From assembly GCA_963663865.1 (NCBI GenBank), contig OY760686.1, forward strand, positions 1,056,001-1,120,000: DNA of 64,000 bases. Reading direction: 5' to 3'. Under the pieces are notes generated by a model. The model ran no database searches. It was not told the origin of the DNA and saw nothing but the letters and a program-made list of their open reading frames with translations. Of this stretch, positions 1-64,000 are shown piece after piece. The stretch is from Spirochaetota bacterium. Its GTDB lineage: Bacteria > Spirochaetota > UBA4802 > UBA5550. The first letter of the stretch is position 1; each line of letters begins with the position of its first letter. Made by a program: the position numbers and the translations under genes.

Positions 1-295
1 TTTTTCTCAAGTTCCTTGACAACATTGCCGCAAGGAAAAACAATGGAGATATAACCAGTATTTGATTAAAAATTAATCTGTTGCATATAGCAGACCGCAG
101 GGCCGTAAAAATCAGCCTGTTTGTACGCTGCGGCTGCAGCCCTGATTCACGGGGCTTAGATTCGGGCAACCGGGGCCTCGTTGGGGCTCAAGTGAAAATG
201 CAGGAGGAGTTGATCTTTAGCCGCGAAGGCTTTATCCGCCCATAACTTATTGCTGTTCCTGTGTCTTTGCTCCAGAAAAAAACGGAGAAGACAGA

Positions 296-1741
296 ATGAG
301 TTTTATTGATTACATCATCTTCGGTTTCTACATGCTTGTGCTGCTGTATGTGGGAATCCACTTTTACCGCAAGAACAATCACCGTGAGGACTACTATGTC
401 GGCAACCGCAGCATGAGCGCCGGCCATGTCGGTCTGTCCATCGTTGCCACCGATGTCGGAGGCGGGTTCAGTATCGGCCTCGGAGGAGTAGGGTTTCTGA
501 TGGGGCTTTCAGGGTCATGGCTGCTTTTTACCGGGCTGATCGGGGCCTGGTTCTCCGCTGTGTTCATTATCCCCCGAATCAAAAAGATCGACTCAAAACA
601 CAGCATGCTTACATACCCGGACTTTCTGCGATTCCGATACGGAGACAGGGTTGCTCTTGTCGCGGCGGTAATAAGCGGTATCGGATATCTCGGCTTCACA
701 TCGGCGCAGATGCTTGCCGGGGCCAAGTTAGCATCAGCTACAATCTTCAGAAACCCGCCAATGGGGATGGATCCGGTGCAGTTCTCGCTCATTGTTATAG
801 CGGTAATCACTGTTACCTATACCGTTTTCGGCGGCCTCAAGGCAGTCATTTACACCGACAGCATTCAGTGGGCCGTTCTTCTTGTCGGGCTTATCGCGGT
901 TACAATACCCGTCACAGTTTATTCGATAGGCGGGTTAGGCTCCCTGAAGGCCTCATTGCCGTCCGAGTTTTTCACCCTTACCAATATATCGCCGGTAAAG
1001 TTCGTCAACTGGCTCGTCACTATCGTCCCTATCTGGATTATCGGAATGACAATATACCAGAGGATGTTCGCGTGTAAAACCGTTGAGGAGGCAAAGAAGG
1101 CATGGTATATCGCCGGTATATTTGAATACCCTGTCATGGCGTTTACCGGAGTATTTCTCGGAATGTGCGCGCGTGTTGTTTTCCCCGAGTCAGACCCCGA
1201 GATGGCAATGCCGCGCCTGATCGCGGAGGTTCTGCCGGTAGGGGTAACGGGCATAGTGATTGCCGCCTATTTTTCCGCCATTATGTCAACGGCAGACAGC
1301 TGCCTGATGGCTTCGTCGGGAAACGTTGTCAATGATGTAATGAGGCGCTACCTGAGGCTGGGTGTCAGCGACAGGGGCGGCATGAGGCTTTCCATGCTTA
1401 TGACATTCGTGCTTGGCGCCCTGGCAGTGCTTCTGAGCGCCTTTTTTACCACGGTGCTTGACGCGATACTTTACGCCTATGCCTTTATGGCATCAGGGCT
1501 TTTCATTCCAACCCTCGGGGCTTATTTCTGGAAAAGATCAAGCCGCTCAGGCGCCTTTGCCGGCATGATAGCCGGCGGAGGTACTACTCTCGCACTTACA
1601 GCTCTCAAAGAGAGCTCCTGCTTTAGTGCATGCTCATATTTAACGGTGTTTGATCCCGCGGTTTATGGGGTCACAGCGTCATTGATTGCCTTCATTGCGG
1701 GTTCATTTTTGTTCCCGTTCAAAAAAAGCTCGAAATATTAG
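296..1741 (+). CDS. Sodium:solute symporter (SSS/PutP-like) family transporter
   Basis: 481 aa, about 13 hydrophobic helices, SSS motifs [30 protein letters not shown]; GGAG RBS at 284-287. Confidence 0.9.
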
Positions 1742-1903
1742 CCCTTTTTGGGTAAATTTAAGGTATCCCCTGCTTGCTTGCTGTTCCTGCCGTTGTTAGT
1801 ACGGGAGCTGGTTTACAGCCCCTTTATGCCGGGAATAAAATATATTGAGACCTGAGCTTCAGGTCTGAAGGAGAAAAATTATTATACACAAAAAGGAGAA
1901 CAC

Positions 1904-3220
1904 ATGATATTCAATAAAAAACAGCAGATTATTGCGAAAAAGATCGATCCTCAAGCCGACATTGAGAGCTGGAAGGACTGGAAGTGGCAGATAAGGCACT
2001 CAGTCAAGGACATAGAAACTCTTCAAAAGGTGACGGGAATCAGATTCGGCAAAAAGGAGCTTGAGTCTCTTAGACAGACGACAGAAAAATTTCCGTTATC
2101 GATAACGCCCTACTATTTGTCTCTTATCAACACTGATGATTACACCTACGATCCCGTCTTTATACAGTCGGTACCTTCAATACGTGAGCTTGAAACAAAG
2201 AAGTACGACATGGCAGATCCTCTCGCGGAAGACAAGGACTCTCCCGCGCCCTACCTGACACACCGCTATCCTGACAGGGTGCTCTTCCATGTGAGCAATC
2301 TCTGTTCAATGTACTGCCGTCACTGTACGAGAAAACGCAAGGTTGGAGACAGGGACTATATCCCGAAGTTCGAAGAGCTTAAGCCGGCAATTGAATACAT
2401 AAGAAATAACAGACAGATAAGGGATGTGCTGCTCTCAGGCGGAGACCCGTTCATGCTCGGAGATGAACAGGTAAGAAGGCTGCTCTCGGAAATAAAGTCA
2501 ATAGATCATGTAGAGATAATCCGAATTGGAACGAGAATGCCTGTCGTTTTGCCGTACCGAATCACCGACAACCTGATAGAGATACTCAAGGAGTTTGCCC
2601 CGCTTTACATAAACACTCACTTCAATCACCCGAGGGAGGTTACTGAGTCGGCTGAAGAGGCGCTTAAAAAGCTCGCTGACGCGGGAATTGTGCTGGGCAA
2701 CCAGTCGGTTCTTCTCGCCGGAGTGAACGACTGTTCGAGGATTATCAAGAGGCTCACTCACAGGCTTCTTCAGAACAGGGTGAGGCCGTATTATCTGTAC
2801 CAGTGCGATCTGTCCGAGGGGCTTTCTCACTTCAGGACTCCAGTAGGAAAGGGAATTGAGATTCTTGAAAGCATGATAGGGCACACATCGGGCCTGGCGG
2901 TTCCAACCTATGTTATTGACGCTCCGGGCGGCGGCGGCAAGATTCCGGTTATGCCAAACTACCTCATTTCATGGTCAACCAACAAGGTGGTTCTGCGGAA
3001 CTATGAGGGCGTTATTACAACCTACAAGGAACCTGACGCATACGAGCCTACATTCTGCGACAGGAACTGCGCAGAGTGCGACCTTCAGCTCAACCTTGAA
3101 AGCGCGGAGGATATATCCACAATAGGAATTGAGCGGCTGCTTTCTGACGCGGACCCCGAGATATCACTGACACCGGCTGACAACACGAGAATACAAAGAA
3201 GGGGAGATGAGGATGAGTGA
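1904..3220 (+). CDS. ablA: Lysine 2,3-aminomutase (radical SAM, KamA/AblA)
   Basis: CSMYCRHC radical-SAM motif, THRYPDR, LLSGGDP, PLP-lysine region [10 protein letters not shown]; AGGAG RBS; directly upstream of an AblB-type acetyltransferase. Confidence 0.95.
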
Positions 3221-4052
3221 TGTTATAGAGAAAATAGGCACAAGCGTATTTCAGCACGGGCCTCTCAATAACAGGATATACCTTCAGGAGTACGGCGGAG
3301 AGTCCGCTGACCTCCTTCTCGGAAGGTTTGACGAGCTTGTCCGCGAGAAAGGGTACACAAAAATATTTCTAAAAGTCCCGTCCTCCAGTGAAAGGAACTT
3401 TACCGATAGGGGCTTCATTCGTGAGGCTGTGATTCCTCCTCATGGTGAACATGACGGTAAGTCGTTTTTGGCTAAATATCCGTCGGCCTCCCGCAGGTCG
3501 GTGCCCGCCGAGGAGCTCAGCAGAATAAGCGACGTATTAAAGTCTTCAGAAAACACCGATGCCGCGAGCCGCAGGGTCTTTCCTGAAAGGTCGGTAATCC
3601 ATGTTATGACAAAGCATGATACCGCGGAAATGGCAGAGATATACAGGGCTGTTTTTGACAGCTATCCATTCCCGATATTCGAGCCGGAATATCTGCAGAA
3701 AACCATGGACGAGAACATTATTTATTTCGGACTCCGCAAGGTGACAAAGCTTGTGGGTATATCATCGGCTGAGATATCGATGAAGGACGGCAGTGTGGAG
3801 ATGACTGACTTCGCCGTTCTGCCTGAATTTAGAGGAGAGAAGATAGCTGTTTTTCTTCTCGAGGCAATGGAAAAGAAGATGGCCGATGCCGGGATGAAAA
3901 TGTTTTATACCATAGCCCGAAGTGTCTCGTACGGTATGAACAAAACCTTTGCCGCGTCAGGATACAAATTCGGCGGGACTCTGTTTAACAATACGAATAT
4001 ATCGGGTCGGATTGAGAGCATGAATATCTGGTTCAAGTACAGAAATTCCTGA
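3207..4052 (+). CDS. ablB: Beta-lysine N6-acetyltransferase (GNAT)
   Basis: [51 protein letters not shown] motifs; overlaps the ablA stop. Confidence 0.9.
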
Positions 4053-4248
4053 TCGGTCCGGGGATGATGCGGCAGATAAGGCGCTGCTGGCAGTTTTTGT
4101 TCTCTGCCGTCTGTGGGAACATCACCGCATAGCCGAACCGCTTTGAATAAAAAAACCTCCGCCTCCGGTGATGAATGGGGAATAGAGTTTTGTACTTGAA
4201 ACCAGAACATAAATCCGCAAGTGTTGATAAAAACTTCAGAGAGGAAGA

Positions 4249-4785
4249 ATGAGAATAGTCGAAGTGAAAACCGAGGCCGATATCCCACAGGCCATCAAGG
4301 ATACGCCGTTTGCCGAGCTGATAAGGTACAACAACTTTGGAGCTGAATTCAAGACATACGAGAAAGCCCAGCTCCTGGTCGGCATGTGCATGGACAACAG
4401 GCACCAGCTCAGGCTCCCGCAGAACTTCGCGTACATAATAAGGTCAGGCGGAGGCAATCTGAGGTACAGCGAATTCAAAATTTCATACGCGATTGCGATT
4501 GGAAACGTGAAGCAGGTCGTGCTCATGAGTCACAATGACTGCGGCATGGAAGGCCTGGTGTCAAAGAAGGATAAATTTGTCAGCGGTCTCGTGGCAAATG
4601 CCGGCTGGGAACCCGACAAGGCCGAAGAGCACTTTATGAACTACGCTCCCATGTTCGAGATTGAGAACAGCGTAGAGTTTATACTCTCGGAATCAAAGCG
4701 GCTCAATGAGAAATATCCACGAATTGAGATTATCCCCGCGTTTTACCGGATCGACGACGACACTATTCATCTTGTTGAAGAATAG
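4249..4785 (+). CDS. Beta-class carbonic anhydrase
   Basis: Zn-binding CMDNR and HNDC motifs, IIRSGGG. Confidence 0.8.
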   Translation: MRIVEVKTEADIPQAIKDTPFAELIRYNNFGAEFKTYEKAQLLVGMCMDNRHQLRLPQNFAYIIRSGGGNLRYSEFKISYAIAIGNVKQVVLMSHNDCGMEGLVSKKDKFVSGLVANAGWEPDKAEEHFMNYAPMFEIENSVEFILSESKRLNEKYPRIEIIPAFYRIDDDTIHLVEE

Positions 4786-4819
4786 GCTGAGTGTAAAGCG
4801 GCTTTCTAAAACTTCAATC

Positions 4820-6364
4820 TCAGTTCTGGTTTCTGATTTTAAAGCTGCTTACCATGTCAAGCAGTTCGGCGGCCTGGTTAGCCATTTCCTCGCTTGCTGA
4901 AGCGGTTTCTTCAACAAGCGACGCGTTGTGCTGGGTCATGTTGTCCATATCGCTTACGGCCGTGGTTATCTGACTGATTGCGTCTTTCTGTTCCCGGCTC
5001 GCGGCGCCGATTTCCGATATAACGCCGTTTACCTGTTTTACTGAGCTGATTATCTCCGAAAGAGCGTCTCTGCTTTTATTTGCCTTGTCTGTTCCGGCGG
5101 TTATTTTTTCTATAGAGTCGTTGATCAGGTCGCTTATTTCACGGGCGGCATGTCCCGATTTCTGGGCGAGGTTTCTGACTTCGCCGGCTACAACCGCAAA
5201 CCCGCGCCCCATCTCTCCGGCCCTTGCCGCTTCAATGGCGGCGTTCAGGGCAAGGAGATTCGTCTGAAAGGATATCTCATTGATTACACCTGTGATTTCT
5301 CCGATCTTCTGACTTACTCTGTTAATTTCGTTTATCGAGTCAACCGCGTCGGACACGAGCGCGCCTCCCTCTGTGGCGGTGTTTTCTGACCGCATTGACA
5401 TCGCAACTGCGTTTGAAGCGTTGTCAGCGTTCTGGGAAATTGCGGCGGATGTTTCCTCGATAGTTGATGCTATCTCCTCAAGCGAGGAGGCCTGCTCGGC
5501 CGTTCTCTGTGAGAGGCTCTGGTTGCCGTTAGATATCTCCTTTACGGCCATGGTCAGGTTATTTGCTGATATGATTATCCTCGAAACGAGATCCTCGAGG
5601 CCGTTTCGCATGCCCTCAAGATGGTACATGAGGCTTGATTTGTCTTTGTCCGAAAGCGGAATTTCGACAGTGAAATCACCTGCTGAAATTTTAGCGAAGA
5701 TTCGGTTTGCATCGTCGGGTTCGGCACCGAGCTGTCCCATGATCGTCCTGACAATGTAAAGAACCAGAAAAATGCCAACGAATACTGACAGGGCAACTAC
5801 CGCTATAAGGATGAGGCGAATAACCGATGAAGTTGACTTAACCGCTTCGGCCCCCTCAGCTGATTTCTTATGCGCGATTGTACTTATGTCCTTGATATGT
5901 GACTGGACTGATTTCAGCGCTGGCAGCGTCTCGCTGTTGAAGACCCGGTAAGCCTCTTCATATCCCTCTCGCTGAACAGCGGCCCTCATCTTAACAAGCG
6001 AGCCGTGCAGCGTTTCATGGGGAGATTCCATCTCCCGAAGGGGGCCGGTTATGGCCGGAATGTGCTTTTCTGCGTCAGCGCGGTCTTCGCCGTAATACCA
6101 TTTGCCGAGGCCGCATTTATGATGGTCGGTCTCAATATTGCTCATCAGAAGTGTTCTGTCAGACATAGAAAGAAGCACGGAGTTTACCCAGTTGAGATGG
6201 TCTTTTTCCTTCTGAGCCATCTCGTCGACAAGCTCATAGTTGACGGTGCTGCTGTCTGTCAGTGAGATAATGTTCCGCTGTCCGATAAAGGCCGCAATCC
6301 CTATTGAGAGAATAAGCGCCATCTGTGTAAAAGAATTCAGAAAAAGCTTTGTTCTGATTTTCAT
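4820..6364 (-). CDS. Methyl-accepting chemotaxis protein with CZB (chemoreceptor zinc-binding) domain between its two TM helices
   Basis: Signalling hairpin QTNLLALNAAIEAARAGEMGRGFAVVAGEVR; CZB motif DHLNW..DHHKCGLGKWY..HETLH; start moved to MKIRTKL behind an AGGAG RBS. Confidence 0.9.
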   Translation of the reverse strand: MKIRTKLFLNSFTQMALILSIGIAAFIGQRNIISLTDSSTVNYELVDEMAQKEKDHLNWVNSVLLSMSDRTLLMSNIETDHHKCGLGKWYYGEDRADAEKHIPAITGPLREMESPHETLHGSLVKMRAAVQREGYEEAYRVFNSETLPALKSVQSHIKDISTIAHKKSAEGAEAVKSTSSVIRLILIAVVALSVFVGIFLVLYIVRTIMGQLGAEPDDANRIFAKISAGDFTVEIPLSDKDKSSLMYHLEGMRNGLEDLVSRIIISANNLTMAVKEISNGNQSLSQRTAEQASSLEEIASTIEETSAAISQNADNASNAVAMSMRSENTATEGGALVSDAVDSINEINRVSQKIGEITGVINEISFQTNLLALNAAIEAARAGEMGRGFAVVAGEVRNLAQKSGHAAREISDLINDSIEKITAGTDKANKSRDALSEIISSVKQVNGVISEIGAASREQKDAISQITTAVSDMDNMTQHNASLVEETASASEEMANQAAELLDMVSSFKIRNQN

Positions 6365-6588
6365 TATTCTTGCTCTCCTTAACACGGGAGTGCAGATCAT
6401 ACAATAAAATCATTCAGCAGTCAACCTTGACATGTAAAAAAAAGCCAAAATGTACAGTTATTATGACTGACTGATAATAGCTGAGCTGGAAATGAGTACG
6501 GTTTCTCAAGGTTTCAGGGATGTTTTTTGTGCTGTGTGAGGAGTGCTGGCGTGAGAGCGGGGGGCAGAAGCGACTTTTTTGCATATAA

Positions 6589-6613
6589 GAACCCGGGCAG
6601 AGTGCCCGGATTC
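6589..6613. terminator. Hairpin downstream of the peroxiredoxin gene (probable terminator)
   Basis: GAACCCGGGCA-gag-TGCCCGGATTC inverted repeat just past the prx stop. Confidence 0.5.
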
Positions 6614-6624
6614 TCACAGAAGGC

Positions 6625-7341
6625 CTATTTTTTCTTTTTAAGGATTTTGCTGAATATGGTATCCTTATCGATTTTCTTTGTGCAGAAGAACCAGTCGTAG
6701 CAATGCAGGTCATTTTTGCTTTCCATGCGTTCTTTGGCAACCCCGCATGACCCGGCGGTCGGGACTATTACATCGTCGCCGGGTCGCCAGTCTGCCGGTG
6801 TGGCGACTTCAAACGCGTCGGTTGTCTGCAGCGCTATGAGGGCTCTGTATATCTCATCGAAGTTTCTGCCGATACTGAGCGGATAGTAGAGAATCGTTCT
6901 GATGGTTCCCTTCGGGTCAATGAAGAACACCGCCCTGACAGCCTTCGTGTTGCTTTCACCCGGCTGAATCATGCCGTACTTTGCGCTGACTTCCATGGTG
7001 ATATCTTCGATCAGCGGGAACTTGACTTCAACATCCTTCATTCCCTTGAACTCAATCTTTTCTTTAATGGTTCTGAGCCAGGCTATGTGGCTGTAAAGGC
7101 CGTCAACCGAGAGGCCTACGAGTTTACAGTTCGCTTCCGAAAACTTGTCTTCCATACTCGCAAATGTCATAAACTCGCTTGTGCATACCGGCGTAAAGTC
7201 GGCAGGGTGGCTGAACAGTATTACCCAGCTTCCCGCGTACTGGTCGGGGAAGCTGATCTCACCCTGTGTCGTAACCGCCTTGAAAGAAGGCGCTTTTTCG
7301 CCGATTCTCGGCATGCTCACTGTCTGTTGCTGTTGTTCCAT
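6625..7341 (-). CDS. Peroxiredoxin (Prx6 / archaeal-type)
   Basis: SHPADFTPVCTSE peroxidatic motif, GRNFDEI, TPADW.PGDDVI, C-terminal DWFFC. Confidence 0.93.
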   Translation of the reverse strand: MEQQQQTVSMPRIGEKAPSFKAVTTQGEISFPDQYAGSWVILFSHPADFTPVCTSEFMTFASMEDKFSEANCKLVGLSVDGLYSHIAWLRTIKEKIEFKGMKDVEVKFPLIEDITMEVSAKYGMIQPGESNTKAVRAVFFIDPKGTIRTILYYPLSIGRNFDEIYRALIALQTTDAFEVATPADWRPGDDVIVPTAGSCGVAKERMESKNDLHCYDWFFCTKKIDKDTIFSKILKKKK

Positions 7342-7488
7342 TTTGAAACCTCCGTTAATTTTGTTATTATGTTCAATAATTCAGCTATAAGCTATATATT
7401 CTCTTCGCCTGCGGCGGAGTGAATTTCAGTAAAACTCGTACCCGGTTTCTCTATATTCATGAAACCGGATGTAAGTTGTAAATACGAA

Positions 7489-7505
7489 ATAGTAGAAACT
7501 ACTAT
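7489..7505. promoter_or_regulatory. Putative PerR/Fur operator upstream of peroxiredoxin
   Basis: Perfect palindrome ATAGTAG-aaa-CTACTAT between perR and prx; a 13/17 copy lies upstream of perR. Confidence 0.6.
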
Positions 7506-7523
7506 CGCTAAAGCAAAAAAATA

Positions 7524-7952
7524 TCAGCTCCTGCAGTTACCGCAGAAGCCCTCAAGCGTGACCCTTATGTCAAGGACTGTAACCCCTTCGGGGAGCTCCT
7601 CAGGGTCGGCTATATTATCATACAAGTCGCTATGAATGTCAATAATCGCTCCGCACCTTACACACTCAAAGTGATGATGCAGCGAAACGTCTGCGTCAAA
7701 GCGTCTGGAGCTGTCGCGGCTTTCTACACGCCTGATTATCCCGAGGTCGGCGAAATTCATCAGAGTACGGTTGACCGTATCGTAAGAAATATTGGGCAGC
7801 CTCGTTCTGAGCTTTCTGTAAATGGCTTCAGCCGTCGGGTGCTCGGTCGTTGATGCAAGCTCTTCAAAAAGCACTGTTCTCTGAGGGGTTACCTTCAGAG
7901 AATGCCTTTTGCACTCGTCATAAAAACGCTCAATTTCCTTTTCAATATCCAT
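7524..7952 (-). CDS. perR: Fur-family regulator, PerR-like
   Basis: KVTPQR, HPTAE, HHHFECVRC and C-terminal CGNC zinc site; adjacent to peroxiredoxin. Confidence 0.8.
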   Translation of the reverse strand: MDIEKEIERFYDECKRHSLKVTPQRTVLFEELASTTEHPTAEAIYRKLRTRLPNISYDTVNRTLMNFADLGIIRRVESRDSSRRFDADVSLHHHFECVRCGAIIDIHSDLYDNIADPEELPEGVTVLDIRVTLEGFCGNCRS

Positions 7953-7963
7953 GCATATACTAA

Positions 7964-7980
7964 GTAATATAAACTACTAA
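7964..7980. promoter_or_regulatory. Putative PerR autoregulatory box
   Basis: GTAATATAAACTACTAA matches the 7489-7505 palindrome at 13/17 positions and lies just downstream of a TTGACT -35-like hexamer on the - strand. Confidence 0.45.
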
Positions 7981-8065
7981 TTAGTCAAGTCTTTTTTTTG
8001 GGTGGGATATTAACCCGCAGATGTCAGCGCTGCCAGTGGACGCAAAACACCCGCAGGTTTCGGAT

Positions 8066-9676
8066 CTACTTCATCAGCTTTTTAAGCTTCTGAGTTTCGC
8101 CGCAATAGGGAACCCTGTCAATATTCGAGCCAGGAAGAAGCACCGCTTCGAACGGAAGCTCAAAATCGTAGGATGGATTAGCACTCCTCAGCAGGGAGTC
8201 GTAGCTCGAAGGGAGCCTGGCCGGGCTCGGCATTCCGGGGCTTGTCGCCTGCTGCGGATCCATACAGTACCACCTTCCGTTTGTCTTGAACGCGATGACC
8301 CAGTGTTCAACTATCCAGCTTGGATCGTAGTTAAACTTCGCGACGAAGTATTTGTCAGTCGGCACGCCTGCCGCGTGAAGAAGCGCTCCGGCGGCGAGCG
8401 ACCATGAAGTACAGTTGCCCATGGGGATAAAACCGTACTTTTTATAGGTCTCCGCGTAGTCGCTCAGTGAGGGCCAGCTCTTGACGGCCATCATCTTCTT
8501 TGCATTTTCGCCCCGGCTGAAGAGAAAATCGCTCGCTTCCTTTACTCCGGGAGGGGGCGTGCCCATGCTTGAACGAGTTTCGGTTTTAAGAAACTTCCAG
8601 ACCGTGGCGAAGCGCAGGGCTGCCTCCTCGTCTGTTCTGACAGGCTTTCCGCCTCCAATTTTGGCAATCAGCTCATTTATCGCGGGGCTTCTCTCTGAGA
8701 TACCCGGGAAGAAGTAATCGTCCCGCTTTGTGATTTTTCCATTGAGCATGTAGAAACCGCTGCCGTCGTAATGGTAGTACTGCTTGCCCCTGTACTTTGT
8801 CTCAACGAGGACGTAGTCTCCGGCGCTGTATCTGCGGGATATAAGCTTCGCCTGTCTGTCCTTCCGCTCATTGTAAAGAAGAGCTGTGGCGGTCTCCCTG
8901 TCGGAAAAGTGCGCCATCAGCATAATTGTGCTCTCCTTGCTGTACTTTTCCGGAAGCTCAAATGAGCCCGAGGCATCTGTTTTCACGCTGCCGGTTTTGG
9001 TATAAGGCGTACTCTTATTGGAGGGGTTGAAAACCCATATATCAACTTCTGTATTCGGGATCGGCTTTGACGTCAGGGCCTTGCCGTCGGCGGATAAATC
9101 CTGTCCTGTCAATGTCCCGGTAATAACGTCCTTTGCGGGGATGTACCTTTTTCCGGTTGAGGCGTCTATCAGAAACCACTCGGAGTGAGGGCCGGTGCTT
9201 CTTCCCTGAACGGGCGTTCCGTTCATCACGCTTTCAACCGACAGGGCTTTGTTCGAGAACGAGAATATCTTCCACTTTCCCTCTTCGATGTGTTCAAAGC
9301 GGAAAATCTGATATCTGTATCCCTTCATGGGATAAGCCAGTGTAATGGCCGCGCCTTCAACATTGTCCGGCTTGGCAATATTCAGGGCGCCTCCGTTCTC
9401 AGCCACAATGTTGAACCAGTCCCGGTTTGCGTCGATGAAGCGGTAGCGCTGGTCAGGGCCGTTATCTCTGCCTGAAAGCTGAAGACTGTCTCCGTGAGTG
9501 TATGCGGTTTTCCGGGTACCGGGCTGGTCCCAGTAGCCGGAGCTATGATTTTCGCCCGAGTTTGCCGATTTAATGTAGAAGTACCTGTTTTCGGGAACGG
9601 TTTGCGCGTAAGACAGCGCTGCTCCCTGCAGTATGAGCGCGGGGAGCAGCGCGAGAAAAAATAATGCTTTCTTCAT
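8066..9676 (-). CDS. Secreted protein: ricin-B/beta-trefoil-like N-terminus plus transglutaminase-like Cys-His-Asp domain
   Basis: Signal peptide; QRYRF / QIFRF / SEWFL trefoil-type repeats; GNCTSWS, EHWVIAF, WYCMDP motifs. Confidence 0.6.
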   Translation of the reverse strand: MKKALFFLALLPALILQGAALSYAQTVPENRYFYIKSANSGENHSSGYWDQPGTRKTAYTHGDSLQLSGRDNGPDQRYRFIDANRDWFNIVAENGGALNIAKPDNVEGAAITLAYPMKGYRYQIFRFEHIEEGKWKIFSFSNKALSVESVMNGTPVQGRSTGPHSEWFLIDASTGKRYIPAKDVITGTLTGQDLSADGKALTSKPIPNTEVDIWVFNPSNKSTPYTKTGSVKTDASGSFELPEKYSKESTIMLMAHFSDRETATALLYNERKDRQAKLISRRYSAGDYVLVETKYRGKQYYHYDGSGFYMLNGKITKRDDYFFPGISERSPAINELIAKIGGGKPVRTDEEAALRFATVWKFLKTETRSSMGTPPPGVKEASDFLFSRGENAKKMMAVKSWPSLSDYAETYKKYGFIPMGNCTSWSLAAGALLHAAGVPTDKYFVAKFNYDPSWIVEHWVIAFKTNGRWYCMDPQQATSPGMPSPARLPSSYDSLLRSANPSYDFELPFEAVLLPGSNIDRVPYCGETQKLKKLMK

Positions 9677-9762
9677 AAAGACCTCAATATCAGTTAATAC
9701 CCCGGTTTTGAGGCCAAAAAAAACTCTGTCAACCCTAAAACCGCCTGCCTGGGCTCAAGGTG

Positions 9763-10359
9763 TTATCTTCGGGAGAGGCGCCTGTAAATGTACTTGAATG
9801 AAGCTAACTGCCAGATTATTGCCGCGAGTATGGCCGCCTGGCTGGAAATGGCCGACTTCTCTGTTGTAAAAATCGGATTGCCTCTCTGTTCAGCTTTTCC
9901 GGGGCTGTTTCTCTCAGTCAGCCTGAACGAAAGGCCCACCCTTAGCTCATGCTTCTTCCCGTCGACTACCATTTCAGGAGGCAGCTTTGTGACGCTGATT
10001 TCAATGCTGCTGATAAAAAGCAGAAGCAGCAGCAGCGCGAGTGTGGCTAACATAGAATACCTTGCGGCAAGTCCTGTAATCATGGCTTCCCTTTCATCCC
10101 GCTCCCGCATTCGGGCAAGCCCCGGAAGAATCCTGTTTCTCGCCGAGGCAGAGAGAAGCAGAAGAAACAGAAAGTAAATGAAGACTATTATCCAGAACAT
10201 AAAGTGAAAGGCGAGTATCTCCCATATAACGTCGAAGACCGGACCGGCAGGAATCAGGCCTTTAAAGTGAAAGCTGATAAATCCGAATATCAATAGAATC
10301 AGCACGGCAGGTGACGAGTATTTTAGATAAACCGGTACAAGAGCGTTAAACCTGTTCAT
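9763..10359 (-). CDS. Membrane protein (DUF2178-like) coupled to the upstream HTH regulator
   Basis: About 4 TM segments, ERDERE motif, GGAGG RBS, overlaps the HTH gene end. Confidence 0.6.
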
Positions 10360-10585
10360 TTGATGCCTCCTCATAGGAAAAAACAGAACTGATGTCTGTG
10401 TTAAAATAACCCGCTATTTTGAAAGCGAGTTCAAGCGAAGGGTTGTAGTTTCCCCTCTCGATTGCCACAATCGTTCCCCGGGTGACGCCGACAGCATCGG
10501 CAAGCTGCTGCTGGGTAATTCGCCTTTCCGCCCGGAGGACATGCACTCTTGAGCAAATTCTCAGAGCCTTGACCTGATCTGACAC
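10346..10585 (-). CDS. XRE/Cro-C1 family HTH transcriptional regulator
   Basis: [35 protein letters not shown]; GTG start at 10585 behind AAGGAGG. Confidence 0.88.
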
Positions 10586-10770
10586 CTGCAGCCTCCTTAA
10601 AAGATGATATCCGGTTGAAAAGTATAATAAACTATACACAATGTCAAGCAAAGAAGTCATAATAGATGATGAAATGTACAAAAATATTAAAATCTATCCC
10701 AAATGCAAGGTAAAAGCGCGGGTTGCCCTGAATGGAGAGGCCGCCCGCGCTGCGGCATGAGAGGGTGTTT

Positions 10771-11805
10771 TTAAAAAATGGACAGCCCGTTGAGCATAGT
10801 GATTGTCATAAATGTCAGCGCGGAAATGAAAAGTGACCCGGCAAGGCCGAGAAGCAGCGCCTTTCTGCCTGTCGCGGCGAACCTCTTCAAAGAGATGCCA
10901 AGTCCCAGGGCGGCCATCGCCGCGGTCATCAGAACACCGCTCGCATCAACAAGCAGCTTTTTTATCTGCGGGGGGATGATATCGGCCGAGTTGAGGGCGA
11001 CAGCCGCGAAGAACATAAGCGCGAACCAGGGCATGGCGGCCTTTTTTCCACCGGTTCGGGCGCCGTCCCTTCTGCCGAGAGCGATGAGAATCAGGTTAAG
11101 CGGAATTATCATGAGCACCCGTATCATTTTGACAGTCGAGGCGAGCGCTTCTATCGTCGGGTCCGGAATGGCGCTGCCGGCTGCCGCAACCTGAGCGACC
11201 TCATGGATCGATGAACCCGCCCAGAGCGCGAAGTCCCTTGCAGGAATATGCGCAAGGTTGAAGACGGCCGGGTACAGAAACATGGCGGCTGTTCCGAAGA
11301 GCGTCACTGCCCCTATCGCGAAGGCCGCGTCTTCCTTTTCTCCTTCAATAACCGAGTCTACCGCGGCAACGGCAGATGCTCCGCAGATGGATATGCCCGA
11401 GGCAAGAAGTATGGATTTTTTCAGTGGCACATTTATCTTTCTGCCGAGCCATACAGTGAACAGAATGGTCGCGCCTGAGCCCAGTACAATGACCATGAGC
11501 GCGGCCGGGCCGGCATGTGCTATATCTGAAAGGCTGAGCCTGAAGCCGAGCAGCACTATCGCCGCCCGTAGGAGCCTTTTTGCGGAAAATGCGACACCGG
11601 GGGCGGCGGCATCCGGTATTCTGGCCGCGGCCGCCAGGACGGCCCCGGCAATTATTGCCGTAAAGAGCGGCCCGATGTGCAAAGTCCTGCTAAAAAGCTC
11701 TGTAGCTGAAACCGCCAGAGCAAGCGCGGTAATAAGAGCTGTGAACCCCAGGCCCGGAGCAAGGGAGCGGAGCGCTGTCAGAGCAATATGTGCATTTTTA
11801 TTCAT
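10771..11805 (-). CDS. YeiH family (putative sulfate exporter) membrane protein
   Basis: LLRAAIVLLGFRL, GISICGASAVAA, GSSIHEVAQV, VKMIRV motifs; divergent from a LysR gene. Confidence 0.88.
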   Translation of the reverse strand: MNKNAHIALTALRSLAPGLGFTALITALALAVSATELFSRTLHIGPLFTAIIAGAVLAAAARIPDAAAPGVAFSAKRLLRAAIVLLGFRLSLSDIAHAGPAALMVIVLGSGATILFTVWLGRKINVPLKKSILLASGISICGASAVAAVDSVIEGEKEDAAFAIGAVTLFGTAAMFLYPAVFNLAHIPARDFALWAGSSIHEVAQVAAAGSAIPDPTIEALASTVKMIRVLMIIPLNLILIALGRRDGARTGGKKAAMPWFALMFFAAVALNSADIIPPQIKKLLVDASGVLMTAAMAALGLGISLKRFAATGRKALLLGLAGSLFISALTFMTITMLNGLSIF

Positions 11806-11923
11806 TTTTTTCTCCAATTGATCAGGAATTTGCGGATATTTTTTTGCGGAAACGCATAAGGTCAGCTATATTATATATAGTAGATATATAATAAATAGAT
11901 TAAAATAATAGGTAAAAGCCTAT

Positions 11924-13435
11924 ATGACCTTCAGACATCTTGAGATATTTCTGAAAACGGCGGAGACGCTCAGCATGTCGCGGGCCGCTAAAGAGCTCTT
12001 TATATCACAGCCCACCGTGAGTCAGGCGGTATCAGAGCTCGAAAGGGATGCAGGCGTTCCGCTATTCGAAAGGCTTGGCAGAAAGCTCTACCTCACCGCG
12101 GCGGGAAGTCAGTTTGTTGAGTACGCCGCTCACATCGTCGCGCTCGCGGCTGAGGCTGAAAGAAGGCTCTCCGGCTCCGGCATACGCAATGCGATACGCA
12201 TCGGCGGAAGCATGACTGTAGGCACAACGATTCTGCCCGGGCTGGCAGCGGGCCTTGTGAAGAGGCTGCCTGGCTGTCAGATATACACCGTTGTAGACAA
12301 CACGGCGAGGCTTAGCGAAATGATACTCAGAAACGATATAGATATCGCATTGGCCGAGGGTGAGATGAAGTCAGGAGGGGTTGTGTCAGAGCCTGTGATG
12401 AGCGACGAGCTTTTACTTGTCTGCGGTAAGGCCCACCGTTTCAGTTCGATGACGTCTGTGGAAAGTACAATGCTTAACGGCGAGCGCTTTATTGTCAGGG
12501 AGAAGGGCAGCGGGACGAGGGAGCTCTTTGAGGACATGATGAAGCTTCATGCAATCGAATGGCATGAAGCGGGTGTAATGAACAATATCCAATCGATAAA
12601 GCTGGCTGTCGCGGAGGGTCTAGGACTGTCGGTTCTGCCCGCCATCAGCATAATGAATGATTCGGACAGAGGCAGGCTCTTTGCCGTGAGAATTGAAGGC
12701 ATAAGTTTCAGGAGGTCGTTCAGCCTGTTCCATCACAGAAACAAGTTGTTGACCGATATAATGCGGGAATTTATCGGTCTCTGCAGAGATTGCGCGAATG
12801 AGAGGAAGAACTGTATGGATATTAACCGTTTTGACATAGCGGCAGCCGGATGGGACTCAAAGCCGGGAAGAATGGAGCTTGCGTCTGCTGTCGCCGGAGG
12901 AATGGAGTCAATGCTTGGCGGCAGGCGGGGAGGCAGGGCGCTTGAGTACGGCTGCGGTACGGGGCTGATAAGCTTTTTGCTGAGAGAGAGCTTTGATTCG
13001 CTTGTGCTGGCAGATTCATCCGCGGGCATGATTGAAGAGGCCCGAAAAAAGATTGCGGCAGCTGGAGTCTCCAACATGACGGCCCTGGTGCTCGACCTCA
13101 CCGGTGATGCCGCTCCCGCGGAAACCTATGATGTAATCTACTCATCGATGGCTTTTCATCACATCAGCGACGTTCCGGCGGTTCTCGAAAAGCTGTCCGG
13201 GGCAATAGTGCCGGGCGGGATGCTTCTGATCGCCGACCTTGACGAAGAGGACGGCAGCTTTCATGAGGACGGGGCCGTCTTTCACAACGGCTTTAACCGG
13301 GACGAGCTCGCGTTAATGGCAGAGCGCGCGGGCTATTCGCGGGCTGATGAAAGAACGGTCCACACGATGGAAAGGACCAGGCAGGGCCAGCAGAGGTCCT
13401 ACGATGTCTTTGTCATGAAGTTCGTCAAGGGCTGA
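11924..13435 (+). CDS. LysR regulator (YeiE/CysL-like) fused in frame to a class I SAM-dependent methyltransferase
   Basis: N-terminal HTH SMSRAAKELFISQPTVS, REKGSGTR; from M298 a methyltransferase with LEYGCGTG and SMAFHH. Confidence 0.8.
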   Translation: MTFRHLEIFLKTAETLSMSRAAKELFISQPTVSQAVSELERDAGVPLFERLGRKLYLTAAGSQFVEYAAHIVALAAEAERRLSGSGIRNAIRIGGSMTVGTTILPGLAAGLVKRLPGCQIYTVVDNTARLSEMILRNDIDIALAEGEMKSGGVVSEPVMSDELLLVCGKAHRFSSMTSVESTMLNGERFIVREKGSGTRELFEDMMKLHAIEWHEAGVMNNIQSIKLAVAEGLGLSVLPAISIMNDSDRGRLFAVRIEGISFRRSFSLFHHRNKLLTDIMREFIGLCRDCANERKNCMDINRFDIAAAGWDSKPGRMELASAVAGGMESMLGGRRGGRALEYGCGTGLISFLLRESFDSLVLADSSAGMIEEARKKIAAAGVSNMTALVLDLTGDAAPAETYDVIYSSMAFHHISDVPAVLEKLSGAIVPGGMLLIADLDEEDGSFHEDGAVFHNGFNRDELALMAERAGYSRADERTVHTMERTRQGQQRSYDVFVMKFVKG

Positions 13436-13482
13436 GTTTTTTCTGCGCGCGCTGTTTTTCCGCGCGTCAGCGACTGAGCCGG

Positions 13483-13506
13483 AAACCCGCCATGAGGCGG
13501 GTTTTT
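13483..13506 (+). terminator. Rho-independent terminator
   Basis: AAACCCGCC-atga-GGCGGGTTT followed by T run. Confidence 0.7.
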
Positions 13507-13581
13507 AAGGCGAAGGCGCGGCCCCCGCTTCAGCGGGGGAGACGCCCGAAAAACCATTTCAAAACTGCGTGATAATTCTTG

Positions 13582-13610
13582 TTGCATTAGTCCGCGGCCG
13601 CTGTTATAAT
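13582..13610 (+). promoter_or_regulatory. Sigma70 promoter
   Basis: TTGCAT-17 bp-TATAAT with extended TGn, 32 bp upstream of the ATG at 13643. Confidence 0.65.
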
Positions 13611-13642
13611 CGGCGGTGAAAATATGGAGTTGAGAGGTGGGC

Positions 13643-13900
13643 ATGAAAGAGATTTGCGTGCTTGGAGTTTATGTTGAAAACCGTATCGCCGAGGCCTCAG
13701 AGGTGCAGGCGCTTCTGACCGAGTTCGGATGCAGCATCAAGACGAGGCTGGGGCTTCACGAGGTAGATGATAATCAGTGCAGCACTAACGGCCTGATTAT
13801 TCTTGAGCTGTGCGGCAGCAGGGATGACATGGATTCGCTTGAATCGCGTCTTAAGGCCCTGAAAGGCGTCAGCGTCCAGAAGATGGTCTTCAGCGTTTAA
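13643..13900 (+). CDS. Small ACT-like protein, TM1266 / iron-only hydrogenase system regulator-like
   Basis: LGVYVENR..VQALLTEFGCSIKTRLGLHE..GLIILEL motif; GAGG RBS. Confidence 0.75.
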   Translation: MKEICVLGVYVENRIAEASEVQALLTEFGCSIKTRLGLHEVDDNQCSTNGLIILELCGSRDDMDSLESRLKALKGVSVQKMVFSV

Positions 13901-13945
13901 TGAGGCGCGGCTCGGCATTCAGGCTGCGCCGTTGTTTTTGCTGTA

Positions 13946-14053
13946 CTATTTTGCTTCCCGTTGTTCTTCGCCTTCTTTCGATTCGGGCGCCTCTGCGCTG
14001 TCGTGATGCCTCTTCTGTGATTTTGATTCAGGCCTTATGCTGCCCTGCGCCAT
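13946..14053 (-). CDS. Candidate 35-aa hydrophilic peptide (below the ORF-track cutoff)
   Basis: ATG..TAG frame MAQGSIRPESKSQKRHHDSAEAPESKEGEEQREAK; GCCGATAA (sigma28 -10) at 14097-14090 upstream. Confidence 0.35.
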   Translation of the reverse strand: MAQGSIRPESKSQKRHHDSAEAPESKEGEEQREAK

Positions 14054-14150
14054 TAAAAAACCGCCAGTACTCATAAAATCTTTAAAGCTTTATCGGCTTT
14101 TTCCCTTGCAAAATAGGCCCTGTATTTTTTGATGGCCGCAGAGGCGGGGA

Positions 14151-14495
14151 ATGAATATCCAGATAATAGGCACAAAGAAATGCAAAGACACCCAGAAGGC
14201 GCTGCGCTTTTTCAGCGAGAGGCGGGTTCTGGTGAGCTTTCGCGATCTGGCTGTTAAGGGGCTCAGCGCGGGCGAGATCCGCAATATCGCGGTTTGTGTT
14301 CCTGTAGATGAGCTTATAAACAAAAATTCGCCCCTGTACGAGAAGAAGAACCTGAAGTACATCAGTCACAATGTTGAAGATGTGCTTCTTGAGGAGCCGC
14401 TTCTTTTAAAGACGCCGATTGTGCGCGCCGGAAAGAAGTCGGTTTCAGGATTGGCCCCCGATGCATGGGCAGATTTGATATCCGGGAACAGCTGA
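14151..14495 (+). CDS. ArsC/Spx/YffB family protein
   Basis: GTKKCKDTQKALRFF, EEPLLLKTPIV motifs. Confidence 0.8.
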   Translation: MNIQIIGTKKCKDTQKALRFFSERRVLVSFRDLAVKGLSAGEIRNIAVCVPVDELINKNSPLYEKKNLKYISHNVEDVLLEEPLLLKTPIVRAGKKSVSGLAPDAWADLISGNS

Positions 14496-14591
14496 AAGCC
14501 CGGTAAGAATATACTATTTCAGCAGTGTAGCCGGCGGGACCGTGATTTGCTAACCCCGCTTTTTATTCTGCTGATGATTATGGAGTTACAG

Positions 14592-15179
14592 ATGATACAG
14601 ATACCTGAAGGCGTGAAGGGATTTATTTTTGATCTTGACGGAACGCTTATTGACTCAATGCCGGCGCACTACGACGCCTGGGCTGTCATTGGGAAAAAAT
14701 ACGGATTTGAATTTCCGCTCGACCTCTTCTACTCGGTGGCAGGTATGCCGACCGTAAAGATTGTCGATGTTCTGAATGAGAAGTACGGCCTGTCCATGGA
14801 CGCAGCCGTTGTTCTCAGCGAGAAAGAGGATTCATTCCTGGAGATGATGGACACGATCAAGCCGATTGAAGAGGTTGTCGAGGTCGTTAAACGCTATCAT
14901 GGCGAGATGGCGATGTCAGTGGGAACAGGCGGCAAGAGGAGTGTTGCTGTTAAGGCCCTTGAGGCAACGGGACTTGACCGCTACTTCAATATTCTGACCG
15001 CGGCCGACGATGTTGAAAATCACAAACCCGAACCGGACACATTTCTCAGATGCGCCCGCCTGATGGGCGTTTTCCCGGAGGACTGCCTTGTGTTCGAGGA
15101 CGCAGAGCTTGGTATAAAGGCTGCCGAGGCGGCAGGCATGAGATACATTGACGTAAGGAAATATCTCAAGGCCGCTTAA
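14592..15179 (+). CDS. HAD-family sugar phosphatase (YqaB / beta-PGM-like)
   Basis: FDLDGTLIDSMPAH, KPEPDTFL, VFEDAELG; start chosen behind GGAG. Confidence 0.88.
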   Translation: MIQIPEGVKGFIFDLDGTLIDSMPAHYDAWAVIGKKYGFEFPLDLFYSVAGMPTVKIVDVLNEKYGLSMDAAVVLSEKEDSFLEMMDTIKPIEEVVEVVKRYHGEMAMSVGTGGKRSVAVKALEATGLDRYFNILTAADDVENHKPEPDTFLRCARLMGVFPEDCLVFEDAELGIKAAEAAGMRYIDVRKYLKAA

Positions 15180-16498
15180 CCCGTAAAGCTTACACTGTCA
15201 AAAAGCGCCGACGGGGCTTCAAAGCTGCCGCGGCGCTCAGTCTCGCTGCTTAGAGCCATGCTGCCTCCGAGAAGAGTGAAGATGTTGTCTCTTATCATGC
15301 AGTCCTTCAGCCTGCCGGCCATTTCGCCGTTTTCTATCAGAAATGCGAGGTCCAGGTTTCCCGTGAACTCGCCTGTCAGGGTGTTTGACTGCCCCAGTCC
15401 GATGAAGCGTTCGACGTAGATGCCCCGCTTGACCGATTTTATCAGCGCTGTTTTTTCCACAGAACCCGGAAGCACCGAGATGTTGCTGAGTGACGGGGAG
15501 GGCAGAGACGCATAGCCCCTGGACGCGTTTCCGCCGGGCCTTACGCCCGTCTTTTCCGCGTACTTGAGGTCGGTGATGTAGGTAAGCGGCTTTCTGTCCC
15601 TTATCAGATACTTGTCTTCGGCCTTAACGCCCTCGTCATCGAAGGGGAAGCTGTAAGGGCTTCCTGCGAGAGAGGGGAGCTCCCTGACGGTGAAACCGGG
15701 GCTGAATATTTCCTTCCCTATTTTATCTTCAAAATACGATATTCCTCTGAAAAGCCTGGCGGCGGAAAGTCCGGAAATGACTATGCCGCAGAGAGAGGCA
15801 AAGGCCCCCGGCGAAAATATAACGGGATATCTTCCCGAGTTGAGCCGGGCGGTTTTTTCGGCAAGCCTGATTTGCCCGATCAGGGTATCAGCCAGATGTT
15901 TAAACGGCGCGGACGCGAGGCCGGCGATGTACTCTGCCGTGTCAATCTTTGTGCCGTCTTCGAAGATCTTTGAGGCGGATATTGACGCGGAATAGGAACT
16001 GTGTCTGTATGAGCCCCTGAAGCCGCTCGAGTTCACAAGGCCTGTCACCCCTGACGATATTCCGGAACCTGCGTTTACTGAGGCGCCCGGGACAGCGGTG
16101 AGAATGCGGTCAATGGCTTCCTCAAAGTCCTTCTTTTCGTGGTCAATACTGAAAGACTCTGACTCAGGCGAAAAGGGTTCGAAGCTGACATCAGGTCCCG
16201 GCCCCGGAAGCTGAAGCCTTTCCTCGTCGCCCCAGGGAGCGATTGAGGCGGCCCTTTCAGCAGTCCGGGTGTCCTCATCAGGGCTGTTGGTGTAGGAAAA
16301 GCCGGTCCTTCCCCCTCTGTTAATCCGCAGCCCGTAACCGGTGTTGTCTCTGCCTGTCACAGAATGCAGCCTGTTATTCCTGTATGACAGCGATACTGAT
16401 GATGATGTAGATGCGAAGATATCATACCAGTCAATTCCGGCAGGCACCGTTTCGCGAATCATGTCAATATTGGCCAGCAGGGCCTTTTCGTCTTTCAC
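15176..16498 (-). CDS. pmbA: TldE/PmbA family protein
   Basis: FDDEGV, GGNASRG, TGEFTG motifs, no HExxxH; overlaps tldD. Confidence 0.85.
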   Translation of the reverse strand: MKDEKALLANIDMIRETVPAGIDWYDIFASTSSSVSLSYRNNRLHSVTGRDNTGYGLRINRGGRTGFSYTNSPDEDTRTAERAASIAPWGDEERLQLPGPGPDVSFEPFSPESESFSIDHEKKDFEEAIDRILTAVPGASVNAGSGISSGVTGLVNSSGFRGSYRHSSYSASISASKIFEDGTKIDTAEYIAGLASAPFKHLADTLIGQIRLAEKTARLNSGRYPVIFSPGAFASLCGIVISGLSAARLFRGISYFEDKIGKEIFSPGFTVRELPSLAGSPYSFPFDDEGVKAEDKYLIRDRKPLTYITDLKYAEKTGVRPGGNASRGYASLPSPSLSNISVLPGSVEKTALIKSVKRGIYVERFIGLGQSNTLTGEFTGNLDLAFLIENGEMAGRLKDCMIRDNIFTLLGGSMALSSETERRGSFEAPSALFDSVSFTG

Positions 16499-17880
16499 CG
16501 GGTACCTCCGACAAGCACATCATCCATTAAAATATGCGGGCCGCCAAACGAGACCGGCAGGGGGGACTGTCCGCCCTTGCCGCAGCCTCCGAGTCCGCCG
16601 AACATCTTCAGGTCATTCGCGGCCATTCTGATGCTCTTCAGTGTGGAAAAGACATTTCCTGAAAGCTGTATGTCTCGGTACATCTTTCCCTTCCTGCCGT
16701 TTTTTACCTCAAAGCCGTATCCGGATGTGAAGGTGAACATTTCGAGGTTGGTCTGGCCGCCTATGCAGTCAGCCGCGTAGATTCCGTTGCCTGCGGACTC
16801 CATCAGCTCATCCAGCCTGTGCGGCCCGTTGTCAATGAAAGTGTTGGTCATTCGCACAAGGGGCTGATGCAGAGCGCTGACGGCCCTGGCATTTCCGGTT
16901 GGAAGCTCTCCCATCTTTATGGCCGTTTCCCGTGAGTGCAGGCGCCCCGCGAGCATGCCTTTTGTTATAAGCCCTGTCTTTGAGGCGGGAATGCCCTCGT
17001 CGTCGAAGGGTATCCATCCGGCAAGGTCTTCAATCGTGCCGTCATCGTAGACGTTAAGAAATGAAGGGCCGAACTCCCTGCCGATAGACATGATTTTTCT
17101 GAGGTCTGGCCTTTCATGGATGAAGTCCGCCTCAGAGAGGTGTCCGAATGCCTCGTGAATGAACACGCCGGCGAGCCTCTGGTCGGCTATGACGCAGTAA
17201 CGTCCTCCGGGAACCGGTTCCGCCTTCAGCAGGTCGACCGCTGTCGAAGCAACGCGCTCTGCCTCGCCCTCGAGCCCGGTAACCGTTTCAAAACCGCCCC
17301 ATCCTGAAACAGATGAGTGGAATGGCTGAATAAGGCTGCCGTCCGCGGCTGTTGACGAGAGCGAAATGCCGCAGTAGGGGCGGCTTTTCTGAAGAAGGGT
17401 ACCCTCGCTGTTCAGGTAGGCCGAGTTTACAGCCCTGTCGCGGTACACAGCGCGTGTAGTCCGGATTTTATCTGATGAGTTGAGTATGCGGCTGTAGCGG
17501 GTGACAAGGCCGAGCTTTTCTTCGATGGATATATCCGCCGGATTTATTCCTCTCCTGATCTCTGAGTACGCCGGCGCCGGAATTCCAAGCGAGACGGCTG
17601 TTTTAAGTGAAGACGCGGAGGCCGCCGCAAAGCTCAGGGCCTGCTTAAGCGCGCCTTCAATGCTTCCACTGCCGGTAAATGTCGCAAAGCCCCATGCCCC
17701 GTTTTTGAGCACACGGGCTGAACCGGCCAGCGACAGGCCCGATGTTATTGACTCAACGGAACCGTCTGCCAGCGATATTGATGTAGTCTCACCGGAGGAA
17801 AGCCTGATTTCCGCAAAATCGCATATGATGTTCTGCAGAACGGAGCGGGCATCCTGTATCATTAGTTCAAAGTGCTTCAT
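16495..17880 (-). CDS. tldD: TldD metalloprotease
   Basis: HEAFGHLSEAD zinc motif, VRMTNT, CGKGGQ..PVSFGGPH. Confidence 0.93.
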   Translation of the reverse strand: MKHFELMIQDARSVLQNIICDFAEIRLSSGETTSISLADGSVESITSGLSLAGSARVLKNGAWGFATFTGSGSIEGALKQALSFAAASASSLKTAVSLGIPAPAYSEIRRGINPADISIEEKLGLVTRYSRILNSSDKIRTTRAVYRDRAVNSAYLNSEGTLLQKSRPYCGISLSSTAADGSLIQPFHSSVSGWGGFETVTGLEGEAERVASTAVDLLKAEPVPGGRYCVIADQRLAGVFIHEAFGHLSEADFIHERPDLRKIMSIGREFGPSFLNVYDDGTIEDLAGWIPFDDEGIPASKTGLITKGMLAGRLHSRETAIKMGELPTGNARAVSALHQPLVRMTNTFIDNGPHRLDELMESAGNGIYAADCIGGQTNLEMFTFTSGYGFEVKNGRKGKMYRDIQLSGNVFSTLKSIRMAANDLKMFGGLGGCGKGGQSPLPVSFGGPHILMDDVLVGGTR

Positions 17881-18063
17881 GGTACCGCCTGTGTATAAAC
17901 GCGGAATCCTGTCCCGCTGTGATTTCCTGTTATTTCAGATACGCCGTTGTATTAGGCTGTTTATGCGGTTTTTTTGTCAATTAAAAGGCATCCCGGCTGC
18001 TGCCCCTGTCAATATGTTGACATTCATCGCGGGGGATATAAACAGACAGTGACCGGAGGCCTC

Positions 18064-18600
18064 ATGAAGCGTTATTTTGAACTGTTCTATATTTTTGCCC
18101 GTATCGGGCTTTTCACGCTTGGCGGCGGTTATGTTATGATTCCGCTTATTCAGAAGGAGATAGTCGAAAACAGAAAGTGGGTTTCTGACGGAGAGTTTGT
18201 TGATATGCTGGGTATCGCCCAGTCAATTCCGGGTGTAATGGCCGTAAATCTGGCAATTTCGGCCGGCTATCGCATCAAAGGCGTGCGGGGCAGCGTTGCA
18301 GCCGCCATGGGCGCTGTGCTGCCTTCATTTAGCGTAATACTGGTGATAGCAGTCTTCTTATCAAGAGGTTTCAGCAATCCCATTGTGGAGAGCATCTTCA
18401 GCGGGATAAGGCCTGCCGTTGCAGCTTTGATAGCCGTGCCGGTCATCAACACGGCAAAGGCCGCCGGGCTTAACCGCTGGACTGTGTGGGTACCTGTGGC
18501 GGGAGCGCTCCTGATCTGGCCGATCGGGGTTTCCCCTGTATATGTGATTCTTGCCTGCGCGGCGGGCGGGTTTCTGTTTAACATGTGGAGGAAGGGATAG
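18064..18600 (+). CDS. chrA: Short-chain chromate transporter (CHR) subunit 1
   Basis: IGLFTLGGGY, AQSIPGVMAVN, GIRPAV; GGAGG RBS. Confidence 0.88.
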   Translation: MKRYFELFYIFARIGLFTLGGGYVMIPLIQKEIVENRKWVSDGEFVDMLGIAQSIPGVMAVNLAISAGYRIKGVRGSVAAAMGAVLPSFSVILVIAVFLSRGFSNPIVESIFSGIRPAVAALIAVPVINTAKAAGLNRWTVWVPVAGALLIWPIGVSPVYVILACAAGGFLFNMWRKG

Positions 18601-18602
18601 TC

Positions 18603-19142
18603 ATGCTGTATCTGGAGCTGTTCGCGGTCTTCTTTAAGATCGGCCTCTTCGGATTCGGAGGCGGTTACGCTATACTCTCGCTAATTCAGCAGGAGGTTGT
18701 CTTTAAACGGGGGTGGATATCGGCGTCCATGTTTACGGACCTTGTTGCTGTTTCACAGATGACTCCGGGTCCGGTAGGTATCAACTCGGCGACGTATATC
18801 GGATACAGCGTTACCGGGAACCCATGGGGCTCGGCGCTGGCTACCTTCGCCCTTGTGCTGCCCTCCTTTGTTTTGATGCTGGCAGTGACTATCTTTGTCT
18901 CGAAGTACATGAAGGGCAGGGCCGTATCTTCCATAATGCTGGGTATAAGGGTAATTGTTCCCGGGCTGATAGGAGCAGCCTTCCTGATGCTTCTGAACAG
19001 TCACAACTTCAGGGACATGAAGAGTGTGCCCCTGTTTGCTGCCGCGTTTTTGCTTTCCTACAGATTTAAGGTGCATCCCGCTATCATAATTATCCTTTCT
19101 GGAACGGCCGGGTTCTTTCTTTACGGATTCCCCATCCTGTAA
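18603..19142 (+). CDS. chrA: Short-chain chromate transporter (CHR) subunit 2
   Basis: IGLFGFGGGY, SQMTPGPVGINSAT. Confidence 0.88.
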   Translation: MLYLELFAVFFKIGLFGFGGGYAILSLIQQEVVFKRGWISASMFTDLVAVSQMTPGPVGINSATYIGYSVTGNPWGSALATFALVLPSFVLMLAVTIFVSKYMKGRAVSSIMLGIRVIVPGLIGAAFLMLLNSHNFRDMKSVPLFAAAFLLSYRFKVHPAIIIILSGTAGFFLYGFPIL

Positions 19143-19527
19143 AGCTGCCGCCTTTTTTTGCTGCGGCGCTGTGCCGGCATGGCCGGGGACTGTATTCACT
19201 GTTTATAAACAGCGAATTCCCCTGGTTGCTCAATAACGTGAAATGGCCGATGCTGTAAGGAAAAATGTAAATTCTAAAAAACTTGACAATATAGTAAAAA
19301 TGTAAGATAAAAATTGATAGTATCAGAAATTGTAAAAAAAACTCATATAATCAAAAAACACTTGAAGTTTTTAAATATTGATGTCAGTAATTAACAAGCA
19401 TGATGATTCCTGTTTTTTGATTATCAGGAATTGGAGATGTGTCTTTTTGTCGGGGGCTCGCGGCTGTGGTGAGCAGACATTGTGTGCGGGCTTTTGGTGA
19501 TTTATCAGCGCGAATAATGTGAGAGAA

Positions 19528-20631
19528 ATGAAACCAGTTGAGAACGCAGTTTGCGGGATTAATGTCACGACTTCATCAATATCCGCGTGTGTAAGGGAGC
19601 TTGATGCAGCAGGGGCTAATCTTGCTGGAAGAGAGTTCGGAATGAGTCCTGAGGGTGTTGACAGCCTTGTTTCCTGGCTCGAAAGCAGGAACGTAAGGCA
19701 TGTCGCTGTCGACTCTCCGGGTAATCACTGGAAGCCTCTCTGGAATGCTCTTGAGGGGAGCTTCGACCTCTACCTCGCTCACAGGGGCTGTTTGACTGAA
19801 TCAGGCCTGACTGATGACAGGGACGCCGGAAGTCTGATAGCCGAGCTTTTGCAGGAGGGCAGGCTTCGGACGAACTATGTACCCGATTCATATACAAGGC
19901 AGCTTCGCGACCTGACAAGGTTCAGGGAGGAGCTCATACAGACCTCTTCGATTCTTGGCAGTAAGATCCAGAATGTTCTCTCCGAGTCCGATATATCCGC
20001 CGTCTCAGCCAGGCCTGACGCTGATAGCCGTTCAATAAAGCAGCTTGCCAGGGTCATTTCCGATTATATTCCTGAAAAGGACGCATCTCTACTTGCTGGT
20101 GGTGTTTCTCCGCATGACAGCTTTATGCTGACTCATCTGGCCGGACAGCTGAAGGACACGGAAGGGCGTATCATGGAGGTTTCCGCAAGAATCAGGGATT
20201 TGCTGAAAGAGCGCGAGCCGTTTATTCAGAAGCTCATGCAGATACCCGGCATGGTGAGGCGCAACGCGGAGAACATAATAGCCGAGACGGGCTTTGACCT
20301 TGCCCGTTTCGAAACCTCTGATGATTTAGCGATGTGGGCCGGCTTCATTGTGGCGAAGGGCGCAAAGATGCCCCATTACGGCATAAACGGCAAGAGCGGG
20401 AAGCAGTGGCTGAGGAGGGCTCTTGCCGAGGCAGCACAGCCCGTTGCAGCCTGGAAGTCTTCTCCCTTTGCCGATGTTCACAGGTACCTTCAGAACAGGG
20501 TTGGAAACAGAAGGGCCATGGAGACTGTCTCCCGGCTTCTTCTCGACGTGGTTTATGAGCTCATTGCCTCGAACAGGTACTTTTCTTCTCTGCCGGGCTC
20601 TGTTTTTACCAGATACATGCTTGATAGTTAG
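19528..20631 (+). CDS. IS110-family (DEDD/RuvC plus Tnp20) recombinase homologue, apparently catalytically inactivated
   Basis: Colinear with IS110 transposases: CGINV, HVAVDS..HWKP, LTDDRDA, RQLRDLTRFR, IPGM...AENIIAE.G.D..RF.....L.MWAG, WLRRALAEAA; catalytic Asp replaced by Asn and Ser loop lost. Confidence 0.8.
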   Translation: MKPVENAVCGINVTTSSISACVRELDAAGANLAGREFGMSPEGVDSLVSWLESRNVRHVAVDSPGNHWKPLWNALEGSFDLYLAHRGCLTESGLTDDRDAGSLIAELLQEGRLRTNYVPDSYTRQLRDLTRFREELIQTSSILGSKIQNVLSESDISAVSARPDADSRSIKQLARVISDYIPEKDASLLAGGVSPHDSFMLTHLAGQLKDTEGRIMEVSARIRDLLKEREPFIQKLMQIPGMVRRNAENIIAETGFDLARFETSDDLAMWAGFIVAKGAKMPHYGINGKSGKQWLRRALAEAAQPVAAWKSSPFADVHRYLQNRVGNRRAMETVSRLLLDVVYELIASNRYFSSLPGSVFTRYMLDS

Positions 20632-20798
20632 TCAATTTATATAAATTGTAAGCGGATAGAAATATATAGATTCCGCGGCATCTTTTGCAGATTATTTCAG
20701 GAGGCGTATAACATTGCATGTAAAACCGGCGAATTTGACCCTTTGAGGGAGGTTCGGTTTTATAAATAAAACACTATTTTAGGAGGAGGAAATTTTTT

Positions 20799-23144
20799 AT
20801 GAAAAAATTTCTGTCTTTATTTTTACTCCTGCTTGCTGTAATGGGTTTTGGTATGACCTTTACGGCATGCAGCGATGACGACGGTGATAAGGAAGCTGAA
20901 GAGATTAAGAGCAGCGATCTCCCGTGTCAGGACACCGACAGCCTTTACTGTGTCGGCGGCAAGATTGTTATTCCAGAGGTCCAGATTGCTGAGGGCTCAG
21001 GAAAGACAATTATTGAGGTTGCAGCTGCTGCTGAAGACGGCACGGCATATACCCTCAAGTTCAGGGACCTGAACGGAAACGGAGCTGTTGACCCCTATGA
21101 GGACTGGAGACTGTCTGTTGAAGACCGTACAAACGATCTGCTTTCCAAAATGACCAAGGAGCAAAAGGCCGGTCTTCTCTATGAGAGCGGCTTCTCCGGC
21201 AGAATAAGCGATGGATCACTTACTGACTCGGTCAAGGAAGGCATGGTTACTTCACAGGTTCGAGTAGCGCTTTTTAGAAATCCAGGTGCAGGCTATACCG
21301 CTGAGCAAATGACTACTTACATCAACGATGTTCAGGCTTATGTCGAGTCTCAGCCTCTTGGTATTCCTTTCGTGTTCTGCTGTGACCCATCAACAGGAAC
21401 TGGGCTTAATACAGCGGGTGCTGCTTACGAAAAAAAGAACTCTATGGAGCCTATGGGTGACTGGCCGTATAGTCTCGGGCTCTCGTCACTTTCAGATGCT
21501 GAAGTTGTAAAGGAAATTGGAGATATGCATGCGGAAGAGTACAAGGCATGCGGTTTCAGGATGCTTCTCGGCCCGATGTGCGATCCTCTTGGGGACCCAA
21601 GATGGGCGCGTTCCTATGACACCTTTGGTACAGATCCTGAAAAAGCCGGCGAGTTCGCCAAAGCCTATATTCAGGGGCTTCAGCAGGTTGACGATGGTTC
21701 AGGAAACGCTCTTGTTCCCGGTATTGCCGCTACGCTTAAGCACTTCCCCGGCGCCGGAACAAACATGGGAGGTATGGACAGCCACAGAGAACAGGGCAGG
21801 TACGCTCTTTTCAAAGGCGATAACTTTGATGCGTCAAAAGAGGCCTTCAAAACAGCCTTTGAAGCAGGCCCACTTTGTGTTATGCCATGCTACAGCATCT
21901 ACATGACAAACTGGAACCCGACAACAAGGACCTTCGATACAGAGTTTGAAGAAGTTGGTTCCAGCTATGAGATGACCCTTATGTGGGACATTCTGAGAGA
22001 AGAGTGCGGATGGGACGGAATGGTTACGTCTGACTGGGGTGTTCTTGGTGGTTCTGCCTATGGACTTCTAATGTCAGACTTTGGCGTAACAACCCTTGCA
22101 GCTGATACAGATTTATCAGATCCTTCATATACCCCACCTGCAGACCTTCCTGATGGTGTGCCTGCATTTGCAGATTGGACTATCGAAGCAAGATCGGGTT
22201 GGGGAGGAACTACGTATGTTGCCGTTGAGCATGAGAGTTACCTCATTTACAAGTATCTTCAGGCTGGCGGACATCAGGTTGGAAACGGAAGCTACACTAT
22301 GTGGTTGAATGCCGTAGATAATAATTTCCTTGCTGAGTCTGATCTCGACTACCCTGCTGGAAAAGTTCTTGAGATGATGTTCAAACTTGGGGTCTTCGAG
22401 AATCCTTACAGGGATGCTTCAGTAGCTAACGCTGTTAGAGATGCAAATCTCGACAGGGCGAAGGAAATAATGAAAGAAACTACGGTTCTTGTTAAGAATG
22501 CGGGAGACGTACTTCCTCTTTCAGCGACGTCTGGAACTGTATATTTCGATGGTATCGACGATGGCGTTGTTGATGATTTTGCAAATACAACTACGACTGA
22601 CATGACACAGGCGGACTACATTATTCTGAGAGTTACCGGGCGTCATGGGAATTACTCAGGCCTCGCTGGCGGAGTGCCGATATCCTTCCAGGCAAATGTT
22701 TACTCATACAACTACGATGAGTGGAGACATTACACCGAAGCCGAGAATGAAGCTTCAAAAGATCCAGCAGACCCAGAGGACATTGGAGATTATGTTGTAA
22801 ATGACTCAAGTCGGGCTAATTCAATAGCACAGGCTGACAAGATTAAAGCTGCCATTGCTGCGAAGAAAGAGGGAGCAAAGCTCATCCTCTGCGTATTCGC
22901 TCCAAGGCCATTCCTCTTCGATGCTGACATCGATGTAACAAAAATTGATGCCCTTCTCGTTGAGTTCGGAATCTACGATGAGCAGCTTCTTGAGGTGATT
23001 TACTCAACTGACGGCTTCGAGCCTTCCGCAGTGCTTCCGTTCTGTATTCCGGCAAGCGATGCCGACGTAGAAGCCGCTTACGAGGACTTGTACAACGACG
23101 AGGCTAACAAGCTCTTTGACGAAGGAACAAGCCTTTCTTACTAA
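20799..23144 (+). CDS. Glycoside hydrolase family 3 (beta-glucosidase-like) lipoprotein
   Basis: Lipobox FTAC; FRDLNGNGAVDPYEDWRL, PRWARSYDTFG, LKHFPG, nucleophile motif TSDWG. Confidence 0.88.
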   Translation: MKKFLSLFLLLLAVMGFGMTFTACSDDDGDKEAEEIKSSDLPCQDTDSLYCVGGKIVIPEVQIAEGSGKTIIEVAAAAEDGTAYTLKFRDLNGNGAVDPYEDWRLSVEDRTNDLLSKMTKEQKAGLLYESGFSGRISDGSLTDSVKEGMVTSQVRVALFRNPGAGYTAEQMTTYINDVQAYVESQPLGIPFVFCCDPSTGTGLNTAGAAYEKKNSMEPMGDWPYSLGLSSLSDAEVVKEIGDMHAEEYKACGFRMLLGPMCDPLGDPRWARSYDTFGTDPEKAGEFAKAYIQGLQQVDDGSGNALVPGIAATLKHFPGAGTNMGGMDSHREQGRYALFKGDNFDASKEAFKTAFEAGPLCVMPCYSIYMTNWNPTTRTFDTEFEEVGSSYEMTLMWDILREECGWDGMVTSDWGVLGGSAYGLLMSDFGVTTLAADTDLSDPSYTPPADLPDGVPAFADWTIEARSGWGGTTYVAVEHESYLIYKYLQAGGHQVGNGSYTMWLNAVDNNFLAESDLDYPAGKVLEMMFKLGVFENPYRDASVANAVRDANLDRAKEIMKETTVLVKNAGDVLPLSATSGTVYFDGIDDGVVDDFANTTTTDMTQADYIILRVTGRHGNYSGLAGGVPISFQANVYSYNYDEWRHYTEAENEASKDPADPEDIGDYVVNDSSRANSIAQADKIKAAIAAKKEGAKLILCVFAPRPFLFDADIDVTKIDALLVEFGIYDEQLLEVIYSTDGFEPSAVLPFCIPASDADVEAAYEDLYNDEANKLFDEGTSLSY

Positions 23145-23172
23145 TCTTTCTGGATTAGCAACTGAGTTTTTT

Positions 23173-23203
23173 AAAGGGGGCGCCGTGAGGCGTCCTCTTT
23201 TTT
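23173..23203 (+). terminator. Rho-independent terminator of the GH3 gene
   Basis: AAAGGGGGCGCC-gtga-GGCGTCCTCTTT plus T run. Confidence 0.7.
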
Positions 23204-23337
23204 CGGCAAACACAAAAAATAAACACTGGTTGATTTGATGAAAACTGTAAAATAAACGAATTATTTATTATCGAAATTTTAAAACCTGCCGACAAGGGAA
23301 ACAGTAGTAGTGAGTTTCCAGGGAAGGAGGTTTTGAA

Positions 23338-23619
23338 ATGGAAGTCAAATTTAACTACATATTCTCCAACACGCAGGAGCATGGTTCAGCGAGGCAGCCG
23401 GCCTTCGAAACCGCCGGAACCGGGAATCAGGAAGAGTCAAAGGAACAAAGAATAAACAGCTTTGATGAAGCTCCGAAAAAAGGTTATTCCAGGGCGGCAG
23501 AAGAGGCAATGATGGATCTAAAAGAGGTGCAGAGCTTTCTTTACATGTTGATTGGATCTGAAATTAAAGTCAGTGACACATCGCAATCGTCAGGAAGCGC
23601 GTTTGACATGAGCGCATAA
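23338..23619 (+). CDS. Hypothetical 93-aa protein
   Basis: Strong AAGGAGG RBS, own terminator, GCCGACAA sigma28-like -10 at 23288-23295. Confidence 0.65.
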   Translation: MEVKFNYIFSNTQEHGSARQPAFETAGTGNQEESKEQRINSFDEAPKKGYSRAAEEAMMDLKEVQSFLYMLIGSEIKVSDTSQSSGSAFDMSA

Positions 23620-23629
23620 ATCCTGAAAG

Positions 23630-23653
23630 ATCGGCGGGAAAACCCGCCGATTT
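23630..23653 (+). terminator. Rho-independent terminator
   Basis: ATCGGCGGG-aaaa-CCCGCCGAT perfect stem followed by TT. Confidence 0.65.
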
Positions 23654-23874
23654 CCCGCAAAACAATTCTACAAAAATATATTTTTATCTATTTAAATAGT
23701 GCTAAATATCTGAAAAATTCTTGACCTGTTTTTTTAGCGGAATAGAATTTGCACACACACATGTAATTATCCAGTTATTCTGCCGGATGAGAGGTTGTCT
23801 GTTACTTTGTCAAGACCACGCTGAAAGTTGTCGATATATTCCATGACAAGTCACAATGGCCGGCGGTATTGACA

Positions 23875-23994
23875 GTGAGCAGGGAATTACAGGAAAGAGC
23901 AGACGAGATTATCAGGGAGCTGGAAGATGCTCTGGTCCCTCTCAAAGAGGAAATCAGGCGCCTTAAAGGAATAAATTCAGGACGTGCAGTTTAA
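23875..23994 (+). CDS. Candidate 39-aa coiled-coil peptide upstream of tetR (below the ORF-track cutoff)
   Basis: GTG (or TTG at 23869) start; MSRELQERADEIIRELEDALVPLKEEIRRLKGINSGRAV, heptad-like amphipathic pattern. Confidence 0.45.
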   Translation: MSRELQERADEIIRELEDALVPLKEEIRRLKGINSGRAV

Positions 23995-24024
23995 TAGTTT
24001 GATAAAAGATAATGAGGTATAGGG

Positions 24025-24642
24025 ATGCCGCCCAAGGGAGAACGCAGGAAACAGCAGATTATTGATACCGCCAAGGCGATGTTTATAGAAAAGGGCTTTC
24101 AGAGCACCCATATCGGACAGGTATGCGAGGAGCTTGATATTGCCAGAGGCACTGTTTACCAGTATTTCAGCAACAAGAAGGAGATTTTATACGCCCTTCT
24201 GAATTCAGTAATTGAGCAGATTGAGGACATACTCGACCAGGATGATCTTGATGATTTTCTAAAAGATAACTCCAATGATGCCGACGTCGAAAAGTTCATT
24301 ACTGACCGCATAATTGAAAGCATCAGGGTCATTCTTAGCGAACCTATTGTTATCAAGCTTATATTCAAGGAAATTGCCGGAATAGATGAGGAAGTCACAG
24401 AGACTGTAAACAACTCGATCGAAAAGATCAGATCAGTAATAGCCGAGGAGATTTCAAAGCTGATTGAAATGAAGGTATTCAGCAGTCAGATAGATTCAGA
24501 GATTACAGCATCTATGCTTATTGGAGGTATTATGCTTCTTGTTTATGAGTATGATAAAAAGAACAAGGACATCCTGAACGATAGTGTTGTTTCCTCAATA
24601 GTAGAAAACTATCTTAACGGAGCTTTCAGCAAGCTTTCCTGA
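24025..24642 (+). CDS. TetR/AcrR family transcriptional regulator
   Basis: IIDTAKAMFIEKGF..T....VCEELDIARGTVYQYFSNKKEI HTH. Confidence 0.9.
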   Translation: MPPKGERRKQQIIDTAKAMFIEKGFQSTHIGQVCEELDIARGTVYQYFSNKKEILYALLNSVIEQIEDILDQDDLDDFLKDNSNDADVEKFITDRIIESIRVILSEPIVIKLIFKEIAGIDEEVTETVNNSIEKIRSVIAEEISKLIEMKVFSSQIDSEITASMLIGGIMLLVYEYDKKNKDILNDSVVSSIVENYLNGAFSKLS

Positions 24643-24675
24643 ATATCCATCCAGAGTAATACATGTGATTATTGA

Positions 24676-26013
24676 ATGAAACTCTTTTCCCTTCTCATAG
24701 CTTTGCTGACTCTGTTGCCCTTTTCAACAGCGGTTTTTGCGGCGGATCATCCGGTTTCTCAGGGTACTGTCAGTGCGGAGGAGTCGATCTTCCAGGGCAT
24801 TGTGTCTCCGGAAGATTCAGTCCGCCATCAGAGCATGTCTGCTATCCGCACAGGAAGGTATCCCACGATAGCTGTCAGGGTGGCAGAGGCTTTGCTTAAC
24901 TCTAAGGAGAGTTCTAATCAGGAGCTGTACCTGCAGGCATTGAGCGCCTTTCCCGGTGATTCAGGAACTGAGGCGTGGATTACTGTTCTGAAGAAGTCAG
25001 AGTCATTTATTCTAAAGCAGAAAGCCATTGAGGTGCTGGGCGGGGCGAATGACAGAAGGGCCGTTGTTGTCATTGCCGGTGAACTGAACAGCCGTTTTCG
25101 ATCAGTCAGATATGCCGCTGCCAGGGCGCTGAGCAGCGGCAGGGATGACAGGGTCTATCCCTTTGTGCTTGGACTTGCTGAAGATAAAAGCCCGGTCAAG
25201 AGAATATACGCCCTGGAAGCCCTGAATGAACTCTATGACGACCGCTTTTATCCTGTTCTCAATGCCCTTCTGAACGATTCAAACAAATCAGTCCGAATCT
25301 ATTCCGCTGAATGTGTACGAAAAAACAATGTTGAAAACGCTTTCCCTGTTTTAAGGAAAATGGCTTCATCCGACCCTGACAAAGAGGCAAGGTCTGCTGC
25401 CATAAACACCCTGGGAACTCTAAGGGATTCGGGGGCTCTTTATGTACTTCTGAACTGTCTTGATGAAGCCGACCGTGATGTGAGGTATGCTGCGGTTGAG
25501 GCGCTCTACTCGCTCTCTTCATCAGGGTCATTGAGCCGGGTGACAAACAGGCTTGTAAAAGAGGATGACTCTGAGATCAGATATATACTTCTCGGTATAA
25601 TACTGAAAATTGGCAGGCCGGGCTTTAATTCGGGAGTTTACCACGTGTTGAAAAACGATCCTGAATTCAGGTTGAGAGAGCGCGCGGCCTACATAGCTGG
25701 AGAGGTGAGTGAGGCAAGAGGTGTTTATCATCTCAGGGATGCCTTAAAGGACAGGGATTACCGCGTAAGGGCGGAAGCTGCTCACTCTCTCGGTCGCTTT
25801 TCGAGGTCTGAGGCGGCTGTCTCGGCTCTTCTTGAGGCTTTGAGGGATGACAGCGTAAGGTATGTCAGATCTTCGGCGCTTTTCGCGCTGATGGATATCG
25901 ACAATAAGAAGACTATACCGGGTATATTCGAGGTATACAGAAAAGAGAAGGACCCGGTTTTTAGAATGGTTCTGGCAGAAGCTCTTGCTTCGATGCTTAA
26001 AAAACACATCTAA
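24676..26013 (+). CDS. Exported HEAT/PBS-lyase repeat protein
   Basis: Signal peptide; repeated L.D.D..VR..AA.AL units. Confidence 0.8.
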   Translation: MKLFSLLIALLTLLPFSTAVFAADHPVSQGTVSAEESIFQGIVSPEDSVRHQSMSAIRTGRYPTIAVRVAEALLNSKESSNQELYLQALSAFPGDSGTEAWITVLKKSESFILKQKAIEVLGGANDRRAVVVIAGELNSRFRSVRYAAARALSSGRDDRVYPFVLGLAEDKSPVKRIYALEALNELYDDRFYPVLNALLNDSNKSVRIYSAECVRKNNVENAFPVLRKMASSDPDKEARSAAINTLGTLRDSGALYVLLNCLDEADRDVRYAAVEALYSLSSSGSLSRVTNRLVKEDDSEIRYILLGIILKIGRPGFNSGVYHVLKNDPEFRLRERAAYIAGEVSEARGVYHLRDALKDRDYRVRAEAAHSLGRFSRSEAAVSALLEALRDDSVRYVRSSALFALMDIDNKKTIPGIFEVYRKEKDPVFRMVLAEALASMLKKHI

Positions 26014-27035
26014 TCTGACAAAAAAAGAGCAACAAGGTCAAGCAGGGGGTTGGAAGCAAGTGAAACCGTTCGCCCGCTGCTTTTTCTCAGCCAGTCGGTT
26101 TTTACCGTGCCAGAATAGAGCTGCTGGACTTTTTCGGGAGGAAAGGAGCGCGTGTGTCTGAGAAAGTTATTAGCGTTACGCGGAAATATTCCGGATTTAC
26201 TTACCGCTTCATCTATGGTCATGCCCTGCGATGTGAGCTTGAAATACGACTCAATCTTTTCAAGGTGTTTTATAATTTCAAAGATGATTCTGCCTTCACT
26301 GGTTCCATCGTCGAGTACCCGTTTGAGAAGTACCGGAGCCCCGGGATTTCTTCGGAAAAGCGCTTCAATAAAATCGTAAACAGAGGTACCTCCGTTGTCA
26401 TTGAGAAGGTCTTTTAAGATTTCAGGAGTGATTTCTTTAGAGGCTCCGTAGAATTTAACCATTTCGATAGTGTCGTCAATTTTTTTTATGTCCCTTCCGG
26501 TTCTATCCAGGAGAATCGACATGGCTTTATCAGTAAATCGGAGACCCGCTTTTGAGGCAGCAATGTTTACATAGTTGACTGTGTCGTTTTCAAAATGCTT
26601 CCAAAACTGAACAGTCTTGATGATGTGTGCTAAATCAGATGGAATAATAGAAGGCACCCTGTTTTCCGTAGAGGTCATAACCAGACAGGTGCCGTCCGGC
26701 AGGCCTTCGATGACATCTCTGAGAGTGGATTGATGCTGTTTCCCGGAGGGTGATGATTCAAAGCCCCTCATGAGACAGAGTTTTTTATATGAAAACATTG
26801 ACTGCAGCATAGTAAAAGCCGCGGCGTCCATCAGCTCTCCGTTGTTTATGTGAAAATTGCCTGTTGAGTTTTTCCTTTCGCCTTCTGTTCCGAAAAGTAT
26901 ATCACCGATAAGCTTTATGGCCTTATCCTTTTCTCCCTCTTCTTCGCCCAGGAAAAGATATGCGGTGGAGAGTTTTTTTGCTCCAAGCTCCTGGAACAGG
27001 GCTTTGGAATTAATCGGTTTTGATGCAGCAGCCAT
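26010..27035 (-). CDS. holA: DNA polymerase III delta subunit
   Basis: YLFLGEE N-terminal motif, QSMFS, SVYDFIEAL, about 340 aa, downstream of lptE. Confidence 0.85.
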   Translation of the reverse strand: MAAASKPINSKALFQELGAKKLSTAYLFLGEEEGEKDKAIKLIGDILFGTEGERKNSTGNFHINNGELMDAAAFTMLQSMFSYKKLCLMRGFESSPSGKQHQSTLRDVIEGLPDGTCLVMTSTENRVPSIIPSDLAHIIKTVQFWKHFENDTVNYVNIAASKAGLRFTDKAMSILLDRTGRDIKKIDDTIEMVKFYGASKEITPEILKDLLNDNGGTSVYDFIEALFRRNPGAPVLLKRVLDDGTSEGRIIFEIIKHLEKIESYFKLTSQGMTIDEAVSKSGIFPRNANNFLRHTRSFPPEKVQQLYSGTVKTDWLRKSSGRTVSLASNPLLDLVALFLSD

Positions 27036-27616
27036 TATCTCCTCTTTTCAATATCTGTCAGATGTTCGGTGTACCACCCGCTTTTAATCTTTGAATAAAG
27101 GCGGTCAGCGAGGAGTGAGACCACTTCTTCGGCAGTCTGTGCCTGCGTTCTTATGGGGAAGGTGATTTCGGAAAATTCCAGAAAGGCCTGTATGCCATTT
27201 TCTCTGAATATCAACCTGTTCCGTCGGCAGTCATTCATCGCTGAGGACACTGTAATCCTGAGCCGCTGTCTGTCAAGTCTGCCATTTCTGTCAAAGGTCA
27301 GGGGCTGAACACTGTAAGATGTGATAGCTATTTCAATCAGCAGGTCGGCGCCTGCCTCGCTTTCGATAACAGATAGCCTGCCTTCTCTGGAGATAAGGCG
27401 ACCGAGTCTGTTTCTAAGGAGGCTTTCTCCCTGCCGGAATGATGTTTTGTTGTGTATGGGGGCAATGAAAATTCTGTTCGCATCCTGCGGAAGCACTGGA
27501 ACGCCGTTGAAGCCCTGAAAAAGGGCGGGGCTCTCCGCGCTGTTAGTCGTAGAGGTACAACCGGCCAGTGATGTTATGATAAAAACTAAAATGCTGTAAT
27601 TCAGAATAATCTTCAT
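27035..27616 (-). CDS. lptE: LPS-assembly lipoprotein LptE-like
   Basis: Lipobox LAGC; IFIAPIHNKT, ADLLIEIAITSY; lptE-holA gene order. Confidence 0.7.
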   Translation of the reverse strand: MKIILNYSILVFIITSLAGCTSTTNSAESPALFQGFNGVPVLPQDANRIFIAPIHNKTSFRQGESLLRNRLGRLISREGRLSVIESEAGADLLIEIAITSYSVQPLTFDRNGRLDRQRLRITVSSAMNDCRRNRLIFRENGIQAFLEFSEITFPIRTQAQTAEEVVSLLADRLYSKIKSGWYTEHLTDIEKRR

Positions 27617-27758
27617 TATTGGTATAGGCCCGGATTGATGAGTTGCATTATACTGAGCTTTTTTAGCACATAAACCGACATTTTCTGCGATTTGAATTAT
27701 TGCAGAAATCAATGACGGAGCTTTATGGAATACTGATTACCTGGAAAACCATAAAATA

Positions 27759-30700
27759 CTAAATCAAGCGTACGGTTTCTGTCAAACCATAAATGGAATT
27801 TATATATTCGGTTGCCGGACGGTCCCAATAGTAGGCCGACTCTTCGGCATTTGCGTATGCCTGTGCTATCTGTTTCTCAGAGGAAGTTGTAAGGAACTTA
27901 ACAGCTCTGTGCATGGCATCGTAGAAGGCCCAGGAGTGGTAATCGGAAAACAGAAAACCGTTGCCTTTAATATATGCTCCCTCCTGGCGAATCGGGTCAA
28001 CTGTGTCCTTGAGGCCCCCTGTAGCTCTCGCAACAACAAGACAGCCCGCGGCGAAGGCCTCAAGCTGCGAGATGCCGCCGGGTTCATGCATTGAAGGCAT
28101 TAGAAACAGATCGGATGACATCAGCGGGACACAGATGTCCTGAAAGCCTATTGAGACGCTGACTGATTTTGGATAGTAGCCGCCGAGCATATAAAGGCCA
28201 CGGGCAATTTCTTCGCCTCTTCCGTCTCCGGAAGACGGAGCTCCGCCGATGATACCCTGCAGGTTTAGATTTTTGAAAATACCCTCAGACGCTTCAAGAA
28301 GCAGCTGAAAGCCCTTTTGTTCGGAAACTCGGTGAATCATCGTAAACATGATAATGTCAGGGTCGACCGTAAGACCGCGTTCGCATTGCAGCAGCATTTT
28401 GTTCCGAATACGGGATACTTTGCGCCTTCGGGCGGGGTCAGCAACTCTGTCAGGATGATTGGGGCCCTGCAGTATTTCAGGGTAGTGGCCTCTGATTTTA
28501 TCCAGCAGAAGTGGCGATGATTTTATCTCCCGTATGAGATTAGAGTAATTTTTCTCAATAAAGCCTGACTTGTTGAACTGATCCTGAAGCCTTGATTTGA
28601 AATCCTCTCCAATCGCGTTGCTAATTCCAATAACCTCATTCAGGATGCTCTCAAGGCCGTCGCAGGCGAACTCAATCTGTTTCGCGTATGACGGGCTGAC
28701 CGTTATTACTTTGTCAGAGAACCTTATTCCCGCGGCCATACAGTTGATTCTGTCATTGTGATGAGGGTCGGTGAAATCGTTGTATCTCCACGAAGGGAGG
28801 TTGAACAGATTGAAAAGATCAAAGCCGTTTTCATACCGATGGTATGAGTCAAAGTACTGCCATCCTCCGTTGTGAACTATATGAAGAAACTTGTTATGTT
28901 TGAAAGCCCTGCTGCCGCTATAGTAGGAATCGCTCCTCACTATTCCATTAAAAATACCTGCATAGGCATCGTTTGTGAAAGTGAAGTAGGGATTCAGGCC
29001 GAAGAGTACGATAACCTCTGCGCATGCTCTTGAGAATGCGATGCGTCTTCTCATTTTTTCTGACGAGGTTATTCCCCAATACAGCCCGTCGAAAAATTCA
29101 TAGTGATCAAGCAGAAAGTAGTGCACGCCGTCAACAATTCCGTAGTGGACACCCGCCGTATATTCTTCATCCATGATGTAAAACTTTACATTTTTACCTG
29201 TGTATGTAATCTGGTATTTCTCTATTGAGTTCTGCATTTTTCGATTTGAGTTATCAGTCCCAAAGCGGTAGAGCGCTGTTATCACATAGACATTTTCACC
29301 CAATTGGGCCATTTTTCTCGGGAGCTCGTAAACAACATTTGCAAGGCCTCCGCTTTTGGAGAATGGATCCGCCTCTGCAGACATGAAAACAATATTACCA
29401 CGCCTGTTCTCTCTAACAAGATAAGAGGCGATTTCCCGCATCAGATTGTTGCCGGAATTTTCCATATTGTCTTTGTAGTGTTTCAAAACATCAGTGCTGA
29501 TTATTTTGCGACGAAACATATAATAAACAGCACGCTTGATTCCAAGTTTAAGCAATTCACGATGTTTCTCTTTAAATTGCGGGGATAGAGTTTCTGTGAT
29601 AAAATGCTCAATTACTTCATAGCTTTCACATGCTTTACATATTTCATAAAAAGCGAAATTTGATTCTATCTTGTCAGTATCTGAGAGCTCGCAGAGCCTG
29701 TAAAATGAATCAGTAAGAATGGAAAGATAGTTTTCATCAAACTTTGTCCTTTTCATCCTGAAGAGCTTAACTCTGTCAGTAAACGATACTACCGTGTTAA
29801 GCTTTGATGCCTTGAGCTCTTTTCCGGTATAATAACCGTATCTTCCGGTTGTTTTTGAGTAGACAGTATCTTCAAGGATGTAGCAGTCATCATCGTTGAT
29901 TGGAAGAGATGGATTGTCAAACTGAAGCGTAATATTCTGAGTCGATTCCGAAAAGTTAAACGCGCCAATGTAAACGTCGTTTCGGCAGAACTTCATCGCG
30001 GCGGCTACCATGTTGTTGCCGGCCCATATCATGTAGCCTTTTCCGCGGGCAGTTCTGTGGAATTTATACCATGTCCTGTAGAACGGGTCGACGCTTCTAT
30101 GAGCGGCATACTCGAACTGGTTCCAGTTGACATATATGTTGTCGAGGTAAACCTTCCAGCTTTCGCCTTCAGCGGAACCCTCATAGTCCATTATTATATT
30201 GCTCATGAATGATGTTAGGCCGATACATGCTCTCAGTCCTCTCAGGCCGAAGGTGTTAAGGGCGCGCCTTTCATCGTGATTTCCGAATATGCCAAGGAAT
30301 TCGGCTCCAGGAGGCAGTACTGACGGGAAGTAGTTGTCAAAGAGATGATATATCTCGCGGACATCTGTTTTGCCGTGCACAATGTTTTCACATATCTTGA
30401 AGAGGGACGAGTTGTAAGGAATTAGGCCGCTTCGCGTCAGATATTTCTCGTGGCCCCAGTAGCATTCCGCAATATTTATAAAAAAGTTTTTCTTTTTGTC
30501 GCGCAGCTTTCGTTCTATTCCCTGCATCATGTATTGATGGAATGGAACGGCAATCCTTTCGCGGCACTCGCTGTCATAGTAGCCGGTAGTCAGGTAATGC
30601 CCGTATTCCCTGTCGTTGACTATTATTGTGCCCTCGACCATATCGTCAATACTGCGTTTGTGGCTGTAGTGTTTGAGTGTGTTGTTCTTCTTCATCATTA

Positions 30701-32615
30701 TTGGAACAGCATGGGCTGAGTCAAACCTGATTCCGTCGATTTCGAATGCATCAATCAGGGTTCTTACCGAATCGGTAACCCACTTCCAGACCTCAAACTT
30801 CCTGTAGTTCAGAAGCTTCCCGTCATTCCACGAGCCGTACCTTCCGTCTGTTGAAGCGCGTAAAACAAGGTTCCCGTCCGCGTCATAGGTCTGCACGGCC
30901 AGCTCATCGGGGAGATGGGAGCTTCTTCTGTTAATATGCGGGACGACGTCGATAATTATCTTTATGCCAAGGGAATGGGCCTTACTGATAAGCTTTCGGA
31001 ATTCATTTTCACCGCCGAGTGACGGTTCAATATCTATTAGGCTCATTGGAGAAAAGGGAGAGGGCGAACTTGCTTCAGGAGCCCAATCTTCCCGGTTGGA
31101 GCCCCGTTTCTGAGCTCCTAACAGATATATGGATGTTATGTAGTACTTCTCACGTATATCTTCAAGGTGTGCTGTAATATCGGAAAAATTGCCAAGCCTG
31201 ATGACCTCTCCATTCTCGTTATAGAGAAGCCCGGGATGTCCATCGTCGGAATGCCAGTAGGCCTTCGTGTGACCGTGAATATCTGTGAAAATTTCAAGGA
31301 TGATCTCTCCTCTGACATCGGGCAATACATTTACTCTTCCGCTTGAGCCGTCTTCATTGATCCATTCGCTGTTTCTGTTTTTCTTCCTGACTACAGTATA
31401 ATCGTATTGCCCGGTCTTTTTGAATGTATAAGTGCAGAAGAAATTACCATTCTTTCTGCTGTGCTTCAGTGGTATTTCCTCAAACTGAATGTACTTTTCT
31501 GTGAAGATGTCATCTTTTGAGCCGTTGGTGTATACTCTCAAAAAGTATTTGTATTTGGATGAAACGGGCAGAACAAATTCAAAGTGATGTGATGATCCGG
31601 TAAGCGTAGTCATAAAACTTGTAGCAAGAGGGGCATCGTATTCTTTCGGTGCGAATATCCTCTCCAGGATAATGTTGGCTCTGTTTCGAACCTCGTGAAT
31701 ATCGTGGCCTGAGGCAGCGACGAGTATTTTTATAACTTCGGTAAGCGATTTAAGATCGCTGTCTGCTTTGTATCGTCTTGCCATCGACTCAATTGTCTTA
31801 ATGGATTTGAGACATGTCTCATGGTCGAAGTTGAGCTCATCCTTTTTTGGCCGGGCGTTAAGCATTTTCAGCAGCGTGTGCCGGGTGTGTGAAGTAAAAG
31901 GCAGCGCTGGTTCTCTTGAGGGCTTTTCAGGCATCGCTTCTGTTAGATACCTGACGTATTCGATTACTGAATCGGTAAGAAGGTTAAGTCCCCTTGAAAC
32001 GTTTGCCGGATGCGCCTCTGAGTGGACGAATCCTGTCTGTATTGCCCGTTCTTCAACCATTATAAGCATCTTGAAAGCGTCCTCAAGCTGGCTTCCCCCC
32101 CGTTCAGCTTCGGAGTAAACCGCGAGACAGGTATTAAGGCCTATATATATGGTTGGAATCTCTTTCCATGTCGGACCATGTCCTATCTTGGCAAGGACGG
32201 TCGATTCGTCGGAAATGTGATAAAAGGTAGGCACTCCTGGATTCTCTCTAATAATTACAAAGCGCCTTGCGGAAGCGGTATCGCCAAGGCGGCAAGTCGC
32301 AAGCGCCCTGTGGAGAAGCGCAACGCTTTTAGTCAGCTGAGATGTGAGTTCGGCGCTCTGTGTGAGACGGCTGAGGATGGTCTGGTCGCTGCCGGCGATC
32401 GCATTGTACGAGTTGTTTACAATCTGTAGGATATCGCTTTCAGAAGGCGTATTGCCGGATTTGATATTCTCAATAATTCCCCTGTCAGGATAGATTTCAA
32501 ACGCCCTGTCTTCCATAAAAGCGATGTTGATGGCAGATTTGATGAGCTCATCTGACATCATGTGCTCTTCTTCAATCTTGTAGCGGCCAATACTTTTGAC
32601 AGGTATATTTTTCAT
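27759..32615 (-). CDS. Large GH13 alpha-amylase-family / GT5 glycogen(starch) synthase fusion protein
   Basis: GH13 regions IIDVVPH, GIRFDSAH, IAECY, GNHDE; GT5 motifs AEADPFSKSGGLANV, HRVSEQKG, MPSMHEPGGISQLEA, ATGGLKDTV. Confidence 0.85.
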   Translation of the reverse strand: MKNIPVKSIGRYKIEEEHMMSDELIKSAINIAFMEDRAFEIYPDRGIIENIKSGNTPSESDILQIVNNSYNAIAGSDQTILSRLTQSAELTSQLTKSVALLHRALATCRLGDTASARRFVIIRENPGVPTFYHISDESTVLAKIGHGPTWKEIPTIYIGLNTCLAVYSEAERGGSQLEDAFKMLIMVEERAIQTGFVHSEAHPANVSRGLNLLTDSVIEYVRYLTEAMPEKPSREPALPFTSHTRHTLLKMLNARPKKDELNFDHETCLKSIKTIESMARRYKADSDLKSLTEVIKILVAASGHDIHEVRNRANIILERIFAPKEYDAPLATSFMTTLTGSSHHFEFVLPVSSKYKYFLRVYTNGSKDDIFTEKYIQFEEIPLKHSRKNGNFFCTYTFKKTGQYDYTVVRKKNRNSEWINEDGSSGRVNVLPDVRGEIILEIFTDIHGHTKAYWHSDDGHPGLLYNENGEVIRLGNFSDITAHLEDIREKYYITSIYLLGAQKRGSNREDWAPEASSPSPFSPMSLIDIEPSLGGENEFRKLISKAHSLGIKIIIDVVPHINRRSSHLPDELAVQTYDADGNLVLRASTDGRYGSWNDGKLLNYRKFEVWKWVTDSVRTLIDAFEIDGIRFDSAHAVPIMMKKNNTLKHYSHKRSIDDMVEGTIIVNDREYGHYLTTGYYDSECRERIAVPFHQYMMQGIERKLRDKKKNFFINIAECYWGHEKYLTRSGLIPYNSSLFKICENIVHGKTDVREIYHLFDNYFPSVLPPGAEFLGIFGNHDERRALNTFGLRGLRACIGLTSFMSNIIMDYEGSAEGESWKVYLDNIYVNWNQFEYAAHRSVDPFYRTWYKFHRTARGKGYMIWAGNNMVAAAMKFCRNDVYIGAFNFSESTQNITLQFDNPSLPINDDDCYILEDTVYSKTTGRYGYYTGKELKASKLNTVVSFTDRVKLFRMKRTKFDENYLSILTDSFYRLCELSDTDKIESNFAFYEICKACESYEVIEHFITETLSPQFKEKHRELLKLGIKRAVYYMFRRKIISTDVLKHYKDNMENSGNNLMREIASYLVRENRRGNIVFMSAEADPFSKSGGLANVVYELPRKMAQLGENVYVITALYRFGTDNSNRKMQNSIEKYQITYTGKNVKFYIMDEEYTAGVHYGIVDGVHYFLLDHYEFFDGLYWGITSSEKMRRRIAFSRACAEVIVLFGLNPYFTFTNDAYAGIFNGIVRSDSYYSGSRAFKHNKFLHIVHNGGWQYFDSYHRYENGFDLFNLFNLPSWRYNDFTDPHHNDRINCMAAGIRFSDKVITVSPSYAKQIEFACDGLESILNEVIGISNAIGEDFKSRLQDQFNKSGFIEKNYSNLIREIKSSPLLLDKIRGHYPEILQGPNHPDRVADPARRRKVSRIRNKMLLQCERGLTVDPDIIMFTMIHRVSEQKGFQLLLEASEGIFKNLNLQGIIGGAPSSGDGRGEEIARGLYMLGGYYPKSVSVSIGFQDICVPLMSSDLFLMPSMHEPGGISQLEAFAAGCLVVARATGGLKDTVDPIRQEGAYIKGNGFLFSDYHSWAFYDAMHRAVKFLTTSSEKQIAQAYANAEESAYYWDRPATEYINSIYGLTETVRLI

Positions 32616-32792
32616 TTGACAGACTCCGGCAAATACAATTTTCTGATAAAACACAAGCTGTCTAGTTTACAACGTAAACGGCTAATGTGCAAATAAAATA
32701 TATCAGCCGGATGAAAATAACTCCGCAAGTGAGGGGTAAAGCATTCGGTTTGCTGCATCATTTATGAACAATCACTTAAACGGAACTCTACG

Positions 32793-33140
32793 ATGGATTA
32801 CATTATCGGTCTCATAACCGCCAACACCCTGACGCTGCTTGCGGCTATTATAATAGGCCTCATGGTTTTTCTGGCTATAGTAAAGAGGTTTATAAGGCTA
32901 TTTGCTGTAGCTGTGTTTATACTTCTATGCTACGCGGGATATCTTTACTACACAGGGCAGAAGGTCCCTGTCACAAAGGAAGAGATTCTTGAACACGGCT
33001 CTGAAAAGCTTCAGGAATACAGGGTTAAAGAAAAGGCTGACAGGGCGGCTGGCGAAATTCGAAGCGGTGTCAGAGAGGCTGTTAAGGACGAGGTAAAAAA
33101 AGAGGTCAAGAAGGAGCTGGGTTCAGCTAAAGGTGAATGA
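32793..33140 (+). CDS. Small membrane protein, hypothetical
   Basis: Two TM helices followed by a charged helical tail. Confidence 0.65.
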   Translation: MDYIIGLITANTLTLLAAIIIGLMVFLAIVKRFIRLFAVAVFILLCYAGYLYYTGQKVPVTKEEILEHGSEKLQEYRVKEKADRAAGEIRSGVREAVKDEVKKEVKKELGSAKGE

Positions 33141-33151
33141 AAATCGCCTGA

Positions 33152-34414
33152 TCAATCTGCTGACTGTTCAAGCCAGACTTTCATCGCCCGCGAATAGTAT
33201 TCTAAAGGTGGCGCGGTGACTTCAAGTTTTTTTATCAGTACCTTGCGGGCCCACCTTCTTTCAGCGTATTCACAGAAATCCTTGATGTTCCTGCCTGACA
33301 TTCCATCAGCTGCTTCTCCGAGAACGGCGGTTTCTTCGGGGCTCAGTTGGGACGCGTAATTAGCGAAGATCGATGAACGCTCGCGGGCGTTGGGAAGCGG
33401 GAATCTTATGGACTGGTCAAAACGGCTTATAAGCGCGTGATCAAGGTCGTTCTTTCTGTTTGTCGCGCCGATTGTTATGGAATTTGTGGCTGCGTCAATT
33501 CCGTCAAGCTTTCTTAGAAGTACAGACAGGATGCGCCTCGTGGCTTCGAACATGTTCTGGTCCCGGGAACCGGCGAGAGAGTCAATTTCATCAAGGAATA
33601 GTATGGCTCCCCCCATCTCCTCACACGATTCAAAGATGGCCGCAAGATTCTGTGATGACTGGCCGAACCACTTTGACATTATCGATTCTATGGGGACGTA
33701 CACGAGGGGGATGTTGACCTCTCCCGCTATAAGACGCGCTATGGTAGTCTTTCCTACTCCGGGAGGCCCCTCGAAGAGAATGGCCCTGGGCCTGTTGGAT
33801 TCAAATGTTTTTCTGGTCATTCTGGCGATGGCGTCGTAAATGTCCGGGTTTTTAAGCGGCAGAATGATTGATTCTCTGATGTTGCGTTTCACCTCTTCGT
33901 AGCCGGCGATGTAATCCCAGCCCGGCCCGTTTTCTGGAGAAATGAGCGATGCCCCCAGCTTTTTAAGCTTAAGTACCGGATTTTCCCCATGCCCGGAATA
34001 GCAGTTCTTGTATATCTCTATTGCGGTATTGAGCTCTTCCTGTGTCAGGTTGCCTTTTTTCGATATTTCAACCCTCGAGTTAATCAGGCTGAAAAATTCA
34101 AACTTGATATTTTCGAGCATATTCTCGGTTTTGAACATATTCCTGTTGAGTGCCTGAAAAGCGTAGTGTCCGTCGCCGTATGTGCTTATTCTGATATTCT
34201 CGATGTGTTTTTTTATGACGACGGTACAGCCGTAAAGGGTTGTCTCGTTGAGCTGCGGAATTTTAAAGGAAATCAGGGTGGATCCCTTTTCAAAGGAAAC
34301 ACTCGGGACGTCCGCCATCTCGCCTGAAGGTATGGACATTGTATGGGAAGAAAGCTCACGGTCAAACTGTGCTTTCATTCTGTCGTATGGTATCAGTGTT
34401 TCTTCAGCCGGCAT
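33152..34414 (-). CDS. AAA+ ATPase (single module)
   Basis: Walker A GPPGVGKT, Walker B LFLDEID, SRH GATNRKNDLDHALISRF. Confidence 0.9.
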   Translation of the reverse strand: MPAEETLIPYDRMKAQFDRELSSHTMSIPSGEMADVPSVSFEKGSTLISFKIPQLNETTLYGCTVVIKKHIENIRISTYGDGHYAFQALNRNMFKTENMLENIKFEFFSLINSRVEISKKGNLTQEELNTAIEIYKNCYSGHGENPVLKLKKLGASLISPENGPGWDYIAGYEEVKRNIRESIILPLKNPDIYDAIARMTRKTFESNRPRAILFEGPPGVGKTTIARLIAGEVNIPLVYVPIESIMSKWFGQSSQNLAAIFESCEEMGGAILFLDEIDSLAGSRDQNMFEATRRILSVLLRKLDGIDAATNSITIGATNRKNDLDHALISRFDQSIRFPLPNARERSSIFANYASQLSPEETAVLGEAADGMSGRNIKDFCEYAERRWARKVLIKKLEVTAPPLEYYSRAMKVWLEQSAD

Positions 34415-35076
34415 CAGCCCTCAAGCCCCGGTATTCCATGGAGTGTTATTCTTTCAGGGGGATCGCGGCGTTCAAAGTCAATAATCAGCGTATCCCGTTT
34501 TTTTTCGATTTTTGAGGTAAAGTCATAATTCCATTCAATTTTTATAACAGTAAGATATAGCTTTCTGCCGGCAACATCGTTGATATCAATGAGTGATTCA
34601 CTCTTGTCATAGATGCTGAAGCCTGTTACGCGTCTTTTGCATGTTATTACGCCCTGAGCGTCCGTCCTGACCGAGCTGAAACGGTGATCATCGTCTTTGG
34701 TGTAATACCAGTACGAAGGGGAGTTGTCCGATATTGTCAGAGCTTCATCCTGATTAAAAAGCCCCTCCGCGATGATTGCGCCTTTGAAACCGTTGATTTC
34801 CTTTTCAGGAACGCCGTTTCGAGCCGGTGTAAGGCTGCTTTCGTTGAATGAGGCGTTTATGAATACACCGCCGGGGCGGTCAAATTTAATGATGATGCTA
34901 AACGGAGATTTCGAAAGGCTGACAGCGCCGTTTGCCGGCTGAATCAAAATATCATTTTGCTCAATCTCAAGTGTAAATTCATCGAACTGTGAATCGCGTA
35001 TTAATTCTCTGTTCCCGCCGCAGCTCAATAGAGCAAAAAGTAAAAAGGCAGCGGCAGTCAGTGTGATATTTCTCAT
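34414..35076 (-). CDS. Hypothetical lipoprotein
   Basis: Lipobox LLSC; translationally coupled to the AAA ATPase. Confidence 0.7.
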   Translation of the reverse strand: MRNITLTAAAFLLFALLSCGGNRELIRDSQFDEFTLEIEQNDILIQPANGAVSLSKSPFSIIIKFDRPGGVFINASFNESSLTPARNGVPEKEINGFKGAIIAEGLFNQDEALTISDNSPSYWYYTKDDDHRFSSVRTDAQGVITCKRRVTGFSIYDKSESLIDINDVAGRKLYLTVIKIEWNYDFTSKIEKKRDTLIIDFERRDPPERITLHGIPGLEG

Positions 35077-35139
35077 ATGTGAAGAACCCGGGTAATGCGT
35101 AATAGTCTTATTCCTGAAAAAGGAGAGAAGTTATTGTGA

Positions 35140-35679
35140 TTACTGTTTCCCGGTTCTGTCAATACACTTTTTAAAAATGCGTCTGAAGACGGCCTTAATG
35201 CCCGCTATAATGATAATCGCGCTTACAAGTCCGGAAAGAGAGTAAACAAGGCCTTCAGTTGTAAGCGGAAAGCCGGGTACAAAATTCTGAAGAGTCGATT
35301 TCAGTATGTCCGGATAGATGTTAGCAAGAAAAGTGGTGAATTTGCTCAAGCCCTCTGAAGCTGACAGCTCCTTTAGAGCGGAGGATATTTCGGCAAGCCT
35401 CTCGACGTTAGCGCTCATGTCCTTTCCGGTCAAAATGAAATCTGTGACCCCGGAGTCAAGAAACACCCTGATATATGATGACAGATCCTTGCCGCTTGCC
35501 GAGGCAGCATCGCGGTACTGCTGAACGACACGGCTCAGTTCGTCGACATGGCCGCCGAGCCTCTGAATGTACTGGGCTATGAGCTGCGGAATCTGGGCGG
35601 CTATTACAGCGCCTGCTGCGGCAGCTGCCCTGTCGGCTATTGTACCCAGGAACCTTATCGGCGCCGTAATCTTCCGCAT
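35140..35679 (-). CDS. DUF2937 family protein
   Basis: AQIPQLIAQYIQRLGGHVDEL and PGFPLT.EGLVY motifs. Confidence 0.75.
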   Translation of the reverse strand: MRKITAPIRFLGTIADRAAAAAGAVIAAQIPQLIAQYIQRLGGHVDELSRVVQQYRDAASASGKDLSSYIRVFLDSGVTDFILTGKDMSANVERLAEISSALKELSASEGLSKFTTFLANIYPDILKSTLQNFVPGFPLTTEGLVYSLSGLVSAIIIIAGIKAVFRRIFKKCIDRTGKQ

Positions 35680-35696
35680 AGCTGTTCCTCGCATAC

Positions 35697-36110
35697 TCAT
35701 ACAGTCAAACTGCCGAAATTCGCCATGTTTTCTGAATCCATTACGCATACGGCTTCAATGCCGCCCCTGATATTGTAAACGGTCTTTACTGACAGCCTGG
35801 CCGGCTTGAGGCTTGCCGCCAGGTCTTTGAAAATGCGGTCGGTGGCGGCTTCCTGATATATCCCGGCGTCCCTGTACGAAATAAAGTAGTATTTGAGTGA
35901 TTTAAGCTCAACAATCGCCCTGCCAGGGACGTAAACTATCTCGACCCTTGCTATATCCGGCAGCCCGGAAAATGGGCAAACCGCGCTGAACTCTTCTGTT
36001 ATGTATGTTATCTCCTGGGGCAAACCATTGTAGGGAATTGTCTCAAGAAAGTCGGCTCTTATGCAGCCTTCGTCTTTGAATTCGAATATTCTTCCTTCGG
36101 GTACTGGCAT
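35697..36110 (-). CDS. queF: NADPH-dependent preQ0 reductase (7-cyano-7-deazaguanine reductase)
   Basis: [13 protein letters not shown], QueF motif [12 protein letters not shown]. Confidence 0.92.
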
Positions 36111-36140
36111 TGTTTTCTCCGGTTTGGGTATGCTGGTGTA

Positions 36141-36743
36141 TTAGTGAGAATTATGATCTTCGGAGATTTCTCCGAAGGTTACCGTCCTGTCTTCCGCTAC
36201 GGAAATAGAAAGGCCGCAGTCCGGGCACATGAAGTCACCATCCTCCCTTATCTTAATAAGGGCTCCGCAGCGGGGACATTCCACAATAAAGGGGGGGATA
36301 TATTCACTGACAGCCGGCTCTTCTGTTTTGGTTTCAGCTGTGTCAGGTTCGGGTTCTACTGTATCTGTCGGCTGAAAGGTCACGGAGATTTCGGAATGAG
36401 TATCGGCAGCTTCAATCGCTTCAACTCTGCTGGACGCTGTCTTAAGTATCCCGTCAAATCCGAGTGCTGAGAACAGCGATGTAATCTCCGGGTTAAGTGA
36501 AAAGAGGATAAAGCAGCCTCCCGCCTGGGTGATCCGCCTTTCCAGATATAGCAGCAGGCCGATTCCCGCTGAGCTGAAGAACTCAATGCCTTCCGCGTCG
36601 AGAAGAATCGAAACGGCTCCGTCATCCGAAAGGGTGCTTATGTATGCGTCAAGATCGGGAGCGCTCCCGCTGTTAATTGGACCTGCCGGTTTGACAATCG
36701 CGGCTGTCCCGTCCAGGATGAGCATGTGGCTTATCTCTGTCAT
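36141..36743 (-). CDS. STAS (anti-sigma factor antagonist) domain plus C-terminal zinc ribbon
   Basis: IEFFSSAGIGLL phospho-Ser motif; CPRC...CPDC. Confidence 0.8.
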   Translation of the reverse strand: MTEISHMLILDGTAAIVKPAGPINSGSAPDLDAYISTLSDDGAVSILLDAEGIEFFSSAGIGLLLYLERRITQAGGCFILFSLNPEITSLFSALGFDGILKTASSRVEAIEAADTHSEISVTFQPTDTVEPEPDTAETKTEEPAVSEYIPPFIVECPRCGALIKIREDGDFMCPDCGLSISVAEDRTVTFGEISEDHNSH

Positions 36744-37801
36744 TATATCCTCTCAATTTTACGCCCTGCCGGGATGGGATCCTTGACCTTTTTTTCCTGC
36801 TTCCCGTTTCTGTCCCGGCGGCTGACAAGGCTGCCGTGCGGAACGGGCTCTGCGCAGCCGGATTCATCGGAATCTTCCAGCCGGAGCCTGTCAAGTTCAA
36901 TCGTAATGGAACCGTCCGGCTTTTCGATTATCCTTACTTCTCGGGCTTCCCGCGGGACAGGGCGAAAGGTTTCACGCGCCGGTGCGGGCACTGGCTCAGC
37001 TTCGTGTTCCGCGGCCGGGGTTTTTATCTCCGGAAGCTCATCGGTATCAATAAAAGCTGATCTTTGCCGGATAGACCTGTATCTAAGGAATACGAATATG
37101 GAAAGAAGGAGAGCTACAAGAGCTGAGCCCGAAGCGCATAATATAAGGTTCCTTTTGAGAACAGGAATCTGTTCCAGCAGGTAGTCCGAAATCTGTTTTT
37201 TGCTGATGATGAGGCTTACGGTCCCAACGGGTTCGCCCCTGTTGTAAACAGCCCGGCTTGCGATCCATGCCGTGCTTTTAATCCCCGAATACATGTATTG
37301 AGATATGTAATTTCTTATTTCGGGAGTGAACGCCGGTTTTCCGGTTATCAGGTTGTAGTCAGTAAAGAGGGTTTCGGCTTTGCCTTCCTTCGAGCAGGCA
37401 AGAATGAGGTCCATGTTGAAGTATATCCTGTCGTTGAGGATGTTGCCTTTTGCGGCCCTTACGGGCTCGCTGTCAATGGAAGAGATAATTGTGCCGTCGT
37501 TGAGAACGAAAAGCGCCTCTGCGGCCGAGAGGCCATCAAGCCTTCCCTTGAAAAGAGATGAAACCTTCCCCGGCTTTTTAGGGTCGTAGGAGAGCGAGGC
37601 TATATCCGCAAGGGATGAAGCCGCAGAAGAATACCGATTTTTGATGTAGTCTGTGGTTTTTTCAAGCTCATTCTTAACGGAGCTGTAGGTGAAGTAGCCT
37701 GTAAGCCCGGCGGAAACGCAGAGCTGAACCGTAAATACGAGAAGGAATATTCCGAATGGGAAAATACTTTTCCTGCTTTTGGGTATCTGTTTTTCTGTCA
37801 T
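36743..37801 (-). CDS. Two-TM membrane protein with an extracytoplasmic Cache/PAS-like domain and disordered C-tail
   Basis: TM1 near the N-terminus, ALFVLNDGTII and VYNRGEPVGTVSLII strands, TM2, no recognisable output domain. Confidence 0.55.
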   Translation of the reverse strand: MTEKQIPKSRKSIFPFGIFLLVFTVQLCVSAGLTGYFTYSSVKNELEKTTDYIKNRYSSAASSLADIASLSYDPKKPGKVSSLFKGRLDGLSAAEALFVLNDGTIISSIDSEPVRAAKGNILNDRIYFNMDLILACSKEGKAETLFTDYNLITGKPAFTPEIRNYISQYMYSGIKSTAWIASRAVYNRGEPVGTVSLIISKKQISDYLLEQIPVLKRNLILCASGSALVALLLSIFVFLRYRSIRQRSAFIDTDELPEIKTPAAEHEAEPVPAPARETFRPVPREAREVRIIEKPDGSITIELDRLRLEDSDESGCAEPVPHGSLVSRRDRNGKQEKKVKDPIPAGRKIERI

Positions 37802-37964
37802 ATTATTATTGCCGATTATAAAGTTTGCGTATACGCAGATTATCGGTTCAAATAGGTGTTGTGCTGACTAAAAAATGCGTTTCCAGTCGGTTATAACCTT
37901 TTCAGGAAGAGAGACAGAATTGAGTGAAGAAATCAAGAGCTTTTCAAAACAGCCGGAGGTCGTG

Positions 37965-38627
37965 ATGAGTAATAATGAAAAAATTGAGGAGTGGGATTGG
38001 GGCCTGGCAAAGCCGACAGGACAGCCTGTTGACAGGAGGGAGGCGCACGCAAAGGGCATCGCTCATGAAGGAGTCCATCTGTGGATTGTCAGGGACTCAG
38101 ACAATGGCCCGGAGCTTCTTTTTCAGAGAAGGGCCCGTCATAAAGACAGCTATCCGGGGTATTTTGATATTACGGTGGGCGGTCATGTCCCCTATGGTTT
38201 GACAGAAGGCAAGGTCCAGAAGGAGGCCCGCGAGGAATTGGGGATTGATCCGCCGGAGGAGTCTCTTATCAGCCTGGGGTGCTACAGGTACGAGGAGCAT
38301 GAAGAACAGGGGCGCTTTCACAGAGAGTTCCAGCAGGTGTATTTGCTGCCCGATGCAAGGCCACTTGACGAGTACAGCTTCGCCGATGGAGAGGTGGACG
38401 CCCTCTGCGCGGTGCCTGTTGATGACCTAAAAAGGATGATGCTGGGCAGTCACAGCTTCAGCGCTGTATGTTTTTATGGAAAGGATATGGGCAATTGCGT
38501 TTTAACAGAGAAGGACTTTCATCCGTTGCTTTTTGCTGAATCGATGAAGGCTTACATGGAGGTTCTGCTTGACGCTGTTGATGTTTTTTTAAGCGGAAAA
38601 GGACGATATCCCCAGATGAGGTGCTAA
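37965..38627 (+). CDS. Nudix hydrolase (IDI-like / YfcD-like)
   Basis: HEGVHLWI, LLFQRR..KDSYPG..D.TVGGH, EAREELGI; GGAGG RBS. Confidence 0.85.
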   Translation: MSNNEKIEEWDWGLAKPTGQPVDRREAHAKGIAHEGVHLWIVRDSDNGPELLFQRRARHKDSYPGYFDITVGGHVPYGLTEGKVQKEAREELGIDPPEESLISLGCYRYEEHEEQGRFHREFQQVYLLPDARPLDEYSFADGEVDALCAVPVDDLKRMMLGSHSFSAVCFYGKDMGNCVLTEKDFHPLLFAESMKAYMEVLLDAVDVFLSGKGRYPQMRC

Positions 38628-38682
38628 AAACAGAATAAAAGCAATAAAAAAAGGCATTTTGTTAAACAAAAGCATAATTAGC

Positions 38683-38710
38683 TTGACTTTTTGGGAATGC
38701 CGGTTATGTT
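38683..38710 (+). promoter_or_regulatory. Putative sigma70 promoter of the csp gene (implies a long 5' UTR)
   Basis: TTGACT-16 bp-TATGTT about 135 bp upstream of the ATG. Confidence 0.45.
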
Positions 38711-38844
38711 GTACTCAGGTGATAAAGCTCTGTATAAATCTTCTATGAATCTTACCCCGTTCAAAACCAGGTAAATTAGTAGCAATGATTGGCATAGCCG
38801 ATAGGGCAATTCTCCTGAAAAAATCAAATAGGAGTCAGTAGTAT

Positions 38845-39045
38845 ATGACACAGGGAACAGTTAAGTGGTTCAACGATCAAAAAGGCTTTGGATTCATCAC
38901 AGCTAATGATGGACAGGATTACTTTGTACACCACACAAGCATTCTGGCCGACGGGTTTAAGACGCTTCCTGAAGGTGCACAGGTGCAGTTTGAAATTGAA
39001 AAAGGCGAAAAGGGACCGAGAGCAGTACAGGTTTCTGTTATATAA
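38845..39045 (+). CDS. Cold-shock protein (CspA family)
   Basis: [15 protein letters not shown] (RNP1), DYFVHH (RNP2). Confidence 0.97.
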
Positions 39046-39072
39046 TAAATATATAATCCTTTTGAAACACAG

Positions 39073-39099
39073 GCCCGCGTTAATTGACGCGGGCTTTTT
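39073..39099 (+). terminator. Rho-independent terminator of csp
   Basis: GCCCGCGTT..GACGCGGGC plus TTTTT. Confidence 0.8.
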
Positions 39100-39257
39100 A
39101 GTGTCTGTTGACCTCCGGAATTTTGATCATTTTTTACAGTCTCTGAAAAAAAAGAATACAACAGGAGATTTTATATATTAAATTAATTATACTGCCTCCG
39201 CAATTATTTATTGACGGACAGGGACGAATGTATATTTATTATACTGCTGGTAAATAG

Positions 39258-41279
39258 ATGAATAAACAGATCATATTAACTTCAGGCGCTCAAAAATATG
39301 CCGATGTTCCGGAGTATTCTGATTTTCGCGTTATAGGTCCGTCAGAAATAGACGGATACTTCGCGGAGTCTGCAATCGGAGAGGACAGTCCCTACGTTCT
39401 TGTTTTTTGTAGTGTTGAAGAATACCCTGTAATTCAGGGCAGGCTTGAGACGCATGCTAATGGCGATGTGATCAGTGCGTTTGTGCTCTTCAGCGGCGAT
39501 GGAGAGCACAGTGTTTTTCCGGGCGGCTTTCCGGAAAACATCTCCGATTTGCGTACGGGTCCTGTTTCAAAGGCGGAGCTGCGCTTTATAGTCGAAAGGA
39601 CTTTCCGTTTTATGGAGACAGTTTCAAGAGGCCTAAAAAGAGCCGAGGAGTACAGGCTTGGTCTCGAGGACACGCGCCGCGACCAGGAGGACCTGATAAA
39701 CATAGGAAGGGCCCTGTCTAACGAGAAGGACCCCGAGAAGCTTCTTACTCTAATGCTTTTTCTCAGTAAAAAGATTACCGGAGCGGACGCGGGAAGCATC
39801 TATCTTGTCGAGGATAATCCTGAGGGTGGAAAGAGGCTTCGGTTTAAAACATCGCATACCTTTTCAAGGGAGCTTCCCCTTAACGAGTTCGTTATGCCCA
39901 TGGACAAGAACTCAATAGCCGGATATGTTGCCGTTACGGGCGAGGTGCTCAATATTCCTGATGTCTACAGGCTGAGCGAAACCGGAGAATTTCCCTTTAC
40001 CCACAACTCATCAATTGATATACAGCACAACTACCTAACGCGGTCGATGCTCGTTGTTCCAATGCGCAACTACCAGGATGAGGTTATCGGTGTTATTCAG
40101 CTTATTAACAGCAAGGAGTCAGGAAACTCATCCGGAGAAGCTGAAGGCAACGAAGCCTACGGCATTATGCTGATTACCCCGGATGATTTTGACCGTTATG
40201 TGGTCGCCTTTGACCAAAAGTACAACAGAATTCTTGAGGCGATTGCCGGGCAGGCAGCCATAGCTATTGAAAACAACCGGATGATCAAGCAGATAGAGCT
40301 TCAGTTCGAGCAGTTCGTTAAGGCTTCGGTAAAGGCTATAGAATCCCGTGACCCGGCGACTTCAGGCCATTCGTTCAGAGTAGCAGAGATATGCAAACAG
40401 ATGGCTTTTGCCGTGAACAGCATTCATGAAGGTTATCTCAAGGATATTTACTTTACGCCTACTATGATCAGAGAGCTTGAGTTCGCGGCGCTTCTCCATG
40501 ACTTCGGAAAGGTTTATATCGACCTTGCTATTTTCAGAAAAGAGAAGAAACTTTTCCCGCGCGACTTTGAAAATCTGATGATAAGGCTTGATTATCTGTA
40601 CAGATGCGTAGAATTACAGTTTACCGAAAGAATTGCCGGTGTGCCGCGTGATGACAGAGAGAAGATCAACAAGCTTGTTGATGAGAAGCTCAGTATGCTT
40701 GAGAAGATACTTGAAATAAAGGGAAGACTGATCAGGCTGAATGAACCGGCAGTCACAGAGGAAGATCCGGAAGTTGTACTGGATGCTGTACTCTCCGATA
40801 TGGCAGGGATGGAATGCGTCACTGTCGAAGGCAGCGATATGAAGGTGATAACCGACGTCGACAGACTCAATCTTTCGATAAGACGAGGGAGCCTCAATCC
40901 GGAAGAGAGACGCGAGATAGAGACTCATGTCGTTCACACATATAACTTCGTTAAGAAGATTCCATGGCCCTCGGGATACAAAAATATTCCAGAAATAACA
41001 CTGAGGCATCATGAAAAACTTAATGGGAAGGGATATCCCGACGGGCTGAAGGGACGCGATAGCACCCCTGTCCAGGCCAGGATGATGGCAATCGCGGACA
41101 TCTACGACGCCCTTGCATCACCGGACAGGCCTTACAAGAAGGCTGTCCCCAGGGAGAAGATACTCGACATTCTCTGGGAGGAAGCTGACAAGGGCTATCT
41201 TGACCCGGATCTGGTCGAGATTTTTATCAGCTTCAGGGTCTACGACAGAGTCGATCCTGACATGTTCAGGCAGATGTAG
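39258..41279 (+). CDS. GAF plus HD-GYP domain phosphodiesterase (cyclic dinucleotide signalling)
   Basis: ADAGSIYL, SIAGYVA, SMLVVPM GAF motifs; TSGHS.RVA, LHDFGK, HHEKLNGKGYPDG, IADIYDAL..DRPYKKA. Confidence 0.9.
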   Translation: MNKQIILTSGAQKYADVPEYSDFRVIGPSEIDGYFAESAIGEDSPYVLVFCSVEEYPVIQGRLETHANGDVISAFVLFSGDGEHSVFPGGFPENISDLRTGPVSKAELRFIVERTFRFMETVSRGLKRAEEYRLGLEDTRRDQEDLINIGRALSNEKDPEKLLTLMLFLSKKITGADAGSIYLVEDNPEGGKRLRFKTSHTFSRELPLNEFVMPMDKNSIAGYVAVTGEVLNIPDVYRLSETGEFPFTHNSSIDIQHNYLTRSMLVVPMRNYQDEVIGVIQLINSKESGNSSGEAEGNEAYGIMLITPDDFDRYVVAFDQKYNRILEAIAGQAAIAIENNRMIKQIELQFEQFVKASVKAIESRDPATSGHSFRVAEICKQMAFAVNSIHEGYLKDIYFTPTMIRELEFAALLHDFGKVYIDLAIFRKEKKLFPRDFENLMIRLDYLYRCVELQFTERIAGVPRDDREKINKLVDEKLSMLEKILEIKGRLIRLNEPAVTEEDPEVVLDAVLSDMAGMECVTVEGSDMKVITDVDRLNLSIRRGSLNPEERREIETHVVHTYNFVKKIPWPSGYKNIPEITLRHHEKLNGKGYPDGLKGRDSTPVQARMMAIADIYDALASPDRPYKKAVPREKILDILWEEADKGYLDPDLVEIFISFRVYDRVDPDMFRQM

Positions 41280-41283
41280 AGGA

Positions 41284-42192
41284 TCAGCTGCTTGACGCTC
41301 TGATCCCAATCAGCATAAGCCTGTCTGACGGAGCGGAGGGCGCAATAAAGTTATCGTGTAGCTGTTCGTAACGCATGAAAAGGGAAAACACTGCCCCCTT
41401 CCCCTGATATCCCCCCGATAATTCCACGCTAAAGTCCGATTTAACCGACCCGTTTTTGTAAAAAAAGAGAGAGTATTTTCCCGTAAGACGTATTAGAAAC
41501 CCGGACGCAATTTTGTAGTCAGCACCTGCGGTGATTTCCGAGGAGACGGAGAGTTTCCCGCCATTTGTCTCTATCACATCAGATGTTATACTTCCGTATT
41601 GTCTGTCGTCTTCATAAACAGTAAAACCGTCGGCACGCACGGAGGCGTAAAGCCCAATTCCGGATGCCGGGCATAAAGAGTGTAGTGCCGCTTCGGCCAT
41701 TGCGCTGTCGTAAATTATGACCCTGGAATAATGTTCGCCACGCTCAGAGAGAAGCTCAAGGTTGTCAATATCGTGTTTGCAGCGGTGATAGTAGCCGCCT
41801 CTGATGAAAAGGTTTCCTTTTGAGTAGGAAAGAGCGAAAGCCTCGTCCCAAAAAATGGATCGGGGATTGTACCCGATTTTACTGTGACGGTCGGCTGCCA
41901 GTTCAACGTCTGTGCGGAAAGTCAGGTCAATGCTGTGCAGTGTTAAGAGAGAAACGGAAATTCCAGCGCGTGACCCGTATCGGTAATCGCCGCTTTTTGA
42001 ACTTGAGTATCTTGAGAATTCTCCGAAACCGGCGAGGGCAGTCAGTATGCCGTTGTTCATGTTTGGAAGAAAACCGGTTGTTGAATGTGGAAAGTATCTG
42101 TCAGGGTAGACGGCTCCCTGTGAATGCGCAAAGGGCAACATGGCGGCTAAGGCTGCGGCCAGTAATATGGTTTTCACGTTAGAATATTTCAT
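41284..42192 (-). CDS. Hypothetical exported protein, probable outer-membrane beta-barrel
   Basis: Signal peptide, alternating beta-strand pattern, HRCKHDIDN motif. Confidence 0.55.
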   Translation of the reverse strand: MKYSNVKTILLAAALAAMLPFAHSQGAVYPDRYFPHSTTGFLPNMNNGILTALAGFGEFSRYSSSKSGDYRYGSRAGISVSLLTLHSIDLTFRTDVELAADRHSKIGYNPRSIFWDEAFALSYSKGNLFIRGGYYHRCKHDIDNLELLSERGEHYSRVIIYDSAMAEAALHSLCPASGIGLYASVRADGFTVYEDDRQYGSITSDVIETNGGKLSVSSEITAGADYKIASGFLIRLTGKYSLFFYKNGSVKSDFSVELSGGYQGKGAVFSLFMRYEQLHDNFIAPSAPSDRLMLIGIRASSS

Positions 42193-42298
42193 AGGGTTAT
42201 ATAGCTTGACTATTGCATTTCAGGCTGATCAGGTTCAGGTGGAGATTACCGAAGCGTAATATCCAGAATAAAATTAATATTTACCAGGAGGATTTTCA

Positions 42299-43675
42299 AT
42301 GAAATTCTTTCAATGTCTTGCGGCGTCTTTCGATTATTTGGCGAAAAGCATCTTAATTTTCGGTGTCTTTTTCTGTGTTTCAGTTTTTTCGTCATGCGGT
42401 GATGATGATAACAGCAGCATTACACCCGGTGCTGCAAGCCTTTCGGCACTTAGAATTGGGCCGGGGAAACTTACTCCAGCGTTTAATCCGGCCATTACTG
42501 AGTACAGTACCTCAGTTGACTATTTTGCCGAAAAATTTAGGGTTACTCCTTCTGGTGATGATTCCGCAAGTGCGATTGAGGTCAACGGAGTCGGGGTTCA
42601 ATCCGGTGAGCATGCGGGTCTTGTCGCTTTGAGAGAAGGATCGAATGCGGTGGAAATTGACGTTCTTGATGTGGATGGAAACGTAAAAACCTACACTGTG
42701 AATATTACAAGAAAGACTGAGACTGAATACCCGTATTTTGAACTGGATTATACTGCCGGTCAGGATAACGAAATGACCATTGAGTATGATGGAATAGAGC
42801 GAAGATTTTTTTATTATGTCCCTGCTGATTTTGATTCAGAAGCTTCTCATTCGGTAATTGTTGTGCTTCACGGTTTCAATCAGGATGTAAGCAGTATTAT
42901 TCAGACTTATGGAAGCATGAAGACATTGGCAGACGATGATGGAACTATCATAATATTTCCTGAATCGACCGGCAGCAGTGCTGAATCAACACTGTCGTGG
43001 AACCAGCTGTATGGAGACCTCAGTTCGATTTATGAAACTCTTAATGAGGTCGATGATATAGGTTATATTTCATATCTGATTAATACAATGCTGGGAAACA
43101 TGAACGGCGATCCGGACCGGGTGTATGTTACAGGAACATCCATGGGCGGGGCAATGACTTTTGCCCTATCAACATTTATTCCGGGTAAATTCGCTGCTGC
43201 CGCGCCTGTCATAATGCAGGTAGCGCAGGATTTCGTCGCTCAATTCCAGGATGCCCAGCCGCTTCCGTATATGGTCATAACAGGAACGGCTGACCCGCTT
43301 GTCGATCCGGATGGAACTGATACCGGTACAATAAAAAATGTTTCTCAGGCAGCGAGTATTGAATACCTTAAGATAAGGAACGGCCTGACTGGGGACGGTG
43401 AAATGACAGCTCTTCCTGACACTGTAACGGAAGTATTTCAGGGAGAGGACGCCAACTCATATATTGAACAGTATGTCTGGGAAAGCAGCGCAGGAAACGA
43501 TCTTTTCTATCTGAAAGTAGTTAACGGCGGACACTGGCTTCCTTCGTATATGGGCGGTATGGCCATGGATCCCTCAAATCTTGGTGGATGGGACGGAAGT
43601 TATCTGGGGCACTGGAACAATGATTACGACGCAGCCGCAGGAATTTACAACTTTTTTATGAATTATACAAGATAG
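42299..43675 (+). CDS. Lipoprotein: cadherin-like beta-sandwich plus LpqC/PHB-depolymerase-type esterase
   Basis: Lipobox FSSC; LTPAFNP..TEY...TYTVNITR; VLHG, GTSMGG, GTADP, GGHW triad. Confidence 0.8.
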   Translation: MKFFQCLAASFDYLAKSILIFGVFFCVSVFSSCGDDDNSSITPGAASLSALRIGPGKLTPAFNPAITEYSTSVDYFAEKFRVTPSGDDSASAIEVNGVGVQSGEHAGLVALREGSNAVEIDVLDVDGNVKTYTVNITRKTETEYPYFELDYTAGQDNEMTIEYDGIERRFFYYVPADFDSEASHSVIVVLHGFNQDVSSIIQTYGSMKTLADDDGTIIIFPESTGSSAESTLSWNQLYGDLSSIYETLNEVDDIGYISYLINTMLGNMNGDPDRVYVTGTSMGGAMTFALSTFIPGKFAAAAPVIMQVAQDFVAQFQDAQPLPYMVITGTADPLVDPDGTDTGTIKNVSQAASIEYLKIRNGLTGDGEMTALPDTVTEVFQGEDANSYIEQYVWESSAGNDLFYLKVVNGGHWLPSYMGGMAMDPSNLGGWDGSYLGHWNNDYDAAAGIYNFFMNYTR

Positions 43676-43711
43676 TTCCGCTGTGTAATAAATAACACAA
43701 CAGGCGGTTTT

Positions 43712-43748
43712 TTGAAAAGGGGATGCCGGGAAGTCATTCCCTTTTCAA
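43712..43748. terminator. Bidirectional terminator between convergent genes
   Basis: TTGAAAAGGGGATG...CATTCCCTTTTCAA inverted repeat. Confidence 0.6.
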
Positions 43749-43754
43749 TTTTGG

Positions 43755-44459
43755 TTACTGTGCGTATCCGAGCAGCTTAACGATCCACGGCGAGAACAGC
43801 GCCGTAAGGATGCCGTTCAGTGCCAGGGCGAGCCCGCCGTAAGCGCTGTGCACTTCGCCGAGTTCGGCGGCCCTTGCTGTCCCGAGGCCATGTGAGGCCG
43901 CTCCCATGGCAAGCCCTATGGCCGCCGGCTTCTTAACGCGTATAAGCTTCAGAAACGAGATTCCCATTATTGCCCCGAGAATTCCTACAGTCAGCACAAT
44001 GCCCGCGGTCAGCGGAGGTATGCCTCCCAGTGTGTCGGCAATGTCCATCGCGATGGGCGTCGTGACCGACTTTGGAGCGAGTGAGAGTATTATCTCTCTG
44101 GAAGCTCCGAATACCTTTGCGAGCACAATAACCGATACGATTCCCGTAATGCTTCCGGCAAGCATGGTCAAAATGATACCGTAACCGTTTTTTTTGATGG
44201 TCTGCAGCTGGAAGTACAGCGGAAGCCCGAGCGCGACAACCGCGGGCTGAAGCATGAAACCGATATAGCTTCCGCCCCTGTTGTACTCTTCATAGGTAAC
44301 TCCTGTTCCGAGCAGAAAAGCTATTAGAGCTATGGTAGTCAGGAGAATAGGGTTCAGGAAGAAATAGCTGAAGCGCCCGTGCAGTGTTTTGAACGAGAGG
44401 TAGAGCAGCAGCGTGAGCGTAATGGAGAAAACCTCACTTCTGAGAAAATCATGCATCAT
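43755..44459 (-). CDS. lrgB: LrgB/CidB family membrane protein
   Basis: PAVVALGLPLY, LAPKSVTTPIAM, SHGLGTARA. Confidence 0.92.
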   Translation of the reverse strand: MMHDFLRSEVFSITLTLLLYLSFKTLHGRFSYFFLNPILLTTIALIAFLLGTGVTYEEYNRGGSYIGFMLQPAVVALGLPLYFQLQTIKKNGYGIILTMLAGSITGIVSVIVLAKVFGASREIILSLAPKSVTTPIAMDIADTLGGIPPLTAGIVLTVGILGAIMGISFLKLIRVKKPAAIGLAMGAASHGLGTARAAELGEVHSAYGGLALALNGILTALFSPWIVKLLGYAQ

Positions 44460-44790
44460 CTTTACCCGCCTTCTGATAAATAAGCCCCACCACCGCAAGG
44501 ACGATCAGCGTGCTGAAAAACGACGATACGGCGATAGGCACAATTTCATCTTTGATCAGGCCGAAATATGAGAGTATGCCGACTCCCGGCGGAATAAAGA
44601 AGAAGGCCATGTTTTTGATAAAGAAATCGGATATTGACTTTATGGAATGCGGCTTTATCAGCCTGAAGTGCAGTAGCAGAGTCAGCAGAAGCATTCCTAT
44701 GACGCTTGACGGCACCGAGAGTCCGAAGAGCTTTCTGATTCCCTCTCCGGCCAGAAGGCAGCCGAATATTATTGAAGCCTGTTTAATCAT
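44449..44790 (-). CDS. lrgA: CidA/LrgA family holin-like protein
   Basis: VPSSVIGMLLL, NMAFFFIPPGVG. Confidence 0.9.
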   Translation of the reverse strand: MIKQASIIFGCLLAGEGIRKLFGLSVPSSVIGMLLLTLLLHFRLIKPHSIKSISDFFIKNMAFFFIPPGVGILSYFGLIKDEIVPIAVSSFFSTLIVLAVVGLIYQKAGKDDA

Positions 44791-45048
44791 GTTAGTTTTC
44801 TCCTATGGATATCATATTAAAACATGCGATTTTTCGCAACAAAAGAAATGAGGACCTGTGCCCTGAACAGCGAATTATTCCGTCAGGGCATTGTGCTTTT
44901 TGCGGTCATTATTGTCTGGTATGGGTGGGGATGATGTCAGCTTAATCAATTTCATTTTTTCAGAATCTATATATAATGTCTGAAAAAGTATGTCATTTTT
45001 CCTCACTGAATTACTCATAGTAAATAATGAAAGCTCATATAAAATCTT

Positions 45049-45352
45049 TGCAAGAGCCGGTGTTCAGAACTTCGCCTTCTATCTTCTCAGCGATGGAGGC
45101 AGCGGTATCAACGAAGACTGTCCGGGCGGGAAAACGTATAATGTGACAGGAATAGGGGTCGAGAATGCCGGCGCGATAGCCATGTACTCAAACTGCAACC
45201 TGCTGACCTCAAACGCGGATTTCCAGGAGTCAGCAGACGCATGGTTGCTTGCTTCATATCTCTTTTATCTTGAGGGGATGGACTGGTATCTGGATAATGT
45301 TGTTTCTACCTGGTGTGCTGTGGGGGTTATTCCTCAGTTGAATGGACATTAA
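45049..45352 (+). pseudogene. 3' remnant (about 100 codons) of an M4 thermolysin-like metallopeptidase gene, copy 1
   Basis: GVQNFAFYLLSDGG...VTGIGVENAGAI.....LLTSNADF.......WCAVGV matches the Peptidase_M4_C region; no HExxH or N-terminal part. Confidence 0.7.
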
Positions 45353-45374
45353 TATGCTTAAAGGGAGATGGAAT

Positions 45375-46469
45375 ATGAAAATAACAGCTTTAATTATATC
45401 AGCTATGTTTATGCTTATATCATGTGATTCGGACACAAGCAAATCCGTGCCGGAACAGGTTGAGCCACTTGAGGGAGTATTTGTTCTTGGCTCTGTAGAT
45501 GGGAACGTGGGTTACTGGCATGATGGGGAATGGAACCAGTGTGAGGTGCCTGTTGGAGCAGATAGCTGTTCTGGTGATTCAATTTATATTACAGAATATG
45601 ATGTTTATATTGGTGGAGGTTACAGATACGCTTATAATCAATACAATTTTGTACATGTGCCCGGTTACTGGAAGAATTTGGAATGGGAACCACTTTACAC
45701 TGCTGAACCCATAGCTAGTGCTGGAGTGTTTTCTGTGACTTCATCAGATGAAGATATTTATTTTGCCGGACATTTAAATCATGAAGCATGTTATTGGAAA
45801 AACAATGATTTAATATATTTGGATGATTTTGACAATAGTAGTGTTCTTTACAAGCTGGATCCGTACATGGAAATAACATGTATAATGTCAAATAATAACA
45901 ATATTTATGGAGCCGTTCAATCTACAAAACCAGTTTACTTTAAAAATAAAAATTTAATAAGCCTTTCAATTGATGGTGTGGGGAGTTTGGAAACAGTAAT
46001 TATGCACAATGGAGATATCTACGCTGCGGGCCGATGCCATGATGTAGAAGGTAATTATTTTACGGGTTACTGGAAAAATGATGAATGGGTAGCTCTTCCT
46101 AATCCCAATTCTGATGGGAGAATAATTATTATTACCGGTATTGCTGTTTCAGGTGATGATGTTTATGTTTGTGCTTATTCTCAGGTATATGTGGAATCTG
46201 CTCATTCTATTACAATATTAAATTATTCATCTGGATACTGGAAGAATGGTAAATGGTTTGACCTCGAATCGTCGTATGGTACCCCGAAGGCAGAGGCTAT
46301 GGTCGAACACAATGGAGATATCTACATTGTCGGAGGATGTTACAGTAATTACAACTATTCATATACCAGTCACCCTTCTTTCTATGCTGGCTACTGGAAG
46401 AACGGAGACTGGAACGAACTGGGAGTTGAGGGTGAAGATGCGCTAGCTTTTGATATAGTTGTGAAGTGA
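45375..46469 (+). CDS. Lipoprotein with seven YWKNG-type repeats (predicted 7-bladed beta-propeller), copy 1
   Basis: Lipobox LISC behind a GGAG RBS; repeats GYWHDG, GYWKNL, CYWKNN, VYFKNK, GYWKND, GYWKNG x2, mostly preceded by D(I/V)Y.xG. Confidence 0.8.
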   Translation: MKITALIISAMFMLISCDSDTSKSVPEQVEPLEGVFVLGSVDGNVGYWHDGEWNQCEVPVGADSCSGDSIYITEYDVYIGGGYRYAYNQYNFVHVPGYWKNLEWEPLYTAEPIASAGVFSVTSSDEDIYFAGHLNHEACYWKNNDLIYLDDFDNSSVLYKLDPYMEITCIMSNNNNIYGAVQSTKPVYFKNKNLISLSIDGVGSLETVIMHNGDIYAAGRCHDVEGNYFTGYWKNDEWVALPNPNSDGRIIIITGIAVSGDDVYVCAYSQVYVESAHSITILNYSSGYWKNGKWFDLESSYGTPKAEAMVEHNGDIYIVGGCYSNYNYSYTSHPSFYAGYWKNGDWNELGVEGEDALAFDIVVK

Positions 46470-46480
46470 GTCTCATCTCA

Positions 46481-46501
46481 GCCGGTCCCTTGCGGGCCGG
46501 C
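46481..46501 (+). terminator. GC-rich hairpin after lipoprotein 1
   Basis: GCCGGTCC-cttgc-GGGCCGGC; no clear U-tract. Confidence 0.45.
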
Positions 46502-46589
46502 AGCCTCATAGGTGCTTACGCCGAATTTCTGTTCGCGTTGATGTTTCCGTAAACAAGGCTGAACATGATTACTGCTAAAGTTATGTTGA

Positions 46590-46985
46590 AAAAAACCGGC
46601 AAACGATTGTCATCAAAGAATCTCAATTGCTGAACGTCAAAAATTCAATGGTAATGTATTCACAAGCGCCCCCGACTATCATGCAAGAGCTGTTGTCCAG
46701 AACTTCGCCTTCTATCTTCTCAGTGATGGCGGCAGCGGTATAAACTACGACTGTCCGGGCGGCAAGGCGTACAATGTTACCGGAATTGGAGTCCAGAATG
46801 CCGGCGCGATCGCTATGTACTCAAACTGCAACCTGCTGACTTCAAACGCGGATTTCCAGGAGTCAGCAGACGCGTGGTTGCTTGCTTCATATCTCTTTTA
46901 TCTTGAGGGGTTTGACGATTATATGGACAACGTGGTTTCCGCCTGGTGTGCTGTGGGGGTTATTCCTCAGTTGAATGGACATTAA
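46590..46985 (+). pseudogene. Start-less 3' remnant of an M4 metallopeptidase gene, copy 2 (not in the ORF track)
   Basis: Open frame ...SAPDYHARAVVQNFAFYLLSDGG...SAWCAVGVIPQLNGH*; in-frame TGA near 46587-46589 and no early start codon. Confidence 0.7.
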
Positions 46986-47007
46986 TATGCTTAAAAGGAG
47001 ATAGAAT

Positions 47008-48084
47008 ATGAAAATTTCAGTTTTAATTATATCAGCTATGTTTATGATTTTATCATGCGATTCGGATTCAGATAACACTCCGTCAGAAAGCGGGCCGGAA
47101 CAGGTTGAGCCACTTGAGGGAGTGTTTGTTTTAGGTTCTTTTGGCGGAAATATGGGTTACTGGCATGATGGTGAGTGGAATAACCTTCCGGTTTCAGATT
47201 CATGGAAAATTGGCAGAGCTTATTCATTATGTGTGTATGAAGATTCGATCTATATGGCGGGTTATGAAAGTTCTGACGGTGGTAAAAACTATAAAACGGG
47301 ATACTATGTCAACAATGAATGGGTTCAGATCAATGAGCCAAATGAATATTGGCATATATCAGATATTGAAGTTCACAACAATAAAATATATTGTGCAGGC
47401 GCATCGGGGTCTACAGCATGTTACTGGATAAACGGTGAGGTAATATTTCCTGCTGATATTGAAGGTGAATCTTATGCCAACGGGAAGATTAACTCAATAA
47501 TCGTTGAAAATGATAATGTTATAGCTGCCGGCGATAATCATGTTTTCCCAGTTTACTGGTTAAACACAGAGCCTGTACAGCTGTCTATACCTGGAGAATT
47601 AATCAATGGCAGTCTGTGGGTAGTAAGGAAATATAACGATAATATTTATACGGCAGGATGGTGTAGAAACCAGGATGGTGATTATCTTACTGGCTATTGG
47701 AGGAACGATGAATGGGTTACATTGACTAACCCGTTTTGTGAAGATGTAATACTTACGATTATCACGGGGATAGAAGTAGTTAATGATGATGTCTATGTTT
47801 GTGCATATTCTGAGGTAATAGTTGAAAGTTATTCGGAAATAACTTCAGGTTACTGGAAGAATGGAGAATGGTTTGAACTTGAGACTCCGAGAGGGACTTC
47901 AATGGCGCGAGGAATGGTAGAACATAATGGTGATATTTACATTGTTGGTTCAAGTTTTGAAAATTTTTGTAGTCTAACCGGTTCCGCATCCGCCTCTTAC
48001 GCCGGTTACTGGAAGAACGGAGAGTGGCACCCTCTTGGCGAAGAAGGAGTTCAAGCAAGTGCATTTGACATTGTCGTGAAGTAA
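47008..48084 (+). CDS. Lipoprotein with seven YWKNG-type repeats (predicted beta-propeller), copy 2
   Basis: Lipobox ILSC, AAGGAG RBS; seven repeats; paralogue of 45375-46469. Confidence 0.8.
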   Translation: MKISVLIISAMFMILSCDSDSDNTPSESGPEQVEPLEGVFVLGSFGGNMGYWHDGEWNNLPVSDSWKIGRAYSLCVYEDSIYMAGYESSDGGKNYKTGYYVNNEWVQINEPNEYWHISDIEVHNNKIYCAGASGSTACYWINGEVIFPADIEGESYANGKINSIIVENDNVIAAGDNHVFPVYWLNTEPVQLSIPGELINGSLWVVRKYNDNIYTAGWCRNQDGDYLTGYWRNDEWVTLTNPFCEDVILTIITGIEVVNDDVYVCAYSEVIVESYSEITSGYWKNGEWFELETPRGTSMARGMVEHNGDIYIVGSSFENFCSLTGSASASYAGYWKNGEWHPLGEEGVQASAFDIVVK

Positions 48085-48094
48085 TTTCTGCAAT

Positions 48095-48129
48095 GAGGCC
48101 GGCCTTTAAAGGGCCGGGCTCTTTGTTTT
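48095..48129 (+). terminator. Rho-independent terminator after lipoprotein 2
   Basis: GAGGCCGGCCTT..AGGGCCGGGCTC plus TTTGTTTT. Confidence 0.6.
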
Positions 48130-48163
48130 CCAAAACAGTTGATCATAAATCAGGGTCTTAATA

Positions 48164-49486
48164 GAGAGTATCAGATGTTTTGTGTAAATAGCCTTTGATT
48201 ATAATGGTACTCTGTCTCCAAAATATACTGCGAACTGGTTGATAGCAGCACCCCAATCTCTGATTGGCATAGTCCATTTTTTCTCGGCTTTCGTCAATGC
48301 CAAATACAGCACCTTAAAGATTGAATCATCTGTAGGAAATGCCGCTCTTTTCTGGGTTACTTTCCGTAGGCTTGAATTCAAGGATTCAATTGCGTTGGTA
48401 GTATAAATTGCTTTTCGAATATCTGCCGGATAAGCGAAAAATTCGTTGAGGTTTTCCCAATTGGCTCGCCATGACTTTGAAATCATCGGATATTTACCAT
48501 CCCACTTTTTAGAAAATTCATCAAGCGAAGCCAAACCAGCCTTTTCGGAAGGGGCAGAATATATGCTTTTCAGATCGGTACATATCGCCTTTCGTTCTTT
48601 CCATGATACATATTTTATTGAATTGCGTATCATATGAACTATGCACAGCTGAATCCTGGTCTCTGGGAATACGGCATTAACCGCATCTGGAAACCCTTTC
48701 AGTCCATCCATGCAAGCGATGAAGACATCTTCGATTCCTCGATTTTTAAGTTCATTTACAACCTGAAGCCAAAATTTAGCTCCTTCTGAATCGCCAATCC
48801 ATAAGCCTAGAACTTCTTTTTTGCCCTGCATATTGACCCCAATAGCCGTATACACTGATTTATTTGATACTTTGCCGTCAGTTCGGCCTTTGACCACGAT
48901 AGCGTCAAAATACACTATAGGGTACACAGGATCAAGTGGACGGGATTGCCATTCCAGAACATCTTTTATTATCTCATTGGTGACGGTGCTGATCAGGTCA
49001 GGGGAAACCTCTACTCCATAGATATCTTCAAGATGGCCCTGAATATCTCTGGTTGTCATTCCCAACCCGTACATCGATATGATTTTCTCATCAAACAGCT
49101 CGAATCGTTTTTGATGCTTCTTTACTATTCTGGGTTCGAATTCAGCATTACGGTCTCGAGGAATATCAATTAGAATTTCACCATTGTTTGTTAAGAGCTT
49201 CTTGCTACTTCGACCATTACGAGCGTTGGTGCTTTTGCCTGCTGATCTTTCATTTTTGTCGTAACCAAGATGTTCTGCCATCTCAGCTTTCATCGCTGTT
49301 TCGATAATCCTTTTGGTTAATTGCTGAATAAGGCCGTCTTTCCCGGTAATCTGTTCAGGTGTCAGTGCCTTAAAATCCACATCCTCAAGCAATTCATTAA
49401 TGATTGCATCTTTGTCCATAGCCATATTTTTCTCCTTATCTATTGATTAATAATATAGCTATTTACACAAATCTTTTTACACTCTC
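48164..49486 (-). mobile_element. IS256-family insertion sequence, 1323 bp, complete
   Basis: Imperfect 29-bp terminal inverted repeats (GAGAGTATCAGATGTTTTGTGTAAATAGC / rc GAGAGTGTAAAAAGATTTGTGTAAATAGC); 8-bp target duplication TCTTAATA at 48156-48163 and 49487-49494. Confidence 0.95.
48199..49425 (-). CDS. IS256-family (Mutator-type DDE) transposase
   Basis: IPRDR..EFEP, VYFDAI, CMDGLKGF, QLCIVH, IYTTNAIESLN. Confidence 0.97.
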   Translation of the reverse strand: MAMDKDAIINELLEDVDFKALTPEQITGKDGLIQQLTKRIIETAMKAEMAEHLGYDKNERSAGKSTNARNGRSSKKLLTNNGEILIDIPRDRNAEFEPRIVKKHQKRFELFDEKIISMYGLGMTTRDIQGHLEDIYGVEVSPDLISTVTNEIIKDVLEWQSRPLDPVYPIVYFDAIVVKGRTDGKVSNKSVYTAIGVNMQGKKEVLGLWIGDSEGAKFWLQVVNELKNRGIEDVFIACMDGLKGFPDAVNAVFPETRIQLCIVHMIRNSIKYVSWKERKAICTDLKSIYSAPSEKAGLASLDEFSKKWDGKYPMISKSWRANWENLNEFFAYPADIRKAIYTTNAIESLNSSLRKVTQKRAAFPTDDSIFKVLYLALTKAEKKWTMPIRDWGAAINQFAVYFGDRVPL

Positions 49487-49533
49487 TCTTAATAATCTAC
49501 ATGCTGAAACACGAGTCCATTCGGAAGTATACA

Positions 49534-50598
49534 TTACAGCCATTTCTTTCTTTTGAAGAATACAACCATGCCGCCGGCGACAACACCCATTACCGCGAGA
49601 CAGATGAAATATCCGTATCTGAATTTGGTCTCCGGCATGTTGGCAAAATTCATACCGTAAACACCCGCAATAAAAGTAAGAGGAATGAATATTGTAGATA
49701 TAAGCGTAAGGACCTTTATGATTTCGTTCATTTTGTTGCTCACGCTTGAAAGATAGATGTCCGTCATGCTTGAAAGAAATTCCCGGTAAATCTCAACGGT
49801 GTCAATGGCCTCAATCGTGTGGTCATACAGGTCTCGCATGTAGGGCATTGTGCCTTTTCTCATCAGCGCGTTTTCTGAACGCATAAGCTGGCTGATCATT
49901 TCACGGAGAGGCCAGACAGTTTTCCTCACAGCGAGCATGTCTCTTTTAAGCCTGTGGAGCTTTGCCATAGTCCGTCTGCCGGGCATGTACAGGAGCTCCT
50001 CTTCGAGCTGTTCAATAAGACTCCCTGTCTTTTCAAGAACAACAAAATAATGATCAATGATTCCGTCCATTATGCTGTAGGCAAGATAGTCAGCCCCTTC
50101 GCGTCTTATTGTCCCCTTCGGGTTCCTGATTCGTGATGTGATATGCTCAAACGCATTACTCTGCTTTTCCTGAAATGATATTACTGTTTTATCATTGAAG
50201 ACAATATTGACCTGCTCCTTTTCAATATCTCCCTTTGCTTCGTTAAATGTGAGGATCTTCATTACGATATAAATATAATCTCCGTAATCGTCGCATTTAG
50301 CCCTTTCGTAGGAATTGGCAATGTCTTCGAGTACCATGGAATCTATTGAATATCGGGCGCCAATCCGTGCGATGAGTTCTACATTATGAGTACCGTCGAA
50401 CTGAATCCACTTAATACGGTGATGGTTTTCGTTCTCAAGGAGTTCCGGAAGAGATATATCCTGCTCTTCGGTAAAACCGCTTTCATCGTAGCAGAGTCTG
50501 CTGATTCGGACTGGCTCGGTCCTGTCCTCTCCGACATGTATAATTACGCCGGGAGGCGATCCGAGTTTTTTTCCTGACCTTACGGGAAAGAGTTTCAT
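49534..50598 (-). CDS. corA: Magnesium/cobalt transporter CorA
   Basis: PLTFIAGVYGMNF signature, MPE, C-terminal KRKKWL. Confidence 0.95.
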   Translation of the reverse strand: MKLFPVRSGKKLGSPPGVIIHVGEDRTEPVRISRLCYDESGFTEEQDISLPELLENENHHRIKWIQFDGTHNVELIARIGARYSIDSMVLEDIANSYERAKCDDYGDYIYIVMKILTFNEAKGDIEKEQVNIVFNDKTVISFQEKQSNAFEHITSRIRNPKGTIRREGADYLAYSIMDGIIDHYFVVLEKTGSLIEQLEEELLYMPGRRTMAKLHRLKRDMLAVRKTVWPLREMISQLMRSENALMRKGTMPYMRDLYDHTIEAIDTVEIYREFLSSMTDIYLSSVSNKMNEIIKVLTLISTIFIPLTFIAGVYGMNFANMPETKFRYGYFICLAVMGVVAGGMVVFFKRKKWL

Positions 50599-51025
50599 GT
50601 GAGGGCCTCCTTGAGGATGTCTGATTTCTATCTGTTAAGCTTTTTGATTGTACCCGGGTTCGGATGCCCTACCAGAAATTTGCCGGCATAGCTTTCCATA
50701 GCCTTAAGGGAATTCCTTGCAATAACAATCTCCATTGCGGGTAATGATGGATAAAAACAACATAATCAGCCTCTGCAAGAACTGGGAACTTTGCCCAGCT
50801 TTATTATTTCTTCGGATCAAGTTATAGGAATCATGTATTAAAATATTAGAAGAAATGTTAAAAAGCAACAAATGAGATTTGCGTCGAATACGAGGGATTG
50901 GATGAATTGAACTGTTCAAAGCCGCCTGTCCTGTCACCCTTTTGAATTTGACAAAAATCGGGGAATTGCGTTTTCTGTCATTGTCGAATCCGGCATGCTA
51001 AAAACTTAAAATGCGAGGAGATCAA

Positions 51026-52234
51026 ATGAACGGAATTAAATACGAGAACGGAAAAATTGATGTGCCCGATAACCCAGTGGTGCTTTTCATTGAGGGAGAC
51101 GGTACAGGCCCTGACATCTGGAATGCCACAAGGATAGTTTTGGATGCTGCTGTCGAGAAAGCCTACGGCGGTAAGCGGAAGATTGAGTGGAAGGAGATCT
51201 TAGCTGGCGAAAAGGCATTCAACGAGACAGGCGAATGGCTTCCCGAACAGACCCTTTCGGATATCAAAAAGTACAAGGTAGCAATAAAGGGCCCGTTGAC
51301 CACGCCCGTTGGCGGAGGAATCAGAAGCATAAACGTTGCACTGCGTCAGCAGCTTAAGCTCTACGCCTGCGTCAGGCCGGTGAGGTATTTCACCGGAGTG
51401 CCCAGTCCGGTGAAAAGGCCCGAGAAGGTGGACATGGTAATCTACCGTGAGAACATGGAGGACCTCTACGCTGGAATAGAGTGGAAGGAGGGCACAGACG
51501 AGTGCTCCAGGGTGATTGATTTTCTCAACAGCACTATGGGCAGAAGTATTCCTGCTGATACAGGCATCGGAATAAAACCGATAAGCATCACGAACACAAA
51601 GAACCTGGTTCGCCAGGCTATTCGATACGCCATAGACAACAATAAAAAAAGCGTTACTCTCGTTCACAAGGGTAACATCATGAAGTTCACTGAGGGAGCT
51701 TTTAAGGAGTGGGGATATGAGCTGGCGAAGGAGGAGTTCAGCGATGTTACTATCACCGAGGCTGAGCTCTGGGACAATTTCGGAGGAAAGCAGCCCGAGG
51801 GCAAAATCGTAATCAAGGACAGAATCGCTGACGCGATGTTCCAGCAGGTCCTTCTAAGGCCTGACGAGTACGATGTACTCGCCACTCCTAATCTTAACGG
51901 AGATTACATATCCGACGCTCTCGCGGCACAGGTCGGAGGACTCGGCATGGCACCCGGAGCGAACATTGGAGACAGTGAGGCGGTCTTTGAGGCTACGCAC
52001 GGCACAGCGCCCAAGTATGCCGGACAGGACAAGGTCAACCCCGGTTCGCTTATTTTGTCGGGAGAAATGATGCTTCGATTTATGGGATGGACTGAGGCAG
52101 CCGACGGAATCATCCGCGCCCTTGAGAAGACCATCGATCAGAAGAGGGTGACCTACGACCTCGAAAGACAGATGGAGGGAGCAACCCTTCTGAAATGCTC
52201 CGAGTTCGGAAAGGCCGTGGCTGAGAATATTTAG
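51026..52234 (+). CDS. icd: NADP-dependent isocitrate dehydrogenase
   Basis: [46 protein letters not shown]. Confidence 0.97.
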
Positions 52235-52243
52235 TATCCCCAT

Positions 52244-52279
52244 CTGATACGGGCATGGAGGTCAGCATGCCCGTATCAG
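52244..52279. terminator. Strong hairpin after icd
   Basis: 14-bp perfect stem CTGATACGGGCATG / CATGCCCGTATCAG. Confidence 0.7.
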
Positions 52280-52382
52280 TAAATAATGACCTGGCTAATC
52301 TCGAAGATCATAATTTGTTATGCCTTCTTCATTCAACTGCTCTCTTAATATAGCAGTCTTCGACCTCTGGCAACTCTATTAG

Positions 52383-52427
52383 TACCCCTCAGTCTCTCTA
52401 TGCGTGCCAGCTCCCCTAAAAAAGTGA
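52383..52427 (+). repeat. REP-like element copy A (left of hicBA)
   Basis: TACCCCTCAGTCTCTCTATGCGTGCCAGCTCCCCT; 22/26 identical to 53058-53083. Confidence 0.55.
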
Positions 52428-52556
52428 AACAGTTCGCAGGAACTCTTAGATGTAAAGCAGTTAGCGAAACCAGTGATAATAAAAGCTATTGACAATTGAC
52501 AGTTGAATGGTTATTTTACAGTAAAAATTCAATAATGATTTTATAAAGGTTTATCA

Positions 52557-52763
52557 ATGGAACAGGAAATTATCTTTTATATTGAAGATTCTCCAGAGGG
52601 GGGATATGAAGCAAGGGCCCTTGGTTATTCAATATTTACAGATGGCGACACCATGGATGTTGTAAAAGAAAACATCAGGGATGCAATAAAATGCCACTTT
52701 GAAGAAAATGTTCCGAAGATTATACGGCTTCACTATGTTAGGGATGAGGCAATAGCACTTTGA
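52557..52763 (+). CDS. hicB: Short HicB-like antitoxin (no DNA-binding domain)
   Basis: EDSPEGGYEARALGYSIFTDGDT...NIRDAIKCHF; overlaps hicA; TTGACA-17-TATTTT promoter at 52489-52517. Confidence 0.75.
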   Translation: MEQEIIFYIEDSPEGGYEARALGYSIFTDGDTMDVVKENIRDAIKCHFEENVPKIIRLHYVRDEAIAL

Positions 52764-53002
52764 AAATACCGAGAAACATTGATGCTGACCAGCTTATAAA
52801 AATGATCGGGTCTTTTGGGTATGTGCAGACAAGACAGAGCGGCAGTCATATCAGACTTACTACAATTGAGAATGGAATTCACCATGTAACTATTCCGAAT
52901 CATCGCCCAATCAGGGTGGGAACACTTAATGCGATCCTTCACGATATTGCTGAACATTTTGATTTAACAAAAGAAGAGTTGTTAAAGATACTTTTTGATT
53001 AA
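52760..53002 (+). CDS. hicA: HicA family mRNA interferase toxin
   Basis: FGY...RQSGSHIRL....HHVTIPNH..IRVGTLNAIL. Confidence 0.9.
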   Translation: MKIPRNIDADQLIKMIGSFGYVQTRQSGSHIRLTTIENGIHHVTIPNHRPIRVGTLNAILHDIAEHFDLTKEELLKILFD

Positions 53003-53057
53003 TCGATAGATGATTTCATTGAAATATCAACTCTCGTGGTCACAGGCTGAGATGCCC

Positions 53058-53170
53058 CCCCTCAGTCACACTGCGCGTGCCAGTTTTCTAAGTATCCCCT
53101 TGGTCTGAGCCCAAAGACAATATCATCCCCTGTTCCAGGGGATGTGCCGGGCCTGCGAGGCGGAGGGGTA
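53058..53170. repeat. REP-like element copies B (+, 53058-53083) and C (-, about 53126-53170) right of hicBA
   Basis: CCCCTCAGTCACACTGCGCGTGCCAG; rc of C = TACCCCTCCGCCTCGCAGGCCCGGCACATCCCCTGGAACAGGGGA with internal hairpin ATCCCCTG-ttc-CAGGGGAT. Confidence 0.55.
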
Positions 53171-53196
53171 GGAACATCGAGATAGTCAAGCCCCCC

Positions 53197-54147
53197 TCAA
53201 AAATTCGAGATTACTTCACAATCGCTGAGTCTTCCCAGAAACTCCTTCATGTGTTCCGGAAGGTCCGCTTTAAACTCGAGCATGGCACCTGACTCGGGGT
53301 GACGGAATGACAGGTAGACAGACGCGAGCAGCAGATATGGAACCCTGTGTTTCTCCCATTTCTTGGAGTATATGGGATCTCCCACAATGGGATTGCTTTC
53401 TGACGAGAGGTGAACCCTGATCTGGTGAGTCCGCCCGGTGTGAATTCTCACATCGAGAAGGCTGAAAATGCGTATTCCTGTGTTCCACATTTTAACAATA
53501 TCATATTCGGTCACTGCTTCTTTTCCCGATTCGGTTACGGTCATCTTGTGCCGGTAGACCCTGTGACGCCCGATAGGTGCGTCAATTATACCATGAGGCT
53601 CATGAGGGCGTCCGGTTACCACAGCAGCGTATTTTTTTACAACCTTCCTTGAAGCGAACTGTTCAACAAGCGATGAATGCGCAAGGTCGTTCTTGGCAAC
53701 CACCATGAGGCCCGAAGTGTCTCTGTCGAGTCTGTGCACAATCCCTGGTCTGAGGGCTCCGCCTATTCCTGAGAGGTTCTTGAGCCTGTAGAGCAGGCCG
53801 TTTACCATAGTTCCGTCCCAGTTTCCTGGCCCTGGATGCACTACAAGGCCTGGCTGCTTGTTTATTACAGCGATAAAGTCGTCCTCGTAGATGATTTCGA
53901 GCGGAATATCTTCAGGAGTAACATCTATCTCTTCAGGCTCCGGTATGTTCACAGAAATAGAGTCGTCCGTTTTAGCCTTGTAGTTGGCCCTGACGGTTTC
54001 CCCATTGACGCGGATATCCCCCGTTTTAATCAGCTTCTGGATATAGCTTCTCGACATGTCAATTTCGAGAAGTTGAGTAATTACCCTGTCGATTCTCTCA
54101 AGGTGATAGTCGTCGGGTACTGTAAGTTCAAGCAGTGTGTTTTCCAT
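53197..54147 (-). CDS. rluD: 23S rRNA pseudouridine synthase RluD (RluA family, S4 domain)
   Basis: NKQPGLVVHPG, RPGIVHRLDRDTSG, TGRTHQIRVH. Confidence 0.93.
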   Translation of the reverse strand: MENTLLELTVPDDYHLERIDRVITQLLEIDMSRSYIQKLIKTGDIRVNGETVRANYKAKTDDSISVNIPEPEEIDVTPEDIPLEIIYEDDFIAVINKQPGLVVHPGPGNWDGTMVNGLLYRLKNLSGIGGALRPGIVHRLDRDTSGLMVVAKNDLAHSSLVEQFASRKVVKKYAAVVTGRPHEPHGIIDAPIGRHRVYRHKMTVTESGKEAVTEYDIVKMWNTGIRIFSLLDVRIHTGRTHQIRVHLSSESNPIVGDPIYSKKWEKHRVPYLLLASVYLSFRHPESGAMLEFKADLPEHMKEFLGRLSDCEVISNF

Positions 54148-54262
54148 TTTAGTTATCTTTATTTTTATTTCCCGGGGATGAGGCCTGCTGAAAGAGGGAT
54201 TCTGTCACTGTTTCACGAAAAGTTATTATTGACAAGAAATAATTGCCGCGAAGAATAGAGGC

Positions 54263-54682
54263 ATGACAGTCAACACTTCATTTCTCAGAATACAGCTTCG
54301 CAGGCTTGCCGGATTGGCGCCCGGATTCCTGCCCTATATCTCAACGCTGTACTATTTTGAAATATTCTACCTCTCGTCGGCCCTCCTCATCCTCTATGGC
54401 AAGTCTGCCGCGCTGACGGCCGGTATACTGCTTACACTTCTGTATTCAGTACAGATCATACGGCTCGCGATGAGGAGGAACAGAGCCAGAAAGCTGCAGC
54501 TTCTGATAATGGACATTCATGCTGCTGCCGGCATTGTTTTTGTGGCAAACTACTTCCTGCTTCCGGATACTTCAGGCGCAGTGTCCCTTGCCGCGTTCAT
54601 AATCAGGGCTTTAATCGTAGCAGTCGAGCTGCCTCTTATTGCTGTTCTTACCAGCGATGATGTTGTGAAAAACTATTCATGA
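54263..54682 (+). CDS. Hypothetical membrane protein
   Basis: About 4 TM segments; GAGG RBS. Confidence 0.6.
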   Translation: MTVNTSFLRIQLRRLAGLAPGFLPYISTLYYFEIFYLSSALLILYGKSAALTAGILLTLLYSVQIIRLAMRRNRARKLQLLIMDIHAAAGIVFVANYFLLPDTSGAVSLAAFIIRALIVAVELPLIAVLTSDDVVKNYS

Positions 54683-54700
54683 TTATCCCTCAAAAACAAG

Positions 54701-54735
54701 TTGACTTTTTATTGTATTTGGCTATTATGGAAAAT
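54701..54735 (+). promoter_or_regulatory. ars operon promoter with overlapping putative ArsR operator
   Basis: TTGACT-16 bp-TATTAT; imperfect palindrome ATTTGGCTATTATGGAAAAT (54716-54735). Confidence 0.5.
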
Positions 54736-55074
54736 ATGAAAGCATATAATACAGAGATGAACAGGCTGACCTCTGAAGTCCTGAAGGCCATATCTCACCC
54801 CACGAGACTTTTAATAGTCAAACTGCTGTCCGAGGGAGACCTGTGCGTCTGCGAGATTCAGAAGTACGCGGGATCACATATCTCCACTGTATCCAAGCAT
54901 TTGAGTATTCTGAAAAATGCCGGGCTTGTGAGCGATAAAAAGAATCACGACAATACCATCACATATAGTTTAAAGGTCAGCTGTCTGATGGATTTCATCG
55001 GGTGTATTGAGAACATAATTGAAAACAGGATCGGCGAGTCAGTTGAGGCGGTGAGGTCTTGCAGGGTATGCTGA
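54736..55074 (+). CDS. arsR: ArsR/SmtB family repressor
   Basis: LKAISHPTRL, DLCVCEI metalloid box, STVSKHLSILKNAGLV, C-terminal cysteines. Confidence 0.9.
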   Translation: MKAYNTEMNRLTSEVLKAISHPTRLLIVKLLSEGDLCVCEIQKYAGSHISTVSKHLSILKNAGLVSDKKNHDNTITYSLKVSCLMDFIGCIENIIENRIGESVEAVRSCRVC

Positions 55075-55249
55075 TTTTTTTAGCCGGTATTTTCGTAAAA
55101 GGCAAAATAGCAAAATAACAGTCATGCCTGTATCCCGGCTAATGGATTGAAAATGATAAGATGCAGGTCCTGTTCGGGTTTGAACGCTTATTTTCAACAC
55201 ACTGCGGGTTCGCGATAGCTGAAATATAAGCGAATTGATTGAATAATAT

Positions 55250-56557
55250 ATGGAGCACAAAATGTGGAAAGATGAATGGAAGCCTCTGCTCGTTTTGGGA
55301 GCGGTATTTCTTTTATTGTACAATCTGCCGGTAGGCAGCGCGAGATTTGACAGCTCACTGTTTGAAGCACTGGAGCTTGTAAAATGGTACGCGAGGGAGC
55401 ATGTTCTTCTATGCCTTGTCCCGGCTTTTTTTATTGCGGGAGGCATATCGGTTTTCTTGAGCCAGGAGTCGGTGATAAAGTATCTGGGGGCCGGAGCGAA
55501 CAGATACATAGCCTACGGGGTTTCCTCGGTTTCGGGGACTATTCTTGCTGTATGTTCGTGTACAGTGCTCCCTCTGTTCGCCGGAATTTACAGGAGGGGA
55601 GCGGGCATAGGCCCGGCCAGCGCTTTTCTGTACTCGGGACCGGCTATAAACATTCTCGCTATAATCATGACCGCCAGGGTGCTCGGCTTTGAGCTTGGGG
55701 CCGCAAGGGCCGCAGGAGCTGTACTTTTCAGTATCGCTATAGGGCTTTCAATGAGCCTGATCTTCCGAAAAGAAGAAAAACAGCAGGCAGCAAAATCTGT
55801 TGTAGCAGGAGACTCTGAGCAGGGAAGGCCGTTGAAACAGACCGCAATATTCTTCTTTCTCATGATACTTATTCTCGTAGCAGCAAATTTCAGCCCGGCC
55901 GATGAGACCGGAGTTGTCTGGAGCTTTCTCTATTCCTATAAGTGGATTATTACATCTGCGGCGGCGGCAGCCTTTGCGGTTGTTCTTGTTCTGTGGTACG
56001 GCCTTTCGCCGTTCAAAGTAGCCCTTGCTTCGCTGCCTCCGCTTGCTCTTGGAGTTATTTTCCCGGAAGAGCCTTTGTTCGCGTTTACATCGGCGGTGCT
56101 GGTACTCTCGGTGATAATAAGCACCGATAAAGCAGAGGCGGGCGAGTGGTTCAGTTCGTCGTGGGGGTTCGCGAAGCAGATAATCCCGCTGCTCTTCGCG
56201 GGGGTTTTTGTGGCAGGAATTCTGCTGGGGAGGCCGGGCAATGAAGGGCTCATTCCGTCGGACTGGATAAACGCTGCTGTCGGGGGCAATTCAATCATGT
56301 CAAATCTATTTGCCTCGGTATCAGGGGCATTCATGTACTTTGCCACTCTTACTGAGATTCCAATAATGCAGGGACTCATCGGAAGCGGAATGGGCAAGGG
56401 CCCGGCGCTCGCTCTTCTACTTGCCGGTCCGGCTTTGTCGCTCCCGAGCATACTTGTCCTGAAGGGAATAATGGGAACTAAAAAGACAGTGGTTTACCTT
56501 ATTCTGGTAATAGTATTTTCAACAGTTACGGGCTGGATTTACGGCTCGCTATTTTAA
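55250..56557 (+). CDS. ArsP/DUF318-type permease
   Basis: HVLLCLVPAFFIAG, AVCSCTVLP, MYFATLTE, LLAGPALSLP. Confidence 0.85.
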   Translation: MEHKMWKDEWKPLLVLGAVFLLLYNLPVGSARFDSSLFEALELVKWYAREHVLLCLVPAFFIAGGISVFLSQESVIKYLGAGANRYIAYGVSSVSGTILAVCSCTVLPLFAGIYRRGAGIGPASAFLYSGPAINILAIIMTARVLGFELGAARAAGAVLFSIAIGLSMSLIFRKEEKQQAAKSVVAGDSEQGRPLKQTAIFFFLMILILVAANFSPADETGVVWSFLYSYKWIITSAAAAAFAVVLVLWYGLSPFKVALASLPPLALGVIFPEEPLFAFTSAVLVLSVIISTDKAEAGEWFSSSWGFAKQIIPLLFAGVFVAGILLGRPGNEGLIPSDWINAAVGGNSIMSNLFASVSGAFMYFATLTEIPIMQGLIGSGMGKGPALALLLAGPALSLPSILVLKGIMGTKKTVVYLILVIVFSTVTGWIYGSLF

Positions 56558-56574
56558 TCATAGAGGTGGATATC

Positions 56575-56808
56575 ATGAAAATTCAGGTTCTGGGCACGGG
56601 CTGCCCTAAGTGCAAAAAGCTTGAGGAGAACGCGCGTAAAGCGGTTGAGGAGCTTTCCCTTGATGCGGAAATAGTCAAAGTAACATCGATTCAGGAAATT
56701 ATGGACTTCGGTGTAATGATGACACCCGCTCTCGCGATTGACGGGGAAGTGAAGTTTGCCGGTAAGGTCCCGGGTGTGGATGATTTAAAAAAGATCATAG
56801 GAGGTTGA
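56575..56808 (+). CDS. Small redox-active disulfide protein (MTH895-type thioredoxin fold)
   Basis: MKIQVLGTGCPKC, VMMTPALAIDG. Confidence 0.88.
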   Translation: MKIQVLGTGCPKCKKLEENARKAVEELSLDAEIVKVTSIQEIMDFGVMMTPALAIDGEVKFAGKVPGVDDLKKIIGG

Positions 56809-56812
56809 TGAA

Positions 56813-57190
56813 ATGGCTGATTGTGCATGCGGAGGGGCACCGCGTATAGTATATTCCTGCTCAGGGGCGTCAGATGTAGGTGAGCTGAGCGACAGAGTGG
56901 CGAGGTTGCTCAGAGATTCGGGAAAGTGCCGTATGTCATGCCTTGCGGCTGTCGGGGCTGGACTGTCGGGTTATGTCCAGTCAGCTGCAGCAGCCGATAT
57001 CAACATCATCATAGACGGGTGCGTGGTTGGGTGCGGCAGGAAAATATTTGAAAATATTGAAGGACCAAAAAGATATTTTGTTCTGACAGAAATGGGATAC
57101 GTAAAGGGGGCTACACCGGTGTCTGATAAGACGGCAGAGGAGATTTTAGGAACAATTGTGTCTGAAGGTTTTGATACACAGTGTTGTTGA
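56813..57190 (+). CDS. DGC-domain putative zinc-binding protein
   Basis: YSCSGASDVG, MSCLA, IDGC..GC. Confidence 0.85.
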   Translation: MADCACGGAPRIVYSCSGASDVGELSDRVARLLRDSGKCRMSCLAAVGAGLSGYVQSAAAADINIIIDGCVVGCGRKIFENIEGPKRYFVLTEMGYVKGATPVSDKTAEEILGTIVSEGFDTQCC

Positions 57191-57261
57191 TATAATCGTA
57201 ACAGTAAGTTAGTAATCAGCCCTTCTCGGGCTGTCAATAATAATGAATTGAGGAGAATTAT

Positions 57262-57720
57262 ATGTTTTTTCCCGGGAAAGCAGTTTTAACTTTATTTTCT
57301 ATTATGGTGGCAATATCAGTTGCTGGATGTAAAAATGAAGACGCAACAGCCCGCAAAGATTCAAAAGCAGTCGGTGAAACATTAAGTAGTGAAGTTTCGT
57401 CAGCGACAGGCAATGCAGGAGAGCAACAAAAGCAGAATAAAGTAACCTTCCTTGAGTTCGGTTCCGTCAATTGCATTCCGTGCAAGATGATGAAGCCTGT
57501 AATGGAGAAGGTTGAGAATACATATCCTGACAGGGTAAAAGTCGTGTTTCACGACGTATGGACTCCTGATGGAAGGGACCTGGGCAGCGCGTACGGCGTA
57601 AGAATGATTCCAACTCAGGTGTTTCTGGACAGTGAAGGAAAGGAATTTTTCAGGCACGAAGGCTATCTTCCCTTTGAACAGGCTGATAAGATTTTACGGA
57701 GTCATGGAGTCGGAAAATGA
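57262..57720 (+). CDS. Thioredoxin-family lipoprotein
   Basis: Lipobox VAGC; EFGSVNCIPCKMM, IPTQVF. Confidence 0.85.
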   Translation: MFFPGKAVLTLFSIMVAISVAGCKNEDATARKDSKAVGETLSSEVSSATGNAGEQQKQNKVTFLEFGSVNCIPCKMMKPVMEKVENTYPDRVKVVFHDVWTPDGRDLGSAYGVRMIPTQVFLDSEGKEFFRHEGYLPFEQADKILRSHGVGK

Positions 57721-58421
57721 TGTCTGAACTCTTCGAAGGCCTCTCCGCCATGCTGAGTTCCTCCCCGGGCATTGCCGTTGTTGCTTCGTTTTTGTGGGGT
57801 GTGGCAAGTATTATTTTTTCACCTTGCCACCTGGCGAGCATTCCACTGGTTGTAGGCTACATAGACTCGCAGGGCGGCATGAATACCTCAAGGGCTGCCC
57901 TGGTTTCTACCCTGTTTTCCGGAGGCATACTGATAACAATCGCGGCAATAGGAGTTATTACCGGGCTTGCTGGAAGAATGATGGGCGATATCGGTATTTA
58001 CGGGAATGCCGCGGTTGCGGCTATTATGCTTATTTTCGGACTCTACCTTCTCGGGGTAATGCCGATACCGTTTCTGTCAAAAGGCTTTAACACTCCTGGA
58101 ATAAAGCGTAAAGGTCTTTTTGCAGCATTTGTTCTGGGGCTGTTTTTCGGTATTGCGCTTGGACCATGTACGTTCGCGTTTATGGCTCCAATGCTGGGTG
58201 TTGCGTTCGCGGTTGCTTCAGACAACTTACTGTACTCATCGGCGTTGATTGCAGCTTATGCTCTGGGCCATTGCATCATAATTGTACTGGCGGGCTCGTT
58301 CTCTCAGACGGTTCAGCGCGTTTTGAACTGGAATGAAAAATCAAAGGGACTTCTTTACATGAAAAGAGTGTGCGGTTTGCTCGTCATTGCAGCCGGTGTC
58401 TATATGCTTATTAAACTTTAA
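57717..58421 (+). CDS. ccdA: CcdA/DsbD-type transmembrane electron transporter
   Basis: SPCHLASIP and GPCT cysteine pair; about 6 TM. Confidence 0.85.
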   Translation: MMSELFEGLSAMLSSSPGIAVVASFLWGVASIIFSPCHLASIPLVVGYIDSQGGMNTSRAALVSTLFSGGILITIAAIGVITGLAGRMMGDIGIYGNAAVAAIMLIFGLYLLGVMPIPFLSKGFNTPGIKRKGLFAAFVLGLFFGIALGPCTFAFMAPMLGVAFAVASDNLLYSSALIAAYALGHCIIIVLAGSFSQTVQRVLNWNEKSKGLLYMKRVCGLLVIAAGVYMLIKL

Positions 58422-58433
58422 CAGGTTATTTGT

Positions 58434-59489
58434 ATGATATGTTGTGATGAAAAAAAACTAACATTCGCCGACAGATTCCTGTCTGTCTGGATACTGCTTG
58501 CCATGATGGCTGGTGTCCTCATGGGATATTTTGTTCCTTCATCGGTAAATTTCTGGAACAGCTTTAACTATGGAACAACGAATATTCCTATAGCAATCGG
58601 CCTGATTCTAATGATGTACCCGCCTCTGGCCAAAGTTAAATACGAAAACCTCCCGGCAGTTTTTAAAAACTGGAGGGTCCTTTTGCTGTCGCTGCTTCAG
58701 AACTGGATAATTGGGCCTTTGCTCATGTTTGCTCTCGCAGTTTTGTTTCTTGCCGATTATCCTCACTATATGACGGGTCTCATAATGATCGGTATTGCCC
58801 GCTGCATTGCAATGGTTATCGTGTGGAATGACCTGGCCGGAGGAGACAGCGAGTACGCGGCGGGACTTGTCGCCTTTAACAGCATTTTTCAGATACTCTT
58901 CTACAGCCTGTATGCCTGGATATTTGCGGCTTATATTCCTGAGCTTCTGGGGCTGGAAGGCGCGGTTGTAGGCATAGGCATGGCCGATGTTGCCGGGAGC
59001 GTTCTGATATATCTTGGAATCCCGTTTTTCGGAGGGATGCTGAGCCGCTGCTTCCTGATAAAATATCGGGGAGAAGAATGGTACAACGGCAAGTTTATTC
59101 CTGCGGTCAGCCCGGTAACACTCGCGGCCCTTCTATTCACCATACTTGTTATGTTCAGCCTGAAGGGTGAATTTATCGTAAAGATTCCTTTTGATGTCCT
59201 TCGAATTGCTGTACCGCTTATGTTCTACTTCGTTATCATGTTTCTTATGAGCTTTTACACTGGCAGGAAGGCCGGAGCGGACTATCCCGTAACCACTTCG
59301 CTTGCTTTTACCGCTGCAAGCAACAACTTTGAACTGGCGATTGCCGTTTCAATTGCGGTGTTTGGAATAAACTCAGGAGAAGCATTCGCGGCGGTAATAG
59401 GCCCGCTTGTTGAAGTGCCGGTGCTTCTGGCCCTTGTTTACGCTGCGAGATTTTTTCAGAAAAAATATTTCGGAGACGGAAAGAAATGA
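58434..59489 (+). CDS. acr3: Acr3 arsenite efflux pump
   Basis: [43 protein letters not shown]. Confidence 0.95.
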
Positions 59490-61132
59490 GAATCGTAATT
59501 ATCGGAGCTGTAGCTGCAGGGACATCAGTCGCGGCTAAGGCAAGACGTAACTCGGAGGATGCAGAGATTGTTATCTATGAGAAAGACAGCGATATATCCT
59601 ATTCTGTCTGCGGTCTTCCGTATTATATCGGAACCGATATTGAGCGCGCAAAGCTGACCCCCAGAGATCCAGCCTGGTTTAAAAAACGCTACAACATTGA
59701 CATCAAAAACCGTTATGAGGTAGTCGATGTCGATATCAAAAAAAAGACCGTTACAGTCCATGACATCGCCGGTGACAGGGTTTTTAGCGACAGCTATGAC
59801 AGGCTTGTCTTCTGTACCGGAGCCAGACCGGTAATTCCCGGGATACCTGGAACAGATCTCGAGTTTGTCTTCACCCTCAGAAACGTTCGCGACGCTGACA
59901 GGATTAAAGACTTCATTTCGAAAAAGAAAGTCAGCACGGCCCTGGTAGCGGGCTCTGGATTCATCGGACTTGAAATGGCGGAGGCCCTCGCCGGAACTGG
60001 CATAGAGGTTTCTGTTATTGAGAAAGCGTCGTCGATACTTCCGGCTATGGACGGTGACATGTCCGTCTACATTGAGGAATACCTGCGGGGCAGGGGGATA
60101 ATGACCTTCAAAGACGATTATATAACCTCAATAGAAAAGACAGGCCTGTGCCGCACCGCGTCAGGAAAGGAGCACAGAGCTGATCTCATCATAATTTCAG
60201 CGGGAGCACGGCCTGAGACATCGCTTGCCGTTAAGTCCCGCATTGAGACGGCGTCCAACGGTGCTATCATAACCGATGAGTACATGGAAACATCGGTAAA
60301 AGGTGTTTATGCTGCCGGGGACTGCGCTATGACCAGGTCGCTTATCACCGGCGAATATCTTTACCGTCCACTGGGTTCAACAGCGAATAAGACTGGCAGA
60401 ATCTGCGGTGACGCCATGACAGGAGGCCCTTTGAGCTTCAGAGGAATTCTCGGAACAGGTATTGTAAGAATCTTTGACAGGACAGCTGCGATGACCGGCC
60501 TGACCGAGAGAGATGCACGAGAGGCTGGTTTTGTGCCGGAGGTGATTCACAATATAAAACCGGACAGGTCCGAGTATATGCCCGGCAGCAGCCAGATGGT
60601 GATCAAGGCGGTAGCAGACAGGAAGACCGGGCGCATTCTCGGCGCGCAGATTTTCGGTGCTGACGGAGTGGATAAGCGTATTGATGTGTTTGCAACTGCC
60701 ATAACGTTTAAGGCAAAGGCTGAAGACCTGTTTCACCTCGACTTGGCTTACGCGCCGCCCTATTCAACGACAAAGGACCCGGTTATGTATACCGGGATGA
60801 TTCTTGACAACGCGATTAACAGGGGCAGAAGTCTTATTACGCCCGCAGAGCTTAGGCGGCGCGTCGGTGCCGGAGATCTTATTCAGATTATTGATGTAAG
60901 AAGCCCGGCGGATTACGCCAGGGGGCATATTCCGGGCGCGGTCAATATTCCTCTCAGCGAAATAAGGGACAGGCTTGATGAGATCAGCCGGGAGCACCCG
61001 GTTGTGACTCACTGCAACAAGGGAGTATCCGGAAACGCGGCACAGAACATTCTGATTCTTAAGGGTTACAGCGAGGTTTATAACCTCTCAGGAGGATACA
61101 AGAATTATGCTGCCGGCATCGGCCTGAGCTAA
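59486..61132 (+). CDS. CoA-disulfide/persulfide reductase-rhodanese fusion (FAD-dependent)
   Basis: [37 protein letters not shown], rhodanese GHIPGA and HCNKG. Confidence 0.88.
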
Positions 61133-61356
61133 GATTGACGGGAAATCTTTTTTGGAGGGGGGATAATGACGTTCCGCGGGTGAATATTCGCCCCTGACGA
61201 AAAATGAATTGAAATTAACAGGCAATTTGAGTTTATAATCAGCCCTGAGGATGGCCTGCGCGAAAATGTTCATTCAGCTTTTTGAAATGTCCGCGGGCTT
61301 TGCCGAAATAAGCTGCCGGTTCTAACAGAACCTGTCGGCAGTAAAAGGAGATTGCT

Positions 61357-62019
61357 ATGCTTTGTAAAAAAATACCGGCAGCGGCATTTGCCGTTATACT
61401 GTTTTTGTCGTGCGCGACTGCCGTGAAGAATCAGCAGGGTGACGAGGTTTCATTCATAAGCGTGGGAGGTTACGCCGGCTCAATACCCCACAGCGAAATT
61501 GCCGATCTTGTCGGATACAGCGTTAATCTGCCTGAAAGGCTTGGAGCCGGATTTTTCATCGCAAACCGCTCAATCGGGGCGGGGCTTTCAGTTCCGGTAA
61601 ATGATAGTGACGCGGCCAGGCTGAGCCCTGTTCTTGAGAAGGCCGTGTTGAACAAAGCCGCATTCAATGAGCTTGCACAGTACAGACCGTACAGGTCATA
61701 CGGCGCGTTCTATTCATCGCGGGGCCGAAGCGGAAACGCGATCGTTGTAGGAACAATGCCGGAAGGGTTCTACGAGGCTGTTGAGGAACGCCCTCTCAAA
61801 GAGAATGCGGCCGGATCAGGAATAAAAATAAGCGGTATTTATATCGACGGTATAAGCGCAGATCTTATTGAGTATCCGGCCGAGTCGAAGCAGCCGCTCT
61901 GTCTCGCGTGGAAAATGAACGGTACGGCATTCATGCTTTTCGGCCTTGAGGGAACGGCGCTTACCCTCAGGGAGGCATCGGACGCCGCCCGTGATGTTAT
62001 AAGGGCCAACCGCCGTTAA
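61357..62019 (+). CDS. Hypothetical lipoprotein
   Basis: AAGGAG RBS; lipobox FLSC. Confidence 0.65.
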   Translation: MLCKKIPAAAFAVILFLSCATAVKNQQGDEVSFISVGGYAGSIPHSEIADLVGYSVNLPERLGAGFFIANRSIGAGLSVPVNDSDAARLSPVLEKAVLNKAAFNELAQYRPYRSYGAFYSSRGRSGNAIVVGTMPEGFYEAVEERPLKENAAGSGIKISGIYIDGISADLIEYPAESKQPLCLAWKMNGTAFMLFGLEGTALTLREASDAARDVIRANRR

Positions 62020-62987
62020 CAGTACTTAAGACCGACGGCCTCTTTGACCTCTGACAGCGTCAGGGAGGCCGTCCGGCGGGCTTTTTCGGCCCCCTTTCTT
62101 AGAATGTTTGCTGCCTCCGCCGGGTCTGCGGCCAGCTCTTCTCTCCTCTTGCGGTATGGTGCGAAGTAGTCGATTACAAGCCCGAGCAGTTCCTTTTTTG
62201 CCTCTCCATATCCCATGCCGCCCTTCAGGTATTTTTCTTTCATTATGGCTGCCTGCGCGCTGTCCGCGAAGAGCCTGTACAGGGCAAAGATTGTGCAGCT
62301 GTCGGGGTTTTTCGGCTCTTCAACCGGTGTTGAGTCGGTCACTATCCTCATTATCTTCTTTTTGAGCTGCTTCTCGTCGTCGAAAATGTTTATCGCGTTG
62401 CCGTAGCTTTTTGACATCTTCTGCCCGTCTACACCGGGAATAACAGCGATGTCATCCGATATCTGCGGGTCGGGAAGCACGAGAATATCGCCGTAGGTGT
62501 TGTTGAAGCGCTGGGCTATGTCCCGCGTTATCTCAAGATGCTGCTTCTGGTCCTTGCCGGTCGGAACGAGTTCGGCTTTGAACAGAAGTATATCGGCGGC
62601 CATGAGCACCGGATAGGTGTACAGGCCGGTGTTCGGGGTCAGCCCTCTGGCGACCTTGTCCTTGTAGCTGTGGCTTCTTTCGAGAAGCCCGAGCGAGGTG
62701 TGGCATGAGAGTATCCAGGCAAGTTCGTTGACCTCGGGGATGTCGGACTGGACCCAGAAACAGCATTTGTCCGGGTCAAGGCCGAGGGCGAGAAAATCGA
62801 GGGCCGCTTCCATGGTATTCCTGGCCAGTTCCTTGCCGTCGTGAAGGCTTGTCATTGAGTGATAGTTTGCTATGAAGCAGTAGAGCTCGCTGCTGTCCTG
62901 CAGCTCGATCATCGGCTTCATCATGGCGAAGTAGTTGCCTATATGCAGTGTACCGGAGGCCTGTACCCCCGACAGTATTCTCTTCAT
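62016..62987 (-). CDS. trpS: Tryptophanyl-tRNA synthetase
   Basis: HIGN, YPVLMAADIL, GKDQKQHLE, KMSKS. Confidence 0.97.
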   Translation of the reverse strand: MKRILSGVQASGTLHIGNYFAMMKPMIELQDSSELYCFIANYHSMTSLHDGKELARNTMEAALDFLALGLDPDKCCFWVQSDIPEVNELAWILSCHTSLGLLERSHSYKDKVARGLTPNTGLYTYPVLMAADILLFKAELVPTGKDQKQHLEITRDIAQRFNNTYGDILVLPDPQISDDIAVIPGVDGQKMSKSYGNAINIFDDEKQLKKKIMRIVTDSTPVEEPKNPDSCTIFALYRLFADSAQAAIMKEKYLKGGMGYGEAKKELLGLVIDYFAPYRKRREELAADPAEAANILRKGAEKARRTASLTLSEVKEAVGLKYC

Positions 62988-63096
62988 GATTAACTCCGTT
63001 TCACGGCGGGCATCGCCGTGTAATGTATTGGGGCGGAAAGTCCACTCGTGTTAGAGAAATGCCGTCGGGCTGATACGTCAATAAAAAATCTGGTAT

Positions 63097-63696
63097 TTAC
63101 GATGTTGTATAAGTTTCAACCACCATGTTCCAGAGTGTTTTGAGGGCTTCGTCAGACGAGCCTGATATCTCGGAGTTTTTAATTATATCTGTGCGGTTGC
63201 GTGTCATCCAGATGAAAAGACGGGATGCCCCGTCGTTAGCGTCTTCAGCAGCGTGGCAGAGCTTTACAAGCTTCCGCATCTCGTCCCTTGACATGAAGTT
63301 TCTCACCGTATCGATAACAATGACGAAGCTTGACTTGTCCTTTGCCTGCACGATCTCTACTTTTGAGTGGTTGAGAGGCCTGGGCGCGAGGATATCTGTA
63401 GAGACGGTCCTTGTCTTTACAACCTCGCTGCGGGCCTGAATTGATTCCCTTACCTTCTTGTTGGACAGCATCGTCTTTGCCTGTTTTATCAGGAAGGCGA
63501 TTTCCGTTTTATCAAGCTGTTTAACAAGCTTTGAGAGATCAGCGGCAAGCTTCCTGTCCTGTGCTGAAGCTTTGCTTACGGCCGCACCCTTGCCGGCAGC
63601 CTTTGTTTTAGCTGCCGCCGACGTGGGAGACTTTTTTGTTGATGCGGCTTTTGTCTTTTGCGATGTTTTTGATGGAACCTTTTTTCCCTTTGTCAT
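63097..63696 (-). CDS. Hypothetical basic protein with a Lys/Ala/Ser/Thr-rich N-terminal tail
   Basis: GGAGG RBS; low-complexity basic N-terminus then a helical domain. Confidence 0.7.
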   Translation of the reverse strand: MTKGKKVPSKTSQKTKAASTKKSPTSAAAKTKAAGKGAAVSKASAQDRKLAADLSKLVKQLDKTEIAFLIKQAKTMLSNKKVRESIQARSEVVKTRTVSTDILAPRPLNHSKVEIVQAKDKSSFVIVIDTVRNFMSRDEMRKLVKLCHAAEDANDGASRLFIWMTRNRTDIIKNSEISGSSDEALKTLWNMVVETYTTS

Positions 63697-63745
63697 GGTT
63701 ACCTCCGGTCAATCATGTGTGTATCGGCAAAAGGTTAGACTGGAA

Positions 63746-64000
63746 TTAGAGATATTTGAGTATCTCATCCGCGTGCTCATCGGGTTTTACTTTTCGGAAT
63801 ACCCTCGCGACGGTTCCCTCTTCATCAATTATGAAAGTGGAACGGATAACTCCCATTGTGGTCTTGCCGTACATGTTTTTTTCACCCCAGGCCCCGTATT
63901 CCTGTATGACGGTTTTTTCAGTATCTGAAAGGAGATAAAAGGGGAGACCGAATTTCAGCTTGAATTTGCCATGCGAGTCCGGTGAATCCGCGCTTATGCC
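63746..64000 (-). CDS. bcp: Thiol peroxidase Bcp/PrxQ, 3' part (gene runs off the window; not in the ORF track)
   Basis: Manual translation: GISADSPDSHGKFKLKFGLPFYLLSD...YGAWGEKNMYGKTTMGVIRSTFIIDEEG...KVKPDEHADEILKYL*. Confidence 0.9.
   Translation of the reverse strand, partial: GISADSPDSHGKFKLKFGLPFYLLSDTEKTVIQEYGAWGEKNMYGKTTMGVIRSTFIIDEEGTVARVFRKVKPDEHADEILKYL

What the first reader, a model, noticed from the sequence alone, without database searches (positions are those of the whole stretch)
19528..20631. Intact but catalytically dead IS110 (bridge recombinase) homologue: possible domesticated RNA-guided protein
Seen: an uninterrupted ORF aligns end to end with IS110 transposases, but the catalytic positions are altered. 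GLDVHK becomes GINVTT (first RuvC Asp to Asn, codon 19561). AMEST becomes AVDSP (Glu to Asp, 19711). Only the TDxxD pair remains (19813, 19822). The WAGLxPxxxESAGK loop with the catalytic Ser is replaced by WAGFIVAKGAKMPH (from 20335). Part of the coiled coil and the C-tail are also shorter. Structural motifs (WKP, LRDLTRFR, IPG, AE.G.D..RF, LRRALAEAA) survive with no stop or frameshift, and I see no element ends. Established: IS110 recombinases are RNA-guided and need DEDD plus Ser; nuclease-dead TnpB derivatives (TldR) were domesticated as RNA-guided regulators. Inference: an analogous exapted IS110 acting as an RNA-guided DNA binder, regulator, or dominant-negative inhibitor of active IS110s.
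Basis: partly seen in the sequence, partly recalled or inferred. Interest (0 to 1): 0.8.

Follow-up and report, generated by a model that had tools for sequence, protein, structure and literature searches.

The report
Dead IS110 recombinase family beside GH3 genes
This intact gene is a catalytically dead relative of the RNA-guided IS110 "bridge" recombinases, one of nine diverged copies that each sit beside a GH3 sugar-cleaving enzyme gene, which suggests a mobile-element enzyme taken over by the host for a new, still unknown job.

Summary
Window 19528-20631 (+) is an uninterrupted 367-codon ORF with both IS110 Pfam domains and a confident IS621-like fold. It lacks four of the five residues needed for recombination: N12, D62, A100 and no Ser loop; D97 is kept.

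The genome holds nine such genes, 17-50% identical, all intact and all catalytically dead, and no active IS110. All nine lie next to a GH3 lipoprotein gene: seven directly upstream on the same strand, and two between a GH3 gene and a membrane AraC-type regulator. On a tree they form one group apart from active IS110s and share a shortened coiled coil.

The family is nearly unique. In 1.84 billion representative proteins, only this genome's copies, two close variants and one distant protein were found. The youngest pair has dN/dS of 0.24-0.39. A relative about 95% identical keeps the gene between chrA and GH3 without indels.

A covariance model of the bridge RNA of the nearest active relatives found its RNA in 25 of 31 control loci. 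It found nothing at the dead loci or in the whole genome.

Verdict: a domesticated, non-catalytic IS110 derivative tied to GH3 loci. RNA guidance is unsupported, and dominant-negative action is implausible.

The parts
19528..20631 (+). Intact ORF of 367 aa (d1): catalytically dead IS110/bridge-recombinase homologue
   Evidence: AF2 model pLDDT 88.9, pTM 0.88; best PDB fold matches are IS621 8wt6/8wt9 and ISCro4 9t56, E 4.5e-13 to 9e-12
19528..19887 (+). RuvC-like (PF01548) domain, residues about 1-120, with N12 (19561-19563) for the first Asp and D62 (19711-19713) for the Glu
19810..19827 (+). T95-D96-D97-R98-D99-A100, in place of K-T-D-x-x-D. D97 aligns with the third catalytic Asp; A100 aligns with the fourth
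19888..20235 (+). Coiled-coil region, shortened (110 residues from LTRxR to IPG against at least 120 in active proteins). It is the predicted homodimer interface
20236..20628 (+). Tnp (PF02371) domain. IPG, AExG, RF and WxG are kept. C-terminal tail is shortened
20335..20376 (+). WAGFIVAKGAKMPH loop, which replaces WAGxxPGxxESAGK. No catalytic Ser. Low-confidence loop in the model
19143..19527 (+). A+T-rich upstream intergenic region. No bridge-RNA-like element and no significant fold. It holds a 14-nt perfect inverted repeat (19347-19360 / 19411-19424) and a palindrome (19194-19217)
20632..20798 (+). Intergenic region to GH3. It contains the GH3 leader motif CTATTTTAGGAGGAGGA (20774-20790), which is shared by many GH3 paralogues with or without a dead IS110 gene
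20799..23144 (+). GH3-family lipoprotein gene (781 aa), the partner gene of the module. PF00933 scores 112 bits; PF01915 scores 25.8 bits, below its cut-off
17974..19142 (+). Two half-size chromate-transporter (PF02417) genes forming the upstream flank. They are syntenic in the relative about 95% identical

Best explanation
The ORF is a domesticated (exapted) derivative of an IS110-family bridge recombinase. It keeps the RuvC-like / coiled-coil / Tnp architecture and probably the coiled-coil dimer, but it can no longer cut or join DNA. It has also lost the bridge RNA of its ancestors.

It is the member closest to active IS110s in a small, lineage-restricted family of nine paralogues. The host keeps these under purifying selection as parts of GH3 glycoside-hydrolase gene modules: dead IS110, then a GH3 lipoprotein, then often a membrane AraC-type regulator.

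The most likely mode of action is inferred, not shown. I propose a non-catalytic, dimeric nucleic-acid-binding protein that acts locally on expression of the neighbouring GH3 gene, each paralogue being dedicated to its own locus. This would also explain why the paralogues diverge about four times faster than their GH3 partners.

My odds:
- Catalytically dead and not mobile: 0.9.
- Maintained by selection for a host function: 0.8.
- That function is tied to the GH3 locus: 0.6.
- It works as a DNA- or RNA-binding regulator: 0.4.
The overall confidence of 0.6 refers to the statement up to and including the tie to the GH3 locus.
For: Shown here:
1. Catalytic loss. The five catalytic columns read N-D-D-A-(K/N) in d1. 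Several of the five are lost in every one of the eight alignable paralogues and in P0109 and P0110: 4 in d1, 3 in P0110, 4-5 in the rest. By contrast 199 of 251 database hits read DEDDS, and no other full-length hit lacks three or more of the five. In IS621, mutation of any one of D11, E60, D102, D105 or S241 abolishes recombination (PMC11208158, passages read).
2. Fold. AF2 pLDDT is 88.9. The top PDB matches are IS621 and ISCro4, with E 4.5e-13 and TM 0.6-0.72.
3. Family. There are nine copies in the genome and none is active. All are open frames, 17-50% identical.
4. Linkage. 9 of 9 lie beside one of 24 GH3 genes among 2,594 called ORFs. Seven are directly upstream on the same strand, one of them (d6) across an IS3 insertion. 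Two lie between a GH3 gene and an AraC-type gene.
5. One origin. The 10 dead rows form one side of a branch with SH-aLRT 99. All share a short coiled coil of 100-112 residues, against at least 120 in 68 active proteins.
6. Selection. For d4/d5, dN/dS is 0.24 (NG86) to 0.39 (LWL85). This is similar to the adjacent AraC-type gene (0.25-0.31) and higher than GH3 (0.13-0.16).
7. Synteny. A 25-kb contig of a relative covers 17900-21994 with 196 substitutions. Its 8 gaps are all listed and none lies in 19528-20631.
8. Rarity. A HMMER profile search of 1.84e9 representatives found only this genome's copies, a 97% variant, a 79% variant and one distant dead member, P0110. None was found in 121 other genomes of the order.
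9. Dimer. The predicted homodimer scores 0.79 with best control 0.01. That mark was reached by 20 of 30 solved homo-pairs and 1 of 23 single chains. Runs agree in at least 82% of contacts and partner pLDDT is at least 82. The interface runs along the coiled-coil helices. IS621 dimers are solved, so this pass may reflect likeness to them only.
Against: - There is no direct evidence of expression, of nucleic-acid binding or of any effect on GH3.
- For d1 itself no dN/dS could be computed. The table of differences was truncated, and no orthologue DNA could be fetched.
- d1 is compositionally odd. Its GC3 is 0.58, against 0.29-0.41 for d2-d8 and 0.46 for its own GH3 partner. It could therefore be a later or separate acquisition.
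- The GH3 genes closest to d1's partner (82% and 72% identical) have no dead gene upstream. Homology between these GH3 loci stops 20-50 nt before the start codon. The d1-GH3 adjacency was therefore not simply co-duplicated.
- 15 of 24 GH3 genes have no dead IS110 neighbour.
- The d1 locus has no AraC-type gene.
- The third hydrophobic-wedge position of IS621, which is W in most of the aligned active relatives, is Q in d1 (read by eye; PMC11208158). This may weaken DNA melting.
Confidence: 0.6

Rival explanations
1. It is still RNA-guided, like TldR or dCas12f. The dead protein would bind a guide RNA of a new kind, encoded in its own leader or elsewhere, and be directed to a site at the GH3 locus to repress or activate it.
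For: The ancestral family is obligately RNA-guided (PMC11208160, search listing and abstract; PMC11208158, passages). The Tnp domain motifs IPG, AExG and WxG and the LRDLTRxR helix are invariant across the family. d1 has a long 385-nt upstream non-coding region with a perfect 14-nt inverted repeat. There are precedents for nuclease-dead RNA-guided regulators of nutrient-uptake loci (PMC12259090, passages).
Against: Model R1 of the relatives' bridge RNA detects the RNA in 25 of 31 control loci, including two A+T-rich ones from the same order. It gives at most 7.3 bits (E 1.3) at the dead loci with filters off, and nothing in the whole genome. The upstream regions of the nine paralogues share no motif, apart from a 22-nt palindrome in d4 and d5. 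The 231 nt upstream of d1 have a fold z-score of 0.04. Rfam finds nothing, but Rfam also missed the RNA at active loci, so that is no test.
Confidence: 0.15
2. It is a non-functional relic. An ancestral site-specific IS110 inserted upstream of GH3 genes by targeting a sequence near their conserved leader, and the copies are now decaying in place.
For: IS110 elements are highly site- and orientation-specific (established; abstracts). The GH3 leader is strongly conserved just downstream of the dead ORFs. The dead genes evolve fast: 50% identity against 84% for the GH3 partners of d4 and d5. d2-d8 are A+T-rich relative to their surroundings. d9 has lost recognisable Pfam domains.
Against: All nine frames, plus P0106, P0109 and P0110, are open despite 17-50% identity and saturated dS. 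dN/dS is well below 1 in the only measurable pair. There are no remnants or broken copies anywhere in the genome. No indel was found in the ORF of the relative, whereas one occurs in the 167-bp spacer. d1's own tree branch is 1.13 changes per site. By my rough estimate, an open frame could not survive that much change neutrally.
Confidence: 0.1
3. It is a protein scaffold rather than a nucleic-acid binder. As in Nop5, the dead RuvC-like domain would have become a protein-docking module, for example for the membrane AraC-type regulators or for export or maturation factors of the GH3 lipoprotein.
For: Seven of nine dead genes share a same-strand cluster with an AraC-type membrane protein. Nop5 is a precedent for an IS110-like protein with an inactivated RuvC fold recruited for protein binding (bioRxiv 10.1101/2024.06.21.599552, abstract and passages). 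In d8 against P0109 the RuvC-like part is 59% identical and the rest 93%, as expected of a fast co-evolving interface.
Against: d1 and d2 have no same-strand AraC-type neighbour. No partner was tested. Matches to Nop5, Nop56 and Nop58 are weak, with TM 0.3-0.38.
Confidence: 0.1
4. It is still a recombinase, using substitute residues.
For: d1 keeps D62, D96, D97 and D99, and the conservative change D to N12.
Against: The invariant columns of the dead family (A2) include no Ser, Tyr or Asp; the only acidic one is E253 of the AExG motif. The Ser loop is absent. Each single catalytic mutation kills IS621 (PMC11208158). There are no near-identical copies.
Confidence: 0.03

Closest known systems
IS110-family bridge recombinases (IS621, ISCro4; PF01548 + PF02371)
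   Same: Same three-part architecture and fold. The structural motifs W68, LRDLTRxR, IPG, AExG, RF and WxG are conserved. A coiled-coil dimer is predicted.
   Different: The DEDD tetrad and catalytic Ser are lost. The coiled coil and C-tail are shortened. No bridge RNA was detected. It is single-copy per locus and not mobile. It scores below the NCBIfam equivalog cut-off. It is fixed next to GH3 genes.
TldR (TnpB-like nuclease-dead repressors) and dCas12f-sigmaE
   Same: The evolutionary logic is the same: a transposon-derived RNA-guided enzyme loses catalysis and is kept beside particular host genes. For dCas12f these are often nutrient-uptake loci (PMC12259090, passages; TldR papers seen only as search listing and abstracts).
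   Different: The protein family and fold are unrelated. Those systems keep an adjacent guide RNA with identifiable genomic targets. Here no guide was found.
Nop5 / Nop56 / Nop58 / Prp31 (Nop domain) and TIGR-Tas
   Same: These are proposed ancient exaptations or relatives of IS110-like proteins with an inactivated RuvC-like fold and no Ser element (10.1101/2024.06.21.599552). They appear as weaker fold matches: E 3.5e-4 to 1e-2 for Nop5/56/58 and Prp31, and TasR 9mty TMq/TMt 0.53/0.64.
   Different: d1 is far closer to true IS110 proteins, at up to 34% identity. It is bacterial, chromosomal and lineage-specific. The NCBIfam TIGR-Tas model scores only 12.3 bits against a cut-off of 100. There is no tandem array nearby.
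Domesticated bacterial transposases such as RAYTs
   Same: Diverged copies (nearest paralogue 35% identical) with no near-identical duplicates in the genome, and a housekeeping-like pattern of retention (criteria in PMC5581495, passages read).
   Different: RAYTs keep catalysis and act on REPINs. That paper uses IS110 only as an example of a selfish insertion sequence.

Membership tests
IS110-family RNA-guided transposase (bridge recombinase) | N-terminal RuvC-like domain (PF01548) and C-terminal Tnp domain (PF02371) | tested here: met
   52.1 bits (cut-off 29) and 35.8 bits (cut-off 21.3). The fold matches IS621 with E 4.5e-13.
IS110-family RNA-guided transposase (bridge recombinase) | Score above the NCBIfam equivalog cut-off (NF033542) | tested here: not met
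   119.2 bits against a cut-off of 140.
IS110-family RNA-guided transposase (bridge recombinase) | DEDD catalytic tetrad | tested here: not met
   N12, D62, D97 and A100 in the four columns. 199 of 251 database relatives read DEDDS.
IS110-family RNA-guided transposase (bridge recombinase) | Catalytic Ser in the Tnp loop (ESAGK / S241 of IS621) | tested here: not met
   The loop reads GAKMPH. The Ser tripeptide is absent in the phmmer alignment to IS621.
IS110-family RNA-guided transposase (bridge recombinase) | Bridge RNA encoded in the non-coding end next to the gene | tested here: not met
   Covariance model R1 (48 sequences, 26 pairs, 21 of them with compensatory changes) hits 25 of 31 control loci. 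It finds nothing at 10 stretches of the dead loci with filters off or in the whole genome. A very diverged or different RNA is not excluded.
IS110-family RNA-guided transposase (bridge recombinase) | Mobility: several near-identical copies, or empty sites | tested here: not met
   The nearest paralogue is 35% identical. The same site is occupied in a relative about 95% identical. No empty site was examined, because no closer genomes were available.
TldR-like exapted RNA-guided regulator (by analogy, not homology) | Catalytically dead, with a fixed association to particular host genes | tested here: met
TldR-like exapted RNA-guided regulator (by analogy, not homology) | Adjacent guide RNA with a matching genomic target | tested here: inconclusive
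   No canonical bridge RNA, no shared upstream motif and no significant fold. No RNA data were available.
Nop5 / Nop-domain proteins | Nop-domain fold working with a K-turn RNA, L7Ae and fibrillarin | tested here: inconclusive
   Only weak fold matches, TM 0.3-0.38. Partners were not searched for.
TIGR-Tas | Tas protein next to a TIGR tandem array | tested here: not met
   NF052498 scores 12.3 bits against a cut-off of 100. No tandem repeats in 18500-21500.

The most novel reading that the evidence does not exclude
A previously unrecognised class of bacterial host proteins derived from bridge recombinases. These would be locus-dedicated, non-catalytic IS110 descendants that diversified alongside an expanded GH3 glycoside-hydrolase family and control, or are needed for, expression of the neighbouring enzyme gene. 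They would act either by reading DNA or mRNA directly or with a new type of guide RNA. This would be the first bacterial exaptation of the IS110 scaffold, a living parallel to the proposed IS110-to-Nop5 transition.
Probability: 0.35. Interest if true: 0.85.

Novelty: new variant of a known kind. Interest (0 to 1): 0.75.

Why it matters
Bridge recombinases are a new class of RNA-guided enzymes. So far they are known only as selfish insertion-sequence enzymes, and as a proposed deep ancestor of Nop5.

A bacterial lineage that has kept nine dead copies under selection, each wired into a carbohydrate-degrading gene module, would show that the IS110 scaffold can be domesticated in bacteria. TnpB gave rise to TldR and Cas12f to dCas12f in the same way.

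It also offers a natural set of catalysis-free variants for asking what the scaffold can do without cutting: binding, bending, pairing or recruiting. And it offers a handle on how a large GH3 family is regulated.

Three full-text searches found no paper describing catalytically dead IS110 homologues in bacteria or any IS110-GH3 link. Supplementary tables of the IS110 survey papers could not be read and might list such inactive homologues.

Tried and rejected
- Rfam search of 18000-22000 and of 15 loci. Nothing relevant was found, and Rfam did not detect the leader RNA at active IS110 loci either. It is therefore no test. I replaced it with my own model R1.
- Promoter and terminator scan of 18900-21000. 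It found no + strand promoter and no + strand terminator in the spacer between the ORF and GH3; the single + strand terminator-like site (19098-19112) lies inside the 3' end of the second chrA gene. The count was no higher than in shuffles.
- RNA fold of 19300-19530. z = 0.04.
- Upstream and downstream comparison of the nine loci. It gave only the GH3 leader and a palindrome specific to d4 and d5.
- Sensitive six-frame HMM search for remnants or further copies. None beyond the nine.
- Inspection of other roughly 360-420-aa ORFs beside GH3 genes. They are unrelated proteins.
- tblastn for an AraC-type remnant downstream of d1's GH3. None.
- The search for related loci with A3 in genome contigs (45 loci) and in metagenome contigs (80 of 364 kept). 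All were active-type IS110 at 21-30% identity and none belonged to the dead family. They were used as the source of the bridge-RNA model and its controls.
- The genome search for d1's GH3 in 25 relatives. No close homologue at E <= 1e-100, so no 'empty site' comparison was possible.
- The look-up of sequencing runs. No RNA holder was listed, so nothing can be said about expression.
- Read laying. The table of single-letter differences was cut ('463 more are not shown'), so dN/dS for d1 could not be computed. Parts without cover in X5, X8 and X9 are not interpreted.
- The dominant-negative idea is rejected, because no active IS110 exists in this genome.
- Organism identity was not pursued.
Full report
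THE OBJECT. Window 19528-20631 (+) is an open frame of 367 codons. It sits between two half-size chromate-transporter genes (17974-19142; PF02417) and a 781-aa GH3-family lipoprotein gene (20799-23144; PF00933 at 112 bits). It matches both IS110 Pfam domains above their cut-offs. It falls short of the NCBIfam 'IS110 family RNA-guided transposase' equivalog cut-off, at 119 bits against 140. An AlphaFold2 model built on a 110-row alignment is confident, with pLDDT 88.9 and pTM 0.88. Its low-confidence stretches are the middle of the coiled coil and residues about 275-290, the former Ser loop. Its best solved look-alikes are the IS621 and ISCro4 bridge recombinases (E 4.5e-13 to 9e-12, TM 0.58-0.72). 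Nop5/56/58, Prp31 and TIGR-Tas proteins follow far behind.

CATALYTIC RESIDUES. Active relatives found in the databases carry GLDVHK, MESTG, KTDxxD and ESAGK. Aligned with them, the ORF has N12, D62, D97, A100 and K or N at the five catalytic columns. In a phmmer alignment to IS621 the Ser tripeptide is missing altogether. Only the register of the 'TDxxD' pair is one residue off: the alignment keeps the third Asp and loses the fourth. For IS621, mutation of any one of the five residues abolishes recombination (PMC11208158, passages read). Of 251 database relatives tallied, 199 read DEDDS. Most of the rest are fragments or differ at one column. Only P0104-P0110, which are this genome's paralogues and their few relatives, lack three or more.

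A FAMILY, NOT A SINGLE GENE. The window's genome is 3.156 Mb in one contig, with 45.9% G+C. It holds eight clear paralogues and a ninth, very diverged one at C1:217354-218376. All nine are open frames, and they are 17-50% identical to each other. Several catalytic positions are lost in every one of the eight alignable paralogues, with a different replacement in each. The invariant columns of the family are structural: W68, R131, R133, IPG, A247, E253, G255, F261, W270 and G272. None of them is Ser, Tyr or Asp. A six-frame HMM search and a PF02371 search find no active IS110 and no broken remnant in the genome.

LINKAGE TO GH3. I called ORFs crudely and kept 2,594. Twenty-four were labelled GH3 by BLASTP (E <= 1e-20 to four queries) and 20 were labelled membrane AraC-type (E <= 1e-8 to six queries; the HTH_18 and HTH_AraC domains were confirmed for six). 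All nine dead genes lie next to a GH3 gene. Seven are directly upstream on the same strand: d1-d5 and d9, plus d6, which is separated from its GH3 by an IS3-family insertion (rve and HTH_Tnp_1 domains). Two, d7 and d8, lie between a GH3 gene and an AraC-type gene. Seven of the nine share a same-strand cluster with an AraC-type gene; d1 and d2 do not. Adjacency to one of 24 genes among about 2,600 is far beyond chance. The nine cases are not independent, however: d4 and d5 are a segmental duplicate, and d6 and d7 share one GH3.

ORIGIN AND SELECTION. I built a quick IQ-TREE of 40 rows. These were 10 dead rows and 30 active ones: every fourth representative of 390-450 aa, plus six hits. All other hits were left out. 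The dead rows form one side of a branch (SH-aLRT 99, length 1.41), and d1 is nearest to the active proteins. Other groupings are d4+d5 (99), d3+P0110 (96) and d7+(d8, P0109) (97). All ten dead proteins share a shortened coiled-coil span of 100-112 residues, against 120-151 in 68 active proteins.

The youngest pair, d4/d5, has dN 0.39 and dS 1.0-1.7, giving dN/dS of 0.24-0.39. The adjacent GH3 genes give 0.13-0.16 (dN 0.10) and the AraC-type genes 0.25-0.31. The dead genes therefore evolve about four times faster in protein sequence (50% against 84% identity), but under constraint.

A 25-kb contig from another sequencing run covers 17900-21994 with 196 substitutions. Its 8 gaps are all listed, at 17922, 20694, 21288, 21295, 21429, 21441, 21787 and 21789, and none lies inside the ORF. 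A relative about 95% identical therefore keeps the gene, in frame, between chrA and GH3.

RARITY. A HMMER profile of the eight paralogues was run against 1.84 billion representative proteins. It returned this genome's own proteins, a 97% variant of d3 (P0106), a 79% variant of d8 (P0109) and one distant dead member, P0110 (285 bits; it keeps the Glu only). Every lower hit (228 bits or less) is of the active type. No member was found in 63 other genomes of the same family or in 121 of the order. The single strong hit there, in G017, is an active IS110. None was found in pattern scans of genome contigs or metagenome contigs either. The GH3 subfamily is also expanded here only. The first look gave 41 candidates in this genome against 1-16 in 25 relatives, and none of those reached E <= 1e-100.

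IS THERE A GUIDE RNA? I aligned 250 nt upstream of 48 active relatives. They share conserved blocks and a consensus structure of 26 pairs, 21 of which show compensatory changes. A covariance model of the 135-position core, R1, was then tested on loci that were not used to build it. It found a full-length match at E <= 1e-5, in most cases just upstream of the gene, in 25 of 31 loci. These included two A+T-rich loci from genomes of the window's order (L010 at 30 bits and L011 at 31 bits). It missed L012, L014, L015, L016, L070 and L071. With filters off, over 36.7 kb covering the dead loci, the best score was 7.3 bits at E 1.3. The 130-bp spacer upstream of d9 was not included in that search. 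In the whole genome there was no match at E <= 1. The 231 nt upstream of d1 fold no better than shuffles. The nine upstream regions share no motif. A canonical bridge RNA is therefore gone; a new or very diverged RNA cannot be excluded.

WHAT IT PROBABLY DOES. Shown: a dead enzyme that keeps its fold, is under constraint, is fixed beside GH3 genes, has no bridge RNA and has no active IS110 to interfere with. Inferred: a non-catalytic role at the GH3 locus. I favour a dimeric DNA- or RNA-binding regulator or architectural factor. The predicted homodimer scores 0.79 against a best control of 0.01. That mark was reached by 20 of 30 solved homo-pairs and 1 of 23 single chains. Contacts agree in at least 82% of cases, pLDDT is at least 82, and the interface runs along the coiled coil. 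This pass may only reflect likeness to the solved IS621 dimer.

CAVEATS SPECIFIC TO d1.
- Its GC3 is 0.58, unlike the other paralogues (0.29-0.41) and unlike its GH3 partner (0.46).
- The closest paralogues of its GH3 partner lack an upstream dead gene.
- Homology between those GH3 loci covers only the gene, 20-50 nt of leader and up to 60 nt of trailer.
- So GH3 genes seem to be exchanged or converted as single-gene units, while the dead genes stay put.

COMPARISON WITH WHAT IS KNOWN. By homology this is an IS110-family protein, but it fails the family's functional criteria: catalytic residues, bridge RNA, mobility and the equivalog cut-off. By logic it resembles TldR and dCas12f, which are dead RNA-guided proteins kept beside host genes (PMC12259090, passages; TldR papers seen as listing and abstracts only). 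It also resembles the proposed IS110-to-Nop5 exaptation (10.1101/2024.06.21.599552, outline, abstract and passages). Three full-text searches found no description of dead bacterial IS110 homologues or of an IS110-GH3 link.

VERDICT. This is a new variant of a known kind, the domesticated transposase derivative, and is of high interest to people working on bridge recombinases and on glycan-utilisation loci.

Noticed in passing
window 20760-20815; also G000:C1 46453, 60049, 90501, 533594, 558500, 720285, 727131, 818835: A leader of about 40 nt (AAACACTATTTTAGGAGGAGGAxTTTTTTATGAAAAAAATTCT) is conserved in front of at least nine GH3 paralogues whose proteins are only 30-80% identical, with or without a dead IS110 gene. 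Homology between GH3 loci starts 20-50 nt before the start codon and ends 0-60 nt after the stop, which suggests single-gene conversion or cassette exchange.
   Followed up: partly
G000:C1:557056-557077, 718827-718848, 573858-573879: The 22-nt palindromic motif CCCTTGTCGGGRAGGACGACAG (arms TTGTCG / CGACAR) occurs three times in the genome: upstream of d4, upstream of d5, and upstream of a GH3 gene that has no dead IS110. It could be an operator or a hairpin.
   Followed up: partly
L025:3240-3356 (-), about G000:C1:63584-63700: A 5S rRNA gene (95 bits) lies in the 800-bp region upstream of dead paralogue d6, on the same strand.
   Followed up: no
G000:C1:60502-61772 (+): An IS3-family element (HTH_Tnp_1 plus rve ORFs) is inserted between dead paralogue d6 and its GH3 gene.
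   Followed up: partly
G000:C1:571518-573775 (-): One GH3 gene appears split into two overlapping frames of 158 and 611 aa. It may be frameshifted.
   Followed up: no
d8 (G000:C1:42886-44019) against P0109: Divergence is mosaic: residues 1-120 (the RuvC-like part) are 59% identical, and residues 121-300 are 93% identical. This points to either recombination or fast evolution of the dead nuclease domain.
   Followed up: no
window 19528-20631 against the other paralogues: d1 has GC3 of 0.58. d2-d8 have 0.29-0.41 and the genome averages 45.9% G+C. All of d2-d8 except d3 have lower GC3 than their own GH3 partners.
   Followed up: no
window 19194-19217 and 19347-19424: A palindrome (ATTCACTGTTTATAAACAGCGAAT) lies just after chrA. 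A perfect 14-nt inverted repeat with a 50-nt spacer lies in the A+T-rich region upstream of the ORF.
   Followed up: no
whole genome G000: This 3.16-Mb genome carries 24 GH3-like genes and 20 membrane AraC-type genes. In 25 relatives the same GH3 query gave only 1-16 first-look candidates and no strong match. This is a lineage-specific expansion.
   Followed up: partly
L039, L043, L048, L062 (loci of active IS110 elements in other genomes): Several loci carry two or three matches to the bridge-RNA model R1 within about 13 kb, that is, neighbouring or tandem IS110 copies.
   Followed up: no

Follow-up and report, generated by a model that had tools for sequence, protein, structure and literature searches.

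Candidate orphan 3' modules of a strain-polymorphic M4 protease–propeller lipoprotein operon in an uncultured spirochaete

We consider it somewhat better than an even bet that a strain-polymorphic operon for an M4 protease and a propeller lipoprotein is the source of two orphan 3' modules standing in tandem in the genome of an uncultured spirochaete, and that these are related to one another by recombination at conserved anchors. The modules lie in the window (the whole 64,000-nt stretch of DNA that was analysed). The operon itself is probably polymorphic and phase-variable, and by their layout the modules resemble the orphan modules of CDI and Rhs loci.

In each module, the last 100–121 codons of an M4 protease gene are followed by a ribosome binding site (RBS) within a 22-nt spacer, then by a full-length lipoprotein gene and a hairpin (Table 1). 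A repeat search detected a 300-nt direct repeat (45049–45348 and 46682–46981, 89% identity), and blastn extended it to 45049–45535 and 46682–47180 (85.8% over 499 nt). A preliminary description of this DNA had recognized the same organization (tail without HExxH, spacer with RBS, lipoprotein, GC hairpin), and the repeat search, Pfam, open reading frames and sequence reading all bear it out. It had placed the onset of homology at 45049/46682, where the repeat indeed begins, but the M4-like codons of the second module (A2) reach 21 residues further upstream, from 46623. The spacers, described as near-identical, agree at 20 of 22 positions. The first hairpin (46480–46501) was not listed by the terminator scan because it has no T run. 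The 3' flank of the second module is common to the modules of a second locus (locus B, see below), and this homology ends at the start of an insertion sequence.

Table 1. Features of the two modules (locus A) and of their flanks, in positions of the window
Feature	Position	Strand	Basis or remark
Junction element, ~47 nt, upstream of tail A1	44979..45026	+	shared with orphan module B2, locus B
Tail A1 (last 100 codons + stop, M4 C-domain)	45050..45352	+	PF02868, 40.8 bits
Spacer A1, 22 nt, Shine-Dalgarno AGGGAG	45353..45374	+	sequence reading
Lipoprotein A1, 364 aa, lipobox LISC, predicted seven-bladed propeller, GYWKNG-repeat family	45375..46469	+	
GC-rich hairpin downstream of lipoprotein A1	~46480..46501	+	sequence reading
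Tail A2 (last 121 codons + stop, P0138-type M4 gene)	46623..46985	+	tblastn with P0138; Pfam 40.9 bits
Spacer A2, 22 nt, Shine-Dalgarno AAGGAG	46986..47007	+	sequence reading
Lipoprotein A2, 358 aa, lipobox ILSC, propeller	47008..48084	+	ORF list
Terminator hairpin with T run (hairpin ~48099–48117) and conserved 3' flank	48099..48159	+	terminator scan
IS256/Mutator-family insertion sequence	48158..49492	-	PF00872, E 1.5e-122; 35-nt inverted repeats

Both tails match the Pfam family Peptidase_M4_C (PF02868) from profile position 78/80 to 165 at 39–41 bits (cut-off 24.4 bits). Alignment to the thermolysin profile equates the H of DYHARAVVQN with thermolysin His231 (numbering counted from the alignment). 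Tail A2 retains this motif, as the preliminary description had read it, and tail A1 starts one residue past the His231 equivalent. The frames are open from 44984 (A1) and 46590 (A2), and the earliest canonical start codon of A2 is at 46815. An HExxH zinc site, a Glu166-type third ligand, a propeptide, a start codon and a signal are all missing in both window tails. Judged from sequence, the M4 copies of the window are fragments rather than enzymes. No intact M4 gene adjoins locus A, which lies between lrgAB-like genes and a CorA-like gene. A promoter scan returned 15 sites against 10.0 ± 3.7 expected and is uninformative, and an Rfam search of 44400–48300 at E up to 1 found no match.

Two modules had been described, but the whole genome holds three orphan modules: A1, A2 and B2. 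The third (tail plus lipoprotein) is directly downstream of an intact M4–lipoprotein operon, B1, at genome positions 1505771–1508808, 406 kb from the window modules. The expected pairing of an undamaged M4 gene with a lipoprotein gene of this kind behind it was thus borne out by B1 in the same genome, itself followed by B2. The B1 protease carries HExxH, an FTP propeptide and a lipobox, and its gene ends in another end type than the orphan tails; units of an 8-nt repeat precede this gene. The orphan end type was found in another assembly: P0138, known here as a protein alone, is a 672-aa full-length M4 protein with the C-terminus WCAVGVIPQLNGH, the ending that the preliminary description had proposed for a full-length gene. 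An HExxH zinc site, a Glu166-type third ligand, a propeptide, a start codon and a signal are present in both B1 and P0138. The three tails are identical to the last 100 residues of P0138 at 96/100, 96/100 and 95/100 positions (96/100 for A1), and tail A2 at 103 of 121 residues over a longer stretch (tblastn). That an intact protease of another strain itself bears the orphan end type supports the orphan-module reading; against it count the other end type of the B1 gene, the distance of locus A from any intact M4 gene, and the fact that each cassette lipoprotein gene is complete, has its own RBS and could work independently of the tails. P0138 is nearest to the B1 protease (69.6% identity, remaining paralogues ~32%), and this identity is uneven along the protein, with single 40-residue windows ranging from 98% to 25%. 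A word-based search for longer tail-bearing proteins had the B1 protease of the same genome as its single close match; it missed P0138, and its absence results are therefore weak. P0138 sits in a protein cluster whose representative is a 120-aa ORF of module A1, and it surfaced by cluster look-up only.

The modules are mosaics produced by recombination. Along them, conserved anchor blocks alternate with variable blocks that are saturated at synonymous sites, and the tail block and both lipoprotein ends are far less diverged synonymously than the lipoprotein cores. The proportion of synonymous differences (pS) was 0.34–0.48 at tail codons 1–65 (all six pairs) and 0.25–0.39 at lipoprotein codons 1–45, against 0.56–0.84 in the lipoprotein cores and 0.61–0.69 between the orphan-type end and the B1 end. 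The variable blocks between the anchors are the protease end (35 codons) and the lipoprotein core. Gene-conversion tracts were significant in 5/6 module pairs (permutation test). The segment 47297–47746 of lipoprotein A2 differs from the B2 lipoprotein at 3/450 nt, with 8–34 differences per 100 nt in its flanks, and the longest identical run between A2 and B2 is 231 nt (P ~7e-14). Compared with the intact B1 gene, the tails show a dS of 0.45–0.64, and exchange in that block was therefore not recent.

These patterns are consistent with the following scheme. A module comprises the conserved 3' part of the protease from the His231 equivalent, one 35-codon end type, the RBS spacer, the lipoprotein gene and the terminator. 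Homologous recombination would take place at three anchors: the 65-codon protease block, the first ~45 lipoprotein codons, and the last ~30 together with the terminator. An incoming allele may have taken the place of the existing 3' end and its lipoprotein gene, leaving these as orphans, which would persist because their lipoprotein genes are still in use. The tails could also recombine back into the intact protease gene, bringing another lipoprotein behind it. The lipoprotein may be anchored at the surface and serve the protease as a partner there, the leading guess being an inhibitor for self-protection.

Comparison of strains fits this scheme in part. The preliminary description had suggested that cassette content varies and that the tail serves as a homology arm. 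Two strains combined hold five lipoprotein core types, 32–47% identical between conserved ends, and the alleles of both protease and lipoprotein are strongly diverged between strains. P0139 of the other strain is the orthologue of lipoprotein A1 (core 99% identical). The mosaics and conversion tracts likewise agree with a homology arm. On the other hand, the strain of run X8, ~4% diverged (181 differences in 4097 nt of flank), retains the locus A junction and the same two modules, and no present-day swap was seen. Neither recombinants nor switching events appeared in the consensus contigs, where rare variants could not appear. Apparent joints at 46878–47053, 48159–44984, 46324–47989 and 47139–47848 were locus B contigs placed on paralogues at 85% likeness rather than rearrangements, and the high-depth joints of run X8 at 45552–47844 and 47885–48007 were read as a divergent P0021-like lipoprotein gene, again without rearrangement.

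The lipoproteins are far more divergent than the tails, as had been claimed: A1 and A2 are 47–50% identical. Their genes are intact, with dN/dS of 0.26–0.43. The partner lipoprotein (~360 aa, range 355–375) is predicted to form a seven-bladed propeller (mean pLDDT 90.8). Structure matches were Kelch-like only (Keap1 Kelch domains, E ~1e-8, TM 0.43–0.52, 13% identity), and Kelch_1 and Kelch_2 both scored 13.9 bits in Pfam, under their cut-offs of 20.1 and 21.3. A search of NCBIfam with the lipoproteins gave no match and the protein cluster atlas returned unnamed clusters only; the family occurs, without annotation, in spirochaetes and in certain other phyla. Four further propeller lipoprotein genes of the genome stand solo, and no M4 remnant is recognizable upstream of these four (best E 0.13). 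Both partners, protease and lipoprotein, carry lipoboxes. A complex prediction for the mature B1 protease (210–649) with its own lipoprotein (18–355) scored 0.00; it was run without controls and counts neither way.

Among the relatives and loci searched, the pairing of an M4 protease with a propeller lipoprotein was found only in this organism. The M4 C-domain occurred in 0/40 family or order relatives, no M4 gene stood beside propeller relatives in 34 outside loci, and no propeller gene beside M4 relatives in 74 loci. A 26-nt conserved tail block had 0 matches in metagenome contigs and a 25-nt tail end 0 in genome contigs; P0138 gave 57 pattern matches and 0 relatives in metagenome contigs. 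A phmmer search of P0138 against PDB sequences (E 1e-5) returned 0 matches, whereas a profile search did find thermolysin.

Plain decay is the competing explanation that survives best, with a minority but real chance of being right. The modules would be remnants of duplicated operons whose protease genes were deleted, with the lipoprotein genes alone still of importance, the tails a junk 5' leader, and the mosaics a product of ordinary concerted evolution among paralogues. No start codon is conserved, the ATG frame of A1 being broken by a TAA in B2; the layout of locus A is unchanged at ~4% divergence; and the solo propeller lipoprotein genes elsewhere also suit decay. So does the junction upstream of tail A1, which differs from that of B2 at 3 of 47 aligned nt and occurs at these two sites only in a fuzzy whole-genome search. 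Since A1 and B2 have this junction in common, at least one module was copied after truncation. The tails themselves speak against decay, as they diverged under protein-level constraint. The preliminary description had counted by hand ~20 synonymous and 8 non-synonymous changes between A1 and A2; Nei-Gojobori estimates reproduced the former (20.2) and raised the latter to 11.8, and the constraint stands (dN/dS 0.14, Fisher p 2e-7). Pairwise among the three tails, dN/dS is 0.07–0.14 and dS 0.38–0.58 (Fisher p 2e-7 to 5e-13), with 0.10–0.14 for A1 against the others. Per-branch values, by arithmetic from the pairwise counts, are ~0.24, 0.12 and 0.08, all far below 1. None of the three tails contains a stop codon, which, with the low dN/dS, upholds the earlier view that they diverged as coding parts. 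The identity of 95–96% to the intact allele P0138 of another strain, and a synonymous divergence well under that of the adjoining lipoprotein cores, also argue against decay.

A bolder version of the orphan-module reading is speculative, and we regard it as unlikely. The operon would be a surface-protease system with a replaceable tip, in which a phase-variable M4 protease has its 3' end and cognate lipoprotein swapped with stored modules, the lipoprotein being an allele-specific inhibitor or docking partner and the stored lipoproteins also shielding the cell from proteases of rival strains. If true, this would constitute a protease-based system of kin discrimination or surface variation. The last 35 residues of the three orphan tails are nearly the same, yet two lipoprotein types follow them, which argues against a matched pair of end and lipoprotein.

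Inhibitors encoded beside proteases are known. Protealysin–emfourin couples an M4 protease and a gene for a small inhibitor in one operon. The likeness is that a protease of family M4 shares its operon with a partner gene; unlike the lipoprotein here, emfourin is a small non-lipoprotein inhibitor, with neither a cassette array nor likeness in fold. Protealysin is described as intracellular (PMC9505478). The closest precedent for a possible role of the lipoprotein is the KLIKK peptidase/potempin system of Tannerella forsythia, where several protease genes each adjoin a co-directional gene for an outer-membrane lipoprotein that specifically inhibits the protease and shields the producer surface (PMC9890683). 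The likeness lies in the adjacent co-directional lipoprotein partner. Potempins are beta-barrels of 98–132 residues encoded upstream of the peptidase, whereas the propellers here have 355–375 residues and are encoded downstream, and the abstract on the potempin system mentions no orphan fragments.

It is quite unlikely, in our judgement, that the modules are an orphan immunity array, in which the lipoproteins would be inhibitors of M4 alleles kept against sister-strain proteases and the tails mere displacement scars. The linkage of protease and lipoprotein is tight: the genome has five old paralogous M4–propeller gene pairs, mutually 25–36% identical with gene order kept, all co-directional with gaps of ~20–56 nt or an overlap. 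The lipoboxes on both partners of these pairs, the strong divergence of both genes between strains, and the precedents of emfourin and of the potempins (PMC9890683) point the same way. Yet the lipoprotein is a generic Kelch-like propeller, unlike the inhibitors named in those papers, no route is known here for delivery of the protease into or onto other cells, and scars alone leave the constraint on the tails unexplained.

That the tails are translated alone as small helical proteins with a function of their own is very improbable; the product would be either the C-terminal subdomain of thermolysin standing by itself or 56 residues beginning at an internal ATG. The strong protein-level constraint on the tails suits this view, and the thermolysin fragment 255–316, which folds independently, exists as a solved chain (1trl). 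The tails had been described as lacking a credible start, which is true of A2; A1 has an ATG at 44990 opening a 120-aa ORF, annotated publicly as protein P0136. No Shine-Dalgarno sequence precedes this ATG or the conserved internal ATG (sequence reading), and in B2 the A1 ATG frame is interrupted seven codons in. In A2 and B2, the first 44 codons are under constraint (dN/dS 0.08–0.11) although no canonical start codon precedes them, and the constraint is equally strong upstream and downstream of the internal ATG. Tail-less protease heads awaiting completion by the tails were rejected: the genome has 8 FTP propeptide matches and 8 full C-domains.

To our knowledge, arrays of orphan 3' fragments with partner genes are a hallmark of polymorphic toxin loci. 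Similar orphan modules are present in Rhs and Maf loci. Start-less, coding-competent donors are also known from Neisseria pilE/pilS and Borrelia vlsE, where a framework surrounds variable segments and gene conversion is segmental. The modules share with these systems the start-less donors, the variable segments in a conserved framework and segmental gene conversion, and Borrelia is likewise a spirochaete; unlike theirs, the donor here includes a complete downstream gene with its own RBS, and there are three cassettes only. CDI orphan modules have the same anatomy, and some occur within full-size genes of other strains (PMC7662968). The modules are like orphan cdiA-CT/cdiI in that a start-less 3' fragment retaining conserved coding sequence precedes a partner gene, the same fragment is the end of a full-size gene elsewhere (here P0138), insertion sequences are nearby, and an orphan stands in tandem behind an intact locus in the case of B2 behind B1, whereas the two window modules lie 406 kb off. 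Unlike a toxin with its dedicated delivery system, the parent is a Sec/lipoprotein-type M4 protease. No more than 35 residues, within the helical subdomain of M4, make up the variable tip, and the partner is a ~360-aa lipoprotein instead of a small cytoplasmic immunity protein.

A literature search found no described system of this kind. Here the anatomy of a toxin locus accompanies a thermolysin-type lipoprotein protease of ordinary appearance and a propeller family without a name, along with measurable constraint on the start-less fragments and an intact allele in another strain. This suggests that gene ends are displaced and reused more generally than in toxin biology. It also provides a first functional handle on an unannotated family of propeller lipoproteins and points to a relationship between protease and partner that bench experiments could address. 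The insertion sequence adjoining module A2 (transposase 48199–49425) lies outside the cassettes and is lacking at the same site in the related strain (run X8 joint 48101 to 49528).

An intact operon in this genome pairs an M4 protease with a propeller lipoprotein, and orphan 3' modules of it exist as well; an intact allele in another assembly bears the orphan-type end, and the orphan tails are constrained. Each of the two modules at locus A in the window (A1 and A2) consists of a start-less M4 gene tail, a Shine-Dalgarno-bearing spacer of 22 nt, a lipoprotein gene and a closing GC hairpin 3' of it, as set out in the preliminary description, and the spacers are alike at 20 of 22 positions. A repeat search returned a 300-nt direct repeat (45049–45348 and 46682–46981, 89% identity), and blastn lengthens it to take in the spacer and the beginning of the following gene (45049–45535 and 46682–47180, 85.8% over 499 nt). 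Both tails score 39–41 bits (cut-off 24.4 bits) for the thermolysin C-terminal domain of Pfam, covering it from profile position 78/80 to its end. The H of DYHARAVVQN aligns with thermolysin His231 when the family profile is compared with thermolysin (numbering counted from the alignment), in agreement with the suggested start of homology at this motif. Neither tail contains HExxH or has a credible start: the open frame of A2 meets its first canonical start only at 46815, while the ATG of A1 at 44990 lacks a ribosome-binding site and, in a third module copy (B2), a TAA interrupts this frame. The 5' junction of A1 is that of B2, including a 47-nt element seen at no other site in the genome; that of A2 differs, and A2 retains 21 extra M4 codons. 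The two lipoproteins are only 47–50% identical and are, as first noted, more diverged than the tails.

Features of the modules, the parent operon and their surroundings
Feature	Position	Description
Cadherin-like protein	window 42299–43675	458 aa, secreted or lipoprotein-like; cadherin-like beta-sandwich domain, E 1.1e-13
Lipoprotein A1	window 45375–46469	364 aa, complete; lipobox LISC
Lipoprotein A2	window 47008–48084	358 aa, complete; lipobox ILSC
IS256/Mutator-family IS	window 48158–49492	35-nt inverted repeats; insertion exactly at the end of the A2 conserved 3' flank
B1 pair	genome 1505771–1508808	close relative of the window modules
B2 orphan module	genome, tail ends 1509391; lipoprotein 1509417–1510514	directly behind B1

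The window corresponds to 1056001–1120000 of a single 3.16-Mb contig (45.9% G+C), whose M4 complement is eight full-length genes plus three tails. Eight FTP propeptide matches in the genome equal the number of full genes, so there is no protease head without a tail. The intact M4 gene followed by such a lipoprotein, which had been predicted, was found in this genome 406 kb from locus A (B1), with the orphan B2 downstream; the count of two modules holds for the window, and that of the genome is three. A propeller-family lipoprotein gene follows five of the eight M4 genes, the gap in four pairs being a few bases to ~56 nt; in the fifth pair the lipoprotein gene lies farther off, past an in-frame TGA. 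Because the five paired proteases are mutually only 25–36% identical, and their lipoproteins about equally low, with gene order the same, the pairing is old and has been kept. A solo propeller gene (genome 1614041–1615144), possibly a further rearranged module, is situated 2 kb away from the M4 pair at 1609090–1611941, with an integrase or transposase-like ORF between them (region 1612290–1615144). At 2364942–2371584, a ~3.2-kb tandem duplicate has an M4 gene in each copy (L006 and L007), each with one in-frame TAA just past HExxH and followed by a 348-aa non-propeller lipoprotein.

A word-based search for longer proteins with the tail returned the genome's own B1 protease alone (79% to the tail). 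The full-length protein with this very end that had been anticipated is P0138 (672 aa, encoded in another assembly on a contig of 1.82 Mb), second member of the cluster containing the 120-aa A1 ORF. It has HExxH, its C-terminus is WCAVGVIPQLNGH, and its last 100 residues are identical to the three tails at 96, 96 and 95 positions; A2 matches it at 85% over 121 residues. Its best match in the window's genome is the B1 protease (69.6%), the remaining paralogues being near 32%. In 40-residue windows the identity of P0138 to B1 is blocky, with 88–98% in the first ~120 residues and ~62% by residue 160; the catalytic part has 42–72%, the block past His231 95% and the end 48%. Between strains, divergence of the operon therefore far exceeds that of the surroundings of locus A (~4%).

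This figure comes from the comparison of sequencing runs. Runs X1 and X3 show no difference from the window; the main strain in X8 is ~4% diverged, its left flank having 181 differences over 4097 nt. In X8 the A1 junction on the lrgA side is unchanged; differences number 18 in 1349 nt for lipoprotein A1 and 68 in 702 nt for the centre of lipoprotein A2, and the IS256-family element is missing at its site (joint 48101 to 49528). The end of this element occurs in at least two further copies in the genome. A loose end at 45450 in X8 codes for the signal region of P0139, a lipoprotein of the P0138-bearing assembly, and X8 thus resembles that assembly, which has lipoproteins of A1 type (P0139, 99% in the core), of A2 type (P0019, 83%) and, with P0021 and the truncated P0022, of two more core types. 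Five core types, 32–47% identical and flanked by conserved ends, occur in the two strains combined. We conclude that the layout of locus A is stable between the two strains, and that the A2 sequence and the intact operon vary; the expected strain variation in cassettes appears in the core types and not in the arrangement of this locus.

Synonymous difference per site is 0.34–0.48 over tail codons 1–65 (in each of the six pairs, the intact gene included), 0.25–0.39 over the first 45 lipoprotein codons and 0.28–0.32 over the last 34 (A2, B1, B2), against 0.56–0.84 in the lipoprotein cores and 0.61–0.69 between the two protease-end types. Being at synonymous sites, this blockwise contrast does not come from protein selection, and neighbouring blocks differ in age. 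Within 47297–47746, only 3 of 450 nt distinguish A2 from B2, which is 406 kb away; the flanks have 8–34 differences per 100 nt, and the longest stretch of identity between the two spans 231 nt (P ~7e-14). Shared tracts were significant in five of the six module pairs, the exception being A1–B1 (permutation test on polymorphic sites). The modules have recombined with one another, anchored in three conserved blocks.

The tails diverged as coding sequence in the manner of functional genes, as a hand count had indicated: among A1, A2 and B2, dS is 0.38–0.58 and dN/dS 0.07–0.14 (Nei-Gojobori; Fisher p 2e-7 to 5e-13). dN/dS is 0.08–0.11 for the 44 tail codons upstream of any canonical start, 0.07–0.41 for the 35-codon end and ~0.24, 0.12 and 0.08 per branch (pairwise counts split over a three-branch star), values that sample few sites and whose branches are blurred by recombination. 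A dN/dS near 1, the expectation for long-dead fragments, is excluded. The tails may have spent most of their history within an intact gene, or selection may still reach them; both readings fit. The lipoprotein genes are under purifying selection (dN/dS 0.26–0.43).

AlphaFold predicts the B1 lipoprotein with confidence (mean pLDDT 90.8) as an all-beta protein of seven four-stranded blades, and the repeat consensus comprises seven DVY...GYWKNG units. Foldseek found generic Kelch-type propellers only (TM 0.43–0.52, 13% identity), and Pfam, NCBIfam and Atlas gave no family name. Homologues are unannotated, ~360 aa long, and the relatives come mostly from spirochaete assemblies. No M4 gene occurs in 40 relatives of the same family or order or beside 34 outside propeller loci, nor does any of 74 outside M4 loci have a propeller gene as neighbour; among the loci compared, the pairing is found only in this organism. 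With eight full genes here against 0 of 40 family or order genomes, the M4 proteases appear to be a lineage-specific expansion. The nearest outside M4 genes (30–37% identity) are from Patescibacteria, Bacteroidota and actinomycete assemblies, which suggests that the genes were acquired by transfer and then expanded.

We propose that an incoming allele recombines into the operon and would displace the resident end and lipoprotein gene downstream; a passage on CDI orphan modules proposes the same displacement (PMC7662968). One displaced module would then have been copied to locus A, and modules would be retained through use of their lipoprotein genes. Through the 65-codon block, a tail could recombine back into the intact gene, supplying new last 35 protease residues and another lipoprotein. 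From the conserved gene order and the fact that both are lipoproteins, the propeller protein is a putative surface-anchored partner of the protease, most simply a self-protecting inhibitor, for which an excerpt on the potempin system offers a precedent (PMC9890683). We regard the proposal as a whole (orphan modules, displacement, reuse and partner role) as slightly favoured, and the switching reservoir, taken by itself, as a tentative and rather doubtful part. The orphan-module anatomy of A1, A2 and B2 is known from polymorphic toxin loci; unlike in those loci, the variable tip is tiny, and what is new is a lipoprotein protease as parent and a large propeller lipoprotein as partner. Open-access text yielded nothing relevant on such a protease–lipoprotein system.

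Upstream of the B1 protease (genome 1505701–1505770), 2.4 copies of an 8-nt unit separate an ATG bearing a ribosome-binding site from the signal peptide. This ATG stands 70 nt before the annotated start and hence out of frame, so that the intact parent looks, weakly given the few copies, phase-variable and off in this assembly. Sister M4 genes have GTCTCAG three times (one gene) or a TC run of ~15 units (another) at the same position. Directly upstream of the operon is a UvrD/Rep-like helicase ORF with Walker A (1504116–1505492; labelled from its N-terminus only). In the window, the cadherin-like protein includes a fused weak alpha/beta-hydrolase or esterase region, and its gene is adjoined by LrgA/LrgB-like genes on the other strand (43755–44790; label read from the sequences).
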